DNA of 64,000 nucleotides from an uncultured Ignavibacteria bacterium (lineage in GTDB: Bacteria > Bacteroidota > Ignavibacteria > Kapaibacteriales > Kapaibacteriaceae). This document shows positions 1 to 64,000 of the stretch, in pieces. The position numbers and the translations under genes are program-made. Every line of letters starts with the position of its first letter. Within the stretch, counting starts at the first letter, position 1. Location: the NCBI GenBank assembly GCA_937870915.1, contig CALMZQ010000027.1, positions 1,289-65,288 of the forward strand, in the 5' to 3' direction. The notes beneath the pieces are model-generated. The model had not been told where the DNA came from. It saw only the letters and a list, made by a program, of their open reading frames with translations, and searched no databases.

Positions 1-270
1 GACTTCAAGAACGGTCGCATGCGTGTACTCGTTGCAACTGATATCGCAGCCCGCGGTATCGACATCAGCGAACTCCCAACTGTTGTGAACTATGACATTC
101 CGGACTCACCGGAAACATATGTCCACCGCATTGGCCGCACAGCCCGCGCCGGCAACTCAGGCGTGGCTCTCACACTCGCAACTCCGGAAGATCGCAGCCA
201 GCTTCGCGATATCGAGAAGCTTATCCGCATGCGTATCCCGGCTGTTCGGGACCATCCGTTCGAAGGATAA
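1..270 (+). CDS. DEAD-box ATP-dependent RNA helicase, C-terminal fragment (5' end outside window)
   Basis: The reading frame is open from base 1. The translation carries helicase motifs V-VI ([26 protein letters not shown]). Stop TAA at 268-270. Confidence 0.85.
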
Positions 271-279
271 GGCGAAGAA

Positions 280-336
280 ATGACTAAATGACGTTATGAC
301 TAAATGACGTTATGACAATTATGACGCTATGACGTT
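280..336. repeat. Seven tandem ATGACnnn units (period 8, one of 9)
   Basis: ATGAC starts at 280, 288, 296, 304, 312, 321 and 329. The array begins 9 nt after the helicase stop. The same family occurs at 15488-15511 and 15711-15794. Confidence 0.9.
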
Positions 337-362
337 GTAATCCCAAAAAAACAAAAACGACG

Positions 363-402
363 AATGGTGCATTGGCTCTTGCCTCTGCACCATTTTTTTT
401 TT
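363..402. terminator. Bidirectional intrinsic terminator between convergent genes
   Basis: Stem AATGGTGCA (363-371) pairs with TGCACCATT (386-394), followed by T10. An A/T-rich run upstream serves the minus strand. Confidence 0.75.
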
Positions 403-430
403 GCGCACAACTCAGTACCTGCGCTACAGA

Positions 431-463
431 GTAACTAGTAACTGAGTAACTAGTAACTAGTAA
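431..463. repeat. GTAACTA heptamer array (about 5 units)
   Basis: Sequence is gtaactagtaactgagtaactagtaactagtaat. The TAG stop of the minus-strand gene (457-459) lies inside it. The same family occurs at 42240-42346. Confidence 0.9.
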
Positions 464-1413
464 TAGAACCTCATATCAATCGCAGCGCCCATAAAGAATG
501 CTTGCTTTTCGCCCCCTACATCACCGTATTGACCGTTGAGTTGGAATCCGAACGCAAAATATTGGGTGCCGCTGTATCCGATACGTAACGATCCTGTAGT
601 GACACTGCTGGACGATTCGGCATCTTCGATAGATGGGGTTTGACGATACACCAATGCCGCCGTAAGGGCCATGGGCACATCCGTTACATGACGAAGGTCC
701 GTATTAAAAGCCACGCCTGTGTTGAAGTATACTCCCGGGTCACCTCCGCGCACAATTGCCTCACCATAGACAGCTTCGAGAAAATAATTGGCGCCGAAGG
801 TTTCGTTGAATGCATATGCCGTGCGAGCGGTGAGTCCTGTTAGCAGGGCTGGTTTTGTCTGTACCAATGGGTTTTCCGCCCGAATAGCACTGCTATCGAT
901 GATCCCTTTGATCCAATTGTCTACATCAACAACAGTAACGTTGCCGTTTGTGAGATCGAGTGAGAGTGTTCCAAGGAATTTTTGTGTTTCTACAACTTTA
1001 ACCTTCCATCCAAGTCCAAACGTTGTGGCGGTATTCACACCCTGACTCAGCAGTGACGTAACATTAGTGCCTAATCGTCCAACAATTCGGAAGGTAGCAT
1101 ACACACTGAGCCAATCCTTGATACGCTGCTCATGCGCTGCCTGCATACTCACAATGGCCAAACTTCCTTGTGGAGCAACAACAATTCTGTCGCCAATGGT
1201 ATAGATCGGCAACTCAAGATTGAGTGTTGTACCGCCCCCTACCGTAACCTGAGAAACGGTACGAATAAACGGTGTTGGAACGCCAACTACCGGCTGAAAG
1301 AGATGGTTACCTAACACCGGTCCGGGTGATTGTGTAAACGTAATGTCTGCATCATGAGCGATCGCATAGACCGGAATGCACACCACGAGCATGAGCAATA
1401 GGAAATGTCTCAT
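457..1413 (-). CDS. Putative outer-membrane beta-barrel protein
   Basis: Signal peptide MRHFLLLMLVVCIPVYAIA, alternating beta-strand-like pattern, C-terminal aromatic residues (MRFYY). No family recognised. Confidence 0.55.
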   Translation of the reverse strand: MRHFLLLMLVVCIPVYAIAHDADITFTQSPGPVLGNHLFQPVVGVPTPFIRTVSQVTVGGGTTLNLELPIYTIGDRIVVAPQGSLAIVSMQAAHEQRIKDWLSVYATFRIVGRLGTNVTSLLSQGVNTATTFGLGWKVKVVETQKFLGTLSLDLTNGNVTVVDVDNWIKGIIDSSAIRAENPLVQTKPALLTGLTARTAYAFNETFGANYFLEAVYGEAIVRGGDPGVYFNTGVAFNTDLRHVTDVPMALTAALVYRQTPSIEDAESSSSVTTGSLRIGYSGTQYFAFGFQLNGQYGDVGGEKQAFFMGAAIDMRFYY

Positions 1414-2060
1414 TGTCCACCTCCAAATGCGTATTCGGCAAAGAAGCGGAACGAAAACCCACTCGACCGAAGGACGGGGGCAGGAGGAAGCGTGGAAAGG
1501 GGCTCACCATTCAACAGATTCGATAAACCCTGCTCGTATCGAAGCTCGGGAATCAGACGAACATCTCCGAGCCTGAACATGTATCCAAATCCGAGGTAGA
1601 CGCTGCCCTCCACTTTTACGAAGGCATCAGAGATTGTGATCATCGTATCCGGCTCTATAACCGAAACCCGTGCATCTTCATGAAAGCGAATATTCACCCC
1701 ACTGCTGAAGTACCACGTTTGGGAGCCTCCATAAATTCGGATGCCTACTGGAATTGCATAACTCGTTAACGAAAAATCTCCAACCGCATCAAGAGAGTCG
1801 GTTATGGGCAGAACATTTGAAACTGTATTGTTCCGCACATCATACCCTACACCCAGGGTAAGCTGAATCTCAGGGGTCACGAAATAGCCAGAACTGATAC
1901 CAGCCCCATATCCAAGACCGGCTGTTATCGTCTGGTCCTCCGGTGAATCCCCATTTAAAGAGAGTTTTTGTACATACCCGGTAACACCGAGATGCACCTG
2001 GGCAGAGGCACTGATAGCACCTATTGACCAGATCAGGAAGAACAGGGCATGTTTACTCAT
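1410..2060 (-). CDS. Putative small outer-membrane beta-barrel protein (OmpA-like/PorT-like barrel)
   Basis: Signal peptide ending SASAQ, Gly/aromatic-rich strand pattern. Its stop overlaps the downstream gene start by 4 nt. Confidence 0.55.
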   Translation of the reverse strand: MSKHALFFLIWSIGAISASAQVHLGVTGYVQKLSLNGDSPEDQTITAGLGYGAGISSGYFVTPEIQLTLGVGYDVRNNTVSNVLPITDSLDAVGDFSLTSYAIPVGIRIYGGSQTWYFSSGVNIRFHEDARVSVIEPDTMITISDAFVKVEGSVYLGFGYMFRLGDVRLIPELRYEQGLSNLLNGEPLSTLPPAPVLRSSGFSFRFFAEYAFGGGQ

Positions 2061-2064
2061 TTGG

Positions 2065-2072
2065 CAAAGGTA
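2065..2072 (-). promoter_or_regulatory. Candidate -7 box TACCTTTG, 4 nt upstream of the ATG at 2060
   Basis: Matches the Bacteroidetes-type TAnnTTTG motif. No clear -33 TTTG. Confidence 0.3.
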
Positions 2073-2111
2073 CAGAATGCCCGCAACCCCGTAACTCTGT
2101 AACTGCCTTTG

Positions 2112-2119
2112 TATATTTG
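2112..2119 (+). promoter_or_regulatory. Candidate -7 box TATATTTG for the gene starting at 2152
   Basis: Matches TAnnTTTG, 32 nt upstream of the ATG. No properly spaced -33 element. Confidence 0.3.
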
Positions 2120-2151
2120 CACTTCATTACAGCTCCTGAAGCGCTCAACAC

Positions 2152-3141
2152 ATGACTCCGTCAGACGAACAACACCAAGCTCCGTCACCATCATCATCCC
2201 CATCTGAAGGGGGCTCATCAGACAGCGAAGGACGTAACAAACGTCGCAGGCGCCGCGGTGGACGCCGCGGTGATGGTCAGAACCAAGAACCACGCGAGGG
2301 AGCTGAGCGCCGTCCTGCGCCTAGCGGTGACGATGATCGCCCATCCGTGCGTCACGCTGATACGCGCATCGACCGTGGCCCGGATCGCCCTGCGGAGAAC
2401 TCTGAAAGCCAACCCGAACCAGAAGGAGCCAGCGCTGATGCAGATCGCAAACGTAAACGGCGCCGGAAGAAAAGACCGAGTGGAGAGGGTCAAGGCCAAG
2501 CCGCTGGTACAGATGACCAACGTCCGACCCAAGAAACAGACGGACAAGCTCCCGTTGCCCCTTCTCAAGGACAGGCACCTCGCGAACAACAACGCGAACA
2601 ACAGCCACGGGAGCAACAAGCTCGTGGTGGTGGACGTCCTGGAGATCGCCGACGTGAGCCGGCTGAAAAGAAGGAACGCGCGCCACGCGGCTCTGTTCTC
2701 CAACGTCGTGTAACACGCGGTGAATACAACGACGTTCCGGTTCAGAAAGAAGAGCCAGTTGTTGTTACCCCGATCAACGCCATCAACGTAGAAGCGTATA
2801 TCGCTCATCACAAGGGATGGCAACGTGAGGTACTAACAACACTTCGCTCCATCGTTCGCGGAGCAGCCGGTGAGATCGAAGAAAGTATCCTTTGGTCACA
2901 GCCTGTTTTCTCAATGAATGGTCCGGTCTGCTACGTCAAGGCCTTTGCAGATCATGTGAACTTTGGCTTCTGGCGTGGCACCGAACTTGAGGATCCGGAT
3001 GGTCTCCTCGTGGGCGACCTAACGAAGATGCGACACATCACACTTCGGTCTATGAGTGATGTTAATCGTGAGCTCTTCGAGTCAATGGTACGCCAGGCAG
3101 TGCGACTCAACCGCGATAAGGGTGACCCTACGCTGTCGTAG
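2152..3141 (+). CDS. DUF1801 (YdhG-like) domain protein with a long Arg/Glu/Gly/Gln-rich N-terminal low-complexity region
   Basis: The C-terminal ~120 aa (VEAYIAHHKGWQREVL...VNFGFWRG...) resembles the DUF1801 fold family. The first ~190 aa are low complexity. Confidence 0.65.
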   Translation: MTPSDEQHQAPSPSSSPSEGGSSDSEGRNKRRRRRGGRRGDGQNQEPREGAERRPAPSGDDDRPSVRHADTRIDRGPDRPAENSESQPEPEGASADADRKRKRRRKKRPSGEGQGQAAGTDDQRPTQETDGQAPVAPSQGQAPREQQREQQPREQQARGGGRPGDRRREPAEKKERAPRGSVLQRRVTRGEYNDVPVQKEEPVVVTPINAINVEAYIAHHKGWQREVLTTLRSIVRGAAGEIEESILWSQPVFSMNGPVCYVKAFADHVNFGFWRGTELEDPDGLLVGDLTKMRHITLRSMSDVNRELFESMVRQAVRLNRDKGDPTLS

Positions 3142-4648
3142 TTGTTTGTTGGTGTGATTCGATTGCTTGGAGATATGCACGTGCATACCCGGCAAGCGTC
3201 CGTGCATCGTGGAGATCGTTGCGATTCATTGCGTCGGTTGACTCCTTTGTTTCTATGTCCGCTACAAGTTGGGCTAGCGATTCAATGTGCCGGTGCTTCG
3301 ATTCGTCCAATGCAACCCTATGCAGCAATAACCGCAGCTCTCGTAGTTGAGCATGCAGGTGTGGATCAGAAGTGCTATCGGATCCCATGTTTTGACGCTC
3401 GGGAGAAGGGGCTTCAGTGATTATTGAATTCATTGGAGGCGCTGTTGTGGAAATGCACTCAGCGGCGTTCAGGGCTGTCACACCGGCTTCGAGCAAGGAG
3501 TTGGATGCGAGTCGATTAGATCCGTGCATTCCTGTACGAGCGCATTCACCTATGGCAAACAGACCTTGCTGCGACGTCTTCCCATCACAACCGGCATCTA
3601 TACCGCCACACTGATAGTGGGCTCCGGGTCGTACCGGTATCAGATCCGTTGATGGATCGAGTAGTTCACGGGAGCAGAGATCCAAGAATCCGGGGAATCG
3701 CCGGCTGAGCATGACTGTTGAGAGGTGTCGACAATCCAAGTAGACGTGATCGGTTTCGGTTAGCTCCATTTCTTGGATCATCGCAGCTGAGACTACGTCT
3801 CTTGGGGCCAATTCGCCTCTTTCATCACAACACTTCACGAATCGCTGCCCCTTGTTGTTCACAAGATAGGCACCTGCACCTCGGAGCGCTTCAGTGATGA
3901 GTGGTCTCGATGCTTGGTCGCCTGACGTTACCAGCAACGTTGGATGAAACTGCATCCATTGGAGATCCTTCAGCGGGAGATCAAGTGACATGGCAAGGTT
4001 AACGGCATCTCCGATGGCTGTTGGAAGATTGGATGAATACCCGAATGCATTTCCGGAACCTCCCATTGCAAGGATCACGTACCGTGCATGAACAACATAT
4101 GTTTTGTTCGATGCACTGTGATTGATCTCAAGCACCCACTGATCATCATCGTTATATCGCAAAGCGATGAGGCGCATACCCTCGCGAACAGTGATGGTAG
4201 AGGCCCATCCAAGAGCTTCATGCACAGTGGACATGATCGTTGCACCTGTTGCGTCCGATGTGTGGATCACTCGCGGTCGATAATGCCCACCCTCCAAAAC
4301 ATAATGGTAATGATCGTCGCTCGTTCTGTCAAAGTCAATGCCTAATCCTTCCAGGTAGGCAACGAGTTTTGGGGCAGAAACAAGGATCTCGCGAACCGTG
4401 TGCGGGTCACCCTTCATGTTCCCCGCCACAAGCGTATCATGGAAATGGCTCTCGAGGTCACCTTCAACGTCTGCACAAGGAATTGCAATTCCTCCTTGAG
4501 CGAGCTGACTTGAACACTCTGATAATGCCCCTTTCGAAATCATCAAGATCGAAAGATCGGGTCGCAGTTCAGACAGTCGAAGCGCAGCGATGGACCCGGC
4601 GATACCAGCTCCAACGATGATAACACTATACCGAGAGTGGATCATCAC
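3128..4648 (-). CDS. nadB: L-aspartate oxidase
   Basis: FAD motif VIIVGAGIAGS, HYQCGGI, GLFAIGECARTGMHGSNRLASNSLLE. GTG at 4648 or ATG at 4645. Overlaps the nadA stop. Confidence 0.9.
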   Translation of the reverse strand: MMIHSRYSVIIVGAGIAGSIAALRLSELRPDLSILMISKGALSECSSQLAQGGIAIPCADVEGDLESHFHDTLVAGNMKGDPHTVREILVSAPKLVAYLEGLGIDFDRTSDDHYHYVLEGGHYRPRVIHTSDATGATIMSTVHEALGWASTITVREGMRLIALRYNDDDQWVLEINHSASNKTYVVHARYVILAMGGSGNAFGYSSNLPTAIGDAVNLAMSLDLPLKDLQWMQFHPTLLVTSGDQASRPLITEALRGAGAYLVNNKGQRFVKCCDERGELAPRDVVSAAMIQEMELTETDHVYLDCRHLSTVMLSRRFPGFLDLCSRELLDPSTDLIPVRPGAHYQCGGIDAGCDGKTSQQGLFAIGECARTGMHGSNRLASNSLLEAGVTALNAAECISTTAPPMNSIITEAPSPERQNMGSDSTSDPHLHAQLRELRLLLHRVALDESKHRHIESLAQLVADIETKESTDAMNRNDLHDARTLAGYARAYLQAIESHQQTTTTA

Positions 4649-5571
4649 TGTTCCGCAAACATGCGAAGTATGGGCGCACGGGCACGTTCCAGCAACCCCT
4701 GCTCGATATCGATTCTCGGTTGCAAACTCTCAAGAGCTTGATAGACGAGATCCAGCGTATTTCTCTTCATATGAGGACACTCACTACACGCACATTCCGT
4801 GATGTGTTTTGGCGGAGCCGGAGTGAGGTTTGCTGTGGGAGCAGCTCTTTGCATCTCAATAAGTATCCCGACCTCGGTAGCAACGATGAATCTCCCCTGC
4901 GAATGCTCGGCCACATACCGCAACAATTGTGAGGTAGAGCCGATCACATCGGAGACCCCAAGCACGGACTTGGCACATTCCGGATGAGCAAGGACAACTG
5001 CTGTGGGATCGAGCTCTTTTGCTCGTGATATCTGCACTGCATCAAATGCATCATGCACATCACACTGTCCGTTCCATGTAATAATGTTGCGACCGGTTCG
5101 CTCTGCAAGCCATCGTCCAAGATTCTTATCCGGACCAAAGAGAATCGATCGTTCTTTTGGGATCCGGCGAATAATGTCCTCGGCGTTACTCGATGTACAG
5201 ACGATGTCACTCATAGCCTTGACTTCAAGGCTGCTATTGATGTAGCTCACTACCTCGTGGTCGGGATGATCTGAAATGAACCTTTGATATTCCTCGGGTG
5301 GACTTTGCTCAACCAAGGAACAGCTTGCGTCCAATGTTGGCGCGAGCACAATCTTGTGAGGATTCAACAGCTTGGCAGTCTCGGCCATGAAGCGCACTCC
5401 TGCAATGAGTATCACATCGGCGTGCGATTCTTGAGCCTTGGAAGCGAGTTGCAGGCTGTCACCGATCCAGTCAGCCACCGATTGGATCTCAGCGTCCTGA
5501 TAATAGTGGGCAAGGATAACGGCGTTCTGCCGCTTCTTCAGATCAGCAATGCGGTCTTTATAGTCTGGCAT
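4645..5571 (-). CDS. nadA: Quinolinate synthase
   Basis: Full-length similarity pattern to NadA. The ORF-track start at 5580 is TTG; the first ATG is at 5571. Confidence 0.9.
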   Translation of the reverse strand: MPDYKDRIADLKKRQNAVILAHYYQDAEIQSVADWIGDSLQLASKAQESHADVILIAGVRFMAETAKLLNPHKIVLAPTLDASCSLVEQSPPEEYQRFISDHPDHEVVSYINSSLEVKAMSDIVCTSSNAEDIIRRIPKERSILFGPDKNLGRWLAERTGRNIITWNGQCDVHDAFDAVQISRAKELDPTAVVLAHPECAKSVLGVSDVIGSTSQLLRYVAEHSQGRFIVATEVGILIEMQRAAPTANLTPAPPKHITECACSECPHMKRNTLDLVYQALESLQPRIDIEQGLLERARAPILRMFAEQ

Positions 5572-5577
5572 AGACAA

Positions 5578-5585
5578 CAAATTTA
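5578..5585 (-). promoter_or_regulatory. Candidate -7 box TAAATTTG, 6 nt upstream of the nadA ATG
   Basis: Matches TAnnTTTG in the 48-nt hom-nadA spacer. Confidence 0.3.
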
Positions 5586-5628
5586 AGACAATGTTGTCTG
5601 TTTTACGTCGAGTGTGCCAAATTTGTCT

Positions 5629-6822
5629 TCAGTCCTCCGGTAGGATGGCTATAAAGGTCTCCGGATCCAGAAATGCCGGACTCGTGTGGAGTGCGTCGAG
5701 CTGTACATGACCGATCACATATCTCCCGCTTGAACTGCGGTGGTCAACCTCCACAATGGAGAAGGGTATGCTGGTGATCTGGTCATTCGTCCCACGAACG
5801 TAGATAGCAACTTCTACATCGTGGTTCACCACCGGGGGAGAAGCCTGACCAAGCTTCTTGTATTCATAGCGGTAGCCGTATCGAAGTGCTGCGATATCCG
5901 ACAAAACAGCCGAGGCAGTTGGTCCGCCCCCTGCCCCCTTCCCAACAAGTAACTGCGCATCTGAAAATGCAGCGGTCAGGCGAACGGCATTCACCTCGTT
6001 TCGAACACCGGCTAGGGGGCTCGTGTTCTGTGTCAAGGCCGGGAGTGCAAGCAGGGACAGCCCACTACCATGCAGTTGTACCCTGGACAGGAGTTTGATG
6101 GTGCGCAATTGTTGTTGTGCTATCGATATGTCGAAAGGAGTAACGGATGTGATTCCCCTGCGCACGATCTGAAGCGGACTAACAACTACTCCAAAGGCAT
6201 GGGCTGCAATGATCGTGGTCTTGAATGCAGCATCAAAGGCTTCTACATCAAGGGTGGGATCGCTCTCGGCAAAGCCAAGTTTCTGCGCCTGAGCCAGGGC
6301 AGAGGCATAACCACCGGAAGATGGTTCGTGAAGGGCAGTGAGGATGTAATTCGTGGTACCGTTAACAATACCCTCTACGCGACTCAACATGTCGTTGTCG
6401 TAATACTCCTCAAGATTTCGGATGATGGGTATACTTCCGCATGTTGATGCCTCATACAACAACGAAGATCCCGTCTCTCGCTGAATATCGAGAAGTTCTT
6501 GGAGTCGTGTGGCAACCAGACGCTTGTTTGCCGTTACTACAGACTTGCCATTGCGCAGTGCCGTGCTTACGATGTCGAACGCAGCCTCGGCATCGTCAAT
6601 GAGTTCTACCACAACGTTGATATGTGGGTCTGTGAGAATGTCTTCCTTATGGAAGGTGAAGGACGAGGCTGGTAAGGGGCGATCCTTGAACCTGTCTTTT
6701 ACGCAGATCCTAGAGACCTCTGCCTGAAGACCGGGTGTGCGATGTAACACGTCGTAGAGTCCTTGGCCTACTACGCCAAATCCAAAAAGTCCGATGCGTT
6801 GTTTTGCTGGTGTTGTGCTCAT
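5629..6822 (-). CDS. hom: Homoserine dehydrogenase
   Basis: NAD-binding N-terminus GLFGFGVVGQG and the catalytic-domain pattern (GKGAGGGPTASAVLSDI). Start overlaps the metX stop (ATGA). Confidence 0.85.
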   Translation of the reverse strand: MSTTPAKQRIGLFGFGVVGQGLYDVLHRTPGLQAEVSRICVKDRFKDRPLPASSFTFHKEDILTDPHINVVVELIDDAEAAFDIVSTALRNGKSVVTANKRLVATRLQELLDIQRETGSSLLYEASTCGSIPIIRNLEEYYDNDMLSRVEGIVNGTTNYILTALHEPSSGGYASALAQAQKLGFAESDPTLDVEAFDAAFKTTIIAAHAFGVVVSPLQIVRRGITSVTPFDISIAQQQLRTIKLLSRVQLHGSGLSLLALPALTQNTSPLAGVRNEVNAVRLTAAFSDAQLLVGKGAGGGPTASAVLSDIAALRYGYRYEYKKLGQASPPVVNHDVEVAIYVRGTNDQITSIPFSIVEVDHRSSSGRYVIGHVQLDALHTSPAFLDPETFIAILPED

Positions 6823-7826
6823 GAGAAGATCTTTTCGTGTTGAAGAATGATGGAAAGTTTTCGTTGGTCGATCAAAAAGGCGTCATGGCCTGCTGCCGAA
6901 GTGAGTCTGCGATAACGAGAGCGTGGGATCATGTCGCTGATAAAATGTTGCTCTGCCTCCGGAAAGAGGAGATCGGAATCGATACCGACTACGATGCTGT
7001 GGGCAGTAATTGATCGCAATGCTGCACCGATGCCTCCCCTACCGCGTCCTACGTCGTGACTGTCCATAGCACGTGTGAGCGCGTGATATGCGTGAGCGTT
7101 GAAACGATGGGCTAGCTTCAGGCCTTGGTGACGTTGATACGACTCAGCATGAAAGTCCTCGATGCGTTCATCATCCTCACGTTGCCGTACGTTGTATAAC
7201 ACCGGTGTTCGATAGGAGATCATCCCAATAGCCCGTGCTGCAATGAGTCCGGCAACACCACCATCTTCTCTGTCTTCAGAAAACGTTGGGTCTGCCTCCA
7301 ACGCAAGTCTCTGCGCCGCATTAAATGCAATTGCCCACGGAGAATGTTTTGCGTTCGTTGCAATGGGAACGATGCGCTCAACAACTGTCGGCTCCAGCAG
7401 TGCCCATTCGAGCACGTGTTGTCCGCCCATCGATCCGCCAATAAGCGTGCGTATACGTGTAATGCCGAGTGCTTCACGCAGCCGAATAAATGCTCGTACC
7501 TGGTCTCGTGCAGTTACCAGCGGGAACGAACCATATAAGGGGCTACCTGTTTCCACCGAGGATGTTGGACCGGTTGAACCATAACACGATCCGATCATGT
7601 TCGCACAAACAACGAAGTGACTGTTCGTGTCGATGATGCGGCCGGGGCCCACAAGCCCGCTCCACCACGCTGCAGCATCACTATTTCCCGTGAGCGCATG
7701 GCAGATCCATATCACATTATCAGCTTCTGCATTCAATGTGCCATAGGTCTGATAGGCAACTTCAAGTGGTGATAATGAAGAGCCCCCTTCAAGAACGAAC
7801 GGGAGAGGATCGCGAAAAACGTTCAT
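6819..7826 (-). CDS. metX: Homoserine O-acetyltransferase
   Basis: Alpha/beta-hydrolase with GGSMGG nucleophile elbow and a typical MetX N-terminus from MNVFRDPLPF. The ORF extends upstream to 7901, but ATG 7826 fits homolog length. Confidence 0.85.
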   Translation of the reverse strand: MNVFRDPLPFVLEGGSSLSPLEVAYQTYGTLNAEADNVIWICHALTGNSDAAAWWSGLVGPGRIIDTNSHFVVCANMIGSCYGSTGPTSSVETGSPLYGSFPLVTARDQVRAFIRLREALGITRIRTLIGGSMGGQHVLEWALLEPTVVERIVPIATNAKHSPWAIAFNAAQRLALEADPTFSEDREDGGVAGLIAARAIGMISYRTPVLYNVRQREDDERIEDFHAESYQRHQGLKLAHRFNAHAYHALTRAMDSHDVGRGRGGIGAALRSITAHSIVVGIDSDLLFPEAEQHFISDMIPRSRYRRLTSAAGHDAFLIDQRKLSIILQHEKIFS

Positions 7827-8205
7827 CAAATACTCCGTAGATAATTGCACCAAGAAGAGCACCGAACAGGACGAGAAGAGCTGTTGGAGTTCCTGCACCA
7901 ACGTGGACGTATAGTGGTCCCGGACAAAGTCCCGTTAGTCCCCACCCTACACCAAAGAGCACACTCCCATACACCGTTCGGCTTGTGAAAGCCTTTGTAG
8001 GAATAGGAAGGGGCTCCTGGTCCCCGCGAACTTTCGTCAAGAAATACGTCGAAACGAAGGCCACAATCACGGCAGTTGAAAAGACCAAGAGGACATGAGG
8101 GTCTTGGAGGTTGAACAACCCCGCCATCCGCCGCCACGATGTAAGACCGGAGAGGATGAGCACTGTACCGAAATACAGTCCATAAAGAAATGACCGAAGG
8201 ATCAT
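7789..8205 (-). CDS. YeeE/YedE-family sulfur-compound transporter, second half-size subunit
   Basis: Four-helix hydrophobic protein starting MILRSFLYGLYFG. ATG 8205 overlaps the stop of the preceding half (ATGA). Confidence 0.7.
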   Translation of the reverse strand: MILRSFLYGLYFGTVLILSGLTSWRRMAGLFNLQDPHVLLVFSTAVIVAFVSTYFLTKVRGDQEPLPIPTKAFTSRTVYGSVLFGVGWGLTGLCPGPLYVHVGAGTPTALLVLFGALLGAIIYGVFDERFSRSSPVRS

Positions 8206-8687
8206 CGCATTCCTCCGAATCCGGCATGAAGAATGTGCGCAGTGAACAAAAACGTACCGATAGCCGTTGCGAAGAATGTGGCCGTGGCTATCAAGCTTGA
8301 CTTCTGTCGCGTGGCAATACCGGTGAGTCCATGACCACTCGTACATCCTTGCGCCAGGCGCGTTCCAAGTCCGATCAATACTCCAGACACCACAAGAATG
8401 AAGGTTCCGTTTTCCGTATTCACCCACTGCACAACGTCGCTCTCAAAATCAACGCCCAGAACCACGCGCGCAATGAGCCCGGAAGAAACGATCCCACCAA
8501 GCACGGCAAGGCTCCACACATGCCGACCCAGCGCATACCGGAAGTGTGATATGCGACGTATCGGAGGAAACAATGCACAGAGATGTTCTAGGTTTCTCGA
8601 GAGGCCAAGAGGCTTCTTCAAGAACCATAACGCAAGAGGAACAGCTAGTCCGAGGAGAATCCCGGAGAGATACCATGGCAACTGCAT
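8202..8687 (-). CDS. YeeE/YedE-family sulfur-compound transporter, first half-size subunit
   Basis: Hydrophobic protein with the conserved GCTSGHG motif. Confidence 0.75.
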   Translation of the reverse strand: MQLPWYLSGILLGLAVPLALWFLKKPLGLSRNLEHLCALFPPIRRISHFRYALGRHVWSLAVLGGIVSSGLIARVVLGVDFESDVVQWVNTENGTFILVVSGVLIGLGTRLAQGCTSGHGLTGIATRQKSSLIATATFFATAIGTFLFTAHILHAGFGGMR

Positions 8688-8730
8688 AGAGAGCTCGAAG
8701 GATGGGGATAGCTCTCTTCGTCCGTAAACG

Positions 8731-8764
8731 AAAAAACGCCATCCCCGGTGAAAGGAATGGCGTT
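8731..8764 (-). terminator. Intrinsic terminator (candidate attenuator) between the leader ORF and the YeeE/YedE genes
   Basis: On the minus-strand RNA, AACGCCAUUCC pairs with GGGAUGGCGUU (11 bp including one G-U) around an 8-nt loop. A U6 tract follows (two of these U residues close the stem). It lies 25 nt after the leader stop and about 45 nt before ATG 8687. Confidence 0.65.
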
Positions 8765-8789
8765 TTGTGTTTATTCAACGTTGCGGTTC

Positions 8790-8888
8790 TTACCCGCGCC
8801 ACTCCTCACCGGACATGTGCATACACATCATCATGCAGTTCTGCATCATGGTGGACATGTTCGTCGTGATATGGCGTTGGGCGTTCAT
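8790..8888 (-). CDS. 32-codon Met/Cys-rich leader peptide MNAQRHITTNMSTMMQNCMMMCMHMSGEEWRG (not in the ORF track)
   Basis: Hand translation of the reverse complement, ATG 8888 to TAA 8790. It has 9 Met and 2 Cys, with a promoter directly upstream and a terminator directly downstream. Confidence 0.5.
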   Translation of the reverse strand: MNAQRHITTNMSTMMQNCMMMCMHMSGEEWRG

Positions 8889-8895
8889 TGAGTTC

Positions 8896-8928
8896 CAAAC
8901 ATACGACTTTGTTCAACTCTCTTCCAAA
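8896..8928 (-). promoter_or_regulatory. Bacteroidetes-type promoter TTTG-N21-TATGTTTG
   Basis: Minus strand: TTTG at 8928-8925, a 21-nt spacer, TATGTTTG at 8903-8896. The leader ATG is 7 nt downstream. Confidence 0.5.
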
Positions 8929-8931
8929 TCT

Positions 8932-8960
8932 CTAACAATCTAACACTCTAACACTCTAAC
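8932..8960. repeat. Four CTAACnnn units at an exact 8-bp period
   Basis: CTAAC starts at 8932, 8940, 8948 and 8956. The copy at 8956 contains the dapD TAG stop (minus strand). Confidence 0.9.
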
Positions 8961-9798
8961 GCAGAGCAGATTCCAGCGCCGTCCGCGAATCCGTCTTCTC
9001 ATCACGGTACTTCACGATGAGAGGCGTGCTGATGCTCAGTCCATTGGCCTTGCCGTATTCGCTGGTGATGGCACGGGAACCTGCTACAACAACAGCACCC
9101 TCTGGTATCTCCAATGGTGCATCAGGAGTACTGCGTAGGATAGCTTCATTCACAAGATCATAGACCGGTGTGGATGCGTTCAGAATCACTCCGCTACCAA
9201 GTACAGCTCGGTTTCGGATGAGAACACCTTCATACACACCACAATTGCCCCCTATCATCACTTCGTCTTCAATGATAACCGGACGTGCACCTGCTGGTTC
9301 AAGAACTCCACCGATCTGAGCAGCAGCGCTGATATGGACTCGAGAACCGATCTGTGCACACGTACCTATTAGCGCATGTGAATCTACCATTGTCCCCTCG
9401 CCAACATAGGCGCCGATGTTGATGTAGCTTGGTGGCATACAGATCACACCATGGGCAACAAATGATCCGGTGCGAATGGTTGTTCCACCGGGTACGATGC
9501 GCACATGATCATCAATGGTAAGGGGCTTTGTAGGAAGTGTATCCTTATCGAAGAATCGGAAGTTCTCGTCAGTTGAAGCGTCTTCCATGCGCCCCTTTCG
9601 GAAGAGAACAAGGATGCCTTGTTTTACCCACATGTTCACCTGCCACGAACCATCTTCCAAACGTTGGGCTGCACGAATCTTGCCCTTGTTGAGTGAGTCC
9701 ACGAAGTCGGCACAGACCTGTGTTGCATTTTTATCATACTGAAGTTCCTGTGCCGGCATGGCGGCAAGGCGCTCAATCTCGGATTGGAGAGAGTTCAT
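8956..9798 (-). CDS. dapD: 2,3,4,5-tetrahydropyridine-2,6-dicarboxylate N-succinyltransferase
   Basis: DapD-type N-terminal domain plus left-handed hexapeptide repeats. Confidence 0.88.
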   Translation of the reverse strand: MNSLQSEIERLAAMPAQELQYDKNATQVCADFVDSLNKGKIRAAQRLEDGSWQVNMWVKQGILVLFRKGRMEDASTDENFRFFDKDTLPTKPLTIDDHVRIVPGGTTIRTGSFVAHGVICMPPSYINIGAYVGEGTMVDSHALIGTCAQIGSRVHISAAAQIGGVLEPAGARPVIIEDEVMIGGNCGVYEGVLIRNRAVLGSGVILNASTPVYDLVNEAILRSTPDAPLEIPEGAVVVAGSRAITSEYGKANGLSISTPLIVKYRDEKTDSRTALESALR

Positions 9799-10784
9799 TT
9801 CTTTCTTCCTTTCTTTGCAGATGCTGTTTTCGGGGGCACAGCTTGCTGTGCCTTTACGCCCTTTGTCTTAGGCACAGCTTGCTGTGCCTTTACATCGAAG
9901 GCGAGGTTGAGGATCTTGTAGACGAGGCGTGCTGCGGTGATATCGGGGTGGGTGACGCCCCTGACTGGGGCAAGTTCCACCACATCGAAGCCTACGATGC
10001 GACGTCCGGATGCAACAATGGCACGGATAACATCAATTGTTTCGCTGTATAGAAAGCCATCCGGTTCCGGTGTTCCTGTTGATGGCATGATCGACGGACA
10101 GAAGTGATCCACATCGAACGTGATGTAGACATCCTTTTCAAGCGTGTCTACAACACTCTTTTGCCAATGAGTGCCATGGAGCCCCCTTCGAATTGCTGAG
10201 GCATAGAAGGTTTTGATTCCATTGTTCTTGATGAACTTCGCTTCTTCGATGCACTGAGCTCTGATGCCAACCTGCGTTATGCGTTCAGTAGGAAAGAACT
10301 CGGCAACACGAGCCATAAACGATGCATGTGAATATGGCGATCCTTGATACTCATGTCGCAGATCTGAATGAGCATCGAAATGTAACACACTCATCGTTGG
10401 ATAGGCACGGTAGTGAGCAGAGATCGGCGCAGTGGATATCGTATGTTCACCACCGAGGGTCACTACAAACTTCCCCATCACAATGAGGTCCTCTACTTGG
10501 TCTTCAATGAGATCCAGCGCTGCACGGTCCACGAACTTCCCAAAGGAAAGGGGCTTCATTGTGGCAATGCCCTTCTCGAAACACAGTTCTCTATCGGTCT
10601 CGTCATCATAGAACTCTACATAGGCGCTCGCATCTAGGATCGCCTTTGGACCCTTTTCAGCACCGCCACCATAACTCACTGTGTGTTCGTATGGTGCTGA
10701 TACAATGGCAATAGCGGAGGATTCAAGCGATGAGTATCGTTCTTCAATGGCGAGGAAGTTCTTCTTTGGACCAAGGACCTTCAT
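9795..10784 (-). CDS. speB: Agmatinase / ureohydrolase-family protein with a Lys-rich repeat tail
   Basis: Arginase-family metal motifs (GGEHTIS, HFDAHSDLR, TFDVDHFCP). Extra C-terminal tail KAQQAVPKTKGVKAQQAVPPKTASAKKGRKK. Confidence 0.75.
   Translation of the reverse strand: MKVLGPKKNFLAIEERYSSLESSAIAIVSAPYEHTVSYGGGAEKGPKAILDASAYVEFYDDETDRELCFEKGIATMKPLSFGKFVDRAALDLIEDQVEDLIVMGKFVVTLGGEHTISTAPISAHYRAYPTMSVLHFDAHSDLRHEYQGSPYSHASFMARVAEFFPTERITQVGIRAQCIEEAKFIKNNGIKTFYASAIRRGLHGTHWQKSVVDTLEKDVYITFDVDHFCPSIMPSTGTPEPDGFLYSETIDVIRAIVASGRRIVGFDVVELAPVRGVTHPDITAARLVYKILNLAFDVKAQQAVPKTKGVKAQQAVPPKTASAKKGRKK
9835..9893. repeat. Two copies of the palindromic 23-mer GGCACAGCTTGCTGTGCCTTTAC, 36 bp apart
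   Basis: Copies at 9835-9857 and 9871-9893. Each holds a 7-bp stem / 4-nt loop hairpin. Both lie inside the 3' tail of the agmatinase ORF. Confidence 0.85.
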
Positions 10785-10860
10785 GATCGTATTCCGTGAT
10801 GTGTGATGGGTGCAAAATAGGTGTCAAGCGTTGAACTGCGTTCCGCGAGTATATTCGCCA

Positions 10861-12156
10861 ATGCCAACAATGAAAACGCAGCGACTCGGCTGGTACGTCT
10901 ATGACTGGGCGAACAGCGCATTCAGTACATCCGTTGTAACGGTATTCCTCGGCCCCTACCTAACAAACGTGGCTGAGACTGCAGCAAACACGGCCGGACA
11001 GATCACACCATTTGGTATTCCGATGCACCCCGGCAGCTGGTTCTCCTACTGCATTGCGGTGTCGGTGATCCTGCAGGTCTTTGTCCTGCCGCCGATCGGT
11101 GCGATCGTAGACCGATCACATCGAAAGCGACTCTCCCTTGCGTTGTGGGCATTCCTTGGAGCCGGGGCCACCATCGGACTTGCCGTATTGTCGGCAGATA
11201 CAGGCAACTACATCATTGGCGGACTCTTCTTCATCATCGCAAACCTGAGTTTTGGAGCAAGTGTTGTTGTAGCGAATTCCTTCCTCAACGATCTTGCTAC
11301 GCCGGAAGAGCGAGACAGTGTTTCATCGCGTGGTTGGGCCTTTGGCTATCTCGGCGGCGGACTCCTTCTCCTTGCACATTTACTATGGTTCTCATCAGCA
11401 AAGGACTCCGGCGGTCCCGTAGAGCCCGTCATTCAAGGAGTGTTTTTAACAACGGGGATATGGTGGGCTCTGTTCACGTTCGTCTCCATCATGTTGTTGC
11501 GTGATAAGGTGCCGGCACACACACACGAGAAACACGCACTAAGGCAGAGCTTCAAACAGCTCTTTACAACACTGCGCGATCTAGCACAATACCCGCAGAC
11601 ATTGCGCTTTTTCATCGCCTACCTCCTCTACAACGATGCCATTCAGACCGTGATCGCTATGGCAAGTGTCTACGGCGCAGAAGAACTTGGTCTAGGTCTC
11701 GACGTGCTCACGCAGGCCATCCTCCTCGTACAATTCGTTGCGATAGGGGGCTCCCTGATCTTCGCGTGGCTTGCAGATCGAATCAACACCAAACGCGCCA
11801 TCATCGTTGGACTCTACGGATGGTGTGCCGTACTTTTCGCCGCATTCTTCTGGGTCAGCACCGCAACACACTTCTTTATCCTTGCTGCCGTGATCGCCAT
11901 TGTCATGGGCGGTACGCAGGCGCTTAGTAGGTCCATGTTTTCCCGCATGATTCCTACCGGTAAAGAAGCAGAGTACTTCTCTCTCTACGAGATCAGCGAC
12001 AAAGGCACATCCTGGATCGGCCCCCTAGCCTTTGGACTAGCACTCACCCTTTCCAACAGCTATCGTTGGGCCGTACTCTCCCTCATCATCTTTATGGTAG
12101 CAGGGCTTGTGGTGCTGATGGGGGTAAAGCAACCCAACAAGGATTCTATCTCATGA
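10861..12156 (+). CDS. MFS transporter (UMF1/Atg22-like family)
   Basis: About 12 predicted helices; N-terminus WYVYDWANSAFS is typical of the family. ORF-track start 10810 is GTG; ATG at 10861 or 10870 is more likely. Confidence 0.8.
   Translation: MPTMKTQRLGWYVYDWANSAFSTSVVTVFLGPYLTNVAETAANTAGQITPFGIPMHPGSWFSYCIAVSVILQVFVLPPIGAIVDRSHRKRLSLALWAFLGAGATIGLAVLSADTGNYIIGGLFFIIANLSFGASVVVANSFLNDLATPEERDSVSSRGWAFGYLGGGLLLLAHLLWFSSAKDSGGPVEPVIQGVFLTTGIWWALFTFVSIMLLRDKVPAHTHEKHALRQSFKQLFTTLRDLAQYPQTLRFFIAYLLYNDAIQTVIAMASVYGAEELGLGLDVLTQAILLVQFVAIGGSLIFAWLADRINTKRAIIVGLYGWCAVLFAAFFWVSTATHFFILAAVIAIVMGGTQALSRSMFSRMIPTGKEAEYFSLYEISDKGTSWIGPLAFGLALTLSNSYRWAVLSLIIFMVAGLVVLMGVKQPNKDSIS
11961..12127 (+). 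repeat. Direct repeat copy A (intact 3' end of the MFS gene)
   Basis: Aligns without gaps to 15181-15347 with about 16 mismatches in 167 nt (hand alignment). Confidence 0.85.
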
Positions 12157-14344
12157 TAACAATCTTTTCGGCTTGCGAATTCTGCGAGTTCCTGATCACC
12201 AATAGGTACTGGCCAGTCGAAACATCTGCCACGTCAAGGGTGATACTGTGTGTTTCATTTCCTGTGCCAAATGATGGCAGTGATTTCGAATAATCGTGAA
12301 TGAATCTTCCATCGAGCGACCAGAGTTGAAGGCGAACGGATGACCTATCCGCCGTCACAAACTTTCCAACGTCTATGGTAAGATGCCCACCGGTGGGGTT
12401 TGGGCGAGGCTTCTGAATATAGAAGTGCCAAATATTCTGTGAAACGGAACTTATTGGATCACCACCTACATAGAATGTTGCGGCAATGCCTTCTGATGGA
12501 AGTACGATTCTTACAGAATCATTTGCTACAAAGCGTACATTCGCAGAACTAGCGTAAGCAAACATTGAGTAGGTATGCGCCTTGATCGTGGACTCTCGAA
12601 TTAGAGTACGGTCAACGAATGTTAGACATTTACCCGTGAATCTGTGAAACACATGTATGGTATCCCCGAACTTTTGAATGTACATGGGTTGCACTGCATT
12701 AATGTTTACCTGTACATCATGAGACGAAACAAGAGTGTCTAGTCGGTATGTATCAAAACGGATATAGTATCTTCTCAGAGAATCCACATAAATGCCAACA
12801 GCCTCAAACTCTGTACCTTCACCTGCAATAATGGCTGGTATGTTTTCGAATCGAAACGGCAACGGGCGTGGAGTAATGCTGTCGGTCATATCCGACTTCC
12901 TACAGACCTTTACTCCAAAAGCCGATGCGAGTATATGAAGTGAATCGGTTTCATTGTACTGCAAAAAGCCACCGAACATCGAATGTATTACGTGGTAGGA
13001 CCACGTTCGACCAGAGTCTCTAGAGACTCCCAAGGTGTTATTACCAAATGAGGCAATGAGATTTCCTGACGATGTCTCGCTGATACTTCGTACCTGCCGT
13101 CGGCCCCCAACATAGAAGCCGTCACCACCAAGATTGGATATGAGCCAACCGTCATTCCCAAAGTAAAACTGACGCCCTTCAAACCCCGTGTACATTCCAA
13201 TTACCGAACCTATTGAATCAAGTAGTCGCGGTTCATCCTCACATGGTTCAAGGATTTTACTGCCTTGATACACTCGAAACAGCGGAGGATCCGATTCAGC
13301 TCGAGAAATGGACTGTGTGACAATTTCAGACGTGTCGCTATGTGAAACGGACCATTCACCTCGGCCTCCCAGATTCCGATATCTTCGTTCATTGCCATTC
13401 CACTCTCCCGTAGTGTCACGGCTGAAGGTGCCTCCAATTGCGTTAGCAGCGATGATAGAACCGTTCAGCATCGTGGCTGCTTGAATTGTGCCTAGACTGT
13501 CACCTAGACTGATGCGAGTGTACTTCATCGATTCGGCATTGTAAATGCGAAGCGAGCTGGTATATCCAAAACCTCTTGGTTCCTTTCCTGAGACGATCGC
13601 CACAGGTGTCAGTCCATCGAATCCAGCTGAAACCGAGAGTACGAAGGACAATTCCAGTTTGAAATCTAGTAACTCAAAACCCTGACTCAGTGACTGGCGC
13701 TGCTTGTAGAGGCCATCTGCTAGAATATGAAGCTGAGATGAAGACGCAAAGGTGAAACTGTGAACCGTTTGACCCTTCAGATCAAATGACCTTTGTACGC
13801 CCCCATTCATATACATCTGCACCGTTGTCCGGTCATTCAAACAGACGATAACTGTATCACCCTTAACAGCAATCTCTGACAAAGTGGTCATGCCAACTGT
13901 TAGACCAGTTTCAATAAGCTTCGTTCTCGAAGAATCTACTGTAAGTCGATAAACAGCTCCGCCATTAACAACTACCGGCGATCCGTTTGCGTCTTCACCA
14001 ATACAGCTGAATTCGCCATCAGAGCGGACCCAAGTCTGTCCTCCATCTTCAGATCCATATATCTTCCCGGTTGAAACATGGATCCAAATGCCCGACGTAT
14101 TGGTGACGATTCGATCAACGTATCCTTCAATCTCTTCGCCAGTACGTACCCAACTCATGTCAGTTCTATTGAGAAGAGCGATCCGTCCGTTTTGAAATCT
14201 ACCTATGACTCGGTCCTTGTGAACTCTGAAATCGACGGGCATCGCATATTCATGCCCATACAATACGTCAATACTCTGAGCACTGACGCCACAAGTTGCA
14301 CATGCAAACAAGATGAGAACCAACCTGCGATAGTTCCAATGCAT
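12146..14344 (-). CDS. Secreted BNR/Asp-box repeat protein with T9SS C-terminal sorting domain
   Basis: Signal peptide (LVLILFACATCGVSAQ), Asp-boxes SEDGGQTW and SRDSGRTW, CTD ending GQYLLVIRNSQNSQAEKIVIMR. GTG 14365 is an alternative start. Confidence 0.65.
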   Translation of the reverse strand: MHWNYRRLVLILFACATCGVSAQSIDVLYGHEYAMPVDFRVHKDRVIGRFQNGRIALLNRTDMSWVRTGEEIEGYVDRIVTNTSGIWIHVSTGKIYGSEDGGQTWVRSDGEFSCIGEDANGSPVVVNGGAVYRLTVDSSRTKLIETGLTVGMTTLSEIAVKGDTVIVCLNDRTTVQMYMNGGVQRSFDLKGQTVHSFTFASSSQLHILADGLYKQRQSLSQGFELLDFKLELSFVLSVSAGFDGLTPVAIVSGKEPRGFGYTSSLRIYNAESMKYTRISLGDSLGTIQAATMLNGSIIAANAIGGTFSRDTTGEWNGNERRYRNLGGRGEWSVSHSDTSEIVTQSISRAESDPPLFRVYQGSKILEPCEDEPRLLDSIGSVIGMYTGFEGRQFYFGNDGWLISNLGGDGFYVGGRRQVRSISETSSGNLIASFGNNTLGVSRDSGRTWSYHVIHSMFGGFLQYNETDSLHILASAFGVKVCRKSDMTDSITPRPLPFRFENIPAIIAGEGTEFEAVGIYVDSLRRYYIRFDTYRLDTLVSSHDVQVNINAVQPMYIQKFGDTIHVFHRFTGKCLTFVDRTLIRESTIKAHTYSMFAYASSANVRFVANDSVRIVLPSEGIAATFYVGGDPISSVSQNIWHFYIQKPRPNPTGGHLTIDVGKFVTADRSSVRLQLWSLDGRFIHDYSKSLPSFGTGNETHSITLDVADVSTGQYLLVIRNSQNSQAEKIVIMR

Positions 14345-14378
14345 AAACGGACGGATGATCTTCACAATTCTCTCCTAT

Positions 14379-14975
14379 TTATTCGCTTACGCATGTGTTG
14401 TATTCACAACCGTCAGAATTGTTCTGAAGATTGCAGGGGGTGCCGGTATAGTTACACCCAGCGAAGACAACCATAGGTGTAGACTGATTCTCGGAACATG
14501 GGTCCATTTCGGTAGTTGACAGGCAAACCTGGCAGGAGCGGACACAGAAATTTGTACCACAAAGACCATATACCTTAGTAGTTTGCCCCGGAACCGGCGC
14601 TAACAGAACCATGCAGTTTCCACTTTTTGCAATCACAACCAATGTAGTTGTTGTTGGGCACGTTGGTATTGCTGCTGGTAGAAGACCATCAATTGACATT
14701 TGATAAAGAATCTTTTTCTGCAACCAGCTAATCAAGCCCGGATTGGGTATAATGTTACAGCCTGAAGGAACTGTTATCTGATCAATATAGTAGTCAACTG
14801 TTGTTCCGTATACCCTGTAACAATACCGCACTGATAGTGAGCAGCAACCCCCTGAACCATCGGGAGTGACAATAGTTCTAGTCACACAAGTGTAAGTCTG
14901 AGCCGTGGATTCAGTTTTACTAAACAGCAAAACAATGATTGCCACCAAAGCAAATGCAGCAAAATGCAGTCGCAT
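14379..14975 (-). CDS. Secreted cysteine-rich protein (16 Cys in the mature part), no recognised family
   Basis: Signal peptide MRLHFAAFALVAIIVLLFSKTESTAQ. Lies 13 nt upstream of the BNR gene. Alternative ATG at 15023. Confidence 0.55.
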   Translation of the reverse strand: MRLHFAAFALVAIIVLLFSKTESTAQTYTCVTRTIVTPDGSGGCCSLSVRYCYRVYGTTVDYYIDQITVPSGCNIIPNPGLISWLQKKILYQMSIDGLLPAAIPTCPTTTTLVVIAKSGNCMVLLAPVPGQTTKVYGLCGTNFCVRSCQVCLSTTEMDPCSENQSTPMVVFAGCNYTGTPCNLQNNSDGCEYNTCVSE

Positions 14976-15180
14976 AAGAACCTCAAAAATAGATGGGTAA
15001 ATGCCGTACTTTTTCGTACGCATTACAACGTACCCCCCCCCTGTTCAAAAATGCAAGTAATAGTTTTCCACACTTGAACTTTATTTAGGACTGCTGTAAG
15101 AGGAATAACAAATCGGCTGTTTTTGATTGGAGTTGATAGCTATATAGGCTCATTTTGTACTATTAGGTGATTTAGATTGA

Positions 15181-15347
15181 TAAAGTAGCAGAGTACTTCT
15201 CCCTCTACGAGATCAGCGACAAAGGCACATCCTGGATCGGCCCCCTAGCCTTTGGACTAGCTCTCAACCTTTTCAACTGCTATTGATGGGCTGTTCTCTC
15301 GCTAATTGTCTTTATGGTGGCAGGGCTAGTGGTGCTGATGGGGGTAA
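15181..15347 (+). pseudogene. Decayed duplicate of the MFS gene 3' end (direct repeat copy B)
   Basis: About 90 percent identical to 11961-12127. The in-frame translation hits a TGA (..FNCY*WAV..). No upstream coding continuation. Confidence 0.8.
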
Positions 15348-15436
15348 GGGACGGAGAGCGTTCATCACACCGAGCGTAGTCGAGGGGCAAGGTAACGTCG
15401 GGCTAAAGCCCGGCCAAGCAAGAACTCTCCCCCCAT

Positions 15437-15467
15437 CCCCCTCCCTCACGCTTCGCTAGGGAGGGGG
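15437..15467. repeat. GC hairpin CCCCCTCCCT / AGGGAGGGGG
   Basis: A 10-bp perfect stem with an 11-nt loop, inside the long non-coding spacer. Confidence 0.6.
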
Positions 15468-15487
15468 TGCCGGTGCGTGTAACCCCG

Positions 15488-15511
15488 GTCATTTTGTCAT
15501 TACGTCATTTC
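15488..15511. repeat. Three GTCATnnn units (period 8)
   Basis: GTCAT at 15488, 15496 and 15504. Reverse complement of the ATGAC family. Confidence 0.8.
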
Positions 15512-15514
15512 GTA

Positions 15515-15662
15515 GAGGTCCCTCGCTTCACTCGGGATGACGCTGCTTTCGCCCTTATCAAATGAAGAAATGCGAGCACCATCCATGATGGTGCTCGCAT
15601 TTCTTACCTACACACAATGCATACCTAGCGTCATCCCGAGGAGCGTAGCGACGAGGGATCTC
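15515..15662. mobile_element. MITE-like palindromic element: about 30-bp inverted repeats flanking a perfect hairpin
   Basis: Left repeat GAGGTCCCTCG...TCGGGATGACGC (15515-15543); right repeat GCGTCATCCCGA...CGAGGGATCTC (15628-15662). Central 18-bp perfect hairpin at 15566-15604. A partial solo copy lies near 15361-15388. No coding capacity. Confidence 0.4.
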
Positions 15663-15710
15663 GACGAAAAAAACAAAAGGGCGAAAAGGTCTTACCCTCT
15701 TCACCCTTCT

Positions 15711-15794
15711 GTCATCATTCATTTGTCATCAATCACAACGTCATAATTGTCATAACGTCATAATTGTCATTACGTCATAACGTCATTACGTCAT
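15711..15794. repeat. About 9 GTCATnnn units (ATGAC family on the minus strand)
   Basis: Read on the minus strand, ATGACGTA/ATGACGTT/ATGACAATT units begin 3 nt after the ftsZ stop. They share ATGACAATTATGACG..ATGACGTTGT with 280-336. Confidence 0.85.
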
Positions 15795-15797
15795 TTC

Positions 15798-17144
15798 TTA
15801 ATCCATGATCTTCCGCAAGAACGCTGGCTGGTTTCCACCGGCTCCGGCAGCCTTACGAATAGGAGATGGATAGCCCCCTGTTGCTTCATTTGCGCTTGGT
15901 TGGACAATTGGAACACTACCGGATGAGGGTGGTTCTTCGCGTGGCATACCGGCTGTGCTGCGTTGTTCCAACTCGCGCTGTTTGCGGATGTAGGCCGGGA
16001 CGTTCACATCGTTCATATCAACGTCTTGCGATGTTGAAGGGGCGAGTGGTGATGGTTGAGTTGTTGCTGCCGGACGATACGAGTCTGGTGCTGCTTCTGG
16101 CTCGGGTGCCGGACGGACAATCTCGATAACGGGAGCATAGGATGTGGTTGACGTTGCTGTAGGCACGGACTTCTTTTCGTCTTGACGTCGGAAGCCGGTA
16201 GCAACAACGGTGATGGAGATCTCATCTTCCATACTCTCGTCAACAACAACACCGTGAATGAGGTTGACCTCATCGCCGGCGGCCTTTTCGATTGCAGAAA
16301 CGGCTTCACTCACTTCAAACATGGTCATGTTCGAACTGCCGGTGATATTCACAAGAAGACCTTGTGCACCATAGATCGACATGCCTTCGAGGATCGGGGA
16401 GTTCAACGCATTCTGAGCTGCTTCAATGGCACGGTGCTCGCCCGTTGCCATACCAATACCCATGAGTGCATCACCCATACCGCTCATCACGGTACGAACG
16501 TCTGCAAAGTCCACATTCACATATCCAACACCAGAAATGATGTCGGCAATTCCCTTCGTTGCATTATAGAGGACCGTGTCCACCATTGCAAGTGCATTGG
16601 CGAAGGTCACATCCTTGTCTACAACAGTAAGAATGCGTTGGTTAGGGATCACGATGAGTGCATCAACGTGCTCTCGGAGATCCTTAATGCCATTTTCGGC
16701 AATGGACATCCGACGCTTGGATTCATAGGCAAAGGGCTTTGTAACAATGCCCACAACCAGTGCTCCAAGCTCACGGCCAACACGTGCGATCACCGGTGCT
16801 GCTCCGGTTCCCGTACCGCCGCCCATACCAGCCGTCACAAAGATCATATCGCTTCCTTGGAGCGCATCGTAGACGTCATCGATGCTCTCCTCCACAGAAG
16901 CTCTCCCCTTACTAGGATCTGCCCCTGCTCCAAGGCCGCGCGTAGCGTCCTTTCCGAGCTGAAGTTTGATCCCCGCAGGGTTATTCATGAGTGCCTGGCG
17001 ATCTGTATTCGCCGCGACAAATTCAACGCCGTCGAGTCCGCGTGCGATCATAGTTCGCACTGCGTTTCCGCCGCCGCCGCCAACGCCAACAACGCGAATT
17101 CTCGCGTCTGACGTAAAAGATGATGTATCCAACTCGATGGCCAT
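15798..17144 (-). CDS. ftsZ: Cell division protein FtsZ
   Basis: Tubulin signature [13 protein letters not shown], a full FtsZ core, and a Pro/Ser-rich linker ending in the conserved C-terminal peptide. Confidence 0.95.
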
Positions 17145-17184
17145 GATTCCCCCCGGAATGTGGTCGCGTTGCAGGAAAAAGTGT

Positions 17185-18486
17185 TTACAGGTTTTCGAAC
17201 CAATCTTTCACATTCTGCAGGAGCCCCTTTTTGTTTGAAGGGGGCTCTACAGTTGCGGCAGGCTGGTGTAGAGTGGTTGGAGCTGCAGCAGGTGCACTGT
17301 TGATAACGGGGCTACTGTGCTGCTCCTCGAATTCGTCTTCATGTTCGATGCTGTACAAAGCAAGGCCAACGGCTGTTGCATGTGCAGGCGTGGTTACTTC
17401 TCGTGCAAGACCTTCGTGACTGAAGCCACGGGGAAGTCCCTTGTTCACGGGAAGTCTGAATGTGCGTTGCGCAAGCATGTCTGCACCGCGGAGGTCGGAA
17501 CACCCGCCTGTGATGACTATGCCTGCTGCGAGATTATTGGCAAGCCCGGAATCGTGGATACGTTGCAACACAAATTCAAAGATCTCTTCCATGCGAGGTT
17601 CGATCACCTGACATAGAATGGTCTTTGAGAGTTCTGTTGGTCTGCGACCACCAACTCCTGGTACTTGAAAGTGTTCGTCACGTAGGATGCTGTCGGAAAT
17701 TGCGTGACCATGATCGACCTTGATCTGCTCTGCATCGTTGTTGCGAATGCCGAGCACGGTTACTATGTCATCTGTAACGCGCTGACCTGCCAGACCGATC
17801 ACATTCACTGATCGAAGGACATTGTCTTTATAAATCGCGAGGTCTGTTGTGCCGCCACCGATATCCACGATAGCAACACCAACTTCGCGTTCTGCATCAT
17901 CGAGAACTGCAAGTGCACTTGCCATGGATTGTAAAACAACAGCGTCAACATGTAGTCCTGCACGATTGGCACACTTGTACACGTTCTCTACTGCTGCGGC
18001 AGATGCCGTTATGACGAGTGCGTTCGCTTCCAGCCTACGTCCGCTCATGCCAAGAGGATCGGATATCCCATCCTGGCCGTCGATGATGTAGTCTTGCGCG
18101 ATAACGTGCAGAATGCGTCGGTCGGGCGTTACGTTCACCTGTGCGAGTTCATCATGAAGTCTTCGCACATCGTCTTCAGAGATTTCTGAAGTACGAGTAG
18201 TGACAATGCCCCGTGTTTCAAACGTTGAAATGTGTTCACCACTTACGCCGATCACAACGCGTGCGAGTTTATAACCGCTCTGTTGTTCTGCTCGGTCGAT
18301 AGCGATCTTGATTGCGTCGGCCGTTTTGTTGATGTTGGTCACAACACCACGCTTGAGTCCGTCGCATTCTGCCAACCCGGCACCGAGGACCTCAACCACC
18401 TTTCGAACAGGGTCAAAGGCTGTAACAACCGCACAGACCTTTGTCGTGCCGATGTCGAGTCCAACATGGATCTCCGGAGTACTCAT
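17185..18486 (-). CDS. ftsA: Cell division protein FtsA
   Basis: Actin-fold ATPase motifs (VGLDIGTTKV, DIGGGTTD). Position between ftsQ and ftsZ. Confidence 0.9.
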   Translation of the reverse strand: MSTPEIHVGLDIGTTKVCAVVTAFDPVRKVVEVLGAGLAECDGLKRGVVTNINKTADAIKIAIDRAEQQSGYKLARVVIGVSGEHISTFETRGIVTTRTSEISEDDVRRLHDELAQVNVTPDRRILHVIAQDYIIDGQDGISDPLGMSGRRLEANALVITASAAAVENVYKCANRAGLHVDAVVLQSMASALAVLDDAEREVGVAIVDIGGGTTDLAIYKDNVLRSVNVIGLAGQRVTDDIVTVLGIRNNDAEQIKVDHGHAISDSILRDEHFQVPGVGGRRPTELSKTILCQVIEPRMEEIFEFVLQRIHDSGLANNLAAGIVITGGCSDLRGADMLAQRTFRLPVNKGLPRGFSHEGLAREVTTPAHATAVGLALYSIEHEDEFEEQHSSPVINSAPAAAPTTLHQPAATVEPPSNKKGLLQNVKDWFENL

Positions 18487-19268
18487 GCTGCACGCTCCAC
18501 AATGTGCGGAGCTACGTGATACCGAAGTACGACTTGATTACGCCAACGAAGGTCGACCTCGGAAACCGAAGCCATGTTGAGCCGTTGTGAGGTTTCATGC
18601 CAAAACACATTCATGTCGGCAAAGGCCTGCGTAGCTCGCGAGGCATCCATCACGCCAAGACGCCACCGTGTTTCGTCAGTAACAATTTCAACCGTATGCA
18701 ACTTGCGATCATAGCGCACTTCAGAGATTTCTTGGTAGAGCATCGGATGCAACGTGCGCGACCCCGCGATGAGGACCGATACGATGTGTTGAACATCGGC
18801 AGAAGAAATCTCCGAGCCATCTGTTGTTTGCAACACCGGAACGTTATGCGCCGTGCGCTCTACGGCGTTCGGTAGCACAACACCAAAGGCGTCAACGTAG
18901 CGTAGCGATCCGTCTGAATGCACGATGTGCGCAACAGGCAGACGCTCGTCTACCTCAACCGTCATCTCCCGAACGCCCGTGAAATACACCGATGCGCTAC
19001 GCACATAGGGAATGCATTCAACACAGGTTCGCACGTCTGCTAGTGTTAACGTCTTCAGATGTTTTGCCTTGAGTGTGTCAACTGCACGTTGAACTGCGAT
19101 CCTGCTTAGCCCCGTTGCACCAATCACGTTGATGTTCGAAACAAGCTGCCGGTCGTGCCACTGCGTTGCCATAAAACCAAGGAAGACTACGCCCAGTAGG
19201 GTGATGACGAGCCCCGACGACCTACGGCCACCGCTTTGCTTCGTTTCATCACGTCCCTTCTTCGCCAC
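18483..19268 (-). CDS. ftsQ: Cell division protein FtsQ (POTRA domain)
   Basis: Single N-terminal TM helix, POTRA-like region, and synteny with ftsA/ftsZ. The start codon is GTG. Confidence 0.7.
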   Translation of the reverse strand: MAKKGRDETKQSGGRRSSGLVITLLGVVFLGFMATQWHDRQLVSNINVIGATGLSRIAVQRAVDTLKAKHLKTLTLADVRTCVECIPYVRSASVYFTGVREMTVEVDERLPVAHIVHSDGSLRYVDAFGVVLPNAVERTAHNVPVLQTTDGSEISSADVQHIVSVLIAGSRTLHPMLYQEISEVRYDRKLHTVEIVTDETRWRLGVMDASRATQAFADMNVFWHETSQRLNMASVSEVDLRWRNQVVLRYHVAPHIVERAA

Positions 19269-19282
19269 GTTCTCTCTCCCGA

Positions 19283-19487
19283 TGTGGATAACCCACTTGG
19301 GTTATGCACATGTGTGGTTAACTGCCCTATCGCCCATCGATTCCGAGGCTTCTTTTACCCCGTCTCACCCCGCGATATCCCTGCGCTCTACAAGGGGTTA
19401 CGACCTCCGCAAATGTACTGCGCGCACGCAGAAGAAGCAATAGCTGGGGGTAGGAAAAAAGAGGGCGTTGTTGACAGGTTATCCACA
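19283..19487. promoter_or_regulatory. Cluster of four DnaA boxes
   Basis: TGTGGATAA 19283-19291 (perfect), TTATGCACA 19302-19310 (1 mismatch), TGTGGTTAA 19313-19321 (1 mismatch), TTATCCACA 19479-19487 (perfect). Confidence 0.55.
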
Positions 19488-19509
19488 CCTAGTGGAGAAC
19501 CTCCTGGCC

Positions 19510-20301
19510 CTAGCTTAAAGCCTTGGTCCGTCCACCATCCACAAGGATGCTTGTGCCGGTGATATACGAAGCTGCCGGAGATGCCAAGAAGCCCACAGCA
19601 TTTGCTATCTCTTCTGGCTGACCAAACCGTCCAACCGGGATCTCGGCTATCATCGCCGCACGAACAGCATCCTCTGATCTGCCCTTGTTGGTGGCGTTGC
19701 GCGTGATGATACTGGTGAGTCTATCAGTCTCGGTGGCACCGGGCAACACGTTGTTCACCGTGATCCCCTTCGGCCCCAATTCATTGGCCATGGTCTTTGA
19801 CCAACTCGCCATCGCACCCCGAATGGTATTGCTCACACCCAGCCCGTCAATGGGCATCTTCACAGATGTGGATATGATGTTGATTACACGACCGTATCCG
19901 GAAGCCGCCATACCAACAGCAAGAATTTTAGTGAGTTGATGTGCTACAAGTACATGATTTTCAAAGGCTTGCCTTAGACTTTCCACAGCACTATCCACAA
20001 GGGGTCCTCCCGCAGGTCCAGCGGTGTTATTCACAAGAATGTGGATAGGGCCGTGTTCATCCACATGGTTATGCACATGTGTTAACAGTGCAACTTCATC
20101 AGCCATGTCAACCGCAATTGCATGATGAGTCTGTCCACCATGAACACTCAAGGAGGCCACTGCCTCTTGGAGCGTTTCCGGATTTCGGGCGAGAAGAGTT
20201 ACTGATGCACCATTACGAGCAAGTTCTTGCGCTGCAGCCCGTCCAATGCCTTGTGATGCACCGCAGACAAGGGCACGTTTTCCAGTCAGGGAGAGATCCA
20301 T
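19510..20301 (-). CDS. Short-chain dehydrogenase/reductase (FabG-like)
   Basis: [17 protein letters not shown] cofactor motif and SDR core. ATG 20301 chosen over the longer ORF. Confidence 0.8.
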
Positions 20302-20394
20302 TTCGGTCCTTTCAAGTGTCGAGATTCGGGAGGGGGCAGAGTGGTTTCGTACTTTCGTGTACTGCGAAACTACCACGTGGACAAGGACCCTACC

Positions 20395-20916
20395 ATGGCA
20401 ATCCGCCCAGCATTTAGCCTACAGACATGGATCGAGGAACACAGACACCTGCTCAAGCCCCCTGTTGGCAATGCAAAGGTGTACGAGGACACGGAATTCA
20501 TCGTGATGATCGTTGGAGGGCCAAATGCCCGGAAGGACTATCATTATAATGAGGGTGAAGAGTTCTTCTACCAGATCGAGGGTGATGTTACGGTGAAGAT
20601 CATCGATGATGGTGAGCCCCGTGATATTCATATCAAACAGGGCGACATTTTTCTTCTGCCTCCTCGCACGCCACACTCACCGCAACGTCCGGCCAATACT
20701 GTTGGGTTGGTTATTGAACGGAAGCGTGAGGCTGTGGAACTCGATGCCTTTATGTGGTTCTGCGAATCGTGTGGAACCAAGCTCTATGAGGAATTCCTTC
20801 CGCTCACAGACATCGTTACGCAGTTACCGCCGATCTTTGAACGCTTCTGGGGAGATCTTGACCATCGCACATGTAAGAAGTGTGGCACCGTCATCCAGCC
20901 CCCTGCTAAGGTCTAA
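20395..20916 (+). CDS. 3-hydroxyanthranilate 3,4-dioxygenase
   Basis: Cupin core ([29 protein letters not shown]) plus a C-terminal CxxC...CxxC rubredoxin-like site. Confidence 0.85.
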
Positions 20917-20918
20917 GT

Positions 20919-21974
20919 ATGTTGAAAGTTGACTGTCACGCCCATATCCTTCCAGAACGTTGGCCGTCCTTGAAGGACCGATATGGATACGGTGGGTTCA
21001 TCGTTCTCGATCACTATGCTCCGGGTAAGGCTCGCATGATGCGAGATGACGGAACATTCTTCCGTGATGTGGACCAAAACTGCTGGGATCCCACCGCCAT
21101 CCTTGCGGATATGGACGCAAACAACGTGGATGCCATGGTGCTCTGTACGGTACCTGTGCTGTTTTCATATTGGGCCAAACCACAGGATGCGTTGGACTGG
21201 ACGCGGTTCCTCAACGATCATCTTGCCGGCGTAGTAGCCGACCATCCGAGGAGGTTCATAGGTCTTGGTACTCTCCCGATGCAAGACATAGACCTAGCCA
21301 TCCTCGAAATGCGTCGATGTGTGAACGAACTAGGCTTTCGAGGCTTTGAGATCGGCACCAACATTAACGGCATGAACCTGGATGACAGATCACTCTTCCC
21401 CTTCTGGAAAGCAGCTCAGGAGTTGGGGGCCGGGATCTTTGTTCACCCATGGGAAATGATGGGTGCAGACCGAACGGACAGATACTTCCAGCAGTGGCTC
21501 GTTGGGATGCCTGCAGAAACCACGCTATCGGTTACCTCCATGATCTTTGGCGGTGTATTCGATGCATTTCCCGATCTGCGAGTGATGTTCTCACATGCAG
21601 GGGGCTCCTTCCCGTTTACACTGGGACGGATCTCCCATGGGTATTATGCTCGCCCTGACCTGTGTAATGTGAACAATGTGCAAGACCCAAAGGACTATGT
21701 GGGCCGTTTTTGGGTGGACTCCATAACCCACAACGCGGATGCATTACGGTTTTTACTCTCCCTTATTGGGCCAGAAAAGATCGCGTACGGTACGGATTAT
21801 CCGTTTCCTTTGGGAGATCTCGAACACGGGAAATTTATCCAGGATATGACGGATATCTCACCCTTGATCAAGGACCAGCTCTTTGCCGGAACTGTTTTGG
21901 ACTTCCTCGGGTTACAAGCAAAAGACTACGAACCATGGCCTAGTTCGATGGATCCGGGAGTGGTTGTGGAATAA
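20919..21974 (+). CDS. 2-amino-3-carboxymuconate-6-semialdehyde decarboxylase-like amidohydrolase
   Basis: N-terminal DCHAHILP metal motif, amidohydrolase_2 pattern, adjacency to the dioxygenase gene. Confidence 0.78.
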   Translation: MLKVDCHAHILPERWPSLKDRYGYGGFIVLDHYAPGKARMMRDDGTFFRDVDQNCWDPTAILADMDANNVDAMVLCTVPVLFSYWAKPQDALDWTRFLNDHLAGVVADHPRRFIGLGTLPMQDIDLAILEMRRCVNELGFRGFEIGTNINGMNLDDRSLFPFWKAAQELGAGIFVHPWEMMGADRTDRYFQQWLVGMPAETTLSVTSMIFGGVFDAFPDLRVMFSHAGGSFPFTLGRISHGYYARPDLCNVNNVQDPKDYVGRFWVDSITHNADALRFLLSLIGPEKIAYGTDYPFPLGDLEHGKFIQDMTDISPLIKDQLFAGTVLDFLGLQAKDYEPWPSSMDPGVVVE

Positions 21975-21979
21975 ACGGC

Positions 21980-22009
21980 TTTGCAGATTCGGAAGCTTCC
22001 GTAGATTTG
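21980..22009 (+). promoter_or_regulatory. Bacteroidetes-type promoter TTTG-N18-TAGATTTG upstream of the tRNA
   Basis: TTTG at 21980-21983, TAGATTTG at 22002-22009. The tRNA 5' end is 11 nt downstream. Confidence 0.5.
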
Positions 22010-22019
22010 TCGCCGCCAC

Positions 22020-22101
22020 GGAGGGCTCGCATAATGGTATTGCAGCTGTCTTGAAAACAGCCGGGTTTGCGCCTGTGGGGGTTCGAGTCCCTCGCCCTCC
22101 G
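22020..22101 (+). tRNA. tRNA-Ser (anticodon UGA), class II with long variable arm
   Basis: Hand fold: 7-bp acceptor GGAGGGC/GCCCTCC, 3-bp D stem, anticodon stem GCTGT/ACAGC with loop CTTGAAA, 15-nt variable arm, T arm GGGGG-TTCGAGT-CCCTC, discriminator G. CCA is not encoded. Confidence 0.85.
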
Positions 22102-22131
22102 CTTTTACATTCCTCATTGGAGCATCACCAC

Positions 22132-22890
22132 ATGATCCGTTCAGTCCTCTTCGCGCTTGCCGCGGTCTTCGTATTGTCAGCATGCAGCGATGATCCGGTG
22201 ACACCGTCCGACACAAGTAGCTACGTTGTGTCCACTAAGGGTTCGTATTTCGTCCATGATAACATCACTGTAGAAATCACCGCGGCCGGTGTGACTACGG
22301 ATGTTCCTTCGCCGAGCGACAGTACAGTTGTTAATGGTTCGGTTACGCATGAAGGCAGAACCGCCATTGAGTCGATCGTTTTTGTTAACGGTGCTGCATC
22401 AGATTCTATCTACATGACACAAACCGGGTCAACGGTAGCAACTGCATTTCCACTACAGTTCACCGTCCTTGGCCTTCCGGCAGATTTTGGTGTGAAGTGG
22501 GTGAATATCTTCGATGCAAATGCAGCTACTTGGACCGCCCTGAACGACTCGATCCCTTCGTTCACCATTGGCAGTGGTGAGCAAGCGTATACAGGAACAG
22601 CTAAGCTCTTGTTCACGGGCAAACAAACCGGCACAGAGACGATCACTGTTGATGGCAAGTCGGTTACGGCTAAGAAGTCCGAGATCACGATGAACATCAC
22701 GCTCTACCTCAACTTCGGCACTGCCATCATCCCTGTTCCGATCGTACTTACGCAGCGCTACACATTCGCACCAAATGTTGGCATCGTGCGGGCTGAGCAA
22801 GTAGCCACCGTGATAACCATCGAAGGAGTTCCACCCCTAACAATTCCAGGGTTCAAAACTTCATTGGTCCGCTACTCAGTCGCGAACTAA
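22132..22890 (+). CDS. Lipoprotein, unknown function
   Basis: Lipobox LSAC after the signal peptide MIRSVLFALAAVFV. The longer ORF-track start at 21883 would read through the tRNA. Confidence 0.6.
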   Translation: MIRSVLFALAAVFVLSACSDDPVTPSDTSSYVVSTKGSYFVHDNITVEITAAGVTTDVPSPSDSTVVNGSVTHEGRTAIESIVFVNGAASDSIYMTQTGSTVATAFPLQFTVLGLPADFGVKWVNIFDANAATWTALNDSIPSFTIGSGEQAYTGTAKLLFTGKQTGTETITVDGKSVTAKKSEITMNITLYLNFGTAIIPVPIVLTQRYTFAPNVGIVRAEQVATVITIEGVPPLTIPGFKTSLVRYSVAN

Positions 22891-22913
22891 TCTTCAAGCA
22901 AAATCTCTGAACG

Positions 22914-22947
22914 AAAAAAGGCTCGCAGGAAACTGCGAGCCTTTTTT
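22914..22947. terminator. Bidirectional intrinsic terminator
   Basis: A6-GGCTCGCAG-GAAA-CTGCGAGCC-T6 between convergent genes. Confidence 0.8.
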
Positions 22948-22968
22948 GTTTGCGGTGGTACGAAATGA

Positions 22969-25900
22969 TCAGTCAATATTCACAGTTGCAAGATCAACAA
23001 CTCTAGCGGAACCTCCGTTGAGTCTGATAGTTGTGCTTTCTCTGCGTTCGTTCGGCCTACCGTAGTTTCGATACACGGCAACCTGCACGGTGGTTGGACC
23101 AGATAGGCGTTGTTGACGGTCTCCGTAATAGTTCGCCTGAACTTTAAATGTCCCTTTCGGAGCCTTCCGGATCATATACTCTTCAGGACCATATCCGCCA
23201 GTTAGGTCGCGTGACAGCCTTCCACCCGAAGCGGTGAAGCGATTTCCGAAATAACATTTCACGGCGGATGGATCGGTCACCCAGAGATCGATGTCACAGT
23301 TATCAGAATCCCAGTCCATAACTACGCGAACATCTGCGGCAACGGAGTACAGAAGTGCTGCCGGGATCTTGGAAACGTCCACATCCTTTGGGTGAAGTCC
23401 AATGATGTGATTCATCTCATTGAGCGCGATGAGTTCGACCTCTGGGAATCGTCCATCCCACGTGCGCGTGGCCATCACATAGAGCATATCTACCGCTTGT
23501 TGATGTTTTCCGGATGCATCCAAGGCAAGCGCTAGGTCGCGGTATGACTGTGGTTCTTCATCACGAATGTCGCGCACATCCGTGAACACATCAACAGCGT
23601 AGTCAGCCTTCCCAAGTTGGAGCAGCCTCCGAGCAAGGATCCGCAACATCTGATGGTTCTCGCCTTCAAGCTCTGCAAGGTTTGAAAGAACACGCAGTGA
23701 CAACTTGTGGAGCCCCTTATCTCGGAGTGCATCTGATACATCGAGGTAGAAGCCAACATTCCGACCATAGTCCGCACGATGCCCAAGGTACCAGGAATAC
23801 ACAGAGTCCTTGGAGCATGATTGAAGAGCAGTTGTCCAGACATCACGTGAGACCAAGCCGGGCTTCTTATCCTTCGTTACTACATCAGCCTGAACACGGG
23901 CCACGTCCACATTGCGGATATCAGCTTGAACTTCAATCAATGTTCCGTGAACAGCTTCCAAAGGTTGAGCTGCATTCGGCGCAAGCATAGCTGTTCCGAC
24001 GGAACCATCCCCTGAGTTCCCAAGCCCTCCGGTGAATTGGTCAGAAACCACAAGTCCTTCTACCAAGACCTGGTTTTCAGTTTTGCGTGAACCACGGACT
24101 ACGAAGTTGTTATCAGATGCACGGATACCGGCATTTAGAGACAAGGCAGATGCAGTGTTGTTGCGAGCCACCTTCGTCAAGTCCGATCCCTTAACAGTGC
24201 GAGTTGTTGTCCCAACGTCCTTACTGCGAATCATCTCTGGGTCAGCTTCAACGGCGAGCAATCGCATTCGTACTCCCCCAGGTGTAACTGTGAAGTTTAC
24301 ATCATGCGTTTGGTCGGCAGCGAGATCGACATCCTGATTGACAGTATCATAGCCGACAGCTGTTGCCCTGACCGAGTGCCTACCGGGAGCGATGTTCGTC
24401 ACGAAAAACATACCATTCATTTTGCTAATTCCTCCCTTCGTGGTACCCAATACGCGGATCGTTGCTCCGGGGACGGGCAGTCCGCCTGTGTCTTTGACAA
24501 TACCCTTTATCGCTCCCAAACCGGCCATAGGGGCTGCTGTTTGGACCTGAGGTATTGCGGGAGTAACACTGACAATAGTATCCCGACTGCGTTGCTCCGG
24601 AAGTGGCTTTATGTACCACGCTTTCCAACTGCTCACAAGTGATGCAAGATAGGCTTGGCGTGCTTCGGCAGATTGAACCGTGATGGCTGGTTTATTCTTC
24701 TTCTGCTCGGTCCACTGCGCAAGCAGCTCCGGTTCTGTTGCAGGGGGCTCAATATCATACTGTACGTAGTCGTTGAGGGTCTCGAGTACGAGGAGTGACG
24801 TTCCCGGTGTAACGATACCAAAACGCATACCGAGCTTAGTGATATCCTGTGCACGGGCTCTGCGATCGCCGGCCATGGTCTTGAGTTCCTGCTGCGCCCA
24901 CTGACGGGCAGCGGTGAGACCATCTGCTTTGTGTTCTGCTGAATTCACTGAGATGGTCTTCTTCTCAACGATAACGCCGTTGAGTGAGTATACGAGCTCA
25001 AGATCAGCCGTGGGTGATTGCAACGTGCCTACGATGGTGTTACATAAACGAGCTTCCACCATGCCTTGGGGATAGATGGACGTCATCGAGCCACTAACAA
25101 CTTTCACTGACTCCAGCATGAGTCGAGTTGTAAACACAGAACGCAACGCGTCATTGATAGACGTCACACGCAGGTCGTATACTTCGCCACCGGTGCTTTC
25201 GCACAATACTCGAAGGAGGTCAATGTCGGCAAATGTATTGGCAACAAGCCCAATTACAGGGATGGTCCCAATGTTCGGCCGATGCCCTCCAAACGTACTC
25301 ACACCATCGGAGACCAAGAAGATCAGGTCAGAACGGAGGGTAGAAAAATTCACTGCTCCAAGCTGTGTTGCACCGTCATAGGTCATGGTTGACAACGTCT
25401 TTCGCAGATCTGCCCACTTCCCATCGCGTACAACAAATCGTTGATCGCTGATGACTTCGTGTGCAAAGACATGGAGCTGAACGTCAACATTGTTGTTCTT
25501 CTTGAAGTAGGCATCAAAGAACTGCAGTTCCTTCTCGTGATCACGCCGTGCACCGGAGAGCGAAGCATCCCAAGCTATTGCGATCTTCCTTGGTAGGGGG
25601 CGTTCTGTGGATGTTTCAGAAGATCGTGGAGAAGCAACAACAATCGATGCATATGTATCGCCCCTGTGTTCATTCACTGTTACAACGTGAGCAGCAGGCA
25701 CAACGGGCACGTCGATCACAAAGGGTTGGTCGATCACGAAGTTTGTTCGTGCAACGGATGAGGTGAATGATCGCCCCCTATTAGAGAAGGAAATGCTATC
25801 GGTACTGTTGCCTGACAATTGAGGTTTTGCTCCAAAGGCGGCTACAGTCACATCCCATGTGAAGGACGTTACCGTGTCATCTACGGCAATCGGCAAGGTG

Positions 25901-26463
25901 TACTGCAAGCCATCTTCGCCTTGTGTGAGATCTTGTTCGTAGGCAATCAGGATTCTCCGTGTAGCTCGTGGCATTATCGGATAGATGCGCGTGCGGAAGG
26001 CATTGTCACGAGTCCATTCAAGCAAGGCCGGATCCACTCCCCTTCGCTCAATTGCTTCAAAGGTTGCACGCGCCTTTGATTTGTCCACAACAACTGCATC
26101 TCTCAGCTTGCCGTTCAGGTCAAGTGCGAAACGTGAGACGGTTTGTCCATCAGATACGGGGAAGGAGAACTGACCTTCTAAGATGCGGTCATTCGGGTTG
26201 TAGACAACGATCTCCAATGTTGTAGTAGCAAGTGTACCGCGGATGTCTGTAGAGGCCTTCATTGAGGAGATGCGAAGGGGTGTTTGTTGCCCCTTTTCAT
26301 TTGTTACGAACACGCCAAACCGTGTCCGTTCTGGTTGACGTTTGGCCACAACAGTGTCCTGTTTCCGTGGTTCTTTGTTCAACCGTACGATTGTTGTGTG
26401 TACATATGATGCTATGAGGAGAACCGGGGCAAGAGCGATGGTAAGGACGAGTAGCTTTTTCAT
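22969..26463 (-). CDS. 1164-aa multidomain protein: VIT - vWA - CarboxypepD_reg - plug-like - helical repeats - DUF2135
   Basis: N-terminal hydrophobic anchor. VIT-like at aa ~55-185, vWA-like at ~293-445 (IAIAWDASLSG..FLVSDG), CarboxypepD_reg-like at ~651-727 (GIVKDTGGLPVPGATIRV), TonB-plug-like at ~750-815, DUF2135-like at ~1040-1150 (DIDLWVTDP..GYGPEEY). Confidence 0.75.
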   Translation of the reverse strand: MKKLLVLTIALAPVLLIASYVHTTIVRLNKEPRKQDTVVAKRQPERTRFGVFVTNEKGQQTPLRISSMKASTDIRGTLATTTLEIVVYNPNDRILEGQFSFPVSDGQTVSRFALDLNGKLRDAVVVDKSKARATFEAIERRGVDPALLEWTRDNAFRTRIYPIMPRATRRILIAYEQDLTQGEDGLQYTLPIAVDDTVTSFTWDVTVAAFGAKPQLSGNSTDSISFSNRGRSFTSSVARTNFVIDQPFVIDVPVVPAAHVVTVNEHRGDTYASIVVASPRSSETSTERPLPRKIAIAWDASLSGARRDHEKELQFFDAYFKKNNNVDVQLHVFAHEVISDQRFVVRDGKWADLRKTLSTMTYDGATQLGAVNFSTLRSDLIFLVSDGVSTFGGHRPNIGTIPVIGLVANTFADIDLLRVLCESTGGEVYDLRVTSINDALRSVFTTRLMLESVKVVSGSMTSIYPQGMVEARLCNTIVGTLQSPTADLELVYSLNGVIVEKKTISVNSAEHKADGLTAARQWAQQELKTMAGDRRARAQDITKLGMRFGIVTPGTSLLVLETLNDYVQYDIEPPATEPELLAQWTEQKKNKPAITVQSAEARQAYLASLVSSWKAWYIKPLPEQRSRDTIVSVTPAIPQVQTAAPMAGLGAIKGIVKDTGGLPVPGATIRVLGTTKGGISKMNGMFFVTNIAPGRHSVRATAVGYDTVNQDVDLAADQTHDVNFTVTPGGVRMRLLAVEADPEMIRSKDVGTTTRTVKGSDLTKVARNNTASALSLNAGIRASDNNFVVRGSRKTENQVLVEGLVVSDQFTGGLGNSGDGSVGTAMLAPNAAQPLEAVHGTLIEVQADIRNVDVARVQADVVTKDKKPGLVSRDVWTTALQSCSKDSVYSWYLGHRADYGRNVGFYLDVSDALRDKGLHKLSLRVLSNLAELEGENHQMLRILARRLLQLGKADYAVDVFTDVRDIRDEEPQSYRDLALALDASGKHQQAVDMLYVMATRTWDGRFPEVELIALNEMNHIIGLHPKDVDVSKIPAALLYSVAADVRVVMDWDSDNCDIDLWVTDPSAVKCYFGNRFTASGGRLSRDLTGGYGPEEYMIRKAPKGTFKVQANYYGDRQQRLSGPTTVQVAVYRNYGRPNERRESTTIRLNGGSARVVDLATVNID

Positions 26464-26478
26464 GATGGTCTCCTCTTG

Positions 26479-27456
26479 TTAGCGTTGAATGAGAAGGCGT
26501 TGAACGAGTCGGGTACCGTGCTCGGGTAGATCGATCGTTACCAGCACCATACCGGATGGCATCGACTGTAGATCCGGAAGAACGAAGCTGTTTGATCCAT
26601 TATCCAGTCGGACATTCTCAAACACAACAGCAAGTTGCCGTCCGGATACATCCACGATACATATCCGTGCGTTTGTAGAACGTTGTGTGGTAAGTATCAA
26701 CGTTGCTTCATTTCCCGAGACAGGATTTGGATAGACCTTCTCAATTGACACATCCCGCGAGTCGTCCCGGATCTCTTGAAAGTCGGTGATCTCTCTCTCG
26801 ACACTCATTGCCAGCTCCGGAGCAAACCACAGGTAGGCAACAACATTCTGATGAAGGTCTGACTCGTCAGACTGCAGTGTGATCTTTACCGGGACCAGAT
26901 CGTTCATCTCTGGAGCCCCTTGCTGATGATCATACCAGGATGCGTAAGCACCATCTGTGTCGTAAAGGGTAACGGCTACTGGCGTTCGGTTGAGATCGGC
27001 CTCTGTTGATGGTTTGAGGCTGATACCGCGGTGTGAGATGGTTACCCGCTGTCCATCCTCGATGAACCATATCTTCTGATCGTCTGCATTCACACCAAGT
27101 GATGCAAGTTCTGTCCGTGATGCATCCATCGTCATCACTAATGGTTGCTCGCGTTCCGTCAGAATTTGACGACGAGGTTCCATCTTTTGCTCTTGTTGCT
27201 GCTGTGTTTGCTCGATCACGTGTTGTGTTGAGGCTACTGGTTGTGTTGAGTCCGTTTCTACCACTGGCGTATCAGATGCGAGATAGTAGACCGTAGCAAT
27301 ACCAGCTGCAGCCATCAATGCTCCGCCGATGATGGTAAGCGGTCTTGTGATAAAGGGGCTTTGTGGTTCCTGCGTTGAAGATGTTGCTGCTTGTGGTGTA
27401 AGCAGGTTCAGTATCTCTTCTTCGGTCAGGAGCGGTTCATGACGTTGCGTTTTCAT
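26479..27456 (-). CDS. Single-pass membrane protein with T9SS-CTD-like C-terminus; candidate anti-sigma factor
   Basis: Start overlaps the sigma gene stop (ATGA). About 45 cytoplasmic residues, one TM helix (LTIIGGALMAAAGIATVYYL), C-terminal VYPNPVSG...LLIQR. Confidence 0.5.
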   Translation of the reverse strand: MKTQRHEPLLTEEEILNLLTPQAATSSTQEPQSPFITRPLTIIGGALMAAAGIATVYYLASDTPVVETDSTQPVASTQHVIEQTQQQQEQKMEPRRQILTEREQPLVMTMDASRTELASLGVNADDQKIWFIEDGQRVTISHRGISLKPSTEADLNRTPVAVTLYDTDGAYASWYDHQQGAPEMNDLVPVKITLQSDESDLHQNVVAYLWFAPELAMSVEREITDFQEIRDDSRDVSIEKVYPNPVSGNEATLILTTQRSTNARICIVDVSGRQLAVVFENVRLDNGSNSFVLPDLQSMPSGMVLVTIDLPEHGTRLVQRLLIQR

Positions 27457-27989
27457 TCTGCACCTACTGGCTGATGTTCTGGAAGAAGTGGCGACGCTCC
27501 AAGGCGCTGCTGTAGCAGACGACGAGCACGCATAAGGCGGACTTTTATGGCTGAGGCCGTGCCGCCCTGGATCTTTTGGATCTCACTGATGGAGAGGTCT
27601 GCGATCTCGAAGAGGATCAATGTTTCTCGAGAGCGAACAGAAAGCGTATGCAAAGCGTCACGCAGAAGAGCATGATCTGTAAGCTGCTCCGGCGAATGGT
27701 CTGTTGATGCAATGCTCTCATGATGCTCTTCGGTAAGGATGCCGAAGAACTTGGAGCGCGTAAACTTGCGCTTGAAGGTATTTGCGGCAACCGTGTAGGC
27801 ATATGACCGAAAGGCCGACCTATCACGTATGGTATCGAGATGCTGCCAGAGGATAACGATCGTGTCCTGGAGGAGGTCGCGAGCCTCATCCCTGTCACGC
27901 GTCATGTTCAGGCAGAACTGCTCCAACTTTCGTTGGACGGGTCGTAGAAGCTCCATGAACTCCTGCTGCCTCTGTTGTAGATCATTCAT
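27453..27989 (-). CDS. ECF-type RNA polymerase sigma factor
   Basis: Sigma-70 region 2 (ARDLLQDTIVILWQH) and region 4 (LSISEIQKIQGGTASAIKVRLMRARRLL). Confidence 0.85.
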   Translation of the reverse strand: MNDLQQRQQEFMELLRPVQRKLEQFCLNMTRDRDEARDLLQDTIVILWQHLDTIRDRSAFRSYAYTVAANTFKRKFTRSKFFGILTEEHHESIASTDHSPEQLTDHALLRDALHTLSVRSRETLILFEIADLSISEIQKIQGGTASAIKVRLMRARRLLQQRLGASPLLPEHQPVGAE

Positions 27990-28050
27990 ATGCCCACCTT
28001 TGTGTTACTATGAATGAGAGGCATACCCCTCCATCTCGGTTACATTACCT

Positions 28051-28113
28051 GTTCGCTGTTCGTTGTTCGCTGTTCACTGTTCGCTATTCACTATTCGCTA
28101 TTCACTCTTCGCG
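28051..28113. repeat. Nine (G/A/C)TTC(G/A)CT heptamers at an exact 7-bp period
   Basis: gttcgct gttcgtt gttcgct gttcact gttcgct attcact attcgct attcact cttcgcg. The last codons and the TAG stop (28091-28093) of the minus-strand gene lie inside the array. Confidence 0.9.
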
Positions 28114-28924
28114 CTATCCAAAGGTCCAACCCACCGGCACCACCCGGACGGTTAGATGCGAACAGCTGCGATCCGTCAGGTAGGACGATACAATCGCTTT
28201 CATCGAACTCGGTGTTGAGCCAGTCGAGTGGGATTGGCTCCTGCCAAGCCCCATCCCTGAAGACACTAAAGAAAATATCAAACCCACCCTTGCCACCGAT
28301 TCCGTTGGAGGCAAAGATTAATGTATCGACAGAGAGGAACGTTGGACTGATCTCGTCTTCGAGGGAATTCACAGACCTACCAAGGTTGATAGGCGTACTC
28401 CACGTTAGGTCGTCACGACGATCACTTATCCAGAGGTCGAGTCCACCCTCGCCCCCTACCCTATCACTAACAACTACCAGGCGTGTCCCATCGGGCGATA
28501 TTGCCGGATGTGAAACAAAGAAGGGGCCATTCACTGCGGTAAGTGGGTGACCTAGATTGAGGGCATTGTTATCTCTCGGCACAGTTACAATGCCGGGGAA
28601 GGACTGTTCCTCAAAACGCCCGTACGCTACACCTACTGCCTCTCCGTTTGCAGAAAAAGAGACGAACCCACGCTGTTGTTTTGCGTGGTTGAAGGTGCCG
28701 GTGAATGGTTCTGCTTTTGAGCCTGACTGCATTGTGCAACGATACACGGCGGCTTCTCCGGACCGCTCTGTTGTAAAAACCACTGAGCCGGTGAGGGGGT
28801 CCATGTTGGGTGCATATTCGGAGGACGTGGAATTACACGATTCAACAGGTACGGGTGGTTGTACTGCTGAGTTGGTCAATCCAAGGAGGATGGACCCTAT
28901 AACCAATGTCGATGCGAACATCAT
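28091..28924 (-). CDS. WD40-like (PD40/TolB-type) beta-propeller repeat protein, periplasmic
   Basis: Repeated SPDG..L.F.S.R.GG.GG.DLW motifs and a signal peptide from MMFASTLVIGS. ATG 28924 overlaps the queE stop (ATGA). Confidence 0.7.
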   Translation of the reverse strand: MMFASTLVIGSILLGLTNSAVQPPVPVESCNSTSSEYAPNMDPLTGSVVFTTERSGEAAVYRCTMQSGSKAEPFTGTFNHAKQQRGFVSFSANGEAVGVAYGRFEEQSFPGIVTVPRDNNALNLGHPLTAVNGPFFVSHPAISPDGTRLVVVSDRVGGEGGLDLWISDRRDDLTWSTPINLGRSVNSLEDEISPTFLSVDTLIFASNGIGGKGGFDIFFSVFRDGAWQEPIPLDWLNTEFDESDCIVLPDGSQLFASNRPGGAGGLDLWIARRVNSE

Positions 28925-29625
28925 ACGCCCCTTGTCTCCGGAGACCAAACGAACTTGTGCATCTGGAGCTGGAACCGCACGTTGAGTTTGTCCTCAAGGA
29001 TCCATTCAACAAGCTCTACAAAGGTGAGCTTTCCGAATACACAGGACATCAATACCGCTGCACACTGCGTATCGAGGTTGTATGCACGCACACATTCGCG
29101 GGCATATTCGTAGTCCACCCGCGAGGCGATAACAAATTTCACTTCGTCGTGAGGTCGAAGTGCCGTGAGGTTTTCTCGACGGTTGCGAGACTCCATCTTG
29201 GAATCCGGGCACTTCACGTCCATGATGCAAATCACACGCGGATCCAACACGGAAATGTCCTTGTGTCCGCCGGTCTCAATCGCCACCGTGTAGCCCATAT
29301 CGCACAGAACTGTCATCAACGGAACTACGGCAGGTTGTTCAAGGGGCTCTCCACCCGTGAATTCAATAAACGGGATCCCGATGCGCTCGATCTCCGAAAT
29401 GATGTCTTCCCCCGTCATCATCTTCTCTGCGGTTCGATGGTCCAAGGCATATGGAGTGTCACACCAAACGCAACGAAGCGCACAGCCCTGAAGTCGAATG
29501 AAGACGCATGGGAGTCCGGCGCGCGTGCCTTCGCCTTGGATAGAGGTGAAGATCTCGTTGACGTTGAACACGGACAGACGTGGGTCAGAGGTGATGTCAG
29601 TGCTATGGAGCGGGGCTGTGGACAT
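28921..29625 (-). CDS. queE: 7-carboxy-7-deazaguanine synthase (radical SAM)
   Basis: EIFTSIQGEGTRAGLPCVFIRLQGCALRCVWCDT motif. Confidence 0.85.
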   Translation of the reverse strand: MSTAPLHSTDITSDPRLSVFNVNEIFTSIQGEGTRAGLPCVFIRLQGCALRCVWCDTPYALDHRTAEKMMTGEDIISEIERIGIPFIEFTGGEPLEQPAVVPLMTVLCDMGYTVAIETGGHKDISVLDPRVICIMDVKCPDSKMESRNRRENLTALRPHDEVKFVIASRVDYEYARECVRAYNLDTQCAAVLMSCVFGKLTFVELVEWILEDKLNVRFQLQMHKFVWSPETRGV

Positions 29626-29636
29626 GAACCTGCAAT

Positions 29637-31868
29637 TTACGCGACGCTGAGCAAGCCTGCACCGTCAAAGAGCCGGAGAACTTCCTTCTTTACTGCAGCA
29701 TGCTCCATTGCTCGTAAATGGGGATCTCGCTCAAGGAGGGCAAAAGCATCTTCTCTCGTTACAACGATCAGTGTAGCGTCGGTAACGAGGTCTGCGAATC
29801 GAAACTCCGGCAAACCGCTTTGGCGCACACCGAGAACGTCGCCCGGCCCCCTCAGGCGTAGGTCTACTTCGGCGATACGAAAGCCATCAGTGGTCTCTTC
29901 CATGGTCTTGAGACGGACGATGGACTTGGCCCGGTCTTCTGAACTCGATGGCTTCGACACATGATATCTGAAGTGGTCCTTAGTAACAAGAAAACAAAAG
30001 GACTGATCTGCTCCGCGCCCAACCCGCCCCCGTAACTGATGGAGCTGCGAGAGTCCGAACCGTTCGGCATTCTCTATGAGCATGATGCTGGCGTTTGGCA
30101 CGTCGATGCCCACCTCTATCACCGTGGTTGAGACCAAGACGTCAAAGTCTCGATGCAAGAAAGCCCGCATCGCCTCTTCCTTTTCCGCCCAACCCATTTG
30201 ACCGTGGAGCAATCCGATCCGAAGGTCCGGAAAAACAATTTCACGCAGGTGTTCATAGTGTTCAATAGCGCTCTTGGCCTCGATCTTCTCACTCTTTTCA
30301 ACAAGCGGGTAGACGATGTAGGCCTGACGTCCAGCCTGTACTTCCCTGCGGATGAAGTCGAACACTCCATCAAGTGCCGACTCAAAAACGATCGTTGTAT
30401 GAATCGACTTTCTATTGGCCGGCATCTCATCGATCACCGATGCATCAAGGTCTCCATAGAGGGTCATCGATAGTGTACGGGGAATTGGTGTTGCCGACAT
30501 CACTAACAGATGTGGTGTTCGTGGTCCGTCTGTATGCGACGCTCTGCCCATTCGTCGCAACTCCGCTCGCTGTGCAACGCCGAATCGATGTTGTTCATCG
30601 ATCACGATCAGACCAAGCTTATGATACTGTACGTCTGCTTCAAAGAGGGCGTGCGTTCCCACTACGATCTGTGCTTGACCACTTTCAATGAGTGACAGCG
30701 CTTCCTTACGAGCCCTTTTGTTCTGTCCACCTACCAATTGCACCACGGTAACGTCCGTATCACCCAACATTCGGCGAATACTGTGCAGATGCTGTTCGGC
30801 TAGGATCTCCGTTGGCGCCATGATCAACGTTTGATATCCGTTGTCTACCGCGTTGAGCATGCAGAGTATTGCTACGATGGTCTTACCGGAGCCTACATCG
30901 CCTTGGAGGAGTCGGTTCATGGGCAGTCCCGACGTCATATCACTCACAATCTCGTGGATCACACGTTTCTGCGCTGTAGTCAGTGCAAACGGGAGGCTAT
31001 CCACCAATGCGCGAGCACGTGCGCTCTTGGCCTGCATGGGAAGTCCGGCTTCCGGGTTACGTCGGGATGTACGCCGTGCTGCAAGAAGCAGTTCGAATAC
31101 GAACAGCTCCTCATACTTCATGCGATATCGAGCCCGTTCAACGTGGGCTAACGATGTTGGCTGATGAAGCTCCCTGAGTGCATCATGCTTCGACATCAAC
31201 GATCTCGCCGAGAGGATCGATGATGGAAGGGGCTCTGTGATCTCCGCAAGTGTGGATTCGAGAATCTGCTCAACGATGGAGCGCATCAGACGCATGTTCA
31301 CGCCCGCATTACGCAGTCCTTGCGTGAGAGGATATTTTGGAAGCGTGGAACCAGTTCTGAATTGCTCCACTTCTTCTGCGTCAATCTCTTCGAGTTCCGG
31401 GTGATGAATAGAGAGTTGATTCCATCGCGGTTCGTAGTCGGGCACACCGCTTACAAGGAAAGTCTTTCCTTCCTTGAGGAGTTTGCTGTAATACTGCACC
31501 ATGTTCCAGAACACCAGCTGGGCAGTGGCTCCGGAACCATCGGCTATGGTTACTGCGAGCATGGATCGCCCCTTACCGACTGTCTTTTGCCGGACATCAG
31601 CGATAGTGGCAATGATGGATATCTCTGACGTTACCTTCACGATGTGTGAAGCGTCGCCGTTCCATAGGTCGGGTACACGGTAGCGTTCTACAAGTGCGGC
31701 GATACTCGGTGCTGCGGTACGGTCAACGTAGCCACGTGGGACGTTCATCACCACGTCTAACGGTGTAACGATTCCTTCTTTGGCCAGAGCTTCTGCTCTG
31801 CGTGGACCAACTCCCTTTACATATTGCAGGGGAAGGATGCGAGCGGTTGATGCAGTCCCGTCACTCAC
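29637..31868 (-). CDS. recG: ATP-dependent DNA helicase RecG
   Basis: Wedge/OB N-terminal region, helicase motifs (GDVGSGKT, DEQHRFG, MSATPIPRT, QLHQLRGRVGRG). GTG start. Confidence 0.9.
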   Translation of the reverse strand: MSDGTASTARILPLQYVKGVGPRRAEALAKEGIVTPLDVVMNVPRGYVDRTAAPSIAALVERYRVPDLWNGDASHIVKVTSEISIIATIADVRQKTVGKGRSMLAVTIADGSGATAQLVFWNMVQYYSKLLKEGKTFLVSGVPDYEPRWNQLSIHHPELEEIDAEEVEQFRTGSTLPKYPLTQGLRNAGVNMRLMRSIVEQILESTLAEITEPLPSSILSARSLMSKHDALRELHQPTSLAHVERARYRMKYEELFVFELLLAARRTSRRNPEAGLPMQAKSARARALVDSLPFALTTAQKRVIHEIVSDMTSGLPMNRLLQGDVGSGKTIVAILCMLNAVDNGYQTLIMAPTEILAEQHLHSIRRMLGDTDVTVVQLVGGQNKRARKEALSLIESGQAQIVVGTHALFEADVQYHKLGLIVIDEQHRFGVAQRAELRRMGRASHTDGPRTPHLLVMSATPIPRTLSMTLYGDLDASVIDEMPANRKSIHTTIVFESALDGVFDFIRREVQAGRQAYIVYPLVEKSEKIEAKSAIEHYEHLREIVFPDLRIGLLHGQMGWAEKEEAMRAFLHRDFDVLVSTTVIEVGIDVPNASIMLIENAERFGLSQLHQLRGRVGRGADQSFCFLVTKDHFRYHVSKPSSSEDRAKSIVRLKTMEETTDGFRIAEVDLRLRGPGDVLGVRQSGLPEFRFADLVTDATLIVVTREDAFALLERDPHLRAMEHAAVKKEVLRLFDGAGLLSVA

Positions 31869-31884
31869 TCGGATCCATCCTTCC

Positions 31885-32316
31885 TTATTTCTTCAGCGGG
31901 AGAGGAGAAGAGATACACTCCAACAACACACTATCTCCATTCTTGAATACCAACAGCTCTCCATCTCGATCAACGGACGTAGTCATTTCAAATGCCTTAT
32001 AGAGCTGATTCTCTATATCAATAGACGGGCAGACCATCCGCGTTGAAATGAGGGGGCCGATCGTTACCTTTTTTTCGTCCTGAGTGAAAGGTCCAGCGAA
32101 TTGGTTGCAACCGCCATATCCCATCACCCTGCCCGAGTCCGGGATGAAGCGAAACATCGGTAACCCGCCCTTGCCTTTGGACCTGTCCACGTCAATGCCA
32201 CCAATTGACTTTACCTCCCACGAACTGTCTGTGAGTATCGGTATAGGCACGCAGCCAATGAGGACGACAGACGTCACCACGAAGGCCACCAGGGCATGGA
32301 GGAAGGAGGAGGGCAT
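31885..32316 (-). CDS. META-domain (HslJ-like) lipoprotein
   Basis: Lipobox LIGC; META signature GYGGCNQFAGPF...STRMVC. Confidence 0.7.
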   Translation of the reverse strand: MPSSFLHALVAFVVTSVVLIGCVPIPILTDSSWEVKSIGGIDVDRSKGKGGLPMFRFIPDSGRVMGYGGCNQFAGPFTQDEKKVTIGPLISTRMVCPSIDIENQLYKAFEMTTSVDRDGELLVFKNGDSVLLECISSPLPLKK

Positions 32317-32330
32317 TAGATCTGCTTGTT

Positions 32331-33395
32331 TTATGTGGCAATCCCGTCAACAACGTTCATCCAACCACGCTCATCAGGGAGCAGACCATATCGAATGTCG
32401 TTGAGATGTTGCTTCAATGTAAACATTGTTTTCTCGGGCGACACGTTCAGCGCAAGATCTTCACCGTCGATGTTGATAACGCCTATGGGTGCAACGGATG
32501 CGGCGGTGCCTACACCAAAGGCCTCTGTAATTGTTCCGTTAAGGAGTCCAACGCGCAATTCTTCAACTGATACCGGACGTTCTTCTACAGCAAGCCCCAT
32601 ATCACGCGCAATGGTTAACAGGCTGTTCCTCGTTACACCATCAAGGATAGTGTCGCTCAATGCAGGGGTAACCACGGCACCGTTGATGATGAACGCAAGA
32701 TTCATTGTTCCAGATTCTTCAACGAAAGCATGATCTCGGGCATCTGTCCAAATCACCTGATCAAATCCAGCCTCTTGTGCAAGTTTTGTGGGATACATAG
32801 CTGCTGCGTAATTGCCGGCACACTTGGCAAAACCCGTACCTCCGTGTGCAGCGCGGGTATACTCACGTTCAACCTTTACACGTAGAGGCTTTTGGTAGAG
32901 GGGGCGGAATGGACCACCAACAACCATAAAGAGGAACTCGTCGGCCGCCTTAAGCCCCATACGTTCTTCTGAGGCGATCATAAACGGTCTGATGTAATAG
33001 GCAGCATCAGGCCCTGGTGGCACCCAATTTCTATCGAGATCAACAAGTGTATGAATAGCATCCCGGAATAGCTCCAGCGGAACCTCGGGCATACACATAC
33101 GCACAAGCGATCGATTGAATCGTTCATGATGGCGGTCTGTCCGAAATACTCCTATCGTGTCTTGAGCCATACGGTAGGCCTTCATACCTTCGAAGACGAT
33201 CTGAGCGTAATGCATGCCAAGAGCAAGGGGCGACATCGGGATTGGACGATACGGCTGGATACGCGCTTTCCGCCATTCACCATGAGCGAATTCGGCGATG
33301 AACATGTGGTCGGCTGGTATGTTCGTGAGCTTATGAGATGCAATCGCAGAAGCATCGATACGGGGCGACAGGGATCGGTCTATGGGAAGTGACAT
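32331..33395 (-). CDS. ilvE: Branched-chain amino acid aminotransferase (class IV, long form)
   Basis: HMF..., YAQIVFEGMKAY and the PLP-fold pattern. ATG 33395 gives about 354 aa. Alternative ATG 33428 overlaps the upstream gene. Confidence 0.85.
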   Translation of the reverse strand: MSLPIDRSLSPRIDASAIASHKLTNIPADHMFIAEFAHGEWRKARIQPYRPIPMSPLALGMHYAQIVFEGMKAYRMAQDTIGVFRTDRHHERFNRSLVRMCMPEVPLELFRDAIHTLVDLDRNWVPPGPDAAYYIRPFMIASEERMGLKAADEFLFMVVGGPFRPLYQKPLRVKVEREYTRAAHGGTGFAKCAGNYAAAMYPTKLAQEAGFDQVIWTDARDHAFVEESGTMNLAFIINGAVVTPALSDTILDGVTRNSLLTIARDMGLAVEERPVSVEELRVGLLNGTITEAFGVGTAASVAPIGVINIDGEDLALNVSPEKTMFTLKQHLNDIRYGLLPDERGWMNVVDGIAT

Positions 33396-33403
33396 ACGCA
33401 AAT

Positions 33404-34171
33404 CTATGGAGGTCGGGCCTTCCGCCATGTTTCTATCACGTCTTGCACTACCACAGACATCGTAGTGGCATACAGGGCCATTTGGGCTGCAACTCCATCT
33501 GTTACATAGGGTAAGAGCCATTCGGGGACGCTACGAGCCTCTTTTGACATGGCAGTAAGGAGCGGTGAAAAGAAGGTAGAAAGCTGAAGAATATTTCCCG
33601 CGGGGTCATACAGGAGGTATTTCTCACTGCGACAGATCCTACGTAGCTGGTCGCGCATGAGCCGATGGATGGTTTTTGCCGACGCTGCATGGGATGGAAG
33701 TGGTGCACCTCGAGAACTCCCGGTAGGCAGGCAGGCCATGATCCCCACGGTGCCGGAGATCTCAATGGCCTTGCTCATGATCTCTTCGAGTGTCATCCTC
33801 TGAGATGCAACAACAAAGGTGTCGCGCTTATGCCAAATCGAATCCCACACAGTGCTTCGATAACCACGCCGCAAATGCATGGTCTCATACATACATGCCA
33901 AATAGGCATTAACCCAAAATGCGGATCGCGCTCGGGGCAGGTATGCCGATGGTTGGGCATGTGCGATTGCCGCACGATATCTGTTGTATGCTGGGCTTTG
34001 CCAGCCCGACGTGAGAAGTTTTCCGCGTACCACCGATGAGTGCCATAACGAGTCGAATGGTGTGTGGTCCACAACGTCTGCCCACTCATCAATGGCAACC
34101 GTCCCCGTCTGCCCCACAACTGAAACTGTGACGAAGAAGAGAGAAACGATGATGGCAAAGTGGGCGAACAT
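33404..34171 (-). CDS. DUF547-like secreted protein
   Basis: Signal peptide; motif AFWVNAYLA resembles the DUF547 family. Confidence 0.5.
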   Translation of the reverse strand: MFAHFAIIVSLFFVTVSVVGQTGTVAIDEWADVVDHTPFDSLWHSSVVRGKLLTSGWQSPAYNRYRAAIAHAQPSAYLPRARSAFWVNAYLACMYETMHLRRGYRSTVWDSIWHKRDTFVVASQRMTLEEIMSKAIEISGTVGIMACLPTGSSRGAPLPSHAASAKTIHRLMRDQLRRICRSEKYLLYDPAGNILQLSTFFSPLLTAMSKEARSVPEWLLPYVTDGVAAQMALYATTMSVVVQDVIETWRKARPP

Positions 34172-34188
34172 GATATCTTCGTTCCTTC

Positions 34189-35076
34189 ATGAGCATAAAA
34201 CGTGACATTCCCGTTATCACAACGGTGGCAGAAATGCATGCTTGGGTGGCAAACCAACGCTCGTTGGGCCATACCATTGGCTGCATTCCAACCATGGGCT
34301 ATCTGCACGATGGTCACGCATCGCTAATCCGCGAAGCGTCAGCACGTCACCAATCTGTGGTGATCTCGATCTTCGTCAACCCAACGCAGTTTGGTCCTTC
34401 TGAAGATTTTGAAAGGTATCCGCGCGATCTTGATCGAGATCTCTCTGTAGTTGCTGAAGCCGATGGCTCTATTGTGTTTGCTCCTACTGTTGATGAGATG
34501 TATCCAAACGGCCCACAAAGCACCATTCATGTTGATGGCGTTACGGAAATGTTAGAAGGGGCTCTTCGGCCCACCCACTTTGATGGAGTGGCAACGGTTG
34601 TTTCTCTTCTTTTTGAGGCGATGCTACCGGATGAGGCATTTTTTGGACAGAAGGACTTGCAACAAACGCTTGTGATACGCAGGATGGTAGAGTCGTCCCC
34701 CATCGCTGCCGTTCGTAGAGTAAAGATCACAATCATGCCCACCCAACGTGAAGCGGACGGACTTGCACGTAGTTCACGAAACGTCTATCTGACCAAGGAA
34801 GAGCGCGCGCTTGCTCCGGCGATCCATCAAGCACTTATCGCTGCAGTCAATGCGATCACATCTGGGGAGCGTTCACGCGAGGTTCTTGAAGCATTGATGC
34901 TCCGCAAACTCCAAACCGTGGATCGCTTCACGATCGACTATGCAGTGGCTGTTGATGCTCAGACCCTACTGCCAAAAGAGACGTATGATCAGGATGATAC
35001 TGTTGCACTGTGTATCGCAGCGCGTATTGGACGCACAAGGCTGATCGATAACGAACTCATCGGTGTTACAGGGTGA
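34189..35076 (+). CDS. panC: Pantoate--beta-alanine ligase
   Basis: PTMGYLHDGHASLI HIGH-type motif and full-length PanC pattern. Confidence 0.9.
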   Translation: MSIKRDIPVITTVAEMHAWVANQRSLGHTIGCIPTMGYLHDGHASLIREASARHQSVVISIFVNPTQFGPSEDFERYPRDLDRDLSVVAEADGSIVFAPTVDEMYPNGPQSTIHVDGVTEMLEGALRPTHFDGVATVVSLLFEAMLPDEAFFGQKDLQQTLVIRRMVESSPIAAVRRVKITIMPTQREADGLARSSRNVYLTKEERALAPAIHQALIAAVNAITSGERSREVLEALMLRKLQTVDRFTIDYAVAVDAQTLLPKETYDQDDTVALCIAARIGRTRLIDNELIGVTG

Positions 35077-35521
35077 TCCTGTATAGGAGCCAATCAGACA
35101 TCGACGTAGCTCCTCTGCGCGCATAGAAGTCTCGGGCTAACATATTCCAATCGAGTACCTGCCAGTCTACTCGCCCACAGCCACGGCTACGTCCGAGTTC
35201 TACAACTGCGTCGAACAAGGAGCCCCCTGCCCCACTCCGTCGATATTCTTCGAGAACAAAAAGGTCCTCGAGATACATCGTGGGCTTGGCAAGAAACGAC
35301 GAATACGTTTCCAAACAAATAGCATAACCAACGGCCTCATCATGTTCTGTAACAGCAAGAAGGGCCGTAAACCGCGGAGCACTACCGAATGCATCAGCAT
35401 ACAGCCGATCAACAGCGTCATCGGCTGGCGGTTCGAGTTTTTCATACTCAGCCAGGGCGTTAACTAGGCCGATGAATTCTGAGAATCTATCCGGGGTAAG
35501 CGCAACCACCTTCACGATCAA
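35066..35521 (-). CDS. GNAT-family N-acetyltransferase
   Basis: Acetyl-CoA binding pattern RRSGAGGSLF. TTG start overlapping the dsbD stop. Confidence 0.7.
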   Translation of the reverse strand: MIVKVVALTPDRFSEFIGLVNALAEYEKLEPPADDAVDRLYADAFGSAPRFTALLAVTEHDEAVGYAICLETYSSFLAKPTMYLEDLFVLEEYRRSGAGGSLFDAVVELGRSRGCGRVDWQVLDWNMLARDFYARRGATSMSDWLLYRITL

Positions 35522-37533
35522 AGCGCTTTCTTGAGGAAGTCAACAAAGAGTGCTGAATTGGAACGGTAGTTGGTTTGATAGCCGGACATAGCAATGAACG
35601 TCCCGTCGCTCTTAAGCAGTACATAGAGCGGATTAGCAACCGTCCCGTAGGATTTAAGAATGTTCTGGTTTGTGATATACGGTTCTGATTTTCTGTCCGT
35701 ATACAGCTGAACGAGTACGAACTTTTTAAAAGCCTCTTGGACATCAGACTTTGGGAACACAAGTTTCTCCATCAGCCTGCAATTCACACAGGAGAATCCC
35801 GTGAAATCGATGAAGATCGGCTTATTCTCCGCAGCAGCTACCTTCTTTGCCTCATCCAGGTTTGTGAACCATTTCATCGATGCGTGTGCCGATGCTGCCT
35901 CTGATGTTGGCACAACGGATGAAGACGTTCCATTCATCACATCTAACAACTGATGATAGTTTTCGGGTGGCAACAATGCCTCAAGATCCGCGGCAAGGGG
36001 CTTGCCATTCGCTCCGATAATGAACCACACGGATAACGTTGCGAAGATCACTGTAAAGAACGCACGGAGTCCACTCACCTTTTCGAGTTTCGAATCGAGC
36101 TTCATCTCAAACGTACCGATGAGATAGAGTGTTATCACAATACACACACCAGCCCAGATCGAGAGGAACACTTCGCGCGGGAGCAGGCCCAAGCCAAAGA
36201 TGAACTCAGCCGTTGAGAAGAATTTGATCGCAGCAGCGATTTCCAAGAATCCCATCACAACCTTGAGGTTGTTCATCCAGCCGCCTGCGCGCGGAAGTCG
36301 GACAAGTAAGGATGGGAACATCGAGAGTGCAACAAAGGGAATTGCAAAAGCTGTTGCAAAGCCCAACGTCCCAACTGCAGGATAGAGGAGATCTCCACCG
36401 CCCGAAGCGCTCAGAAGCAATGTGCCAACAAATGGCACCGTACATGTAAATGATGTGAGCGAGAACGTGAGACCCATGAGGAGGATTGAGATGCTTCCAT
36501 CTCCCTGACTCTTCTTATTCAGGGCATTCATAACGGAAATCGGCACCTGGATCTCAAACGCTCCAAAGAGATTGAAGGCCAACACCACGAATAACGTTCC
36601 AATACCAAGATTAAGCCATGGGTTGGCTGCGAGATCCTGAACAGCCGACGCGCCAAAGATGAGCGAGGCAATGATTCCAACGGCAGTGAACGTAGAGATG
36701 ATGCCAAGTCCAAAGAGCATGCTTTCTTGGATTCCCTTTCCGCTACGCTTTTCGTGTCGCTTTGTGAAGAACGAAACGGTGATCGGAATCATCGGAAACA
36801 CACATGGTGTAAGCAACGCCAAGAACCCAATCCCCATTGCGTAGAAGAAGAAACTCCATAGCCCCTTTTGTTGCTCTGCTTCAATCTCCGTCCCTCCGGT
36901 TGGAGCACCTGCCGTTTCAACCTTTGTTGCACGTGCCCCAGCAGCTGTATCTGCTGCGATAGCCTGAACAACATCAACCGTGTCGCTCATGTCGCCAACG
37001 AATTCAGAGGTCACGATGATCTTGCCGATCGGAACGGGCACCTCTTCAAAAGGCATGCAACCTGAAGTGTCGCACATCTGGACACCAAGTTTGATATCCC
37101 CCGTCTGAGTTCCCTTCTTCAGTCGCTTATCGAAAACAACGCGTACGTTGATCTCTGTGCTTCCGGACAACTCTTCGACCCTTGCTCCCCACGTGCTATC
37201 GAACTTCGTATGCGAGCCCTTGAGTACCTGCGGTTTGCCTGCCAATCTCAGAGTTCCCTTCGGTCCAACGACAATCTCTGACGCGTCGGGTCCAAGTCCA
37301 TCTGGGCCAACAACCTTTGTGAACCCGTATGAGTGCCAGTGTTTATCGAATTTCACCTTGAGGGTAAGCATTACCGTATCGCCTGCCTTGCCGGAGATCT
37401 CCGATATGGGGCTAATGGTAACGTGATCCTTGCCCGATGGCATTTGCGCCATGGCAGGGGCTGACCAGAGGGCGCATAGCGAGGTTACCATTGTTACAAT
37501 GGCGACTATACGATTCAATGTTGTTGGGCTCAT
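35518..37533 (-). CDS. dsbD: Thiol:disulfide interchange protein DsbD-like (N-terminal Ig-like domain, CcdA-type membrane core, C-terminal thioredoxin)
   Basis: Membrane motif TPCVFPMIPITVSFF, C-terminal FTGFSCVNCRLME. ATG 37533 gives a signal peptide; ORF-track start 37545 is GTG. Confidence 0.8.
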   Translation of the reverse strand: MSPTTLNRIVAIVTMVTSLCALWSAPAMAQMPSGKDHVTISPISEISGKAGDTVMLTLKVKFDKHWHSYGFTKVVGPDGLGPDASEIVVGPKGTLRLAGKPQVLKGSHTKFDSTWGARVEELSGSTEINVRVVFDKRLKKGTQTGDIKLGVQMCDTSGCMPFEEVPVPIGKIIVTSEFVGDMSDTVDVVQAIAADTAAGARATKVETAGAPTGGTEIEAEQQKGLWSFFFYAMGIGFLALLTPCVFPMIPITVSFFTKRHEKRSGKGIQESMLFGLGIISTFTAVGIIASLIFGASAVQDLAANPWLNLGIGTLFVVLAFNLFGAFEIQVPISVMNALNKKSQGDGSISILLMGLTFSLTSFTCTVPFVGTLLLSASGGGDLLYPAVGTLGFATAFAIPFVALSMFPSLLVRLPRAGGWMNNLKVVMGFLEIAAAIKFFSTAEFIFGLGLLPREVFLSIWAGVCIVITLYLIGTFEMKLDSKLEKVSGLRAFFTVIFATLSVWFIIGANGKPLAADLEALLPPENYHQLLDVMNGTSSSVVPTSEAASAHASMKWFTNLDEAKKVAAAENKPIFIDFTGFSCVNCRLMEKLVFPKSDVQEAFKKFVLVQLYTDRKSEPYITNQNILKSYGTVANPLYVLLKSDGTFIAMSGYQTNYRSNSALFVDFLKKAL

Positions 37534-37546
37534 TATCTCACGCACA

Positions 37547-38065
37547 TTAACGTCTAACGTTATTGATCACAATCTCGATCGGAAGATCGACGTACTCCGG
37601 AGCTAGGCACATCTGGCCGTCACACATTTGGAATCCGACGGTAATGACTGAGGAATGCATACCTTGTTGCAGCGAAGCAGCCACGGTCAGAGGAATTTTA
37701 ATCTCCACAAATCCGGCAACCTCTTCAACATCGGCACCCCAGACCTCGTCTCGGTGTATGGAAGCCCCTTTCACGATTTTGGCATTCTTGCCCGGCACGA
37801 GCAGACTGTCCGGGCCGGCCACGATAGTCATTGGTTCCGGGCCCAAGCCATCAGGTCCCACAACCGGCGTCAACCCGTAGGTATGCCATCCTTGCTCAAT
37901 TGTAGCCTTTACCACGATTACAAGGGGCGAACCCGTACCAATCTGAACACGATCGATCTTCTCAAACGTGATGTGGTCCTTCCCACTCTTCATTTGGGCG
38001 TGGATGTTCACCGCTGAAAATGCGAGCAGGATCGCAATCGCAATGTTTCGGGCGGATTTGAACAT
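37547..38065 (-). CDS. Stand-alone paralog of the DsbD N-terminal domain
   Basis: Aligns by eye with the first ~170 aa of the downstream DsbD (SGKDH.T..., WH.YG.T.VVGPDGLGP....IV.GP, QMCD...C). Signal peptide present. Confidence 0.6.
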   Translation of the reverse strand: MFKSARNIAIAILLAFSAVNIHAQMKSGKDHITFEKIDRVQIGTGSPLVIVVKATIEQGWHTYGLTPVVGPDGLGPEPMTIVAGPDSLLVPGKNAKIVKGASIHRDEVWGADVEEVAGFVEIKIPLTVAASLQQGMHSSVITVGFQMCDGQMCLAPEYVDLPIEIVINNVRR

Positions 38066-38130
38066 CTGGGGACCTATACAATGGCCAAAGAAGACGGGTC
38101 AGTATAAACTTACGCAACATCCACGGTTCG

Positions 38131-38138
38131 TATCTTTG
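38131..38138 (+). promoter_or_regulatory. Candidate -7 box TATCTTTG upstream of glyQS
   Basis: Matches TAnnTTTG, 28 nt before ATG 38167. Confidence 0.3.
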
Positions 38139-38166
38139 GGTTGCTTTTCTCAAGTATTTACACCCA

Positions 38167-39600
38167 ATGGCCGCACAAACCACACTCGACGCGATCCTCT
38201 CCCTTTCGAAACGCAAGGGATTTGTTTATCAGTCCTCGGAGATCTACGGCGGACTTAACGGCTGTTATGATTTTGGTCCCCTGGGAGTTGAACTCCTGCG
38301 CAACATCAAGGACTCGTGGTGGAAGGCCATGACGTATCGGACGGATATCGTGGGGATTGATTCGTCCATCCTCATGCACCCACGTGTGTGGGAGGCATCC
38401 GGTCACGTTGGACAGTTCAGCGACCCAATGATCGATAACAAAACGTCGAAGTCCCGTCACCGAGCTGACAACCTCATCGAAGAATTTGCAGCTCGTTTGC
38501 GCAACAAGGGGAAGACCGATCAGGCTACGATCGTTGAGAATGCTCTTAACGCGGCTACGACCAACGAGGATCTGCACGCGATCATCATTGCGAACAACAT
38601 CCCTGACCCTATATCGGGCACTACGGACTGGACAGAGGTGCGCAACTTCAATCTCATGTTCGAAACCCACGTTGGGCCGGTGGCTGATGCGTCCAGTACA
38701 GTCTACCTCCGTCCGGAGACGGCACAGGGGATCTTTGTGAACTTCAAGAACGTGATGGACTCCGCACGTATGAAGCCTCCGTTCGGCATAGCGCAGATCG
38801 GCAAGAGTTTTCGCAATGAAATCAACACCAAGAACTTCCTCTTCCGCGTTCGTGAATTTGAACAAATGGAGATGCAGTTCTTTATCAAGCCCGGCACCGA
38901 GGGGGAATGGTTTGAGTATTGGCGTCAGGCCCGTTGGGATTGGTTCGTAAACTCTATTGGAATTGATCCTGAGCACCTGCACCGCAAGCCCCATGAAAAA
39001 CTTGCTCACTATGCAGCGGCTGCCGAGGACATCGAATATCTCTTCCCGTTTGGTTGGGGCGAAGTAGAAGGCATCCATTCTCGCACGGATTTCGACCTCC
39101 AGAGACATCAGGAATTTTCGGGAAAGAAACTCGAATACGTAGACACCGTCTCCAAGGACCGATACACGCCGTATGTAATTGAAACTGCGGTTGGTGCTAC
39201 TCGCACATTTTTGGCTGTGTTATGTGATGCCTATGCAGAAGAAGAAGTGCCAACAGGAGATGGCGGAACAGAGACCCGTTCGGTAATGCGCCTTAAGCCT
39301 TCACTTGCACCAATGACGGCAGCTGTTTTGCCCCTTGTGAACAAAGATGGAATGCCGGAAGCCGGCGAGACTATCATGCGGAACTTACAACGTTCATTCC
39401 GTGTAGAATTCGACACGAGTGGAGCCATTGGGCGCAGGTACCGCAGACAGGACGAGGTTGGAACACCTTTCTGTATCACTGTTGACGGTCAGACGATCTC
39501 GGACTCTACCGTTACGCTACGAGAGCGCGATTCCATGCAACAGGTTCGCGTACATACAGACACACTCACAGAAGAGATACGACGTCGTCTCGAACAATGA
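38167..39600 (+). CDS. glyQS: Glycine--tRNA ligase (class II, homodimeric type)
   Basis: N-terminus KRKGFVYQSSEIYGGL.., class II motifs (FRNE, RVREFEQME), and an anticodon-binding C-terminal domain. Confidence 0.9.
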   Translation: MAAQTTLDAILSLSKRKGFVYQSSEIYGGLNGCYDFGPLGVELLRNIKDSWWKAMTYRTDIVGIDSSILMHPRVWEASGHVGQFSDPMIDNKTSKSRHRADNLIEEFAARLRNKGKTDQATIVENALNAATTNEDLHAIIIANNIPDPISGTTDWTEVRNFNLMFETHVGPVADASSTVYLRPETAQGIFVNFKNVMDSARMKPPFGIAQIGKSFRNEINTKNFLFRVREFEQMEMQFFIKPGTEGEWFEYWRQARWDWFVNSIGIDPEHLHRKPHEKLAHYAAAAEDIEYLFPFGWGEVEGIHSRTDFDLQRHQEFSGKKLEYVDTVSKDRYTPYVIETAVGATRTFLAVLCDAYAEEEVPTGDGGTETRSVMRLKPSLAPMTAAVLPLVNKDGMPEAGETIMRNLQRSFRVEFDTSGAIGRRYRRQDEVGTPFCITVDGQTISDSTVTLRERDSMQQVRVHTDTLTEEIRRRLEQ

Positions 39601-41273
39601 AAAGAACCCACCTCATCTTGGCATACACTGTGTTCGTAACGGGGGCATCAGCTGCACCCGTACCAACCGATGACGCCTCGTTCTACCTTCGCCTGGCGCG
39701 TTCCTTGGAGTCCTTTGGAGCCGTGTTCCGCGAGGTGAATACAACGTATGTCGATGAAGTGGATCCGGAAGATCTTGTCGAAGTGGGCATTGATGCCATG
39801 CTTCGGCACCTCGACCCGTATTCAACGTACATGAAGTTTGATGAGACCGATGATCTAGATATGCTGTCAACCGGAGCATACGTAGGATTCGGGATCTCCG
39901 TTGGACGCCGAGATAGCCTGCTCACAATCATCGACATCCGTCAGGATGGACCCGCAAAGAGGTCCGGCATCCGTATTGGTGATCATCTCATCGCCATCGA
40001 TGCAGTTCGCACTGATACAATGTCGCCACAAAGCCTTCGCCCACATACTCGAGGCGCGGCAGGGTCTTCTGCCAAGCTCCGTGTATTTCGAGACGGTCGC
40101 AAGGACACGATCGAAGTAGTTGTTCGCAGAGAGGAACTACCCGTTGAGACCGTTGGGCATGCAGAGTTATTACCCGGTGGTATCGGATATGTAAGGCTTG
40201 CCCGTTTTGCTCGTGGCACGGGGCTTGCCGTTCGTCGTGCATTGAGCGATTTGCAAGAACAAACAGATCTCCAGGGCTTTATTCTCGATCTGCGTGATAA
40301 TCCAGGCGGACTTCTTGATGCAGCCGTGGACGTTGTTGAGCTCTTTGTCCCAAACAATAGCGTTATCGTAACCACTCGTGGTAGAGATGGGAACGAGTAT
40401 CGCTCCTACTCATCGAATGAAGAGCCTATTGAACCAACACTCCCACTTGCAGTACTCATTAATGAACGCAGTGCAAGTGCCAGTGAGATCGTTGCCGGTG
40501 CAATCCAGGACCTCGACCGCGGAATCATCATCGGTAAACGCTCGTACGGTAAGGGGCTAGTTCAGACAATGGTCCCGCTACCGAATGAAGCCACGCTCAA
40601 ACTCACCACATCTCGCTACTTCACCCCTTCGGGCAGAAGCATTCAACGTATCGACTATCGAACGCGGCGAGCACCCATTGGTGAGCCGAATAACGCCATT
40701 GCCGGGGCCGACTCAATTCCCCACGTTTACAAAACTTCCAATGGCCGATCTGTTGCCGAACTCCATGGCATCGACCCTGATTCAGCCGTAGCTGACTCAG
40801 TGTTGCCAGCGCTCATTTCCTATCTCGATTCTGAATATGTCTTCGGACGCTTCGCAACGATCTACGCAGCCACTATAGATTCCCTACCCTCAACATTCTC
40901 AGTTGAAAAGGGGCTGATCGAACGCTTTGTTGCATTCGTTGATTCGCTCCCACCGGCTAAACGATCGCCGTTTCTGGCAGAACTGGCTTCGGCAAGAACC
41001 CGCGCATTGGCAAGTGGATGGTCGTCAACATCCTTGAAATCCCTTGAACAGGCCGAGAAAGCGCTGGAGAGAGAGATCGGCCGCACCATCCGCCTGAATC
41101 AAACCCTTGTTGGAGAGCGCTTGGAGCAGGAGATTCGCACACGTTTCGGCACCGATAAGATCCGCGAATCGCGTGCACTGCGATTCGATCCGCTTGTTCG
41201 CGCAGCCAAGAACATTCTGTCTTCTCCCCAATATCGTCTGATATTGGCAACACAAGTCCCCGCAGATCAGTAA
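39597..41273 (+). CDS. S41-family carboxy-terminal processing peptidase with PDZ domain
   Basis: PDZ (GPAKRSGIRIGDHLIAID) and S41 catalytic region (DLRDNPGGLL, SASASEIVAGA..KRSYGKG). Confidence 0.85.
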   Translation: MKRTHLILAYTVFVTGASAAPVPTDDASFYLRLARSLESFGAVFREVNTTYVDEVDPEDLVEVGIDAMLRHLDPYSTYMKFDETDDLDMLSTGAYVGFGISVGRRDSLLTIIDIRQDGPAKRSGIRIGDHLIAIDAVRTDTMSPQSLRPHTRGAAGSSAKLRVFRDGRKDTIEVVVRREELPVETVGHAELLPGGIGYVRLARFARGTGLAVRRALSDLQEQTDLQGFILDLRDNPGGLLDAAVDVVELFVPNNSVIVTTRGRDGNEYRSYSSNEEPIEPTLPLAVLINERSASASEIVAGAIQDLDRGIIIGKRSYGKGLVQTMVPLPNEATLKLTTSRYFTPSGRSIQRIDYRTRRAPIGEPNNAIAGADSIPHVYKTSNGRSVAELHGIDPDSAVADSVLPALISYLDSEYVFGRFATIYAATIDSLPSTFSVEKGLIERFVAFVDSLPPAKRSPFLAELASARTRALASGWSSTSLKSLEQAEKALEREIGRTIRLNQTLVGERLEQEIRTRFGTDKIRESRALRFDPLVRAAKNILSSPQYRLILATQVPADQ

Positions 41274-41369
41274 CTTTGCAGCCCGCATCGTGATTCGTCA
41301 CGTTTGCACGAAGGGAAGACATCGTACGTCTCCCCCTTGCTTCCTATTTCGTTATCCAGAGGTCTGCCC

Positions 41370-42233
41370 ATGAGGATCACCAAACAATACACCAATCGCG
41401 AGAGCCAATCGCTCGACAAATACCTTCAGGAGATCGGCCGTGTGGATCTTCTTACAGGTAACGATGAGATCGATCTCGCTCAGGCGATCAGGCGTGGAGG
41501 CTTTGAAGGCTCCATGGCGCTTGAGCGTCTTGTGAAAGCGAACCTTCGCTTTGTGGTGTCGGTGGCCAAGCAGTATCAAAATCAGGGCCTCTCCCTTGGT
41601 GACCTTATCAACGAAGGCAACCTCGGTCTGATCAAAGCAGCTAAACGATTTGATGAAACGCGCGGCTTTAAATTCATCTCCTACGCCGTATGGTGGATCC
41701 GTCAGTCGATCCTCCAAGCGCTTGCAGAACAATCACGCATCGTTCGCCTCCCGCTCAACCGCGTTGGGGCTCTGAACAAGATCGGTAAGAAGTTCTCTGA
41801 ACTCGAGCAACAATACGAGCGTGAACCAACCGCCGCAGAACTTGCAGAACAACTCGAGATGTCTATCGCAGAGATCTCCGAAACGATTAAGATTTCCGGA
41901 CGTCACCTCTCTGTAGATGCGCCGTTTGTGCAAGGTGAAGACAACCGACTTCTCGACATCCTTCCGAACGATCAGCAACCACCGCCGGACAGCGAACTCA
42001 TGCGCGAATCACTTCGCGTTGAAGTTCAACAAGTACTCAACACTCTCAGCGACCGCGAAGCTGAAGTGATTCGCCTGTACTTCGGTCTTGACGATCAGCA
42101 AGCTCTCACACTCGAAGAGATCGGCGAGAAATTCAACCTCACCCGCGAACGTGTACGCCAGATCAAGGAAAAGGCCATTCGCCGCCTTCGCCACGCAAGT
42201 CGCTCAAAGGCACTTAGAACATATCTGGGTTAA
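41370..42233 (+). CDS. rpoD: Primary-type RNA polymerase sigma factor, 287 aa, lacking region 1.1
   Basis: Regions 1.2-4.2 are recognisable ([41 protein letters not shown]). The size matches the short Bacteroidetes sigma-A type. Confidence 0.85.
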
Positions 42234-42239
42234 AGCTAC

Positions 42240-42346
42240 AAGTAACGAGTTACTAGTTACATGTTACTAGTTACGAGTATCCTGTTTCTTGCAACTTGTA
42301 ACTAGTAACTAGTAACTAGTAACTCGTAACTAGTAACTCGCAACTC
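42240..42346. repeat. Inverted arrays of the GTAACTA heptamer filling the rpoD-rimM spacer
   Basis: The left arm carries GTTACTAG-type units (42248-42285). The right arm has 7 GTAAC units at an exact 7-bp period (starts 42298 to 42340). The arms are mutually complementary (CGAGTTACTAGTTAC is shared). Confidence 0.9.
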
Positions 42347-42356
42347 GCATCTAACC

Positions 42357-42902
42357 ATGGTTTTCACCGAATACATCGGCGTCATAGCCCGGACCCATGG
42401 TCTTGATGGGACGATGTTCCTCATGGACACCGTGGGTATCCCGCAGGGGCTACGCGAAGGGGCAACGGTCGGAATCGGCTACTCTCGAGATTTTGCAAAG
42501 ACGTTCACTATCGACGCCTTTGATGCAACGCCTATGCGCACAACCCTTCGCGTGAAGGAAATTGCTAGTGCGGACGAAGCGCAAGCATTTGTGGAACAGG
42601 CGGTCTATTGCAGACCTGAAGATGTTGGCCTCAATGATGACGACCGATTTCGAATAGGCGACATCGAAGGGTGTGCTGTTATCACCAAGGACGGCACACA
42701 CATAGGAACTGTTTCCGATGTGTGGCTCATGCCTGCAAACGACGTATGGGTTGTGACGCTTCCAGACGGGCGCACCGTTCCATTCCCTGTGATCGATGAT
42801 GTGATTCTCAACGTGGACACCGATTCAAGGCGGATTGTTGTGGAACTCATCCCCGGACTACTTGACCTTGGCTCTCCGGCGGCCGAGGATCGCGATGAGT
42901 GA
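42357..42902 (+). CDS. rimM: 16S rRNA processing protein RimM
   Basis: RimM N-terminal beta-barrel (IGVIARTHGLDG) plus a PRC barrel. Synteny with trmD. Confidence 0.85.
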   Translation: MVFTEYIGVIARTHGLDGTMFLMDTVGIPQGLREGATVGIGYSRDFAKTFTIDAFDATPMRTTLRVKEIASADEAQAFVEQAVYCRPEDVGLNDDDRFRIGDIEGCAVITKDGTHIGTVSDVWLMPANDVWVVTLPDGRTVPFPVIDDVILNVDTDSRRIVVELIPGLLDLGSPAAEDRDE

Positions 42903-43596
42903 ACCCAAACTCCGCATAGATATTGTCTGTGTGGTTCCACAGATACTAGAATCATTCGTATCTACGTCGATCATTGGCAGAGGTCAAGAAAAGGGGCTCG
43001 TTGAGATCCATATGCACAATCTCCACGACTATGCAACGGATCGCTACAAACACATAGACGACTCCCCCTATGGCGGAGGTGCCGGCATGGTGATCCAATG
43101 TGAGCCCGTGTTTGCCTGCATCGAAGGCCTCTTGGCTCAACGTCATTACGACGATGTGATCTACCTCTGTCCTGACGGTAGAGTTCTTACCCAAGACACG
43201 TGCAACGAACTTTCGCTAAAGGGTTCGCTGATTCTCCTATGTGGACATTACAAGGGAATTGATCAGCGTATTCGTGATGTACTCGTAACGCGTGAGATCT
43301 CTGTGGGTGACTACGTGCTCACGGGTGGCGAGATCGCTGCGGCAGTACTCACAGACGCAATCGTGCGACTCATCCCTGGCGTTGTTGGAGATGCAGAAAG
43401 TGTACTTGATGACTCATTCATGGATGGGCTTCTCGATGCTCCACTCTACACAAAGCCGGCAGACTTCCGCGGAATGATCGTGCCCGACGTGCTCACCAGC
43501 GGCAACCACAAGCTGATCCGTGTATGGCGAAATGAACAGTCGCTTGCAAAGACAAGAGAACGCAGACCCGATCTGCTAGAGGGGCGAGATACATGA
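42895..43596 (+). CDS. trmD: tRNA (guanine37-N1)-methyltransferase
   Basis: SPOUT knot motifs (LLCGHYKGIDQR, SVGDYVLTGGE). ATG 42895 overlaps the rimM end. Confidence 0.9.
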   Translation: MSEPKLRIDIVCVVPQILESFVSTSIIGRGQEKGLVEIHMHNLHDYATDRYKHIDDSPYGGGAGMVIQCEPVFACIEGLLAQRHYDDVIYLCPDGRVLTQDTCNELSLKGSLILLCGHYKGIDQRIRDVLVTREISVGDYVLTGGEIAAAVLTDAIVRLIPGVVGDAESVLDDSFMDGLLDAPLYTKPADFRGMIVPDVLTSGNHKLIRVWRNEQSLAKTRERRPDLLEGRDT

Positions 43597-44450
43597 GCTT
43601 CTACCCTGAGGTTACGTGTGCTCTGCCCAATCGCCACGGCAAGCCCCTTCACATTACTACAACATTTCCAGAGAACACTATCGGCTGTCCGCTGATATTG
43701 ATTCTCCATGGATTCAAGGGGTTTCGCAACTACAGCTTTCTGCCCTGGATCGCCCAACATGCCGCAGCGAATGGCATGATCGCTGTTCGGTTTTGCTTCT
43801 CCGGAAACGGCATGAACGGAACGTCGTGGCTGGTACAAGACCTTGATGCTTTTGCATCAAACACGATCTCGCAGAAGGTAGACGACGTGCATGATATGAT
43901 CAGTCTTGTGCAGACTGACGATCAGTTTGCGTCGCTTCGTGATCGGTGGAACGGCCAGATCTATCTCTTGGGACACTCACGCGGTGGCGGCATTGCCCAG
44001 GTTGTATCACGAGAACTCATTGAAGCCAACCGTATTCCAATCGTGAAAACTGCTGTCTACAACTCTGTTGGAACCTGGATTCGCTGGACGGATCGTCAGC
44101 GAACGGAGTGGCTGTCAAAGGGTGCGCTGTCATTCACCAATGAGCGCACCAAGCAGATCGTGCAGATGAATGCGTCCTATGTAGAAGACATCGAAGCTAA
44201 CGCAGATCGGCTCTCACTCGATATGGCAGCTTCCGTTTGTGGAGACCGCCTTGCATTCTTCCATGCCGTGAACGATCTCACGGTCCCTTTGTCGGAGATC
44301 GTTGCACTTCGATCCCGCACGGAAACAAGTGCACCACTGTTTACCATTCCCAATACAACACATACCTTTGGTATGACTCATCCCGTGGATCGCATCACCC
44401 ATGGATTTGTAACTGTCCTCAACGAGAGTTTTACGTGGCTACTTCAATGA
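43593..44450 (+). CDS. Alpha/beta-fold hydrolase
   Basis: LILHGFKG and nucleophile elbow GHSRGG. Confidence 0.7.
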   Translation: MSFYPEVTCALPNRHGKPLHITTTFPENTIGCPLILILHGFKGFRNYSFLPWIAQHAAANGMIAVRFCFSGNGMNGTSWLVQDLDAFASNTISQKVDDVHDMISLVQTDDQFASLRDRWNGQIYLLGHSRGGGIAQVVSRELIEANRIPIVKTAVYNSVGTWIRWTDRQRTEWLSKGALSFTNERTKQIVQMNASYVEDIEANADRLSLDMAASVCGDRLAFFHAVNDLTVPLSEIVALRSRTETSAPLFTIPNTTHTFGMTHPVDRITHGFVTVLNESFTWLLQ

Positions 44451-44881
44451 ACAGAACTCGTGCTCTCACGATCGGACTTGTTACAACGCTCGCATTGGCC
44501 GGCTGCGAGCTCTTTGTTGTTGGAGGGGGCTCTCGAAAACCACAGCAGATCGAACGAAGTCAACGTTCAGCTCCCGGCGTGGTTCATTTGTTCAAGGCAG
44601 AAGTTGATAGTGGCAATACAACTGCTGCAACGGAATTGATGCTTAACACGAACGGACGGCCTCTACTTGCTGTAGAAAAATTTGAGCTTTCCGACGATCT
44701 GCAGCGATGGAAAACCATCATGGCTCAAAAGCCGATCTCAGAAACTACAGTGGACACACTGAGTGATAGCACGCACAGCGTGCGTATCACGTTGGACTAT
44801 GTTCGGACCATGCAGTTCTCCACGCTCCGCAAGCAGGGCTTGTGGTGGGTGACAAAGATCCAAGATGCGCCTAAGCGCTAA
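44447..44881 (+). CDS. Small lipoprotein, unknown function
   Basis: MNRTRALTIGLVTTLALAGC lipobox. The ATG overlaps the upstream stop (ATGA). Confidence 0.55.
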   Translation: MNRTRALTIGLVTTLALAGCELFVVGGGSRKPQQIERSQRSAPGVVHLFKAEVDSGNTTAATELMLNTNGRPLLAVEKFELSDDLQRWKTIMAQKPISETTVDTLSDSTHSVRITLDYVRTMQFSTLRKQGLWWVTKIQDAPKR

Positions 44882-44883
44882 GC

Positions 44884-46227
44884 TTACCGGGCGATAACCA
44901 CGGTCTGCATCGTTACGTTACCGTTAGCAACGGCACGCAGCGTGTAGACACCCTGTGGAATGCCCTGTGTGACGAGTGAGATGCGTTGTGAAGCACCCGG
45001 TGTAACGAAGGCGGCATGACTGTCAATCACGCGCTCACCGGCAACATTGAGAAGGTCTACAACCACATTTGAAGGCACGTCTGTCTCAACCGTTACACTT
45101 ACGCGATCATTTGCTGGGTTTGGCATGATGCCTGTGCGGACTGTGAACGGAATAGACTCCTCCACAGAATTTGCTGGATCAAGATGCCTGTGAACGGGAT
45201 CACCCGTAGGGGCAATGAAGACGTGGTTATCCTTGGTCACAACAACACCTGAACAAGCTCCATCTCCCGCGAGGCCGTCTTTCACAATCGTAAAGACCTC
45301 ACCATAGTTCGTGCCTTTGAACGGCCCGGAATTCTTCTCCGTTGTCACCCACATGTCACCATTAGAACCGAATGAAATGGCAGAGATGCGATTGTTGGTT
45401 ACATCGCGATTATCCCAACCATTTAGCATATAGCTCCACTGTTCACCATCATTCGTCGACTTAATTACAACGGCGTTCGTTGTCTTCGTCGACCCGGGGA
45501 GAGCGTTACGCCCCACGTAAATGGTCCCATTCTTGTCATAGGCAAACGTAGCGTAAAGGTCGTCACTTTCATTTGTGCTTCCATCGCCATTATCTATACG
45601 TCTCCAACTGGCTCCATAGTCCGTTGTTCGGAAGAGTCCTTTGTTATAGGCAACGGAGACGAACATCTTTTCGGAGTTCGGTGAGAGAAACACTTCGAAC
45701 AACGAAGAAGTAGCACTCGGTAGACCATTAAGCGCGATAGGGATAAATGTTGCACCGCCATCACTAGAGAATTGAGCTTTCAAATTCGATGCACCGGCAT
45801 CATATCCCACAAAGATCTGCGTTGGGCCACCTGAAGGTGATTTCGTACTGATGCTGACCCGTGAACTCGGAGCGATCGTAATCCCGATATCGATCTTGGT
45901 CCACGATTCGCCATCGTTTGTAGATCTCAGAACACCAAGTCCATTGACGGCTGCATAGAGGACGTCATTGGCCGCCACGCTGATCTGGTTTATCGGAAAC
46001 CAGTTTGGGCCACCATCATCGATACCGCTATCGAATGCAACCCACGTATTTCCACGATCGGTTGTGCGGTACACCTTACTGAATGGCGTGCCGACTATCA
46101 CATGACCCTTGGAGTTGGTTACCATGCATGTGGATGCCGATGGAGGACCATCTGTGTTTTGCCAAAATTGAGCCGAGGCGGTTGTAGTAGCAACAAGTGC
46201 AACGATGGCGAGGAACAGGACGTGCAT
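44884..46227 (-). CDS. Secreted BNR/Asp-box beta-propeller protein with T9SS CTD
   Basis: Five Asp-boxes (TDRGNTW, TNDGESW, SSDGGATF, TTDYGASW, TNDGEQW). CTD ending GVYTLRAVANGNVTMQTVVIAR. Confidence 0.7.
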   Translation of the reverse strand: MHVLFLAIVALVATTTASAQFWQNTDGPPSASTCMVTNSKGHVIVGTPFSKVYRTTDRGNTWVAFDSGIDDGGPNWFPINQISVAANDVLYAAVNGLGVLRSTNDGESWTKIDIGITIAPSSRVSISTKSPSGGPTQIFVGYDAGASNLKAQFSSDGGATFIPIALNGLPSATSSLFEVFLSPNSEKMFVSVAYNKGLFRTTDYGASWRRIDNGDGSTNESDDLYATFAYDKNGTIYVGRNALPGSTKTTNAVVIKSTNDGEQWSYMLNGWDNRDVTNNRISAISFGSNGDMWVTTEKNSGPFKGTNYGEVFTIVKDGLAGDGACSGVVVTKDNHVFIAPTGDPVHRHLDPANSVEESIPFTVRTGIMPNPANDRVSVTVETDVPSNVVVDLLNVAGERVIDSHAAFVTPGASQRISLVTQGIPQGVYTLRAVANGNVTMQTVVIAR

Positions 46228-46273
46228 GCAACGGCTCCGGTGGTGATTCAGACGCCACAGTGGGATGTGGCTC

Positions 46274-46281
46274 TATCTTTG
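46274..46281 (+). promoter_or_regulatory. Candidate -7 box TATCTTTG upstream of mpl
   Basis: Matches TAnnTTTG, 45 nt before ATG 46327. Confidence 0.25.
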
Positions 46282-46326
46282 TACGAATCGGGCAAGATAC
46301 CAATTTTAACCTATGGGCGAAATTCG

Positions 46327-47760
46327 ATGAATATCCATTTTATCGGGGTTGGCGGAACGGCCATGGGGTCCGTGGCAATTGCCTGCAAAATGCAGGGTCA
46401 TCATGTTACCGGGAGTGATGGCCCCCTCTATCCTCCGATGAGCACCGTTCTGGACCAGGCAGGGATCATTCGATTCGAGGGGTACTCAGCTGACCGCTTA
46501 CAAACACTTGTTCCGGACCTAGTGGTGGTTGGAAATGCCATTAGTAGGGGTAACGAGGAATTGGAGCTCGTTCTAGACCTTCGTTGGGATATGACGTCAA
46601 TGGCTGAACTGGTTGGCAGACTCTTCATTGCAAAAAACACCTCTATCGTCTGTTGTGGCACCCACGGCAAAACAACCACATCATGTATGGCTGCCTGGTT
46701 ATTGGAATCTGCAGGATTCAATCCCGGGTTCCTCATCGGCGGTGTGCCGGGGAGTTTCGATGTAGGCTGTAGGCCAGTCCCAACCGACATCCACAATACT
46801 CGAGCTGGGGTTTTTGTAACGGAAGGAGATGAATATGACACAGCGTTCTTCGACAAAAGAAGCAAGTTCATTCATTACCGACCAACCATTGCCATTATCA
46901 ACAATCTCGAATTCGATCATGCCGACATCTTCGAAAACACCGAGGCAATCATCCGGTCCTTTCAGCACATGGTCCGGCTTATCCCTCGTTCCGGTGTACT
47001 GCTAGTACATGCCGAAGACCAGAACGCACACATTGCAGCCCAAAACGCCCCTTGTCCGGTAGAGTTTGTTGGTACGTTAGAAGGGGCTTCATGGCAAATC
47101 ACCGATATCATCGAGGATGGCAGTTCAACCACCTGGACGATACTCCGCAACGGCGATGTGTACGGACAATTCACACTTCCAATGCCGGGCGAACATAATC
47201 TTCGCAATGCCACGATGGCTATTGCAGCCACAGCTGCAGCAGGCCTCACATCCGAAGAACAACAACGGGGTCTCGCGCATTTCATAGCGCCAAAACGTCG
47301 GCTTGAAGAGATCGGTTCTTGGAAGGGATGCACTGTTGTTGACGACTTTGCCCACCACCCAACCGCAATCGCCGCAACGATCAAGGCACTTCAGCAACGC
47401 TACCCTGCCGGAAATATTCACGTTGTCTTTGAGCCCCGCTCCAACACTACCACACGCAACTTCTTTCAGCACGAGTTAGCGCAGTGTTTCAAAGGGGCAA
47501 GCACTGTTTGTCTTGGTCCGGTGAACCGTCCTGAACGATACAGTATTGACGAACGCCTTAATACCGACGTGTTGGTGCAAGAGATAACGTCCTTGGGTAT
47601 CAAGGCAGTCTCCCTCGCACCAGACCGCGCAACAGATCCACACTGGGGTACGGATATCGCAGACATTCTTGCGCAGCACGTACAACCAAACGACGTGATC
47701 GCCATCCTCAGCAACGGAGACGTGGGCGGCCTGCGCGGGCTGCTGACCCAGGGCTGCTGA
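46327..47760 (+). CDS. mpl: UDP-N-acetylmuramate:L-alanyl-gamma-D-glutamyl-meso-diaminopimelate ligase
   Basis: Mur-ligase pattern (IHFIGVGGTAMG, GTHGKTTT). Length and N-terminus fit Mpl rather than MurC. This Mpl-versus-MurC choice is an inference. Confidence 0.75.
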   Translation: MNIHFIGVGGTAMGSVAIACKMQGHHVTGSDGPLYPPMSTVLDQAGIIRFEGYSADRLQTLVPDLVVVGNAISRGNEELELVLDLRWDMTSMAELVGRLFIAKNTSIVCCGTHGKTTTSCMAAWLLESAGFNPGFLIGGVPGSFDVGCRPVPTDIHNTRAGVFVTEGDEYDTAFFDKRSKFIHYRPTIAIINNLEFDHADIFENTEAIIRSFQHMVRLIPRSGVLLVHAEDQNAHIAAQNAPCPVEFVGTLEGASWQITDIIEDGSSTTWTILRNGDVYGQFTLPMPGEHNLRNATMAIAATAAAGLTSEEQQRGLAHFIAPKRRLEEIGSWKGCTVVDDFAHHPTAIAATIKALQQRYPAGNIHVVFEPRSNTTTRNFFQHELAQCFKGASTVCLGPVNRPERYSIDERLNTDVLVQEITSLGIKAVSLAPDRATDPHWGTDIADILAQHVQPNDVIAILSNGDVGGLRGLLTQGC

Positions 47761-47768
47761 CCCAGGGG

Positions 47769-50700
47769 TCAGCGCTCAACCACCAGCTTCCGCAGCACCG
47801 GCTCTGCATCCGCCCCCTGTTCATTCGTACCAGTTACACGGTAGAAGTAGAGGCCGGGTGGAAGGCGTTCACCTGCTGAAGTTCGGAGGTTCCAACGTAC
47901 ACCTCCGTTGCCTTCTGTGCTGGAAATGGTTGCCAGTGTTCGCATCGCACCGTCAAGAACTTCAACAGTGGCGTTTTGTGTAAGTCCACCAAATGTGATC
48001 TCTTCGTCACGGGCAAGGCGTACGGGGTGCGGGTAGACAAACGCCGACTCTACATCAAGTGCTGTTACAATGAATGTAGCGGTGTTGCCAGCTCCAGTAG
48101 TGATCGCACCATCAGGATCTCCGATGATGCCTGTTGCTGTTAGAGAATATGTCATACCCCGAGCAGTGAGGGGGCTTGCCGGATCTAGGTCGAGTTCCAC
48201 TGTTCGGGCATCAATGCGAGTTGCCTTCTGCACTGAGCCGATTGGGCTGAGAGCGTAGTTCAATGGATTCGTTGATGTAGCATCAACATCGGCTGTGTAT
48301 GCAACCCGCAAAATGGTTGATGATCGCACGCCAAGGGATGCTATAGCGAACACAGGAGTTGATGCCGGTGCGTCGCGCACAACGAGAGCAAAGGACGTGT
48401 CTTCAATAGGTTTCGCTGCTATGTCATTGATGCGTTGTGCGCGGATGGACAACAGGCCGTTGTAGGCAACCGGAGGGAAGGTTAAGAGTACTTCACGTTG
48501 TGTTCCCGAAACAGCTGTTCGGGTAGGCACCACTCCAATATCCGAGGTTCTGTCCCATAGGAGAAACTGCGTTGGTTCGATATGCTGAATGTTGATGTCA
48601 GCACTATAGCGGACTTGGATCTGAAGACCGGCAAGAAGTTCTGCTCTCGTGATGGTGTCACGATTCAATCCAATTGCCCGCGTTTGCGATCCGAGCGTGA
48701 ACTGAGCATCATTCGATCGTTGACTCGCTTGAATGCTCGTGTCCGTTGGGTAGGCTACAACTGCATATCGAACGGACGATGATGTCGTTGGCACGAGTGT
48801 GACAAGTGTTGTTGCGTTGGTGCTGTCAACAATGCGATACGGTCCATTGTTCACGCTAGAAAACACGCTGTAGCGTGCGGTATTCGCTACGGGCATCCAA
48901 TTGAGAACAATCGATTCTTGATCGAGGTAGTGACCTCGCAGGGATGTCGGAGTTGGGTGACGTTTCGTGGTGTCAACTTCACTGAATTGAAAGCCGGCCA
49001 TGATACCAAGATTGGGGAACGTTACCCCATACCCGAGCTCATTCAAGCCGTTTTTGTTAAAGTCGTACATCAAGAATCGCGGGCTCACTACATCAGGTAC
49101 ATACCAGCGAGATACAATGGCGTTCGATGAGGCATTGTACCCAAACACATACATGCGTGGATATGCGCAGACTACGATCTCTTCCCCTGGACGTGTATCG
49201 AGATCACCCACGTCTACGCCATTTCGATATCCGATGCCATAGCGTACGCCGGCGATGTGGTCCGTCCATAGTGTTTCATAAAGGTCATTCCCTCGTGCAC
49301 GTAGCAGTCGATATGTCCACACATCGCGCCCATACTCTCGCTCTGCATCTGGCTGCGTGCTATCCGGCACGCCAAACACTACATCAATCTTGCCGTCCGC
49401 ATCAACATCGCCACTTGCTACAAATCCTGATCCGCCCCCTCCATTCGTCTCAAGTGTGAGGCGGTTTACAAAGTCCTGACCGGTCCATTCCGAAATCACT
49501 AGGTCTCCATCTGTATCACCGAAGGCTACGTCCATAGCACCGTCTCCATCAAAGTCACCCGCGGCTACGCTAATCTCGTCAACACGGTTGTTCACATTTC
49601 CATAGGAAGGGGCTGATGTATTGCTGGCCATACCAAGGCGCTCAAAGCGGTTATTGCGATAGGTAATGGCCGTGCATCCTGAGTCTGAGAGAAGTAATAG
49701 TTCCTCTCTACCATCACCATTGATATCGGCAACACCTGCGCCGTTTTGACGTCCGGATGAGTCGGCATAGATGATCTTGGCAAATGGAGAGCCCCCTACC
49801 GTTGCTTGTTCAAAAAGCACTGCTCGGCCAACTATATGACAGAGCACCTCAAGAAGTCCATTACCATTTGCGTCACATAATCCTCGCGGGATCCACGTGC
49901 TGGTAATGGAGTCTCGGCGAACCCACGTCCCGTCACGATACTGCATGGTGTATGTTTGGCCAAATGAGCCGGAGGCGAGATCGCTCATGACAAATGTTGG
50001 AAGTCCGTCTCCATAGATGTCTCGCACATCGTTAAGGACGTATCCCGACCATGGGGCAGACTCGGTTCTCTTCCATCCGCTCACGGTAGGAGCCCCTTCT
50101 CGAGAAGCTGCAACGGACAATGTTGTGTCCACTGTTGCCCCACTGAGTGTCTTGCATTGCACGAGGGCAGAGATTGTATCAAGCGCGATGATGCTATCCG
50201 GCGCAAGTACACTGTGCGACCGAACGAACCGCTTCACATCGCTATAGATTGTGGTGTTCTCTGCCGCTACCTGCATTGTGAGAGCTGTAGAACGCGAGCT
50301 TCGGACACTGATCACCGGTGTGCGTCTGTCGGTGGTCCAGGCGTTAACCATCTCTGCCTTGACAATTTTCAACGTATTATCATTCACGATGGTGATGCGC
50401 TTTCGATCATCAAGAGTACGACCGTCCTTGCAGGTAACGCCAAGCCGAATTGTATAGAGTCCGGAGGCCAGGGTTGTGGTATTGAACGTTGCCAATGTGT
50501 CGAGCCTGACGGCAACGTCCGAACTACCGACCGTTGTCCAGGTCGTTGGGTCCAAGCCAACACCAATGTCTACTCTGTACGATGCAAACGGTGCAACAAG
50601 CACACTTCCAACAACAGAAAGCATTGGTGTTTGTTGAGCGTCAACTTCGTCTTCATTTCTTGGTTGCCGAATACCATAGGCTGACAGCCCCTGGGCACTG

Positions 50701-52028
50701 AGCGCTGCATCCACATTCAGCCTGCCAGCTCCGTAGGATACATCCCATCCACGTTCACCGAGATCGAGCGAACGTTCCTGCAGTGTACCACGGATCTCTT
50801 CCGGCGTTATCGCATTCTCATAACGCTCAAGCATCATGGCTGCAGCCGCTGCTACGTAGGGTGCAGCGAATGACGTTCCGTTGACTGTTCTATACCGTGA
50901 GTTTACCGCTGTTGTAACGATGGATTCCCCGGGGGCACAAAGTGCAACCAACGAGCCGATACTCGAGAATGGAGACCTTCGATCTTCTTCGTTTGTTGAA
51001 CCAACGGCAATCACCTCATCATACCCGGCCGGGAATTGTCTAGAAGTTGTCCCCGTGTTTCCTGCGGAGGCAACAAGGACAACATTCATCGACGCAGCGA
51101 ACTTCACAGCATCACGCAACATTGGCGAGTCAACACCATCACCGAAGCTCATGTTCACAACATGTACACCTGTAAGGGCAGCATACACAAGCGCACTTGC
51201 GATGTCATCCTCCTCAGCATTACCTGTTGCATCAAACGCACGTAGTGCGCGTAGCCGAGCCCCGTATGCAAGACCTGCGATGCCAATGGAATTATTCGGT
51301 GTGGCGGCTACAACGCCCCCTACTGATGTTCCATGACCTTGTTCGTCGAATGGGATGGGATCCCTCGTGCGGTCGTCTCCAAGATTCCGCACGTCTTGAT
51401 CAACAAAGTCGTAGCCGATAACATCATCAGCTACACCGTTGTTATCGTCATCAATGCCGTTTAGATCACCAGCAACTCCATCGATCTCTACATCCGATGG
51501 CCAGTCATCAAACCGACCGTTGGCGTTAATATCTTCAGCTTCGGACACGGCCATCGCACCAACCAGATCCTCATGTGTCCAATCAATACCGGTGTCGATG
51601 ATACCTACTACAATGCCTCTGCCTGTTGCTTTGGTCCAAGCAGACTTCGCACCAATCACTGATAGCGCATATTGTTGTGAGGCCAACGAGTCATTTGTAA
51701 GGGGCTCTGCATGGATCTTCATCGTGGCCAGCGGACGAACGTCCACCACACCATCAATCAAGGTGATGTCCTTGACTGTTACGCCGTCCGGGAGGGTGAG
51801 CACAACGTATCGCAACAAAGATTCATAGGCATCACGTTGAGATCGCAGCTGAACGCGTTCAGGAAGCTTCTGTTGGTCCATGCTCTGCGGCAATATCCGA
51901 GTAGCACCATACTCACGAAGCGTTGAGGGGATATTCGGCGTGCGCAGTGTGACAACAACTGTCTCTCTTGCGTGTGCTGCGAACAACATCACGGTCAACA
52001 TCAGCACTACGGTGATAACGATTCTCAT
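47769..52028 (-). CDS. 1419-aa secreted subtilisin-like (S8) peptidase with FG-GAP/VCBS-like repeats and T9SS CTD
   Basis: Catalytic D (GIIDTGID), H (HGTSVGG) and S (GTSFAAPYVAA). Repeated DxNGDG..D calcium-type motifs. CTD ending GLYFYRVTG...LRKLVVER. Confidence 0.85.
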   Translation of the reverse strand: MRIVITVVLMLTVMLFAAHARETVVVTLRTPNIPSTLREYGATRILPQSMDQQKLPERVQLRSQRDAYESLLRYVVLTLPDGVTVKDITLIDGVVDVRPLATMKIHAEPLTNDSLASQQYALSVIGAKSAWTKATGRGIVVGIIDTGIDWTHEDLVGAMAVSEAEDINANGRFDDWPSDVEIDGVAGDLNGIDDDNNGVADDVIGYDFVDQDVRNLGDDRTRDPIPFDEQGHGTSVGGVVAATPNNSIGIAGLAYGARLRALRAFDATGNAEEDDIASALVYAALTGVHVVNMSFGDGVDSPMLRDAVKFAASMNVVLVASAGNTGTTSRQFPAGYDEVIAVGSTNEEDRRSPFSSIGSLVALCAPGESIVTTAVNSRYRTVNGTSFAAPYVAAAAAMMLERYENAITPEEIRGTLQERSLDLGERGWDVSYGAGRLNVDAALSAQGLSAYGIRQPRNEDEVDAQQTPMLSVVGSVLVAPFASYRVDIGVGLDPTTWTTVGSSDVAVRLDTLATFNTTTLASGLYTIRLGVTCKDGRTLDDRKRITIVNDNTLKIVKAEMVNAWTTDRRTPVISVRSSRSTALTMQVAAENTTIYSDVKRFVRSHSVLAPDSIIALDTISALVQCKTLSGATVDTTLSVAASREGAPTVSGWKRTESAPWSGYVLNDVRDIYGDGLPTFVMSDLASGSFGQTYTMQYRDGTWVRRDSITSTWIPRGLCDANGNGLLEVLCHIVGRAVLFEQATVGGSPFAKIIYADSSGRQNGAGVADINGDGREELLLLSDSGCTAITYRNNRFERLGMASNTSAPSYGNVNNRVDEISVAAGDFDGDGAMDVAFGDTDGDLVISEWTGQDFVNRLTLETNGGGGSGFVASGDVDADGKIDVVFGVPDSTQPDAEREYGRDVWTYRLLRARGNDLYETLWTDHIAGVRYGIGYRNGVDVGDLDTRPGEEIVVCAYPRMYVFGYNASSNAIVSRWYVPDVVSPRFLMYDFNKNGLNELGYGVTFPNLGIMAGFQFSEVDTTKRHPTPTSLRGHYLDQESIVLNWMPVANTARYSVFSSVNNGPYRIVDSTNATTLVTLVPTTSSSVRYAVVAYPTDTSIQASQRSNDAQFTLGSQTRAIGLNRDTITRAELLAGLQIQVRYSADINIQHIEPTQFLLWDRTSDIGVVPTRTAVSGTQREVLLTFPPVAYNGLLSIRAQRINDIAAKPIEDTSFALVVRDAPASTPVFAIASLGVRSSTILRVAYTADVDATSTNPLNYALSPIGSVQKATRIDARTVELDLDPASPLTARGMTYSLTATGIIGDPDGAITTGAGNTATFIVTALDVESAFVYPHPVRLARDEEITFGGLTQNATVEVLDGAMRTLATISSTEGNGGVRWNLRTSAGERLPPGLYFYRVTGTNEQGADAEPVLRKLVVER

Positions 52029-54658
52029 GAGTCCTCAGAGTAGAGATCGCGTCGGGCAAATGCAAGAGCAACGCGAAGGACTGCAAGATCGACATCCTCG
52101 CCCAGATGCTCACGCACGTGTCTGAGTTTTGCAAAACGATGGTGGCGGACGTAGTCGAGGACGTCTTGATACAAACCGTCGTGTACAAGCTCGTCCCTCC
52201 GAATGTCCAACCCGGCCTCAACTGCTCGCTGGATGGCCTGCGCTGCTGCGGGAGGTGTCATGCGGGCCTCTCGCGCAACCTGATGCAGCGTCCACCCCGG
52301 ACGTACAAGTGCCGCTATCATAGTTGCATCGGCATCGGCACGCACCTTGGGAACTGATTGAACCTCTGCCTTTCCTATATCCTTGAGTACCTGGATGATT
52401 TCAGCCCCATATCGAGCGAGAAAGAGCCCACTACCGTGTTTCCCAGGAACAAGATCGGTCACCATCCGAGGATTATCAGCTGCGATCCGCTGAAGCTCTT
52501 CTCTGCCGGCCAGCGTTAACTCCGCCGTACCGTCCCGTGCGGATACACGCTCTCGCAAGGCCAACAAGGCATTTAATGCAGCCGACGAGTCAGCTTCGGG
52601 CGTTCGTGCTTCATATCGCAAGGGTGTTGGTAAGGGGCCAGCGATCTTCATGCCCTCTTCGGTAACACCGATCGTAGGATAGAGGTCTGCTGTCCGGACG
52701 AGCCATGCGTGGTCTAGGGCTTCATCCAGTGCTTCAAGAACTTCATGTCTGGACCGACTACGATGACTTCCCCATGTGATGCACCGATCGAGCCTGTTCT
52801 GTGTGACTCTTTCTGATACCGTTCCCGTTACTACATCGACCACTACATGCCGACCATATCGTGAATGCAACTGCCACACTGTTTGGACCAGTGATTGAAT
52901 AATGTCCATGTGTCTCTCACTAACAGATCTCGCTGAGACACTTCCGGTGCACGACGAGCAAACTCCACACGTACCTGTTGTTGAGGGATCTCCGAAGTAG
53001 GAGAGGATGAAGTTCCTCTTACACTGCCGTGTTTCTGCATATCGAACCACAACCTCGAGCTTCTGTATGGCATGTGCTCTTCTGGTATGAATCGTTTCCC
53101 AATCGATGGGTAACATCGCGGGTGCAACACGTTCACTGGAAATCACAATACCACCACCGGTATTGGGTGGAATGTAGCGAACCAGTCGAGCAACCTGCAT
53201 GGTCCGCATGGTCTCTGAAAATTCATGTGCAGTGATGGCTGTTCTGCGTAGGAGTTCACTAAGTGAAAAATCAACATTCGCTCCAACGTCACGTCCAGCC
53301 ATGAGTCGCGCAATGGCATCAGCCACAAGGCGACGTTCCGGAGGTGATGCAGCAGCAAACTCGGCCAATCGTTGGGCACTTGTACGTAGCTGAAGTCGCG
53401 CGGCTCCCGACGACGTAGTTCGGACAACAACTCCGGACCGTTCCAACACGTTCAATACGCCCCCTACCTCAGCTATTGGCATATGCACGGCAACGGCGAT
53501 GCTCGCCGCATCTGCAAGAATGGGTGTATCGCTGAAACTTCCAAGTGGCAATTGTGCACGATCGCAGAGGTAGGTGTAGACGTCGGCAACATGCTTGCGT
53601 TCCGGATACGTTCCGGAGATATAGAACTCCATAAGCCTGCGATCTTCCGGCTGATAGATCAGAGTACATGTTGACGGCTGTCCATCACGTCCGGCTCGGC
53701 CCGCCTCCTGATAGTATGCCTCCAGGGTGAGAGTAAGATCGGTGTGGAAGACATGACGAACATTGGATTTATCGATGCCCATTCCAAAAGCATTGGTAGC
53801 AGCAAGAATATTGGTAGAACCATTGAGGAATCTGTCCTGTACGTCGGATCTGTCTCGTGACGACATACCGGCATGATAGCCCTCGGCTGCGATACCTCTA
53901 CGTCGCAAGTCCTCTGCTACGCTCTCTACTCTTCTGCGAGAACCGCAATAGATGATCGCCGGCTCGTTTGGGTGCGTCCGAAGAGTTCGTGTAAGGTATT
54001 CGATCTTTGCTGCCGTGCGCTCGATGCGAAAGGATAGATTGGGTCGGTCAAATCCGCGTACTACTTCTACTGCATCAAGAAGTCCGAGAGATCGTGAAAT
54101 GTCTGCTCGAACATCAGGCGTAGCAGTTGCAGTTAGAGCCAGGATGGGAATCCGTGCACGGTCTTCGAAAAGTGATGTTATGTTTTGGTAGGCCGGTCGG
54201 AAATCATGGCCCCATTCACTGATGCAGTGGGCCTCATCAACTGCTACAAGACTTATAGGGATCGTTCGGAGCTGACGTCTGAAGGTGGCAGACTCTAATC
54301 TTTCCGGAGCCACATACAAGAGTTTGATCCGACCACTATGAGCTTCATGGATCACATTGTTGATCTCGCCTGCACTCATACCTCCGTGAATGGCTGCTGC
54401 AGGTACACCAAGTGATCGTAGCCTTTCTGTTTGATCCTTCATCAAGGCGATAAGGGGCGAGACCACAACGGTCATGTGCGGAAAAAGAAGAGCCGGAACT
54501 TGATAACACAGAGACTTCCCGCCGCCCGTTGGCAACACACCTACAACATCCTTACCGCGCAAAACAACATTGAGGATGTCTTCCTGTCCCGCCTTAAAGG
54601 TATCATAACCAAACGTCTCTCGTAAGACCTGTGCCGCACGAACGATGAGCTGATTCAT
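52025..54658 (-). CDS. recQ: RecQ-family DNA helicase with extended C-terminal region (876 aa)
   Basis: FGYDTFKAGQ, PTGGGKS, DEAH, Zn-binding CGVCSSC, an HRDC-like segment, then about 150 extra residues. ATG 54658 overlaps the upstream stop. Confidence 0.85.
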   Translation of the reverse strand: MNQLIVRAAQVLRETFGYDTFKAGQEDILNVVLRGKDVVGVLPTGGGKSLCYQVPALLFPHMTVVVSPLIALMKDQTERLRSLGVPAAAIHGGMSAGEINNVIHEAHSGRIKLLYVAPERLESATFRRQLRTIPISLVAVDEAHCISEWGHDFRPAYQNITSLFEDRARIPILALTATATPDVRADISRSLGLLDAVEVVRGFDRPNLSFRIERTAAKIEYLTRTLRTHPNEPAIIYCGSRRRVESVAEDLRRRGIAAEGYHAGMSSRDRSDVQDRFLNGSTNILAATNAFGMGIDKSNVRHVFHTDLTLTLEAYYQEAGRAGRDGQPSTCTLIYQPEDRRLMEFYISGTYPERKHVADVYTYLCDRAQLPLGSFSDTPILADAASIAVAVHMPIAEVGGVLNVLERSGVVVRTTSSGAARLQLRTSAQRLAEFAAASPPERRLVADAIARLMAGRDVGANVDFSLSELLRRTAITAHEFSETMRTMQVARLVRYIPPNTGGGIVISSERVAPAMLPIDWETIHTRRAHAIQKLEVVVRYAETRQCKRNFILSYFGDPSTTGTCGVCSSCTGSVSARSVSERHMDIIQSLVQTVWQLHSRYGRHVVVDVVTGTVSERVTQNRLDRCITWGSHRSRSRHEVLEALDEALDHAWLVRTADLYPTIGVTEEGMKIAGPLPTPLRYEARTPEADSSAALNALLALRERVSARDGTAELTLAGREELQRIAADNPRMVTDLVPGKHGSGLFLARYGAEIIQVLKDIGKAEVQSVPKVRADADATMIAALVRPGWTLHQVAREARMTPPAAAQAIQRAVEAGLDIRRDELVHDGLYQDVLDYVRHHRFAKLRHVREHLGEDVDLAVLRVALAFARRDLYSEDS

Positions 54659-55653
54659 TGAGAGACAACACGTGTGGTCTTCGTGCCACATCGAACGAGA
54701 TACACACCGGGATCGAGTTGCAATTTTGTAGTTCCTGCGGAAGATGCCGGAACGGTAATCAGACATCGCCCTTGGACGTCGTAAACATGTACATCGGGAG
54801 ATGTTGTAGAAACACGCTCAATACAAAGGACTCGTTGCCATACCCAGATCAACGGTAGTGCTGCCTGGGGATCAAAAAGTCTCTCACCAATATCTCTGCA
54901 AACACCAAGGAGTTCAACTGGACCGGCATATGTAGTGTCGATCACACGTATATCAGAGTTTGAATGCCAAGCAATGCGAGCCTCGCTATTGATGGACGTA
55001 CCAAGCGTTAACCGTGCAGGAATCGAGGCCAACACTCCGTTGTCATTCCGCAGCCGGACGCTGAACGTAACCTCACCGGTTTTTTGCGCGATCACTTCAG
55101 GTGATGTTCCCGTTGGCACCACGGTTGTTGGATCGAATCTCACATTCATAGTAGAAGTGACATCGGCGAGAAACACGCCCGACGCTGTGCTGTCTTGGAT
55201 CACCCGGATCTCTACCTGGTCTCCGGCAAATCCTCGGATCGTGTCAATGCGGAATACGCAGCAACGTCCAGCAGCCCGTCGTGCAAAGATCCAAAGTGAG
55301 TCCGACGACACCTCTCCTTGAATTCGCACTGTTACGTCATAGACTTCAGCATATGACTGCACAACTGCATTACCGATAAAGGTAACATAGATCGTTCTGG
55401 ACTCTCCAGGCAAGATGTTATCATCATACTCTGCCTCCACACGAAAGCCCGGTATGATGCGCGTACCGGGAGAAGGCACGATGCGAGTTCCCGTATTGAT
55501 CAGTTCAAAGGAATCGCGGGCTCCAAGGCATGGCCCGATATCTCCAAAACGCATTGTATCTGCACTGAACTGAATGCTGAGCTGAGCACTCATGGACACA
55601 GCAGAAAAAACGAGCACGAATAGAACGCCAAAGACGTGAGTCCTGTGCGTCAT
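54655..55653 (-). CDS. Secreted protein with T9SS CTD, unknown function
   Basis: Signal peptide VFGVLFVLVFSAVSMSAQ. CTD ending GVYLVRCGTKTTRVVSQ. Confidence 0.6.
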   Translation of the reverse strand: MTHRTHVFGVLFVLVFSAVSMSAQLSIQFSADTMRFGDIGPCLGARDSFELINTGTRIVPSPGTRIIPGFRVEAEYDDNILPGESRTIYVTFIGNAVVQSYAEVYDVTVRIQGEVSSDSLWIFARRAAGRCCVFRIDTIRGFAGDQVEIRVIQDSTASGVFLADVTSTMNVRFDPTTVVPTGTSPEVIAQKTGEVTFSVRLRNDNGVLASIPARLTLGTSINSEARIAWHSNSDIRVIDTTYAGPVELLGVCRDIGERLFDPQAALPLIWVWQRVLCIERVSTTSPDVHVYDVQGRCLITVPASSAGTTKLQLDPGVYLVRCGTKTTRVVSQ

Positions 55654-55657
55654 GATA

Positions 55658-56650
55658 TCATTGATGCGATGCAACACGTCCGACCACAAATGGTCTTTCG
55701 CTATCAAGGAGTGCCAACACGTTATCAGCATTGGCTGGATCTACAACGAGAATCATTCCTACACCAAGATTAAAGACGTGTCGCATCTCTTCGTCGGAGA
55801 TGGACCCAGCTTCTTGGATGAGCCTAAAGATCGGCGGGATTGTCCAGGAGCCCCATGCAATATCAAGTTCGAGACCGTCGCGGAGAATGCGAGAAGTGTT
55901 ACCAACAATTCCGCCACCCGTGATATGCGAGAGACCATTCACAAGGTCTGCATCAAGCAAGGGGCTTATCACATTCAAGTATGAACGGTGAACTGCAAGA
56001 AGGGCCTTGCCCACTGTGGTTCCCAGTTCGTCGATATGCTGATCAACAGAGTAGCTCGGGAACAGTGCTGCGCGGGCAAGTGAATATCCGTTTGTGTGTA
56101 GTCCACTTGAAGGAAGGCCTATAAGCACATCCCCATCCTTCACTCTACTTCCATTGAGGATCTTAGATTTATCTACAACTCCAACAATGGTTCCGGCAAC
56201 ATCGTAATCTCCATCGGCATAGATGGACGGCATTTCTGCTGTTTCACCACCGAGAAGTGCGCAACCATTTTCAGTGCATGCCTGCGCCATGCCCTTGATC
56301 ACATCACGCGCAACACCTGACTCAAGTTTACCCGTTGCAAAGTAGTCGAGAAAGAACTGAGGCCGCGCTCCGCATGCAAGGATGTCATTTACGCAATGGT
56401 TCACCAGACACTGTCCAACAGTATCATGGACGCCTGCCATCACCGCAACCTTGAGCTTGGTACCCACACCATCGGCGCTTGCTACCAAAACAGGATGCTC
56501 TAGTCCGGGGAAACGGGCATCAAAAAAACCACCGAACAGACCAATCTCGTTCAGCACGCCCGGTGTACGTGTAGCCTTTACGAACGGTTTGATCGAATCA
56601 ACGAGTGCCTCACCGGCCTCGATATTGACACCTGCGGTTTTGTAGTCCAT
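55658..56650 (-). CDS. purM: Phosphoribosylformylglycinamidine cyclo-ligase
   Basis: AIR synthase pattern (DYKTAGVNI, DGVGTK, GGETAEMP). Confidence 0.9.
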   Translation of the reverse strand: MDYKTAGVNIEAGEALVDSIKPFVKATRTPGVLNEIGLFGGFFDARFPGLEHPVLVASADGVGTKLKVAVMAGVHDTVGQCLVNHCVNDILACGARPQFFLDYFATGKLESGVARDVIKGMAQACTENGCALLGGETAEMPSIYADGDYDVAGTIVGVVDKSKILNGSRVKDGDVLIGLPSSGLHTNGYSLARAALFPSYSVDQHIDELGTTVGKALLAVHRSYLNVISPLLDADLVNGLSHITGGGIVGNTSRILRDGLELDIAWGSWTIPPIFRLIQEAGSISDEEMRHVFNLGVGMILVVDPANADNVLALLDSERPFVVGRVASHQ

Positions 56651-56674
56651 AGATCCGGGTAAGGGGCTGTGTGG

Positions 56675-57595
56675 TTATCGTACGGGTTCCCATTCATCCG
56701 ATGAGGATCGCCCCCTGAACATCACGCTCAGGGCATTGATCGTCCACGCGAAGAGAACACGAAAATACCCAAACTTGCGGAACCGTCGGGGCGACTCAAA
56801 CACAAGCATGTCCCAGGCAAACTGCACACGAGCCTTGGTACCGATCCTCGCTAGGAGATCAAAATCTTCGCCCGCGGCCAATTCACTGCGGTATCCACGC
56901 ACAAGTTCAAACACGGGGCGTCTGATAACCTGACATTCTCCCCTGCCCGCCCCAATTCTGAGCAACAGCAGGAACCAGACGTAGCTGTTATAGAAGGCGT
57001 GAAATGCCTTGTCCGCCAATTTCTCTTCAACGGGACGGAAACCAACCGGACATGCCAAGGCAGATGCACGTGCATAGGGACCACGGCGTTCAACGAAGTT
57101 GAGCAGGCATTCCGTGAATTTCTCGCGATCTGCCGGGACGGTATCTCCGTTGATAAAAACAAGCACGTCGCCTGTTGCTGCCTTCGCACCGGCATTCCTT
57201 CCCTCGGCTATTGTTTGACGGTGATCACCTGAATGGACCACTACAATGTCTGCGAATTGCCGCGCGATATCAAGTGTTCCGTCCGTGCTTCCCCCGTCGC
57301 TTACGATCAATTCCGCATGTACAGCAGAACGCCATGGTGCATCAAACACTGCAAGTGTTGTAGCAAGGAGTTTTTCCTCGTGCAGCGTAGGAACGACAAC
57401 ACTTATCCGAGGGTGTGCAGAGGTATGGGGAGTTGTGGTCAGAGTGGTACAACAATCGCGAATGGATAGAAGAGTCCGAACTTTACGCCTTCGTCGCCGA
57501 CCTCTAGCGTTGGTCCGGGAAGGCGAATATAGTTGAGTGCCTGACGTAGATAGTTCACAACTCCGATGGATGATTCCGGAATGATCTTTACCCAA
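56675..57595 (-). CDS. Family 2 glycosyltransferase (start uncertain)
   Basis: ISVVVPTLHEE, SDGGSTDGT, FINGDT motifs. The only canonical start in frame is TTG 57595, which overlaps the upstream gene by 157 nt. Confidence 0.65.
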   Translation of the reverse strand: MGKDHSGIIHRSCELSTSGTQLYSPSRTNARGRRRRRKVRTLLSIRDCCTTLTTTPHTSAHPRISVVVPTLHEEKLLATTLAVFDAPWRSAVHAELIVSDGGSTDGTLDIARQFADIVVVHSGDHRQTIAEGRNAGAKAATGDVLVFINGDTVPADREKFTECLLNFVERRGPYARASALACPVGFRPVEEKLADKAFHAFYNSYVWFLLLLRIGAGRGECQVIRRPVFELVRGYRSELAAGEDFDLLARIGTKARVQFAWDMLVFESPRRFRKFGYFRVLFAWTINALSVMFRGRSSSDEWEPVR

Positions 57596-58422
57596 TCGTA
57601 GTCGAGTCCAAACAAGTATCGTCTCGTTACTCCAACAGGCGTGCCACTGGCATCAACCACATCATAGTTTCTAATGCCATAACCAACGGAGAACATGAGC
57701 CAATCCGGCCAATATTCAGCAGCATCGTTTGGCAGGAGATTATTCACGTTACAGGCAAGCCAGAAGGTTGTGCTGTTGTAATCATCGATGAAGATCTTCT
57801 GCCGATTGTTGCTTACTGGGTAGCCCACCCAGGAGGCGGGAACGTAGCTCCATCGAGGTGTGAAATTCTGCAGAAACGGAATCTGATACTGCGCGGCATA
57901 ATATGTTGCGCCCACGAGATTGGCAACTGCATCAGATGGTGAGAAGCCCCATTCCTTTGCATATCCATCTTGGATCTCAACATAGAGCGTATAAGCAAAG
58001 CCCATACCTGCGCCGGTCCACATCGCTGCTGTTTGATTCAGACCACACTCCATGAGAACATCACCACAGAACGTACTCATTACGTAGGTGGAATAGATGT
58101 GCCCTAATTTGTCGAGTCCGCGTGCATATTCAAGATCTTCTTGCACGTGAAACTCTGCGCTATCTCCCTCTGGCCACCAAGCATTACGTTGATAGATATG
58201 CAGTCCAACGATTAGCCCGGTAAGTCCAACTCCAAAAGCAATAGTAGGGGTAGCCTGCAGATCACTTTCAATCCTTGGTGTACCACCGGTAATCGTGTAT
58301 CGTTGGTTATCGGCATATCGAAACAACGATGGCGGTACATACAGGGAATCCTGCCCTGCAGTGCCAGATGGTGTCACAAGGTGGACAAAAAGGAAGATTG
58401 CAAGAAGAGACTTACAGTGCAT
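57439..58422 (-). CDS. Secreted/membrane-associated protein, possibly DUF2279-like
   Basis: Signal peptide MHCKSLLAIFLFVHLV; W/Y/G-rich. The family assignment is a weak guess. Confidence 0.45.
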   Translation of the reverse strand: MHCKSLLAIFLFVHLVTPSGTAGQDSLYVPPSLFRYADNQRYTITGGTPRIESDLQATPTIAFGVGLTGLIVGLHIYQRNAWWPEGDSAEFHVQEDLEYARGLDKLGHIYSTYVMSTFCGDVLMECGLNQTAAMWTGAGMGFAYTLYVEIQDGYAKEWGFSPSDAVANLVGATYYAAQYQIPFLQNFTPRWSYVPASWVGYPVSNNRQKIFIDDYNSTTFWLACNVNNLLPNDAAEYWPDWLMFSVGYGIRNYDVVDASGTPVGVTRRYLFGLDYDWVKIIPESSIGVVNYLRQALNYIRLPGPTLEVGDEGVKFGLFYPFAIVVPL

Positions 58423-58455
58423 CGTGAACCCAGCCTATATAGAGGTACAGTTTGT

Positions 58456-59361
58456 CTAAGCGAAAGTTAGCTCTCTGTTTCGTCTGAACCAATTGGCCTC
58501 GTACTGAACGGGAGAGAGTCCGCCAATTGATGTGTGCCTACGGCGTTGGTTGTAGAAGAGGTGGACCCAGCGAAGGATCGCACCTACGGCGTGTTCGACG
58601 CTGCGAAAGGGGAAATGGTGCATCAGCTCTGTCTTCATTGTTGCCCAGAATGACTCCATTGGAGCGTTGTCGTAGCAGTCTCCTGAAGAGCCCATACTGC
58701 TAACGAGTCCATGCTTGGTGAGTGCTTCTTTAAAGCTCAGTGAATTGTATTGCCCTCCTTGATCTGAATGGAAGATGATCGATGTCTCAAGTGTCCGCTG
58801 ATCAAGTCTTCGAACTTTGACAGCTTGATGGAATGCCTTGAATAATGCGCCAACATGTAGATCGTGGGAGATGTGAATACCGAGAATGCGATGTGACGCT
58901 TGGTCTTTGATCGCAACGGCGTAGATCTTGCTACCGACCGATGGAAGCTCTGAGTAGTCGCTCAGCCACAATTCGTCCAGCTCTGTTCTATGGAATGCTC
59001 GATTCACAAGGTCAGGTGATGGTTCATACGTCTGTGATGAGTTTGTCGTCCCCATGCATTTCCACGTGTTCTTGCACTGCACAGTCATGCTTTCCTGGTT
59101 CATCAGTCGCTTTACTCTCGCCTTTCCTACGGGCGTACCCTTGCTACGGATTTCTTTTGCGATCCACTCAGCACCATAGGTGTGTCCACTCATTTCGTGA
59201 ACTTGGCGAATCTCTGGCAGCAACTCAAGATCCGCCTGTTTGCGTTTACTCGCTTTGCCATTGCGCCACTGGTAGTACCCATCAGGAGATGCTTGCAACA
59301 CTCTACACATCACTCGTACCGGCCATATCGAGCGGTGTTGCTCGATAAAGTCGTATCTCAT
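58456..59361 (-). CDS. IS3 transposase OrfB (DDE/rve integrase core)
   Basis: HSDQGGQY, the D..D..E spacing pattern, and the C-terminal NQRRRHTSIGGLSP motif typical of IS3. Confidence 0.85.
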   Translation of the reverse strand: MRYDFIEQHRSIWPVRVMCRVLQASPDGYYQWRNGKASKRKQADLELLPEIRQVHEMSGHTYGAEWIAKEIRSKGTPVGKARVKRLMNQESMTVQCKNTWKCMGTTNSSQTYEPSPDLVNRAFHRTELDELWLSDYSELPSVGSKIYAVAIKDQASHRILGIHISHDLHVGALFKAFHQAVKVRRLDQRTLETSIIFHSDQGGQYNSLSFKEALTKHGLVSSMGSSGDCYDNAPMESFWATMKTELMHHFPFRSVEHAVGAILRWVHLFYNQRRRHTSIGGLSPVQYEANWFRRNRELTFA

Positions 59362-59654
59362 CTCGGCCGTTGAGAGAAGATACCGACGGCATTTTTTAGG
59401 ATGTCACGCTCCTGTGTAACCACCTTCAATTCATGCCGCAAACGTGCATTCTCTTCGGCGCTATCCTCGGCATCTCCCGGTAATGAAGCTCTCTGCTTCT
59501 TGTCGGCCTGGATCCATGCATAGAGCGTCTTGGGCTCAATGCCCAACTCGCGAGCGATGCTTGTCTTTTGACGCTCTGGATGCTCTCTCACCAACTTGAC
59601 TGCTTCAGCTCTAAACTGGGCATCCATTGGCTGTCGTGTTCGTTTTCCTGCCAT
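59358..59654 (-). CDS. IS3 transposase OrfA (HTH)
   Basis: HTH plus leucine-zipper-like segment (RLRHELKVVTQERDILKNA). Its stop overlaps the orfB ATG, which lies in the -1 frame. Confidence 0.85.
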   Translation of the reverse strand: MAGKRTRQPMDAQFRAEAVKLVREHPERQKTSIARELGIEPKTLYAWIQADKKQRASLPGDAEDSAEENARLRHELKVVTQERDILKNAVGIFSQRPR

Positions 59655-59701
59655 TTCGGTACTCCTTACTTGAATTGAAAATACCGCTTAACTTGTGTAC
59701 C

Positions 59702-61069
59702 TCAATTCAGGCTGGGATCATCGACCTGCACATGCATTTCGAGGACCTTCTTATCCAAGAGTGCAGGGAAATAGGCTACTACATCGCTGGCCTTGGGCCG
59801 GCCTCCGGAGAATCCTGTAGCACTTGGAGGACCAGTAAGAATCAGTGGTGCTATCTCTTTTCCGAAACGCTCAACTGCTGATTTGTCCTTGCCACGGACT
59901 CCGATGCGCATCATTACTTCGTTCGGTACGATCTGTGCTGCGATCGGTCCATGGCATGCATTCATGCCAACGAACTCCGTACGGATCTCATCGAATTCAA
60001 GGCCCAGTCGTTCCAAGCGTGTGCGCAAGATCTTGTCGGCCGCCTGCGCCTTGTCATAGGCATCAGGTGCAGAATACGTGAGCGATCCAAAAGCAACAAA
60101 ACCATCGAGGTAACTTGCACTGACCTTGTAGAATGGCGTAAAGGGCTTGCCTTTTACATCAAACACTCGCACACGGTTGTTACCGAGGTCTTCGAGTTTG
60201 ATACTTCCAAAGTCAGCGATACAATCCGGTGTGATGTACATCGCAGGATCGCCGATCTCGTACATGAGTTGCTCGCTCACCGTTTCGCGCGTTACAGCGC
60301 CACCCGTGCCCTCGTGCTTTGTAACGACGAACGAACCGTCCGGAAAGGCTTCAATGATCGGGAAGCCAACATCTGCCATATCCGGCAGGGATCGCCAGTC
60401 ACCCAAGAAATTGCCACCCGAGGCCTGCGCACCACATTCATTGATGTGTCCGGCAACCGTGCCAGCTGCAAGAAGGTCCCAATCCTCAACGCCCCATCCA
60501 AACTCATGAATCATTGGAGCAAGGGTAAGCCCCGTATCGGTTGTTCTCCCGGTGATGATGATCTGGGCACCCTGCTTGAGAGCTTCAACGAGTGGCCATG
60601 CACCGGTATAGACATTGGCACTAAGGAGCTGGTCTTTTACTGTGGCAATGGGTTCGCCTGTCTCCATGTGAAGCATTTGGTGCCCATCGGCCACCAATTC
60701 ACTGATACGAGGCAGGATGTCGTCTCCAAGCACCACACCGATCTTCAAGCCCGTAATTCCAAGTTTCTTGGCCACCTCAAAGATCTTATCACGTGCGGCC
60801 AGCGGGTTTACCCCACCGCCATTCGTGATCAACGTTATGCCCCGCTCCATCAGATATGGCAGGACCTCTTCACAGACATCCACGAGATCTCGCGCATATC
60901 CCAACGCCGGGTTCTTCATGCGTTGCTTCTGGAGGATTGACATCGTTACCTCGGCAAGGTAGTCCATCACAAGGTAGTCTATTGGACCTCGTGAGACCTG
61001 CTGAAGTGGTGCGCTCTGGAGGTCTCCCCAGAATCCTTGACCTGACGCGATTCGAATGGACTTTTTCAT
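59702..61069 (-). CDS. DUF1446 (AtuA-like) family protein
   Basis: N-terminus IRIASGQGFWGD...IDYLVMDYLAE is typical of the family. The TGA stop (59704-59702) lies in or at the IS terminal repeat. Confidence 0.7.
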   Translation of the reverse strand: MKKSIRIASGQGFWGDLQSAPLQQVSRGPIDYLVMDYLAEVTMSILQKQRMKNPALGYARDLVDVCEEVLPYLMERGITLITNGGGVNPLAARDKIFEVAKKLGITGLKIGVVLGDDILPRISELVADGHQMLHMETGEPIATVKDQLLSANVYTGAWPLVEALKQGAQIIITGRTTDTGLTLAPMIHEFGWGVEDWDLLAAGTVAGHINECGAQASGGNFLGDWRSLPDMADVGFPIIEAFPDGSFVVTKHEGTGGAVTRETVSEQLMYEIGDPAMYITPDCIADFGSIKLEDLGNNRVRVFDVKGKPFTPFYKVSASYLDGFVAFGSLTYSAPDAYDKAQAADKILRTRLERLGLEFDEIRTEFVGMNACHGPIAAQIVPNEVMMRIGVRGKDKSAVERFGKEIAPLILTGPPSATGFSGGRPKASDVVAYFPALLDKKVLEMHVQVDDPSLN

Positions 61070-61653
61070 GCAAGTGTAGGGGGCTTGTTATTGCGTGTCT
61101 GATTATCGTTGGAACGGTGGATGGGTGCTGCGGTATTGGACCGCAAAATCTGCTCCAGAGCTGAGACGGAGAACCGAAAGATACGAAACGAGACAGGGCC
61201 CGATGTGATGGCTTCCATGGTGACCGTGGCCCACAACCGCTCATCCTTGATGATCACGCGTGTAATAGACTCGTATGGAAGTGCAATGGGACCCTGACGC
61301 AGGACAGGTCGCACTACTATTCCCCACGTCTTAGCCTGGGTTCTTTGATAGAGAAGTCTGAGCACCATTTGGAGGTTTTGAACAAGCAACACCAGCGGAA
61401 AGGCATAGGCCCATACTGTGGGTTTTGTGTTGGCATAAAGGAAGCCCCCTATGATCAGCGTAAGCATACATGCCCCTAGAGCAGCAAAAGTTCCAGGCGC
61501 ACTGACGAAGGAATCCCGGTCCTCACCTAGACGGAGGCGGCGCACTTCGATGTTGTCTATGATCTGCCGATACGCCAGTGCTCCAAACAAGAGGCATGCG
61601 AAAACGAAGGCCACGTAGGCCCCATGGAACCATATCGTCCAATCTATAGACAT
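61066..61653 (-). CDS. Membrane protein, unknown function
   Basis: Three hydrophobic helices followed by a soluble C-terminal domain. Its stop overlaps the DUF1446 start (ATGA). ATG 61653 chosen over 61743. Confidence 0.5.
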   Translation of the reverse strand: MSIDWTIWFHGAYVAFVFACLLFGALAYRQIIDNIEVRRLRLGEDRDSFVSAPGTFAALGACMLTLIIGGFLYANTKPTVWAYAFPLVLLVQNLQMVLRLLYQRTQAKTWGIVVRPVLRQGPIALPYESITRVIIKDERLWATVTMEAITSGPVSFRIFRFSVSALEQILRSNTAAPIHRSNDNQTRNNKPPTLA

Positions 61654-61663
61654 ATTTGCACCT

Positions 61664-62758
61664 ATGGACCCACTTGCGGAGAGATTCCGCCGGGAGCGCG
61701 AGCGACTCGGTATCAGCATACGAGAACTTGCGCTCGAGACCAAGATACGCGAGCCGTATATCGATGCGTTGGAGCGCGGACGCTACGACGTGTTGCCTGC
61801 GGTCTATGTACGTTCATTCATTCGAACTATTGGTATCACTCTGCAAATTCCGGCAGAAGAGATCCAGTCTTTGATGCACGCTACGTTTGATGAAGATAGC
61901 GGGTCATCAAGCAGACTCCCGGCGTATAAACCCCAACAGCAACCGCGTGAATCAACGATATCATTTTCGAATGCGGCGCAACGGACAACAGAGGCGGTTG
62001 CAGCTTCAATGGACAAAGTGAAGTCGGTTGCTCAATCCCCTATTCACCAAGCCCAGCAGGCCACACGAAAGATTTCGCCGCTAACAGGAGCACTTATACT
62101 CATTGTGCTGATTGGACTTGGACTTTGGTGGTTTGTTTTTCGAGATAATGAGCCAGATGCTGGGATAGCCGGCCCCGAGGTTGTTGATGTTACGTCTTCA
62201 GCTGACAATGGAATAGCTGATACAGACAGCCTGATTTTAACGGCCATTGCAACAGACACGGCATGGATCAGTATCACGATGGACGGGTCGAGAAACCAAC
62301 AATCTGTTCTCCTTCCAGAGGGGGAATACCGGTGGAGTGCCATGGAGAAATTCATCGTCTCACTCGGCAACGCCGGTGCGATTCAATTCTTTCGAAATGG
62401 TCGCCCCCTACCTGCCTTTGGCCGAGTAGGAGAGGCAGTACGTGAGATCCGTATCACTCGTAAGGACATCACTGCATCGAATACAACGTTTAAGGCACCA
62501 AACGTGCCTGCACCGAAACAACTAGCACCTAAACCTGCTGCTCAGCCTGCAACAAGGCCAGTGGTGAGTCCCGCGGCTAAACCGGTAGCGAAACCCGTCG
62601 TAAAACCTGCCGTAAAGCCCGTCGTAAAGCCTGCCGTAAAAACTGTTACGAAACCCGCTGTTAAAACCGTAACGAAGCCTCGACGGCGACCACCGACTGC
62701 GAGAAAGGTTGAGAGGCCACTGATCACGCCGGCACCGCCACAGCCTATACGTCGATGA
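61664..62758 (+). CDS. rodZ: RodZ-like cytoskeleton protein (HTH + TM + DUF4115) with KP(A/V)V repeat tail
   Basis: N-terminal HTH (ERLGISIRELALETKIREPYIDALERG), one TM helix, and a DUF4115-like segment (WISITMDG...). Confidence 0.75.
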   Translation: MDPLAERFRRERERLGISIRELALETKIREPYIDALERGRYDVLPAVYVRSFIRTIGITLQIPAEEIQSLMHATFDEDSGSSSRLPAYKPQQQPRESTISFSNAAQRTTEAVAASMDKVKSVAQSPIHQAQQATRKISPLTGALILIVLIGLGLWWFVFRDNEPDAGIAGPEVVDVTSSADNGIADTDSLILTAIATDTAWISITMDGSRNQQSVLLPEGEYRWSAMEKFIVSLGNAGAIQFFRNGRPLPAFGRVGEAVREIRITRKDITASNTTFKAPNVPAPKQLAPKPAAQPATRPVVSPAAKPVAKPVVKPAVKPVVKPAVKTVTKPAVKTVTKPRRRPPTARKVERPLITPAPPQPIRR

Positions 62759-63727
62759 TCAGAGTTGGGCGCGGACGATATCGTGAATACGTACGATACC
62801 AATGCATACACCATCGTGAAGTACAGGCACCACCGAGATCTGTCGGTCTCGATGCTCCATAACCTGCAAAGCTCTATGCAATGAGTCAGATGACTCCACA
62901 CACACAGGTTCCTTTGTCATTACTTCTCGCACTGGCGTCTGAGTCAAATCAACGAGCGTACCTGCCAGACGCCGGACATCGCCATCCGTAAGAATTCCCT
63001 GTAGTGCGCCATCTTCATTGGTCACACACACAATTCCAAGCGCTGTTGATGTTAGAGTACGAACTGCCTCTGCAACAGTATCGGTAGCAGAAACGCGAGG
63101 CATCTCGGCACCTGAATGCATTACGTCTTCTACCCGACGTAAAAGTGCAGCTCCTATCCCTCCATGTGGATGAGATATCTGGAGTCTATCAACAACATCG
63201 CCATTGATCTGCGCAGCAGCAACACTCAAAAGATCTGCCAGGATCAGTGACTGCGTTGTACTCGCCGTTGGCAATAGATTCAAGGGGTCAAGTTCATGCA
63301 CCACCGGCGCTATCAGTGCATGATGCGAGAGGGTTGCAAGAGTTGTATGCGGCCTACATGTAATAGATATCACCTTCATGTCGAATCTTCGAACGAGCCG
63401 TGCAAGGCGTACTACTTCGGGAGTTTCCCCACTTTTTGAGAATGCCACAAGTACGTCTGTTGGACTCAGCATACCGATGTCACCGTGCAAAGCATCAACA
63501 GGATGCAAATACACTCCAGGTACGTGCACACTTGTAAGTGTCGCGGCCATCTTGCGTGCTATGAATCCAGACTTCCCCAAACCAGTAGCAACCACCTTCG
63601 AGGCGGATGCGATTGATTCAGCCGCTGCAACAAATGAACCGTCGAGTTGATCGGCCAACAGATCGATCGCTGACCGTTGCCAAATGAGACCTTGCTTAGC
63701 AAGACTCAATATCTCAGTGTGTGTCAT
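62759..63727 (-). CDS. kdsD: KpsF/GutQ-family arabinose-5-phosphate isomerase (SIS + tandem CBS)
   Basis: SIS motif VVATGLGKSGFIARK and two CBS-like segments at the C-terminus. ATG 63727. Confidence 0.8.
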   Translation of the reverse strand: MTHTEILSLAKQGLIWQRSAIDLLADQLDGSFVAAAESIASASKVVATGLGKSGFIARKMAATLTSVHVPGVYLHPVDALHGDIGMLSPTDVLVAFSKSGETPEVVRLARLVRRFDMKVISITCRPHTTLATLSHHALIAPVVHELDPLNLLPTASTTQSLILADLLSVAAAQINGDVVDRLQISHPHGGIGAALLRRVEDVMHSGAEMPRVSATDTVAEAVRTLTSTALGIVCVTNEDGALQGILTDGDVRRLAGTLVDLTQTPVREVMTKEPVCVESSDSLHRALQVMEHRDRQISVVPVLHDGVCIGIVRIHDIVRAQL

Positions 63728-63742
63728 GGCGTACAATCTCCG

Positions 63743-63785
63743 AAAAAAAACGAAAGCCCCCGGCAACCAATGCCGGGGGCTTTCG
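63743..63785 (-). terminator. Intrinsic terminator after the partial T9SS-CTD gene
   Basis: A 15-bp perfect stem CGAAAGCCCCCGGCA / TGCCGGGGGCTTTCG with loop ACCAA, followed by U8 on the minus strand. Confidence 0.85.
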
Positions 63786-63806
63786 AAGATCAATCTGCCG
63801 TTCGGT

Positions 63807-64000
63807 TTAGCGAACGATCGTGAGCGTCTTTGAGAGGACCGTCTCGCCAACTGTGAGCTTGTACATGTACGAACCTGAGGTAACATCTGTACCGGCAGTG
63901 TTACGACCGTCCCACTCAACAGCATATGTGCTGGTTGAGCCGGCTACGTCGTTGTTATACACTGTTTGTACGAGATTGCCCATCATGTCGAACACTTCGA
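63807..64000 (-). CDS. 3' end of a gene encoding a T9SS C-terminal sorting domain (5' part outside window)
   Basis: Translation ...WDGRNTAGTDVTSGSYMYKLTVGETVLSKTLTIVR is a typical CTD. The frame is open to the window edge. Confidence 0.7.
   Translation of the reverse strand, partial: EVFDMMGNLVQTVYNNDVAGSTSTYAVEWDGRNTAGTDVTSGSYMYKLTVGETVLSKTLTIVR

Follow-up and report, generated by a model that had tools for sequence, protein, structure and literature searches.

Attenuation by leader peptides, a textbook mechanism, is known for Trp, His, Leu, Thr, Phe and Ile/Val and, in a different form, for Cys. In the classical systems of Proteobacteria (trpL, hisL, leuL, thrL, pheL and ilvL), a short ORF rich in codons for the end product is followed by a terminator that lies before the first biosynthetic gene, and four RNA segments pair in mutually exclusive ways, either as 1:2 with 3:4 or as 2:3. 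The control of methionine genes is usually ascribed to SAM riboswitches, T-boxes, MetJ, MetR, SahR and SamR. A methionine leader-peptide attenuator was not found in the searchable literature, in line with the expectation in an initial annotation of the DNA studied here that a Met/Cys-sensing leader would be unusual.

Within the Bacteroidota, the Bacteroid-trp motif (RF01692; PMC2864571) and the leader-peptide attenuators of Flavobacterium psychrophilum ilvE and hisG (PMC9723704 supplement) have already been described, and the F. psychrophilum study reported no such leader for metY-metX-hom (PMC9723704). In mycobacteria, leaderless polycysteine sORF attenuators are known that are Cys-only, unmask a downstream ribosome-binding site and work without a terminator (Canestrari et al., bioRxiv 10.1101/834739), and Cys leader peptides have been predicted in Actinobacteria (PMC1262725).

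The leader analysed here is situated on the minus strand of a 64,000-nt stretch of DNA from an uncultured Ignavibacteria bacterium (the window, in what follows). It shares with the proteobacterial attenuators the short ORF rich in end-product codons, four segments with predicted exclusive pairings and the position of the terminator before the first biosynthetic gene. It differs from them in that it would sense AUG mixed with UGU/UGC, in that its mRNA is predicted to be leaderless or nearly so, without a Shine-Dalgarno sequence, in that its regulatory codons are placed after segment 1 and before segment 2 instead of inside segment 1, and in that translation is initiated with the very amino acid that would be sensed. 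With the Bacteroid-trp, ilvE and hisG leaders it has in common the phylum, the promoter type and an amino-acid-rich sORF in the structured 5′ region of a biosynthetic operon, whereas the amino acids sensed there are Trp, Ile, His or aromatic ones; neither in sequence nor in Rfam did the window leader show any similarity to these described Bacteroidota leaders. The mycobacterial polycysteine sORFs are similar in being leaderless first cistrons (predicted here from the promoter geometry) with sulfur-amino-acid codons, stalling and sulfur or cysteine genes downstream. They are unlike the present leader, which has 8 Met to 2 Cys codons, an intrinsic terminator with an antiterminator, an unrelated phylum of origin and no homology to them, and which would work similarly by analogy without being a member of their class. 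From the sequence, we regard it as very probable that this leader is a ribosome-mediated transcription attenuator that matches the expression of an operon for methionine and sulfur supply to the level of charged Met-tRNA, and probably of charged Cys-tRNA as well.

The leader ORF, its promoter and its operon

The genes behind the leader constitute a minus-strand operon, yeeE-yeeE-metX-hom (5629..8687), whose frames overlap or abut. Both Pfam and NCBIfam return the four products that had been read from the DNA, namely two half-size YeeE/YedE proteins (half 1 at 8687-8202; half 2, also DUF6691, at 8205-7789), the homoserine O-acetyltransferase MetX (7826-6819) and the homoserine dehydrogenase Hom (6822-5629). 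Judged from these families, the operon products would make methionine or supply sulfur, and would represent the cognate cargo for a Met/Cys sensor.

Upstream of this operon, the 32-codon ORF that the initial annotation had recognized outside the list of open reading frames is indeed present, with the translation claimed for it. It extends, with its stop codon, from 8888 to 8790 on the minus strand and encodes MNAQRHITTNMSTMMQNCMMMCMHMSGEEWRG. Codons 11-25 (8858 to 8814, minus strand) form a putative sensor run, MSTMMQNCMMMCMHM, supported by composition statistics and by its conservation in relatives, in which 8 of the 15 residues are Met and 2 are Cys, as had been counted. Among the ~79,000 stop-free 15-residue stretches in the six frames of the 64 kb, it is the sole one with 8 Met, or with 10 Met plus Cys. 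Two small conserved hairpins lie inside the run in the RNAalifold consensus, for example AUGCAGAACUGCAU (8846-8833, minus strand). A second Met-rich ORF (2293-2057) was set aside, as it overlaps a long opposite-strand ORF and is devoid of attenuator features.

The sORF is preceded by a match to the Bacteroidota-type sigma-A promoter (8928 to 8896, minus strand), with the −33 element TTTG at 8928-8925, a 21-nt spacer and the −7 box TATGTTTG at 8903-8896, followed by seven nucleotides and the ATG, precisely the arrangement reported before. The pattern searched for had TTTG as the −33 and TAnnTTTG as the −7 element, separated by about 19-21 nt, and placed the start about 5 nt past the −7 box; in flavobacteria, the −7 box occupies positions −12 to −5 (PMC9723704). 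The start site so predicted lies near 8891, which would leave a 5′ UTR of ~3 nt and an effectively leaderless mRNA. A sigma-70 promoter scan gave no match at the leader, as is expected for a Bacteroidota host, and the TTTG/TAnnTTTG pattern was used instead for this reason. TTTG-N19-21-TANNTTTG has one match in the window against ~0.32 expected by chance, a count that is not significant when taken alone. An equal −7 box geometry is found upstream of the tRNA at 22020 and of the nadA ATG near 5571, and [T/C]TTG-N18-21-TAnnTT[T/C]G-N6-9-ATG is common to all the relatives described below, in which the position of the promoter is kept.

Terminator, antiterminator and alternative folds

Beyond the sORF lies an intrinsic terminator (8766 to 8733, minus strand), consisting of segment 3 as the 5′ arm (8766-8753), a loop and segment 4 as the 3′ arm (8746-8733). 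The terminator scan gave a stem of 14 pairs and a T-run on the same strand with six T's at 8736-8731 and further T's at 8728-8726, and the hairpin folds with −20.8 kcal/mol. The GC-rich hairpin and U-tract of the initial annotation are thus in place; the distance of 25 nt from the stop codon that it gave holds for the GC core, whereas the full stem begins 23 nt past the stop. The yeeE ATG at 8687 follows ~40 nt past the T-run.

The last codons of the sORF make up segment 2, the 5′ strand of the antiterminator (CCGGUGAGGAGUGGCG, 8812 to 8797, minus strand), with its core GGAGUGGCG at 8805-8797. Codons 2-8 make up segment 1 (8883 to 8865, minus strand), and its core AACGCCAU at 8878-8871, in codons 4-6, is the same as that of the terminator 5′ arm; both cores were located where they had been claimed. 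Segment 1 has two possible partners, segment 4 and, as an anti-antiterminator, segment 2. Segment 3 and the loop (8762-8745, minus strand) supply the 3′ strand of the antiterminator, and their sequence CGCCAUUCC-UU-UCACCGG forms ~16 bp with segment 2, interrupted by a 2-nt bulge. The pairing that had been proposed between the end of the leader and the terminator 5′ arm therefore exists, but the 9 bp assigned to it fall short of the duplex computed here. The terminator 5′ arm and loop form a duplex of −22.9 kcal/mol with the upstream leader, as compared with −11.9 ± 2.3 kcal/mol for dinucleotide shuffles, only one in 2,000 of which reached the observed value, and segment 1 forms a duplex of −20.2 kcal/mol with the segment-2 region. 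The locus has the components by which an attenuator is recognized, namely a codon-enriched leader ORF, a terminator before the first structural gene and an antiterminator that excludes the terminator.

Folding with masked ribosome footprints agrees with the position-dependent switch that had been postulated. A ribosome placed at the stop codon leads to the terminator and a stall at codons 14-21 leads to the antiterminator, while stalls at Met codons 23 and 25, the final two, continue to give the terminator if the footprint is set conservatively. For the untranslated window leader, segment 1 pairs with segment 4 in the minimum-energy fold, and the antiterminator state (2:3 with 1:4, −58.9 kcal/mol) is better than the terminator state (−56.1 kcal/mol) by 2.8 kcal/mol. 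The 1:2 with 3:4 arrangement has the lowest energy in 7 of 8 relatives, and the RNAalifold consensus shows it too. The basal state of the window differs in this respect from that of its relatives, and depends on small energy differences.

Conservation and covariation in relatives

Since the YeeE half has only two close homologues (98% and 84%), MetX was taken as the anchor for finding relatives. Ten Kapaibacterium/Ignavibacteria-like loci were compared (L004, L006, L007, L010, L011, L012, L085, L086, L087 and L089; 11 sequences with the window), all of them from metagenome-assembled genomes and with a MetX identity of 62-87%. The same layout is observed in all ten, with the promoter, the sORF, a gap of 23-29 nt, the terminator and then metX or metY, the genes after the leader being metX-hom or metY-metX-hom, and their terminators fold with −17.6 to −24.9 kcal/mol. 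The ORF, the promoter geometry, the terminator and the antiterminator are all kept, and the attenuation reading thereby passes the conservation check that had been suggested for it. In the comparison with L086, identity is 90% for the leader ORF and 95% for the stretch from the stop codon to the T-run, as against 71-76% for dapD, metX and hom. The leader is conserved equally to or above its flanking genes, a sign of selection.

In 160 metX loci, 34 Met/Cys-rich sORFs were found on the metX strand versus 3 on the opposite strand, a bias that speaks for attenuation. Five diverged lineages keep the sORF frame open over 30-39 codons; their indels come in multiples of three, and synonymous variation is seen (UGU/UGC and CAC/CAU). 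Within the Met/Cys run, the composition is conserved and the exact order is not, and the remaining peptide drifts. Despite the range of sORF lengths, the last Met codon is separated from segment 2 by 11-12 nt in 11 of 11 sequences (11 nt in the window). The reading frame of segment 2 in L007 differs from that in the window, meaning that segment 2 is conserved as RNA and the Met/Cys run as codons. In L007, L087 and L010 the stop codon is located 16-20 nt beyond segment 2, so that a ribosome at the stop would leave segment 2 physically uncovered.

The best upstream complement of the terminator 5′ arm was formed by the last sORF codons in all eight sequences tested. Since the MAFFT alignment mis-registers segment 2 in L007, L087 and L010, the covariation of the 2:3 pairing was tested by a per-sequence duplex search and a swap matrix, rather than by column counts. 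The 2:3 pairing covaries over three lineages, with GGAGUGGCG:CGCCAUUCC in the window, GAGAAUGGC:GCCAUUCUC in L007 and GGAAGAUGG:CCAUCUUCC in L010. In the swap matrix, the cognate arm beats the swapped arm by 3-7 kcal/mol for the L007 and L010 upstream regions, and window-type upstream regions favour their own arm by 3-7 kcal/mol over the L007-, L087- and L010-type arms. For the 1:2 pairing, whose GCCA/UGGC cores are shared, the swap test did not discriminate between cognate and swapped partners. The RNAalifold consensus combines 1:2 with the terminator and contains 7 pairs with compensatory changes, the CG pairs of the 1:2 core being present in 11 of 11 sequences.

In L085, the promoter-leader-terminator unit comes after two unrelated small ORFs instead of dapD, and is still found before metX. 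This arrangement, along with a conserved promoter situated after dapD and before the sORF, rules out as a full explanation that the hairpin is merely the dapD terminator, a possibility that the initial annotation had named as a way to refute its reading. Another explanation is that the sORF encodes a functional Met/Cys/His-rich micropeptide, either a binder of Cu(I) or another metal or a redox peptide, that the hairpin is only the terminator of the sORF or of the upstream gene, and that the met operon is transcribed from a separate promoter. In its favour, the motif ...CM(M/C)MCMH... does not vary in places, its residues are of a kind able to bind soft metals, and the hairpin is competent as a stand-alone terminator. 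We nevertheless find this explanation highly improbable, because the peptide drifts freely outside the run, its C-terminal part being conserved at the RNA level with a changed reading frame, the pairing of the sORF end with the terminator arm covaries, and no TAnnTTTG box was found between the terminator and the yeeE ATG. The unit, moreover, always stands before metX or metY, whichever gene lies upstream of it, and in other Bacteroidota this position is taken by unrelated sORFs with Cys/Met tails.

A further hairpin, AGAGAGCU...AGCUCUCU (8717 to 8688, minus strand), is predicted by folding to abut the yeeE start codon, and in the read-through RNA its 5′ arm and loop have an alternative pairing with segment 4 and the U-run. 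In L086 the same start-codon hairpin is present with a different loop, and in L006, L085, L010, L011 and L012 another hairpin holds the GGAG just before the ATG of the first gene. The yeeE-start hairpin, as modelled, may add a layer of translational control. It is also conceivable, if unlikely, that the sORF senses Met/Cys by stalling and that its main output is Rho-dependent polarity or translational control via this hairpin, as in the mycobacterial polycysteine sORFs. Such an output would be consistent with the presence, in most relatives, of a hairpin abutting or sequestering the first gene's start region or GGAG, with the competition between the window start-codon hairpin and the segment-4 pairing, and with the mycobacterial precedent, in which a ribosome-binding site is unmasked (bioRxiv 10.1101/834739). 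However, intrinsic attenuation requires precisely such a combination of a strong, conserved hairpin, a U-run and an antiterminator that covaries, and the two outputs are not mutually exclusive.

The proposed switch and SAM-I leaders in other Bacteroidota

Taken together, the points on which the initial annotation asked to be checked and that were examined in silico (conservation, Rfam, the dapD-terminator alternative by way of L085, and folding) all support ribosome-mediated attenuation as first proposed. According to this mechanism, transcription would start ~3 nt before the AUG of the 32-codon sORF. When Met and Cys are ample, the translating ribosome would pass the ten Met/Cys codons (11-25) and reach the last codons, which constitute segment 2; with segment 2 blocked, the 3:4 terminator would form and RNA polymerase would halt at the T-run, 40 nt before yeeE. 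When Met-tRNA or Cys-tRNA is scarce, the ribosome would stall within the run, and because of the conserved 11-12 nt gap its 3′ edge would come to lie just short of segment 2. The free segment 2 would then capture segment 3 and the terminator loop in the ~16-bp antiterminator, allowing read-through into yeeE-yeeE-metX-hom. In the untranslated RNA of the relatives, segment 1 (codons 2-8) would pair with segment 2 to give the classical 1:2 with 3:4, and in that of the window 2:3 with 1:4 would be slightly favoured, such that a failure of initiation in severe Met starvation would also give read-through. As Met limitation impairs initiation too, real starvation may not follow this scheme in full.

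The initial annotation had asked for a SAM riboswitch to be excluded. At E ≤ 10, positions 7500-10000 matched no Rfam family at all, SAM riboswitches and T-boxes included, and at the gathering score neither a SAM riboswitch nor a T-box was detected in the Kapaibacterium-type loci or anywhere in the window. The same Rfam models do detect SAM-I in loci of other, more distant Bacteroidota, at the equivalent position before metX/metY. This leaves the question of whether the leader could be an RNA-only sensor, that is, a new SAM or Met riboswitch or a protein or tRNA site in which the ORF is incidental. The very high conservation at the noncoding level, the fold z-score of −5.1 for the leader and the SAM riboswitches in front of the same genes in relatives are compatible with such a sensor, but a frame that five diverged lineages keep open through indels of three, an AUG kept 6-9 nt from the −7 box and a Met/Cys codon composition that is conserved when the sequence order is not, all speak against it. 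So do the lack of any Rfam match even at the permissive threshold and the lack, in RNAalifold, of a conserved multi-helix junction besides the attenuator helices, and we consider this explanation very unlikely.

The SAM-I (S-box) leaders before metX/metY in other Bacteroidota resemble the attenuator proposed here in position, in the genes that follow and in exerting negative feedback from the end of the pathway. They differ in sensing SAM directly through an aptamer, which is absent from the window and from the Kapaibacterium-type loci. For the same genes, the comparison suggests an exchange of regulators, with SAM-I elsewhere and an sORF attenuator here. One Bacteroidota lineage would accordingly control metX-hom without a SAM riboswitch, a clean natural case in which one sensor replaced another while the genomic position stayed fixed.

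In many Bacteroidota, a SAM-I aptamer upstream of metY/metX is followed, after 6-18 nt, by the AUG of an sORF of 19-45 codons. These sORFs end in Cys/Met runs such as ...CCCCCC, ...CCCMCMCM and ...MPLMPMCMCR, and at least 3 Cys plus Met are present in the last 8 codons of 41 out of 60 SAM-I-linked sORFs versus 1.8% of control sORFs. The two devices may be combined at such loci, many of which carry the Cys/Met-tailed sORF behind the aptamer.

A broader and more tentative idea, which we rate a little below an even bet, is that the window element represents the stand-alone form of an undescribed phylum-wide device, in which SAM would gate translation of the sORF and Met/Cys-tRNA charging would act via stalling. 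The sORF arm alone would have been kept in Kapaibacterium-type bacteria and some Bacteroidales (L136, L162 and L135), and in the window the default-open untranslated fold would also give read-through when Met is too scarce for initiation. If this were true, two signals, SAM and Met/Cys-tRNA charging, would be integrated in one methionine-gene leader, and the present locus offers a lead towards this possibly widespread riboswitch-plus-sORF design in the phylum. Irrespective of its wider distribution, a Met-codon sensor would stand out in that the amino acid it senses is also required to start its own translation, and the compact part of ~200 nt, predicted to be Met/Cys-responsive, could serve in Bacteroidota genetics.

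The leader peptides are also of concern for annotation. When looked up exactly in the protein collection, only one of seven had been called as a gene, so that protein databases are nearly blind to this family. A phmmer search with the 32-aa peptide against 1.84 billion representatives gave a single match, a repetitive Met/Cys-rich protein of 839 aa, which is uninformative as a homologue since the similarity is of low complexity. The leader offers a rule for annotating unlisted sORFs upstream of met genes.

Layout of the leader and of the operon behind it

Between dapD (9798-8956) and a set of sulfur genes, the minus strand of the window holds a short ORF of 32 codons with an ATG start (sORF, 8888-8790; product MNAQRHITTNMSTMMQNCMMMCMHMSGEEWRG). 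A run with 8 Met and 2 Cys in 15 of its residues is the richest Met and Met+Cys stretch in the stop-free six-frame translation of the 64 kb, and the density pointed out by the initial annotation is thus unique there. The surrounding elements that it had described were likewise found on this strand, namely a −33 TTTG (8928-8925) set off by a 21-nt spacer from a −7 box (TATGTTTG, 8903-8896), which is followed by 7 bases and then the ATG; a 14-pair hairpin (8766-8733), 23 nt past the sORF stop, that runs into a T6 tract; and, at 8687-5629, the mutually overlapping or abutting reading frames of two half-size YeeE/YedE sulfur transporters (8687-8202, the first structural gene, with its start at 8687, and 8205-7789), the homoserine O-acetyltransferase MetX (7826-6819) and homoserine dehydrogenase (hom, 6822-5629). 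A SAM riboswitch, raised there as a competing element, finds no support in Rfam: no family, SAM riboswitch and T-box included, matched 7500-10000 even at E ≤ 10, and at the gathering threshold the whole window gave nothing but one tRNA. A second Met-rich ORF (MSPLQMGMMMV..., 2057-2293, minus strand), also seen in locus L005, abuts the start of a 216-aa ORF (2060-1410); it overlaps a long opposite-strand ORF and is without attenuator features.

The bipartite promoter pattern matches the window once, where chance alone would give 0.32 matches, so that its weight comes from positional conservation and not from the match itself. Since the −7 box of flavobacteria spans −12 to −5 (PMC9723704), the sORF mRNA is predicted to start near 8891, with a 5′ UTR of ~3 nt. 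The TAnnTTTG box recurs 10 nt upstream of a tRNA gene (at 22020), as part of a TTTG-N18-TAGATTTG promoter (21981-22020), and 6 nt upstream of the ATG of nadA (5571-5585), where it would act as a separate promoter giving leaderless nadA-nadB mRNA; these two putative promoters support the presence of Bacteroidota-type promoters and leaderless mRNAs in the host. All syntenic relatives found via MetX are labelled Candidatus Kapaibacterium or Ignavibacteria (Bacteroidota, FCB group), in agreement with the promoter type of the window. One window-identical GenBank contig, DATGWS010000297.1 (loci L001 and L005), carries the name 'Candidatus Didemnitutus', a genus of Verrucomicrobiota; judging from its relatives and promoter type, which are Kapaibacterium/Ignavibacteria-like, this MAG contig was probably mis-binned or mis-labelled.

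Conservation of the unit among relatives

We gathered 160 metX loci from two MetX scans, of GTDB species genomes and of JGI metagenomes, and searched them blindly in six frames for Met-rich short ORFs. A leader sORF came up in all Kapaibacterium-type loci whose upstream sequence was long enough, and over the 160 loci such sORFs lay on the metX strand in 34 cases vs 3 on the other. The leader peptides are MNAQRHINTNMSTMMHSCMMMCMHMSSEEWRG in L085 (MetX identity 87%), MNTTRQNSVNMSTSMHSCMMMCMYMSHMEWRG in L006 (83%), MNAQRHITTTTSTMMHSCMMMCMHMSDQEWRG in L086 (78%), MTKTRSHMAPTMMSSMMCCAMCMCMHNRENGRSERL in L007 (65%) and, with residues 3-4 changed (MTVP...), in L087 (64%), MQNASRHMSMSMPTHMMCAHMPMCMCMHHVEDGHLWDGA in L010 (64%), MLIITRQSVSRASVMQSCMMCMCMCMHEVEWCC in L011 (63%), and MKINNCHSFSRAAVMQSCMMCMCMHVVEWC in L012 and, differing at residue 12 (...SRVAV...), in L089 (both 62%). 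The sORF and hairpin are thus kept over MetX identities of 62-87%, which answers the question of conservation attached to the original proposal. All relatives share the promoter layout [T/C]TTG-N18-21-TAnnTT[T/C]G-N6-9-ATG, except that the −7 box of L086 is off by two bases (TATGTTGC); their sORFs have 30-39 codons, followed by a gap of 23-29 nt and then by a terminator whose energy ranges from −17.6 to −24.9 kcal/mol. In nucleotide sequence, conservation of the sORF and of the interval from its stop to the T-run equals or exceeds that of the neighbouring protein genes: identities to L086 are 90% and 95%, respectively, vs 71-76% for these genes, and identity to L011 is 90% from stop to T-run vs 64-73%.

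That the hairpin is merely the dapD terminator is ruled out by L085, where two unrelated small ORFs, in place of dapD, precede the unit; the promoter-leader-terminator unit hence belongs with the met genes. The leader is followed by metX-hom in L006, L007, L085, L086 and L087, by metY-metX-hom in L010, L011, L012 and L089 (MetY being O-acetylhomoserine sulfhydrylase), and by yeeE-yeeE-metX-hom in the window's own lineage only. Since the YeeE/YedE pair is confined to this lineage, and since in the closest relatives (L006, L085 and L086) metX directly follows the leader, with the start-proximal hairpin of the window also kept in L086, the pair is a recent insertion into a pre-existing attenuator-controlled operon.

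Four tandem 8-bp units (GTTAGAGT-like, 8960-8930) lie between the dapD 3′ end and the promoter, immediately 5′ of the −33 element, and move with the promoter-leader unit, not with dapD, as shown by L085. The 8-mer differs in near-identical relatives (GTGCTAAT in L002, TGTGCTAA/TGTGTTAT-like units in L006), and every unit still contains TAG or TAA, so that each of the three frames meets a stop. Possible roles for the array are a stop barrier across the three frames or an operator made of tandem 8-mers.

Alternative pairings and the proposed mechanism

Four leader segments are considered here: segment 1 (codons 2-8), segment 2 (the last sORF codons), and segments 3 and 4 (the 5′ and 3′ arms of the terminator), the 2:3 pairing being the antiterminator, 3:4 the terminator and 1:2 the anti-antiterminator. 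In a search from the ATG to the arm, the best complement of segment 3 was segment 2 in 8/8 sequences, and the 2:3 pairing covaries in three lineages (GGAGUGGCG with CGCCAUUCC in the window, GAGAAUGGC with GCCAUUCUC in L007, and GGAAGAUGG with CCAUCUUCC in L010). When arms were swapped, the L007 and L010 upstream regions favoured their own arm by 3-7 kcal/mol, and window-type upstream regions favoured the window-type arm over L007/L087/L010-type arms, also by 3-7 kcal/mol. The initially proposed pairing of the sORF end with the terminator arm is present and covarying, but it is not limited to 9 bp: the predicted antiterminator of the window joins CCGGUGAGGAGUGGCG (8812-8797) to CGCCAUUCC-UU-UCACCGG (8762-8745), and this duplex reaches −22.9 kcal/mol, compared with −11.9 ± 2.3 kcal/mol for dinucleotide shuffles (1/2000 reach the observed value).

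RNAalifold, applied to an 11-sequence alignment, returned the 1:2 pairing, the terminator and two small hairpins within the Met/Cys run, with compensatory changes in 7 pairs. For the untranslated full leader, 1:2 + 3:4 is the minimum-energy state in 7/8 sequences; the window leader narrowly prefers 2:3 + 1:4 (−58.9 vs −56.1 kcal/mol). With the ribosome footprint masked, a ribosome at the stop codon gave the terminator and a stall with the A site at codons 14-21 gave the antiterminator, as the attenuation proposal anticipates, but stalls at codon 23 or 25 gave the terminator, the mask being conservative. In 11/11 sequences the segment-2 core lies 11-12 nt beyond the first base of the last regulatory Met codon. 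Among these sequences the sORFs range from 30 to 39 codons in length, and their stops lie 2-20 nt past segment 2. The 3′ edge of the bacterial ribosome lies ~12 nt past the first A-site base, and such a gap would be expected if the run were packed as near segment 2 as a stalled ribosome permits.

Outside the Met/Cys run the peptide varies freely, close relatives differing by synonymous as well as non-synonymous substitutions, and the leaders encode Cys by UGU and UGC and His by CAC and CAU; the features preserved are AUG/UGY codon density, the open frame and the start-codon position. The last sORF codons are kept as RNA, not as peptide: their nine-base core, which pairs with the terminator, starts at the third codon position in the window and at the first in L007. 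Together with the covariation, the maintenance of the ORF and the constant association of the unit with met genes, this RNA conservation across a shifted frame disfavours both a functional metal-binding micropeptide followed by an ordinary terminator and an RNA-only sensor with an incidental ORF.

Ribosome-mediated attenuation with Met, and secondarily Cys, codons as the sensor, as first suggested, remains the best-supported reading on comparative and thermodynamic evidence. Transcription from near 8891, translation of the sORF and stalling of the ribosome are steps that we infer, as are the efficiency of termination and the respective contributions of Met and Cys. The mixed Met/Cys codons would report a general shortage of sulfur amino acids. 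Since the untranslated RNA of the window favours the antiterminator, failed initiation from a lack of fMet-tRNA would, in the window only, also open the operon. The regulated genes fit Met/Cys sensing: Hom, MetX and MetY, the last found here in relatives, make up the direct-sulfhydrylation pathway that leads to homocysteine, and YeeE/YedE proteins import thiosulfate/sulfur.

The same Met/Cys sensor might instead have a mainly translational or Rho-dependent output, which is not exclusive of attenuation. A translational output would fit a hairpin (8717-8688), shared with L086, that sits directly against the start codon of the window's first regulated gene. It would also fit start-proximal hairpins in L006, L085, L010, L011 and L012 whose 3′ arm holds GGAG 5-6 nt before the ATG, and the predicted pairing, in the window read-through RNA, of segment 4 and the U-run with the hairpin 5′ arm and loop (8712-8704). 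The start-proximal hairpin could, on such folds, couple the antiterminated state to translation initiation.

Known leader peptides and SAM-I-linked sORFs

No methionine leader-peptide attenuator was found in the full-text literature searched, to which subscription journals are mostly external, so that novelty is unproven. A 2005 survey of Actinobacteria saw no RNA regulatory structure upstream of methionine operons there (PMC1262725). Among Bacteroidota, a Trp leader peptide is documented (Rfam RF01692; PMC2864571), and Flavobacterium psychrophilum has leader peptides for Ile, His and aromatic amino acids (PMC9723704 supplement), with none reported for metY-metX-hom in that study (PMC9723704). 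For sulfur amino acids, the nearest parallel in function is the leaderless polycysteine sORF of mycobacteria, which acts on translation without a terminator (bioRxiv 10.1101/834739); the window leader has one. By its sequence-testable features the window element belongs to the leader-peptide attenuator class, to which it would add a new amino-acid specificity.

Across the 160 loci, an HMM derived from ten SAM-I aptamers that Rfam had confirmed detected an aptamer in metX orientation in 108, none of them Kapaibacterium-type. The structural gene directly follows the aptamer in 31 of the 93 distinct aptamer loci, and in 60 an ATG within 25 nt opens a sORF of 12-99 codons. At least three Cys+Met are present in the last eight codons of 41 of these 60 sORFs, compared with 1.8% for control sORFs of those loci (tails include ...RCCCCCC, ...MMNSKMCCCCCC, ...CCCMCMCMQVM, ...YMCMCCCC and ...MPLMPMCMCR). 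In many Bacteroidota a SAM-I aptamer before metY/metX is followed, after 6-18 nt, by a 19-45-codon sORF ending in a Cys/Met run; such loci, within L013-L164, include L021 (4226-4496), L024 (5550-5772), L058 (4395-4593), L041 and L106. The arrangement looks like a combined riboswitch/leader-peptide design, of which no description was found in the literature searched.

The Bacteroidales-like loci L136 (1106-1174), L137 (2358-2426) and L162 (2191-2268) have a homologous MPLMPMCMCR-type sORF before metY-metX without an aptamer, and L135 has two tandem Met/Cys sORFs (1336-1443 and 1527-1631), each followed by a hairpin and T-run; M..HLTHHNFIMPLMPMCMCR and MKVLTNNKYQMMMTMCCCMMMSCNTKARCCLRMC are examples of these peptides. 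A SAM aptamer is absent from L135, L136 and L162 by Rfam, and from L137 by nhmmer only. Given the aptamer-linked sORFs together with these aptamer-less ones, the Kapaibacterium attenuator may be the stand-alone form of a broader riboswitch and sORF device.

What the first reader, a model, noticed from the sequence alone, without database searches (positions are those of the whole stretch)
42240..42346. rpoD-rimM spacer consists almost entirely of inverted heptamer arrays able to form a long hairpin
The array starts 7 nt after the rpoD TAA. A left arm of GTTACTAG-type units (about 42248-42285) faces a right arm of seven GTAAC units at an exact 7-bp period (42298-42346). The arms share the 15-mer CGAGTTACTAGTTAC in reverse complement, so a stem of about 30 bp is possible. 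No U-tract follows, and the rimM ATG is 11 nt beyond the array.

The structure could act as a processing site, an mRNA stabiliser, or a U-tract-less terminator between the primary sigma factor gene and the rimM-trmD ribosome-maturation genes.
Basis: seen in the sequence. Interest (0 to 1): 0.5.

Follow-up and report, generated by a model that had tools for sequence, protein, structure and literature searches.

The report
Gene-less heptamer-repeat hairpin between rpoD and rimM
The long hairpin between the sigma-factor gene and rimM is real, but it is one copy of several hundred short-repeat arrays scattered through this Kapabacteria genome, and each array family shares its repeat unit with a small four-helix-bundle gene that sits inside the same kind of hairpin.

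Summary
The 123-nt rpoD-rimM spacer consists of about 5 GTTAC-type units facing 7-8 GTAAC units. It folds at -57.5 kcal/mol (z -8.9), has no U-tract, and ends 11 nt before the rimM ATG.

It is not a device specific to this operon:
- The 3.3-Mb genome holds about 357 arrays of 7-9 nt units, including 46 same-family inverted pairs.
- Of 28 genus genomes that keep rpoD-rimM adjacent, only this one and its nearest species carry the element. The others have a short spacer, an overlap, or a classic terminator.
- All families obey one fixed polarity: 59 neighbouring pairs to 1.

Following a lead from earlier reports of this scan on other phyla, I tested and confirmed a link to PF05635 (S23p/Avd-like four-helix-bundle) genes. 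These genes sit inside hairpins built from the same units, their protein clades track the unit, and their presence predicted which genomes carry which arrays.

My best reading is a gene-less copy of such a cassette. On the rpoD-rimM-trmD transcript it probably acts as an RNase III site or a 3' stabiliser. The element is a new member of a known but unexplained kind: STRR, Xanthomonas and TAACTGA heptamer repeats.

The parts
41304..42233 (+). Primary-type sigma-70 gene (rpoD/sigA, 309 aa) upstream of the element.
   Evidence: Pfam regions 1.2, 2, 3 and 4. The best NCBIfam matches are RpoD models. The protein is 90-99% identical across the genus.
42241..42278 (+). Left arm: about 5 heptamer units of GTTAC type (unit X, read towards the middle of the gap). 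The outer units are degenerate.
42279..42292 (+). Loop or centre of the foldback. It is a unique sequence not shared with the other elements of the family.
   Evidence: the loops of all pairs differ.
42293..42347 (+). Right arm: 7-8 heptamer units of GTAAC type (the reverse complement of X), with the last two units degenerate.
42228..42355 (+). Whole predicted RNA stem-loop. It includes an outer 5-bp pairing of the last rpoD codons (GGUUA) with UAACC just before the rimM AUG.
   Evidence: MFE -57.5 kcal/mol, z -8.9.
42357..42902 (+). rimM (181 aa).
   Evidence: Pfam RimM and PRC-barrel domains; TIGR02273 at 83 bits, above its cut-off.
42835..43596 (+). trmD. The true start is probably downstream of the called TTG, because the family match begins at residue 27.
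429..463 (+). Second array of the same GTAAC family in the window. It abuts the stop of the minus-strand gene 457-1413.

Best explanation
The spacer holds a gene-less foldback element of a genome-wide repeat system. It is not a regulator specific to this operon.

**The system.** It consists of tandem arrays of 7-8 nt units (here GTTACNN), placed as inward-facing inverted arrays at the edges of intergenic gaps. Each repeat family of the genome has one gene-bearing copy, in which the loop of the same hairpin carries a PF05635 (S23p/Avd-like, pentameric four-helix-bundle) gene. For the GTAAC family that copy lies on contig C150 (28325-28947).

**History.** The rpoD-rimM copy arose in the common ancestor of this species and its nearest sister species. 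It has persisted there while its copy numbers changed by slippage.

**Shown:** family membership, lineage-specific presence, fixed polarity, and the link between array families and cognate PF05635 genes.

**Inferred:**
- The PF05635 protein recognises its own repeat unit.
- rimM-trmD are still read from the rpoD promoter.
- On that transcript the roughly 45-bp stem acts like the stem of a 23S rRNA intervening sequence. It would be an RNase III cleavage site that separates the rpoD and rimM-trmD messages and leaves rpoD with a protective 3' stem.
For: **Family membership**
- The 19-mer pattern gives 221 hits in the own genome against 0 for the control.
- TRF finds 357 arrays of period 7-9.
- There are 22 GTAAC-family, 17 ATGAC-family and 7 AAYAGCG-family inverted pairs, with median MFE of -47 to -74 kcal/mol.

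**Lineage-specific presence**
- The rpoD-rimM spacers of 28 genus genomes carry arrays only in G000 and G031.
- G031 shares only 75-84% nucleotide identity with the window, yet it has an array at every array site of the window.
- Copy numbers differ between G000, G008 and G031.

**Polarity**
- Neighbouring arrays read X..rcX 59 times and rcX..X once.
- Across the genus, GTTAC..GTAAC is found in four genomes and GTAAC..GTTAC in none of 29.

**PF05635 link**
- In G000, 6 of 7 genes have arrays beside them (5 on both sides) whose units are the genome's main families.
- 44 of 58 PF05635 genes examined in the genus are flanked on both sides by short tandem arrays, nearly all mirror-image copies of one unit.
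- Protein clades track the unit.
- The GTAAC-type orthologue occurs only in four GTAAC-rich genomes.
- AGTGAC arrays were predicted from cassettes and found in 7 of 7 predicted genomes. Four genomes predicted negative had 0 or 1 hit, and all 8 genomes without PF05635 had none.
- The cassette RNA folds with its arms paired around the ORF.

**Effect on the transcript**
- RNase III is encoded in the genome.
- RNase III cuts the stem of the S23p-bearing IVS of Coxiella, which also carries strain-variable heptamer repeats (PMC4990558).
- No promoter-like or terminator-like site lies in the spacer.
Against: - There are no transcript data, so processing, stabilisation and read-through are all untested.
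- The agreement between protein clade and repeat unit could come from joint inheritance of a gene and its flanks rather than from binding.
- The loops of gene-less elements are all different, and no target duplications were seen. How arrays reach new sites is therefore unknown, and 'gene-less copy' is a structural description rather than a demonstrated derivation.
- G003 and G033 are rich in GTAAC arrays but lack the close orthologue. G003 has a more distant PF05635 gene between GTAAC-type arrays.
- The two arms of a pair share unit variants only weakly (0.40 against 0.30 for shuffled partners, p 0.02), so perfect pairing is not strongly maintained.
- S23p may not even be translated in Coxiella (PMC4990558).
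Confidence: 0.68

Rival explanations
1. The arrays are plain simple-sequence repeats. They arise and are kept by replication slippage alone in neutral DNA next to gene ends. The hairpin is an accident of two neighbouring arrays, and PF05635 genes are merely often flanked by such arrays without any functional tie.
For: - Copy numbers change in steps of 7 or 8 nt between close relatives.
- Array ends are degenerate, as in microsatellites.
- Arrays join their flanks at short homologies.
- The two arms evolve nearly independently.
- Heptamer repeats are the commonest long SSR class in bacteria (Mrazek 2007, as cited in PMC4679880).
Against: - Slippage does not explain the 59:1 polarity, nor the 0 of 29 genomes with the opposite arrangement.
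- It does not explain the one-to-one match between a genome's repeat families and its PF05635 cassettes, nor the successful prediction.
- MutS is present throughout the genus, so loss of mismatch repair does not explain the patchy distribution.
Confidence: 0.14
2. The hairpin is a selected, locus-specific regulatory element of the rpoD-rimM-trmD operon. It would be a U-tract-less terminator or attenuator that uncouples sigma-factor and ribosome-maturation gene expression.
For: - The stem is very stable and fills the spacer.
- It is retained in two species that share only about 78% nucleotide identity.
- Five other genus members have a classic intrinsic terminator at the same junction, so uncoupling these genes can be useful.
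Against: - It is absent from 26 of 28 genus genomes with the same gene order. In G007 the two genes overlap.
- It is one of 46 similar hairpins at unrelated loci.
- It has no U-tract, and the spacer offers no promoter-like site for rimM.
- All array sites in the window, not only this one, are retained in G031, so retention is a property of the family rather than of this locus.
Confidence: 0.08
3. The right arm, GUAAC units ending 11 nt before the AUG, is a 5'-leader binding array for a translational regulator of rimM. This is what was proposed for TAACTGA repeats in Beggiatoaceae. The left arm would act only as an anti-sequence that masks it.
For: - Arrays next to start codons nearly always read GTAAC in the sense of the gene (25 to 1 within 20 nt). 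This matches the 'forward' TAACTGA repeats just upstream of start codons in PMC4679880.
- The genome also holds a GTAACTGA octamer variant.
- Bacteroidota-type translation does not rely on a Shine-Dalgarno sequence (my own knowledge).
Against: - The same polarity holds next to stop codons and in convergent gaps. The rule is therefore geometric and not tied to 5' leaders.
- ORF starts were called crudely, and GTAAC carries TAA in all frames, which biases start calls towards this result (my own caveat).
- No binding protein has been tested.
Confidence: 0.1

Closest known systems
Xanthomonas GGGAATC and Nostoc GGGGA(C/T)T heptamer repeats (Rehm et al. 2015, PMC4692102)
   Same: - Dispersed intergenic tandem heptamers.
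- Enriched between co-oriented and convergent genes.
[quoted passage not shown] This is the same geometric polarity found here.
- 70-75 convergent pairs per Xanthomonas genome, which can form stem-loops.
- Mostly transcribed.
   Different: - Those units are G-rich and form G-quadruplexes. The units here (GTTACTA, ATGACGNN, CGAATAG) have no G-tracts.
- That paper draws no link to PF05635 genes.
TAACTGA heptamer direct repeats of Beggiatoaceae, Cyanobacteria and some Bacteroidetes (MacGregor 2015, PMC4679880)
   Same: - The unit is nearly the same: GTAACTA here, and GTAACTGA octamers also occur in this genome.
- Patchy phyletic distribution.
- Forward orientation just upstream of start codons, reverse after stop codons.
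- Indels in 7-nt steps between strains.
   Different: - In the Beggiatoa genome 169 sets are direct and only one is inverted, with 2-6 copies per set. Here inverted pairs are common and arrays are longer.
- That study proposed S1, Csp or CsrA as binders, not a four-helix-bundle protein.
23S rRNA intervening sequences carrying an S23p ORF (Coxiella, Leptospira; PMC4990558)
   Same: - A PF05635 gene lies in the loop of a long stem formed by terminal inverted repeats.
- Heptamer direct repeats with strain-variable copy number sit beside the ORF.
- The stem is an RNase III substrate.
   Different: - The elements here are not in rRNA genes.
- Most copies, including the rpoD-rimM one, carry no gene.
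- Their arms are made entirely of tandem units.
Cyanobacterial STRR (short tandemly repeated repetitive) heptamers
   Same: Several unrelated heptamer families per genome, intergenic, dispersed and of unknown function.
   Different: - A different phylum with different units.
- As far as I know, neither the polarity rule nor a gene-bearing form has been described for STRR.
REP/BIME and REPIN elements of Enterobacteria and Pseudomonas
   Same: - Dispersed intergenic palindromes that lie after stop codons.
- Can stabilise upstream mRNA.
- Occur as inverted doublets.
   Different: - REPs are single imperfect palindromes, not tandem arrays.
- They depend on a RAYT (Y1 transposase). Y1 transposase genes occur in 28 of 29 genus genomes here and do not track the arrays.

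Membership tests
Dispersed heptamer SSR arrays (STRR / LSSR / Xanthomonas-type) | Tandem head-to-tail units of about 7 nt at many unrelated intergenic loci of one genome. | tested here: met
   357 arrays of period 7-9 and 82-86 GTAAC-family loci, with 0 control hits.
Dispersed heptamer SSR arrays (STRR / LSSR / Xanthomonas-type) | Copy number varies between close relatives in steps of one unit. | tested here: met
   G000, G008 and G031 differ at the rpoD-rimM site and at three other sites.
Xanthomonas-type convergent heptamer pairs (PMC4692102) | Fixed strand rule: sense strand after stop codons, antisense strand before start codons, and convergent pairs. | tested here: met
   Neighbouring pairs 59:1, edge analysis, and 0 of 29 genomes with the opposite order.
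Xanthomonas-type convergent heptamer pairs (PMC4692102) | G-tract units able to form G-quadruplexes. | tested here: not met
   The units GTTACTA/GTAACTA contain single G residues only.
PF05635 (S23p/Avd-like) foldback cassette, gene-less form | The same genome holds a PF05635 gene enclosed by inverted arrays of the same unit and the same polarity. | tested here: met
   G000 contig C150: (TAGTTAC)n at 28325-28375, the gene at 28435-28833, and (GTAACTC)n at 28830-28947.
PF05635 (S23p/Avd-like) foldback cassette, gene-less form | Presence of the cognate gene and abundance of its unit go together across genomes. | tested here: met
   GTAAC family, AATAGCG family, and the AGTGAC prediction: 7 of 7 predicted positives found, 0-1 hits in four predicted negatives, and none in all 8 genomes without PF05635. 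Exceptions are G003 and G033 for GTAAC.
PF05635 (S23p/Avd-like) foldback cassette, gene-less form | The gene-less copy derives from the gene-bearing one, shown by shared internal ends. | tested here: not met
   Loops of the gene-less pairs are all different and do not resemble the cassette's inner ends.
23S rRNA intervening sequence | Inserted in a 23S rRNA helix and excised by RNase III. | tested here: not met
   The element lies between protein-coding genes. Cleavage by RNase III cannot be tested with these tools.
Intrinsic (rho-independent) terminator | GC-rich stem followed by a U-tract. | tested here: not met
   No T-run follows the right arm and the scan finds no terminator-like site in the spacer. 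Relatives with a true terminator at this junction look quite different.
REP/REPIN | Associated RAYT (Y1 transposase) whose presence tracks the repeats. | tested here: not met
   PF01797 is found in 28 of 29 genus genomes regardless of arrays.
MITE | Conserved internal sequence, terminal inverted repeats and target-site duplication. | tested here: not met
   Internal sequences differ between copies. No duplication is visible when the filled sites are compared with the empty sites of relatives.
Known RNA families (Rfam 15) | A match at the gathering score. | tested here: not met
   Only sub-threshold matches to plant and animal miRNA hairpin models, on both strands.

The most novel reading that the evidence does not exclude
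The dispersed heptamer and octamer arrays are cis-sites for cognate PF05635 pentamers. Each ring would bind about five tandem units of its own family, as RNA or single-stranded DNA. This genome would then run about seven parallel specificity classes over roughly 300 sites. At rpoD-rimM, binding of the GTAAC-class protein to the arms would decide whether the stem forms and is cut by RNase III, which would set the ratio of sigma factor to rimM-trmD expression. If so, the decades-old STRR/heptamer-repeat puzzle has a protein partner, and the 23S IVS 'S23p' proteins have a function.
Probability: 0.22. Interest if true: 0.85.

Novelty: new member of a known kind. Interest (0 to 1): 0.55.

Why it matters
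Taken alone, the rpoD-rimM hairpin is an ordinary copy of a dispersed repeat and should not be annotated as a dedicated regulator.

The system it belongs to is more interesting. Tandem heptamer repeats have been reported in cyanobacteria, Xanthomonas, Beggiatoaceae and Bacteroidetes for decades without an explanation.

This genus gives a clean natural experiment:
- Closely related genomes with and without arrays.
- Several repeat families per genome.
- One PF05635 four-helix-bundle gene enclosed by each family's own hairpin.
- A successful prediction of array content from cassette flanks.

This makes a concrete hypothesis directly testable at the bench: the S23p/Avd-like pentamer recognises its own repeat unit.

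There is also a practical point. These arrays break short-read assemblies. The G008 assembly stops at this very spacer, and many G000 contigs begin or end in arrays.

Tried and rejected
- **Rfam.** Only sub-threshold miRNA-hairpin matches on both strands. These are generic long-hairpin hits and were rejected.
- **Promoter and terminator scan of 41200-44600.** Nothing in the spacer. By eye there is no Bacteroidota-type TAnnTTTG motif either.
- **RAYT/IS200-type Y1 transposase as mobiliser.** Present in 28 of 29 genus genomes and does not track the arrays.
- **Loss of mismatch repair as the cause.** MutS domain V is present in 26 of 29 genomes, including all array-rich ones of good completeness.
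- **Reverse transcriptase as an Avd-style partner.** G000 has a single weak RT match, not near any cassette. Not pursued.
- **Selection for arm complementarity.** Arms of a pair share unit variants only slightly more than random partners do. Mixed-family pairs, which cannot fold well, keep the polarity. Hairpin formation is therefore not the conserved property.
- **Polarity explained by the sense of the neighbouring gene.** Rejected, because it holds at start-side and stop-side edges alike.
- **Gene-centred flanking as the primary unit** (a gene between rcX and X, giving 5'-3' pairing of ordinary mRNAs). There is no clear excess at gene-sized distances.
- **Other cargo in the loops.** Of 10 inverted same-unit pairs with 150-2500 nt loops, 5 hold PF05635, one holds DUF559, and the rest hold ordinary or unknown ORFs. 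A profile built from 53 four-helix-bundle proteins found no further members in G000.

Full report
**1.
- The sigma-factor ORF ends with TAA at 42231-42233, and rimM starts at 42357.
- The 123-nt spacer has about five GTTAC-type heptamers (42241-42278), a 14-nt centre, and seven to eight GTAAC heptamers at a strict 7-nt period (42293-42347).
- The arms are 45 nt long and 87% complementary.
- As RNA the region folds at -57.5 kcal/mol, against -27.1 +/- 3.4 for dinucleotide shuffles (z -8.9). The other strand folds just as well.
- No T-run follows the right arm.

**2. It is one member of a very large family.**
- The 12-mer GTAACTAGTAAC recurs at 431-464 in the window.
- In the whole 3.32-Mb assembly (233 contigs, GC 51%), a 19-mer of the unit with up to 2 mismatches hits 221 times. 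The reversed control hits 0 times.
- Tandem Repeats Finder gives 628 repeat loci, of which 357 have periods of 7-9 nt. They fall into a few families: AATAGCG/AACAGCG, GTAAC + 2-3 nt, ATGAC + 3 nt, TGTGCTAG, plus 12- and 13-mers.
- 46 same-family inverted pairs fold into long hairpins, with median MFE of -47 to -74 kcal/mol. The rpoD-rimM copy is the third most stable per nucleotide of the 22 GTAAC pairs.
- The organism is a Kapabacteria MAG; its nearest named relative is a Candidatus Kapaibacterium.

**3. Comparison with relatives.** rpoD-rimM adjacency is kept in all 28 genus genomes that have rimM. Their spacers fall into these groups:

| Genomes | rpoD-rimM junction |
|---|---|
| G000 (own), G031 (nearest species) | 123 nt and 150 nt, filled by the arrays |
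| G007 | rpoD TGA overlaps the rimM TTG |
| Five genomes | 78-81 nt with a classic GC stem plus T-run terminator |
| The rest | 15-48 nt, plain |

- The G031 copy also folds (-55.9 kcal/mol, z -5.3) but has different copy numbers and unit variants.
- G031 is a different species, with only 75-84% nucleotide identity over the syntenic 60 kb. Even so, every array site of the window has an array at the orthologous gap in G031, sometimes with another unit.
- Downstream of the gene at 15798-17144, G000, G008 and G031 have ATGAC octamers. G007 has a GTTAC/GTAAC pair starting at the same nucleotide. G038 has a plain terminator.
- Arrays are therefore long-lived at a site while their content turns over.
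- G008 is about 95% identical to G000, and its assembly breaks at this spacer.

**4. Position and polarity.** I used a crude ORF map of 2660 ORFs.
- Arrays occupy 71 of 378 convergent gaps, 119 of 1657 tandem gaps and 28 of 392 divergent gaps.
- In tandem gaps they start at a median of -2 nt from the upstream stop codon.
- At 230-500 in the window, arrays lie between each stop codon and a conserved bidirectional terminator, that is, inside 3' UTRs.
- Every family has one fixed arrangement. Read from either flank towards the middle, the unit is GTTAC, ATGAC or AAYAGCG.
- Inverted pairs run 21-22 to 0, 13-17 to 0 and 5-7 to 0 for the three families. Over all neighbours less than 120 nt apart, the count is 59 to 1.
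- The rule holds beside start codons as well as stop codons and in 13 of 15 mixed-family pairs.
- Across the genus, GTTAC..GTAAC occurs in G000, G031, G007 and G008. GTAAC..GTTAC occurs in none of 29 genomes.
- The same rule was published for Xanthomonas GGGAATC repeats (PMC4692102). It also matches the orientations described for TAACTGA repeats (PMC4679880). I found no mechanism for it.

**5. The link to four-helix-bundle genes.** Earlier reports of this scan, on Acidobacteria, Gemmatimonadota, CPR and others, claimed that such hairpins are the gene-less form of cassettes carrying PF05635 genes. I tested this here.
- PF05635 genes occur in 21 of 29 genus genomes, and G000 has seven.
- Six of the seven have short tandem arrays beside them, five of them on both sides. 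Their units are the genome's main families, and the polarity is the same as in the gene-less pairs. The six units are GTTAC, GAATAGC, TGTGCTAG, ATGAC, a 13-mer and a 12-mer.
- Over the genus, 44 of 58 such genes are flanked on both sides by tandem arrays of period 6-13, nearly all mirror-image copies of one unit.
- In G000 only ten inverted same-unit pairs have loops of 150-2500 nt. Five of them hold a PF05635 gene.
- The protein tree groups the genes by flanking unit, with 100/99 and 100/100 support for the GTTAC and CGAAYAG clades. Joint inheritance of gene and flanks would also give this result.
- Stronger evidence comes from distribution. The GTAAC-type orthologue (68% identity or more) exists only in G000, G008, G031 and G007, all rich in GTAAC arrays.
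- AATAGCG arrays abound only in the three genomes that have that orthologue with that unit.
- A prediction made from cassette flanks succeeded. AGTGAC arrays should abound in G001, G003, G011, G013, G014, G033 and G035 and be missing from G000, G007, G008 and G031. The seven predicted positives had 21-310 hits and the four predicted negatives had 0-1 hits. All eight genomes without PF05635 had 0.
- Exceptions: G003 and G033 have GTAAC arrays without the close orthologue.
- The protein matches PDB 2RLD, an entry with five chains (E 2e-14). The cassette RNA folds with its arms paired around the ORF.

**6. What the element does at rpoD-rimM (inferred).**
- No promoter-like or terminator-like site lies in the spacer. 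Most relatives have spacers too short for either. rimM-trmD are therefore most likely read from the rpoD promoter through the element.
- The stem has two 16-bp helices and is the type of duplex RNase III cuts. The genome encodes RNase III.
- In the Coxiella S23p-bearing IVS, the enzyme cuts in the middle of the terminal stem, beside strain-variable heptamer repeats (PMC4990558).
- I therefore rank processing, which would leave a 3' stem on rpoD mRNA, above termination.
- The outer pairing of GGUUA (the last rpoD codons) with UAACC (just before the AUG) suggests that a ribosome finishing rpoD would open the foot of the stem. This is speculation.

**7. Leads that failed.**
- Rfam gave only sub-threshold hairpin matches.
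- Y1 transposase does not track the arrays.
- MutS loss does not explain the distribution.
- The single reverse transcriptase match is not near any cassette.
- Arm co-variation is weak.
- Gene-centred flanking shows no clear excess.

**8. Verdict.**
- The finding is a true structure but an ordinary copy of a dispersed element. It is a new member of a known, unexplained kind.
- The value of this window lies in the genus-level evidence tying each repeat family to its own PF05635 gene.
- The scan had already noted that link on other DNA. Here it is supported by a prediction that succeeded.

Noticed in passing
window 278-463: A convergent gap holds ATGAC octamers (278-336) directly after the left gene's stop, then a conserved bidirectional terminator (about 340-395), then GTAAC heptamers (429-463) running into the stop of the minus-strand gene 457-1413. 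In G031 the left array is GTTAC-type instead.
   Followed up: partly
window 15733-15794: An ATGAC-type octamer array starts right after the stop of the minus-strand gene 15798-17144. At the same nucleotide G007 has a GTTAC/GTAAC inverted pair, G003 has 18-mer repeats and G038 has a plain terminator. The site is conserved but its content is replaced.
   Followed up: partly
window 28049-28112: CGAAYAG heptamers supply the last codons and the stop of the gene 28091-28948 (minus strand). After the stop there are about 6.5 units in G000, about 12.5 in G008 and about 7 in G031. G007 has no array, and its gene ends in a similar sequence that looks like a proto-repeat.
   Followed up: partly
genus loci L115, L117, L121, L122, L124 (rpoD-rimM spacers): Five genus members have a classic GC-stem plus T-run terminator between rpoD and rimM. 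In G007 (L113) the rpoD TGA overlaps the rimM TTG. Coupling of these genes therefore differs widely within one genus.
   Followed up: no
G000 contig C219:66818-67456 (L214): A DUF559 (Vsr-like endonuclease fold) gene of 135 aa sits in the loop of an inverted TGTCATT/AATGACA array pair. This is a second kind of cargo in the same hairpin build.
   Followed up: partly
protein tree: One well-supported PF05635 clade has no detectable flanking arrays (G011 L199, G014 L202, G001 L195/L196, G035 L206, G033 L172, G003 L191). It may be a different kind of four-helix-bundle gene.
   Followed up: no
G008 contig C153 and many G000 contig ends (C70:1-119, C189:7-36, C24:19331-19392): Short-read assemblies break inside these arrays. 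G008 lacks rimM and the spacer for this reason, so array counts in draft genomes are underestimates.
   Followed up: partly
window 42835-42902: The called trmD ORF overlaps rimM by 68 nt, but the TrmD family match starts at residue 27. The true start is probably near the rimM stop.
   Followed up: no
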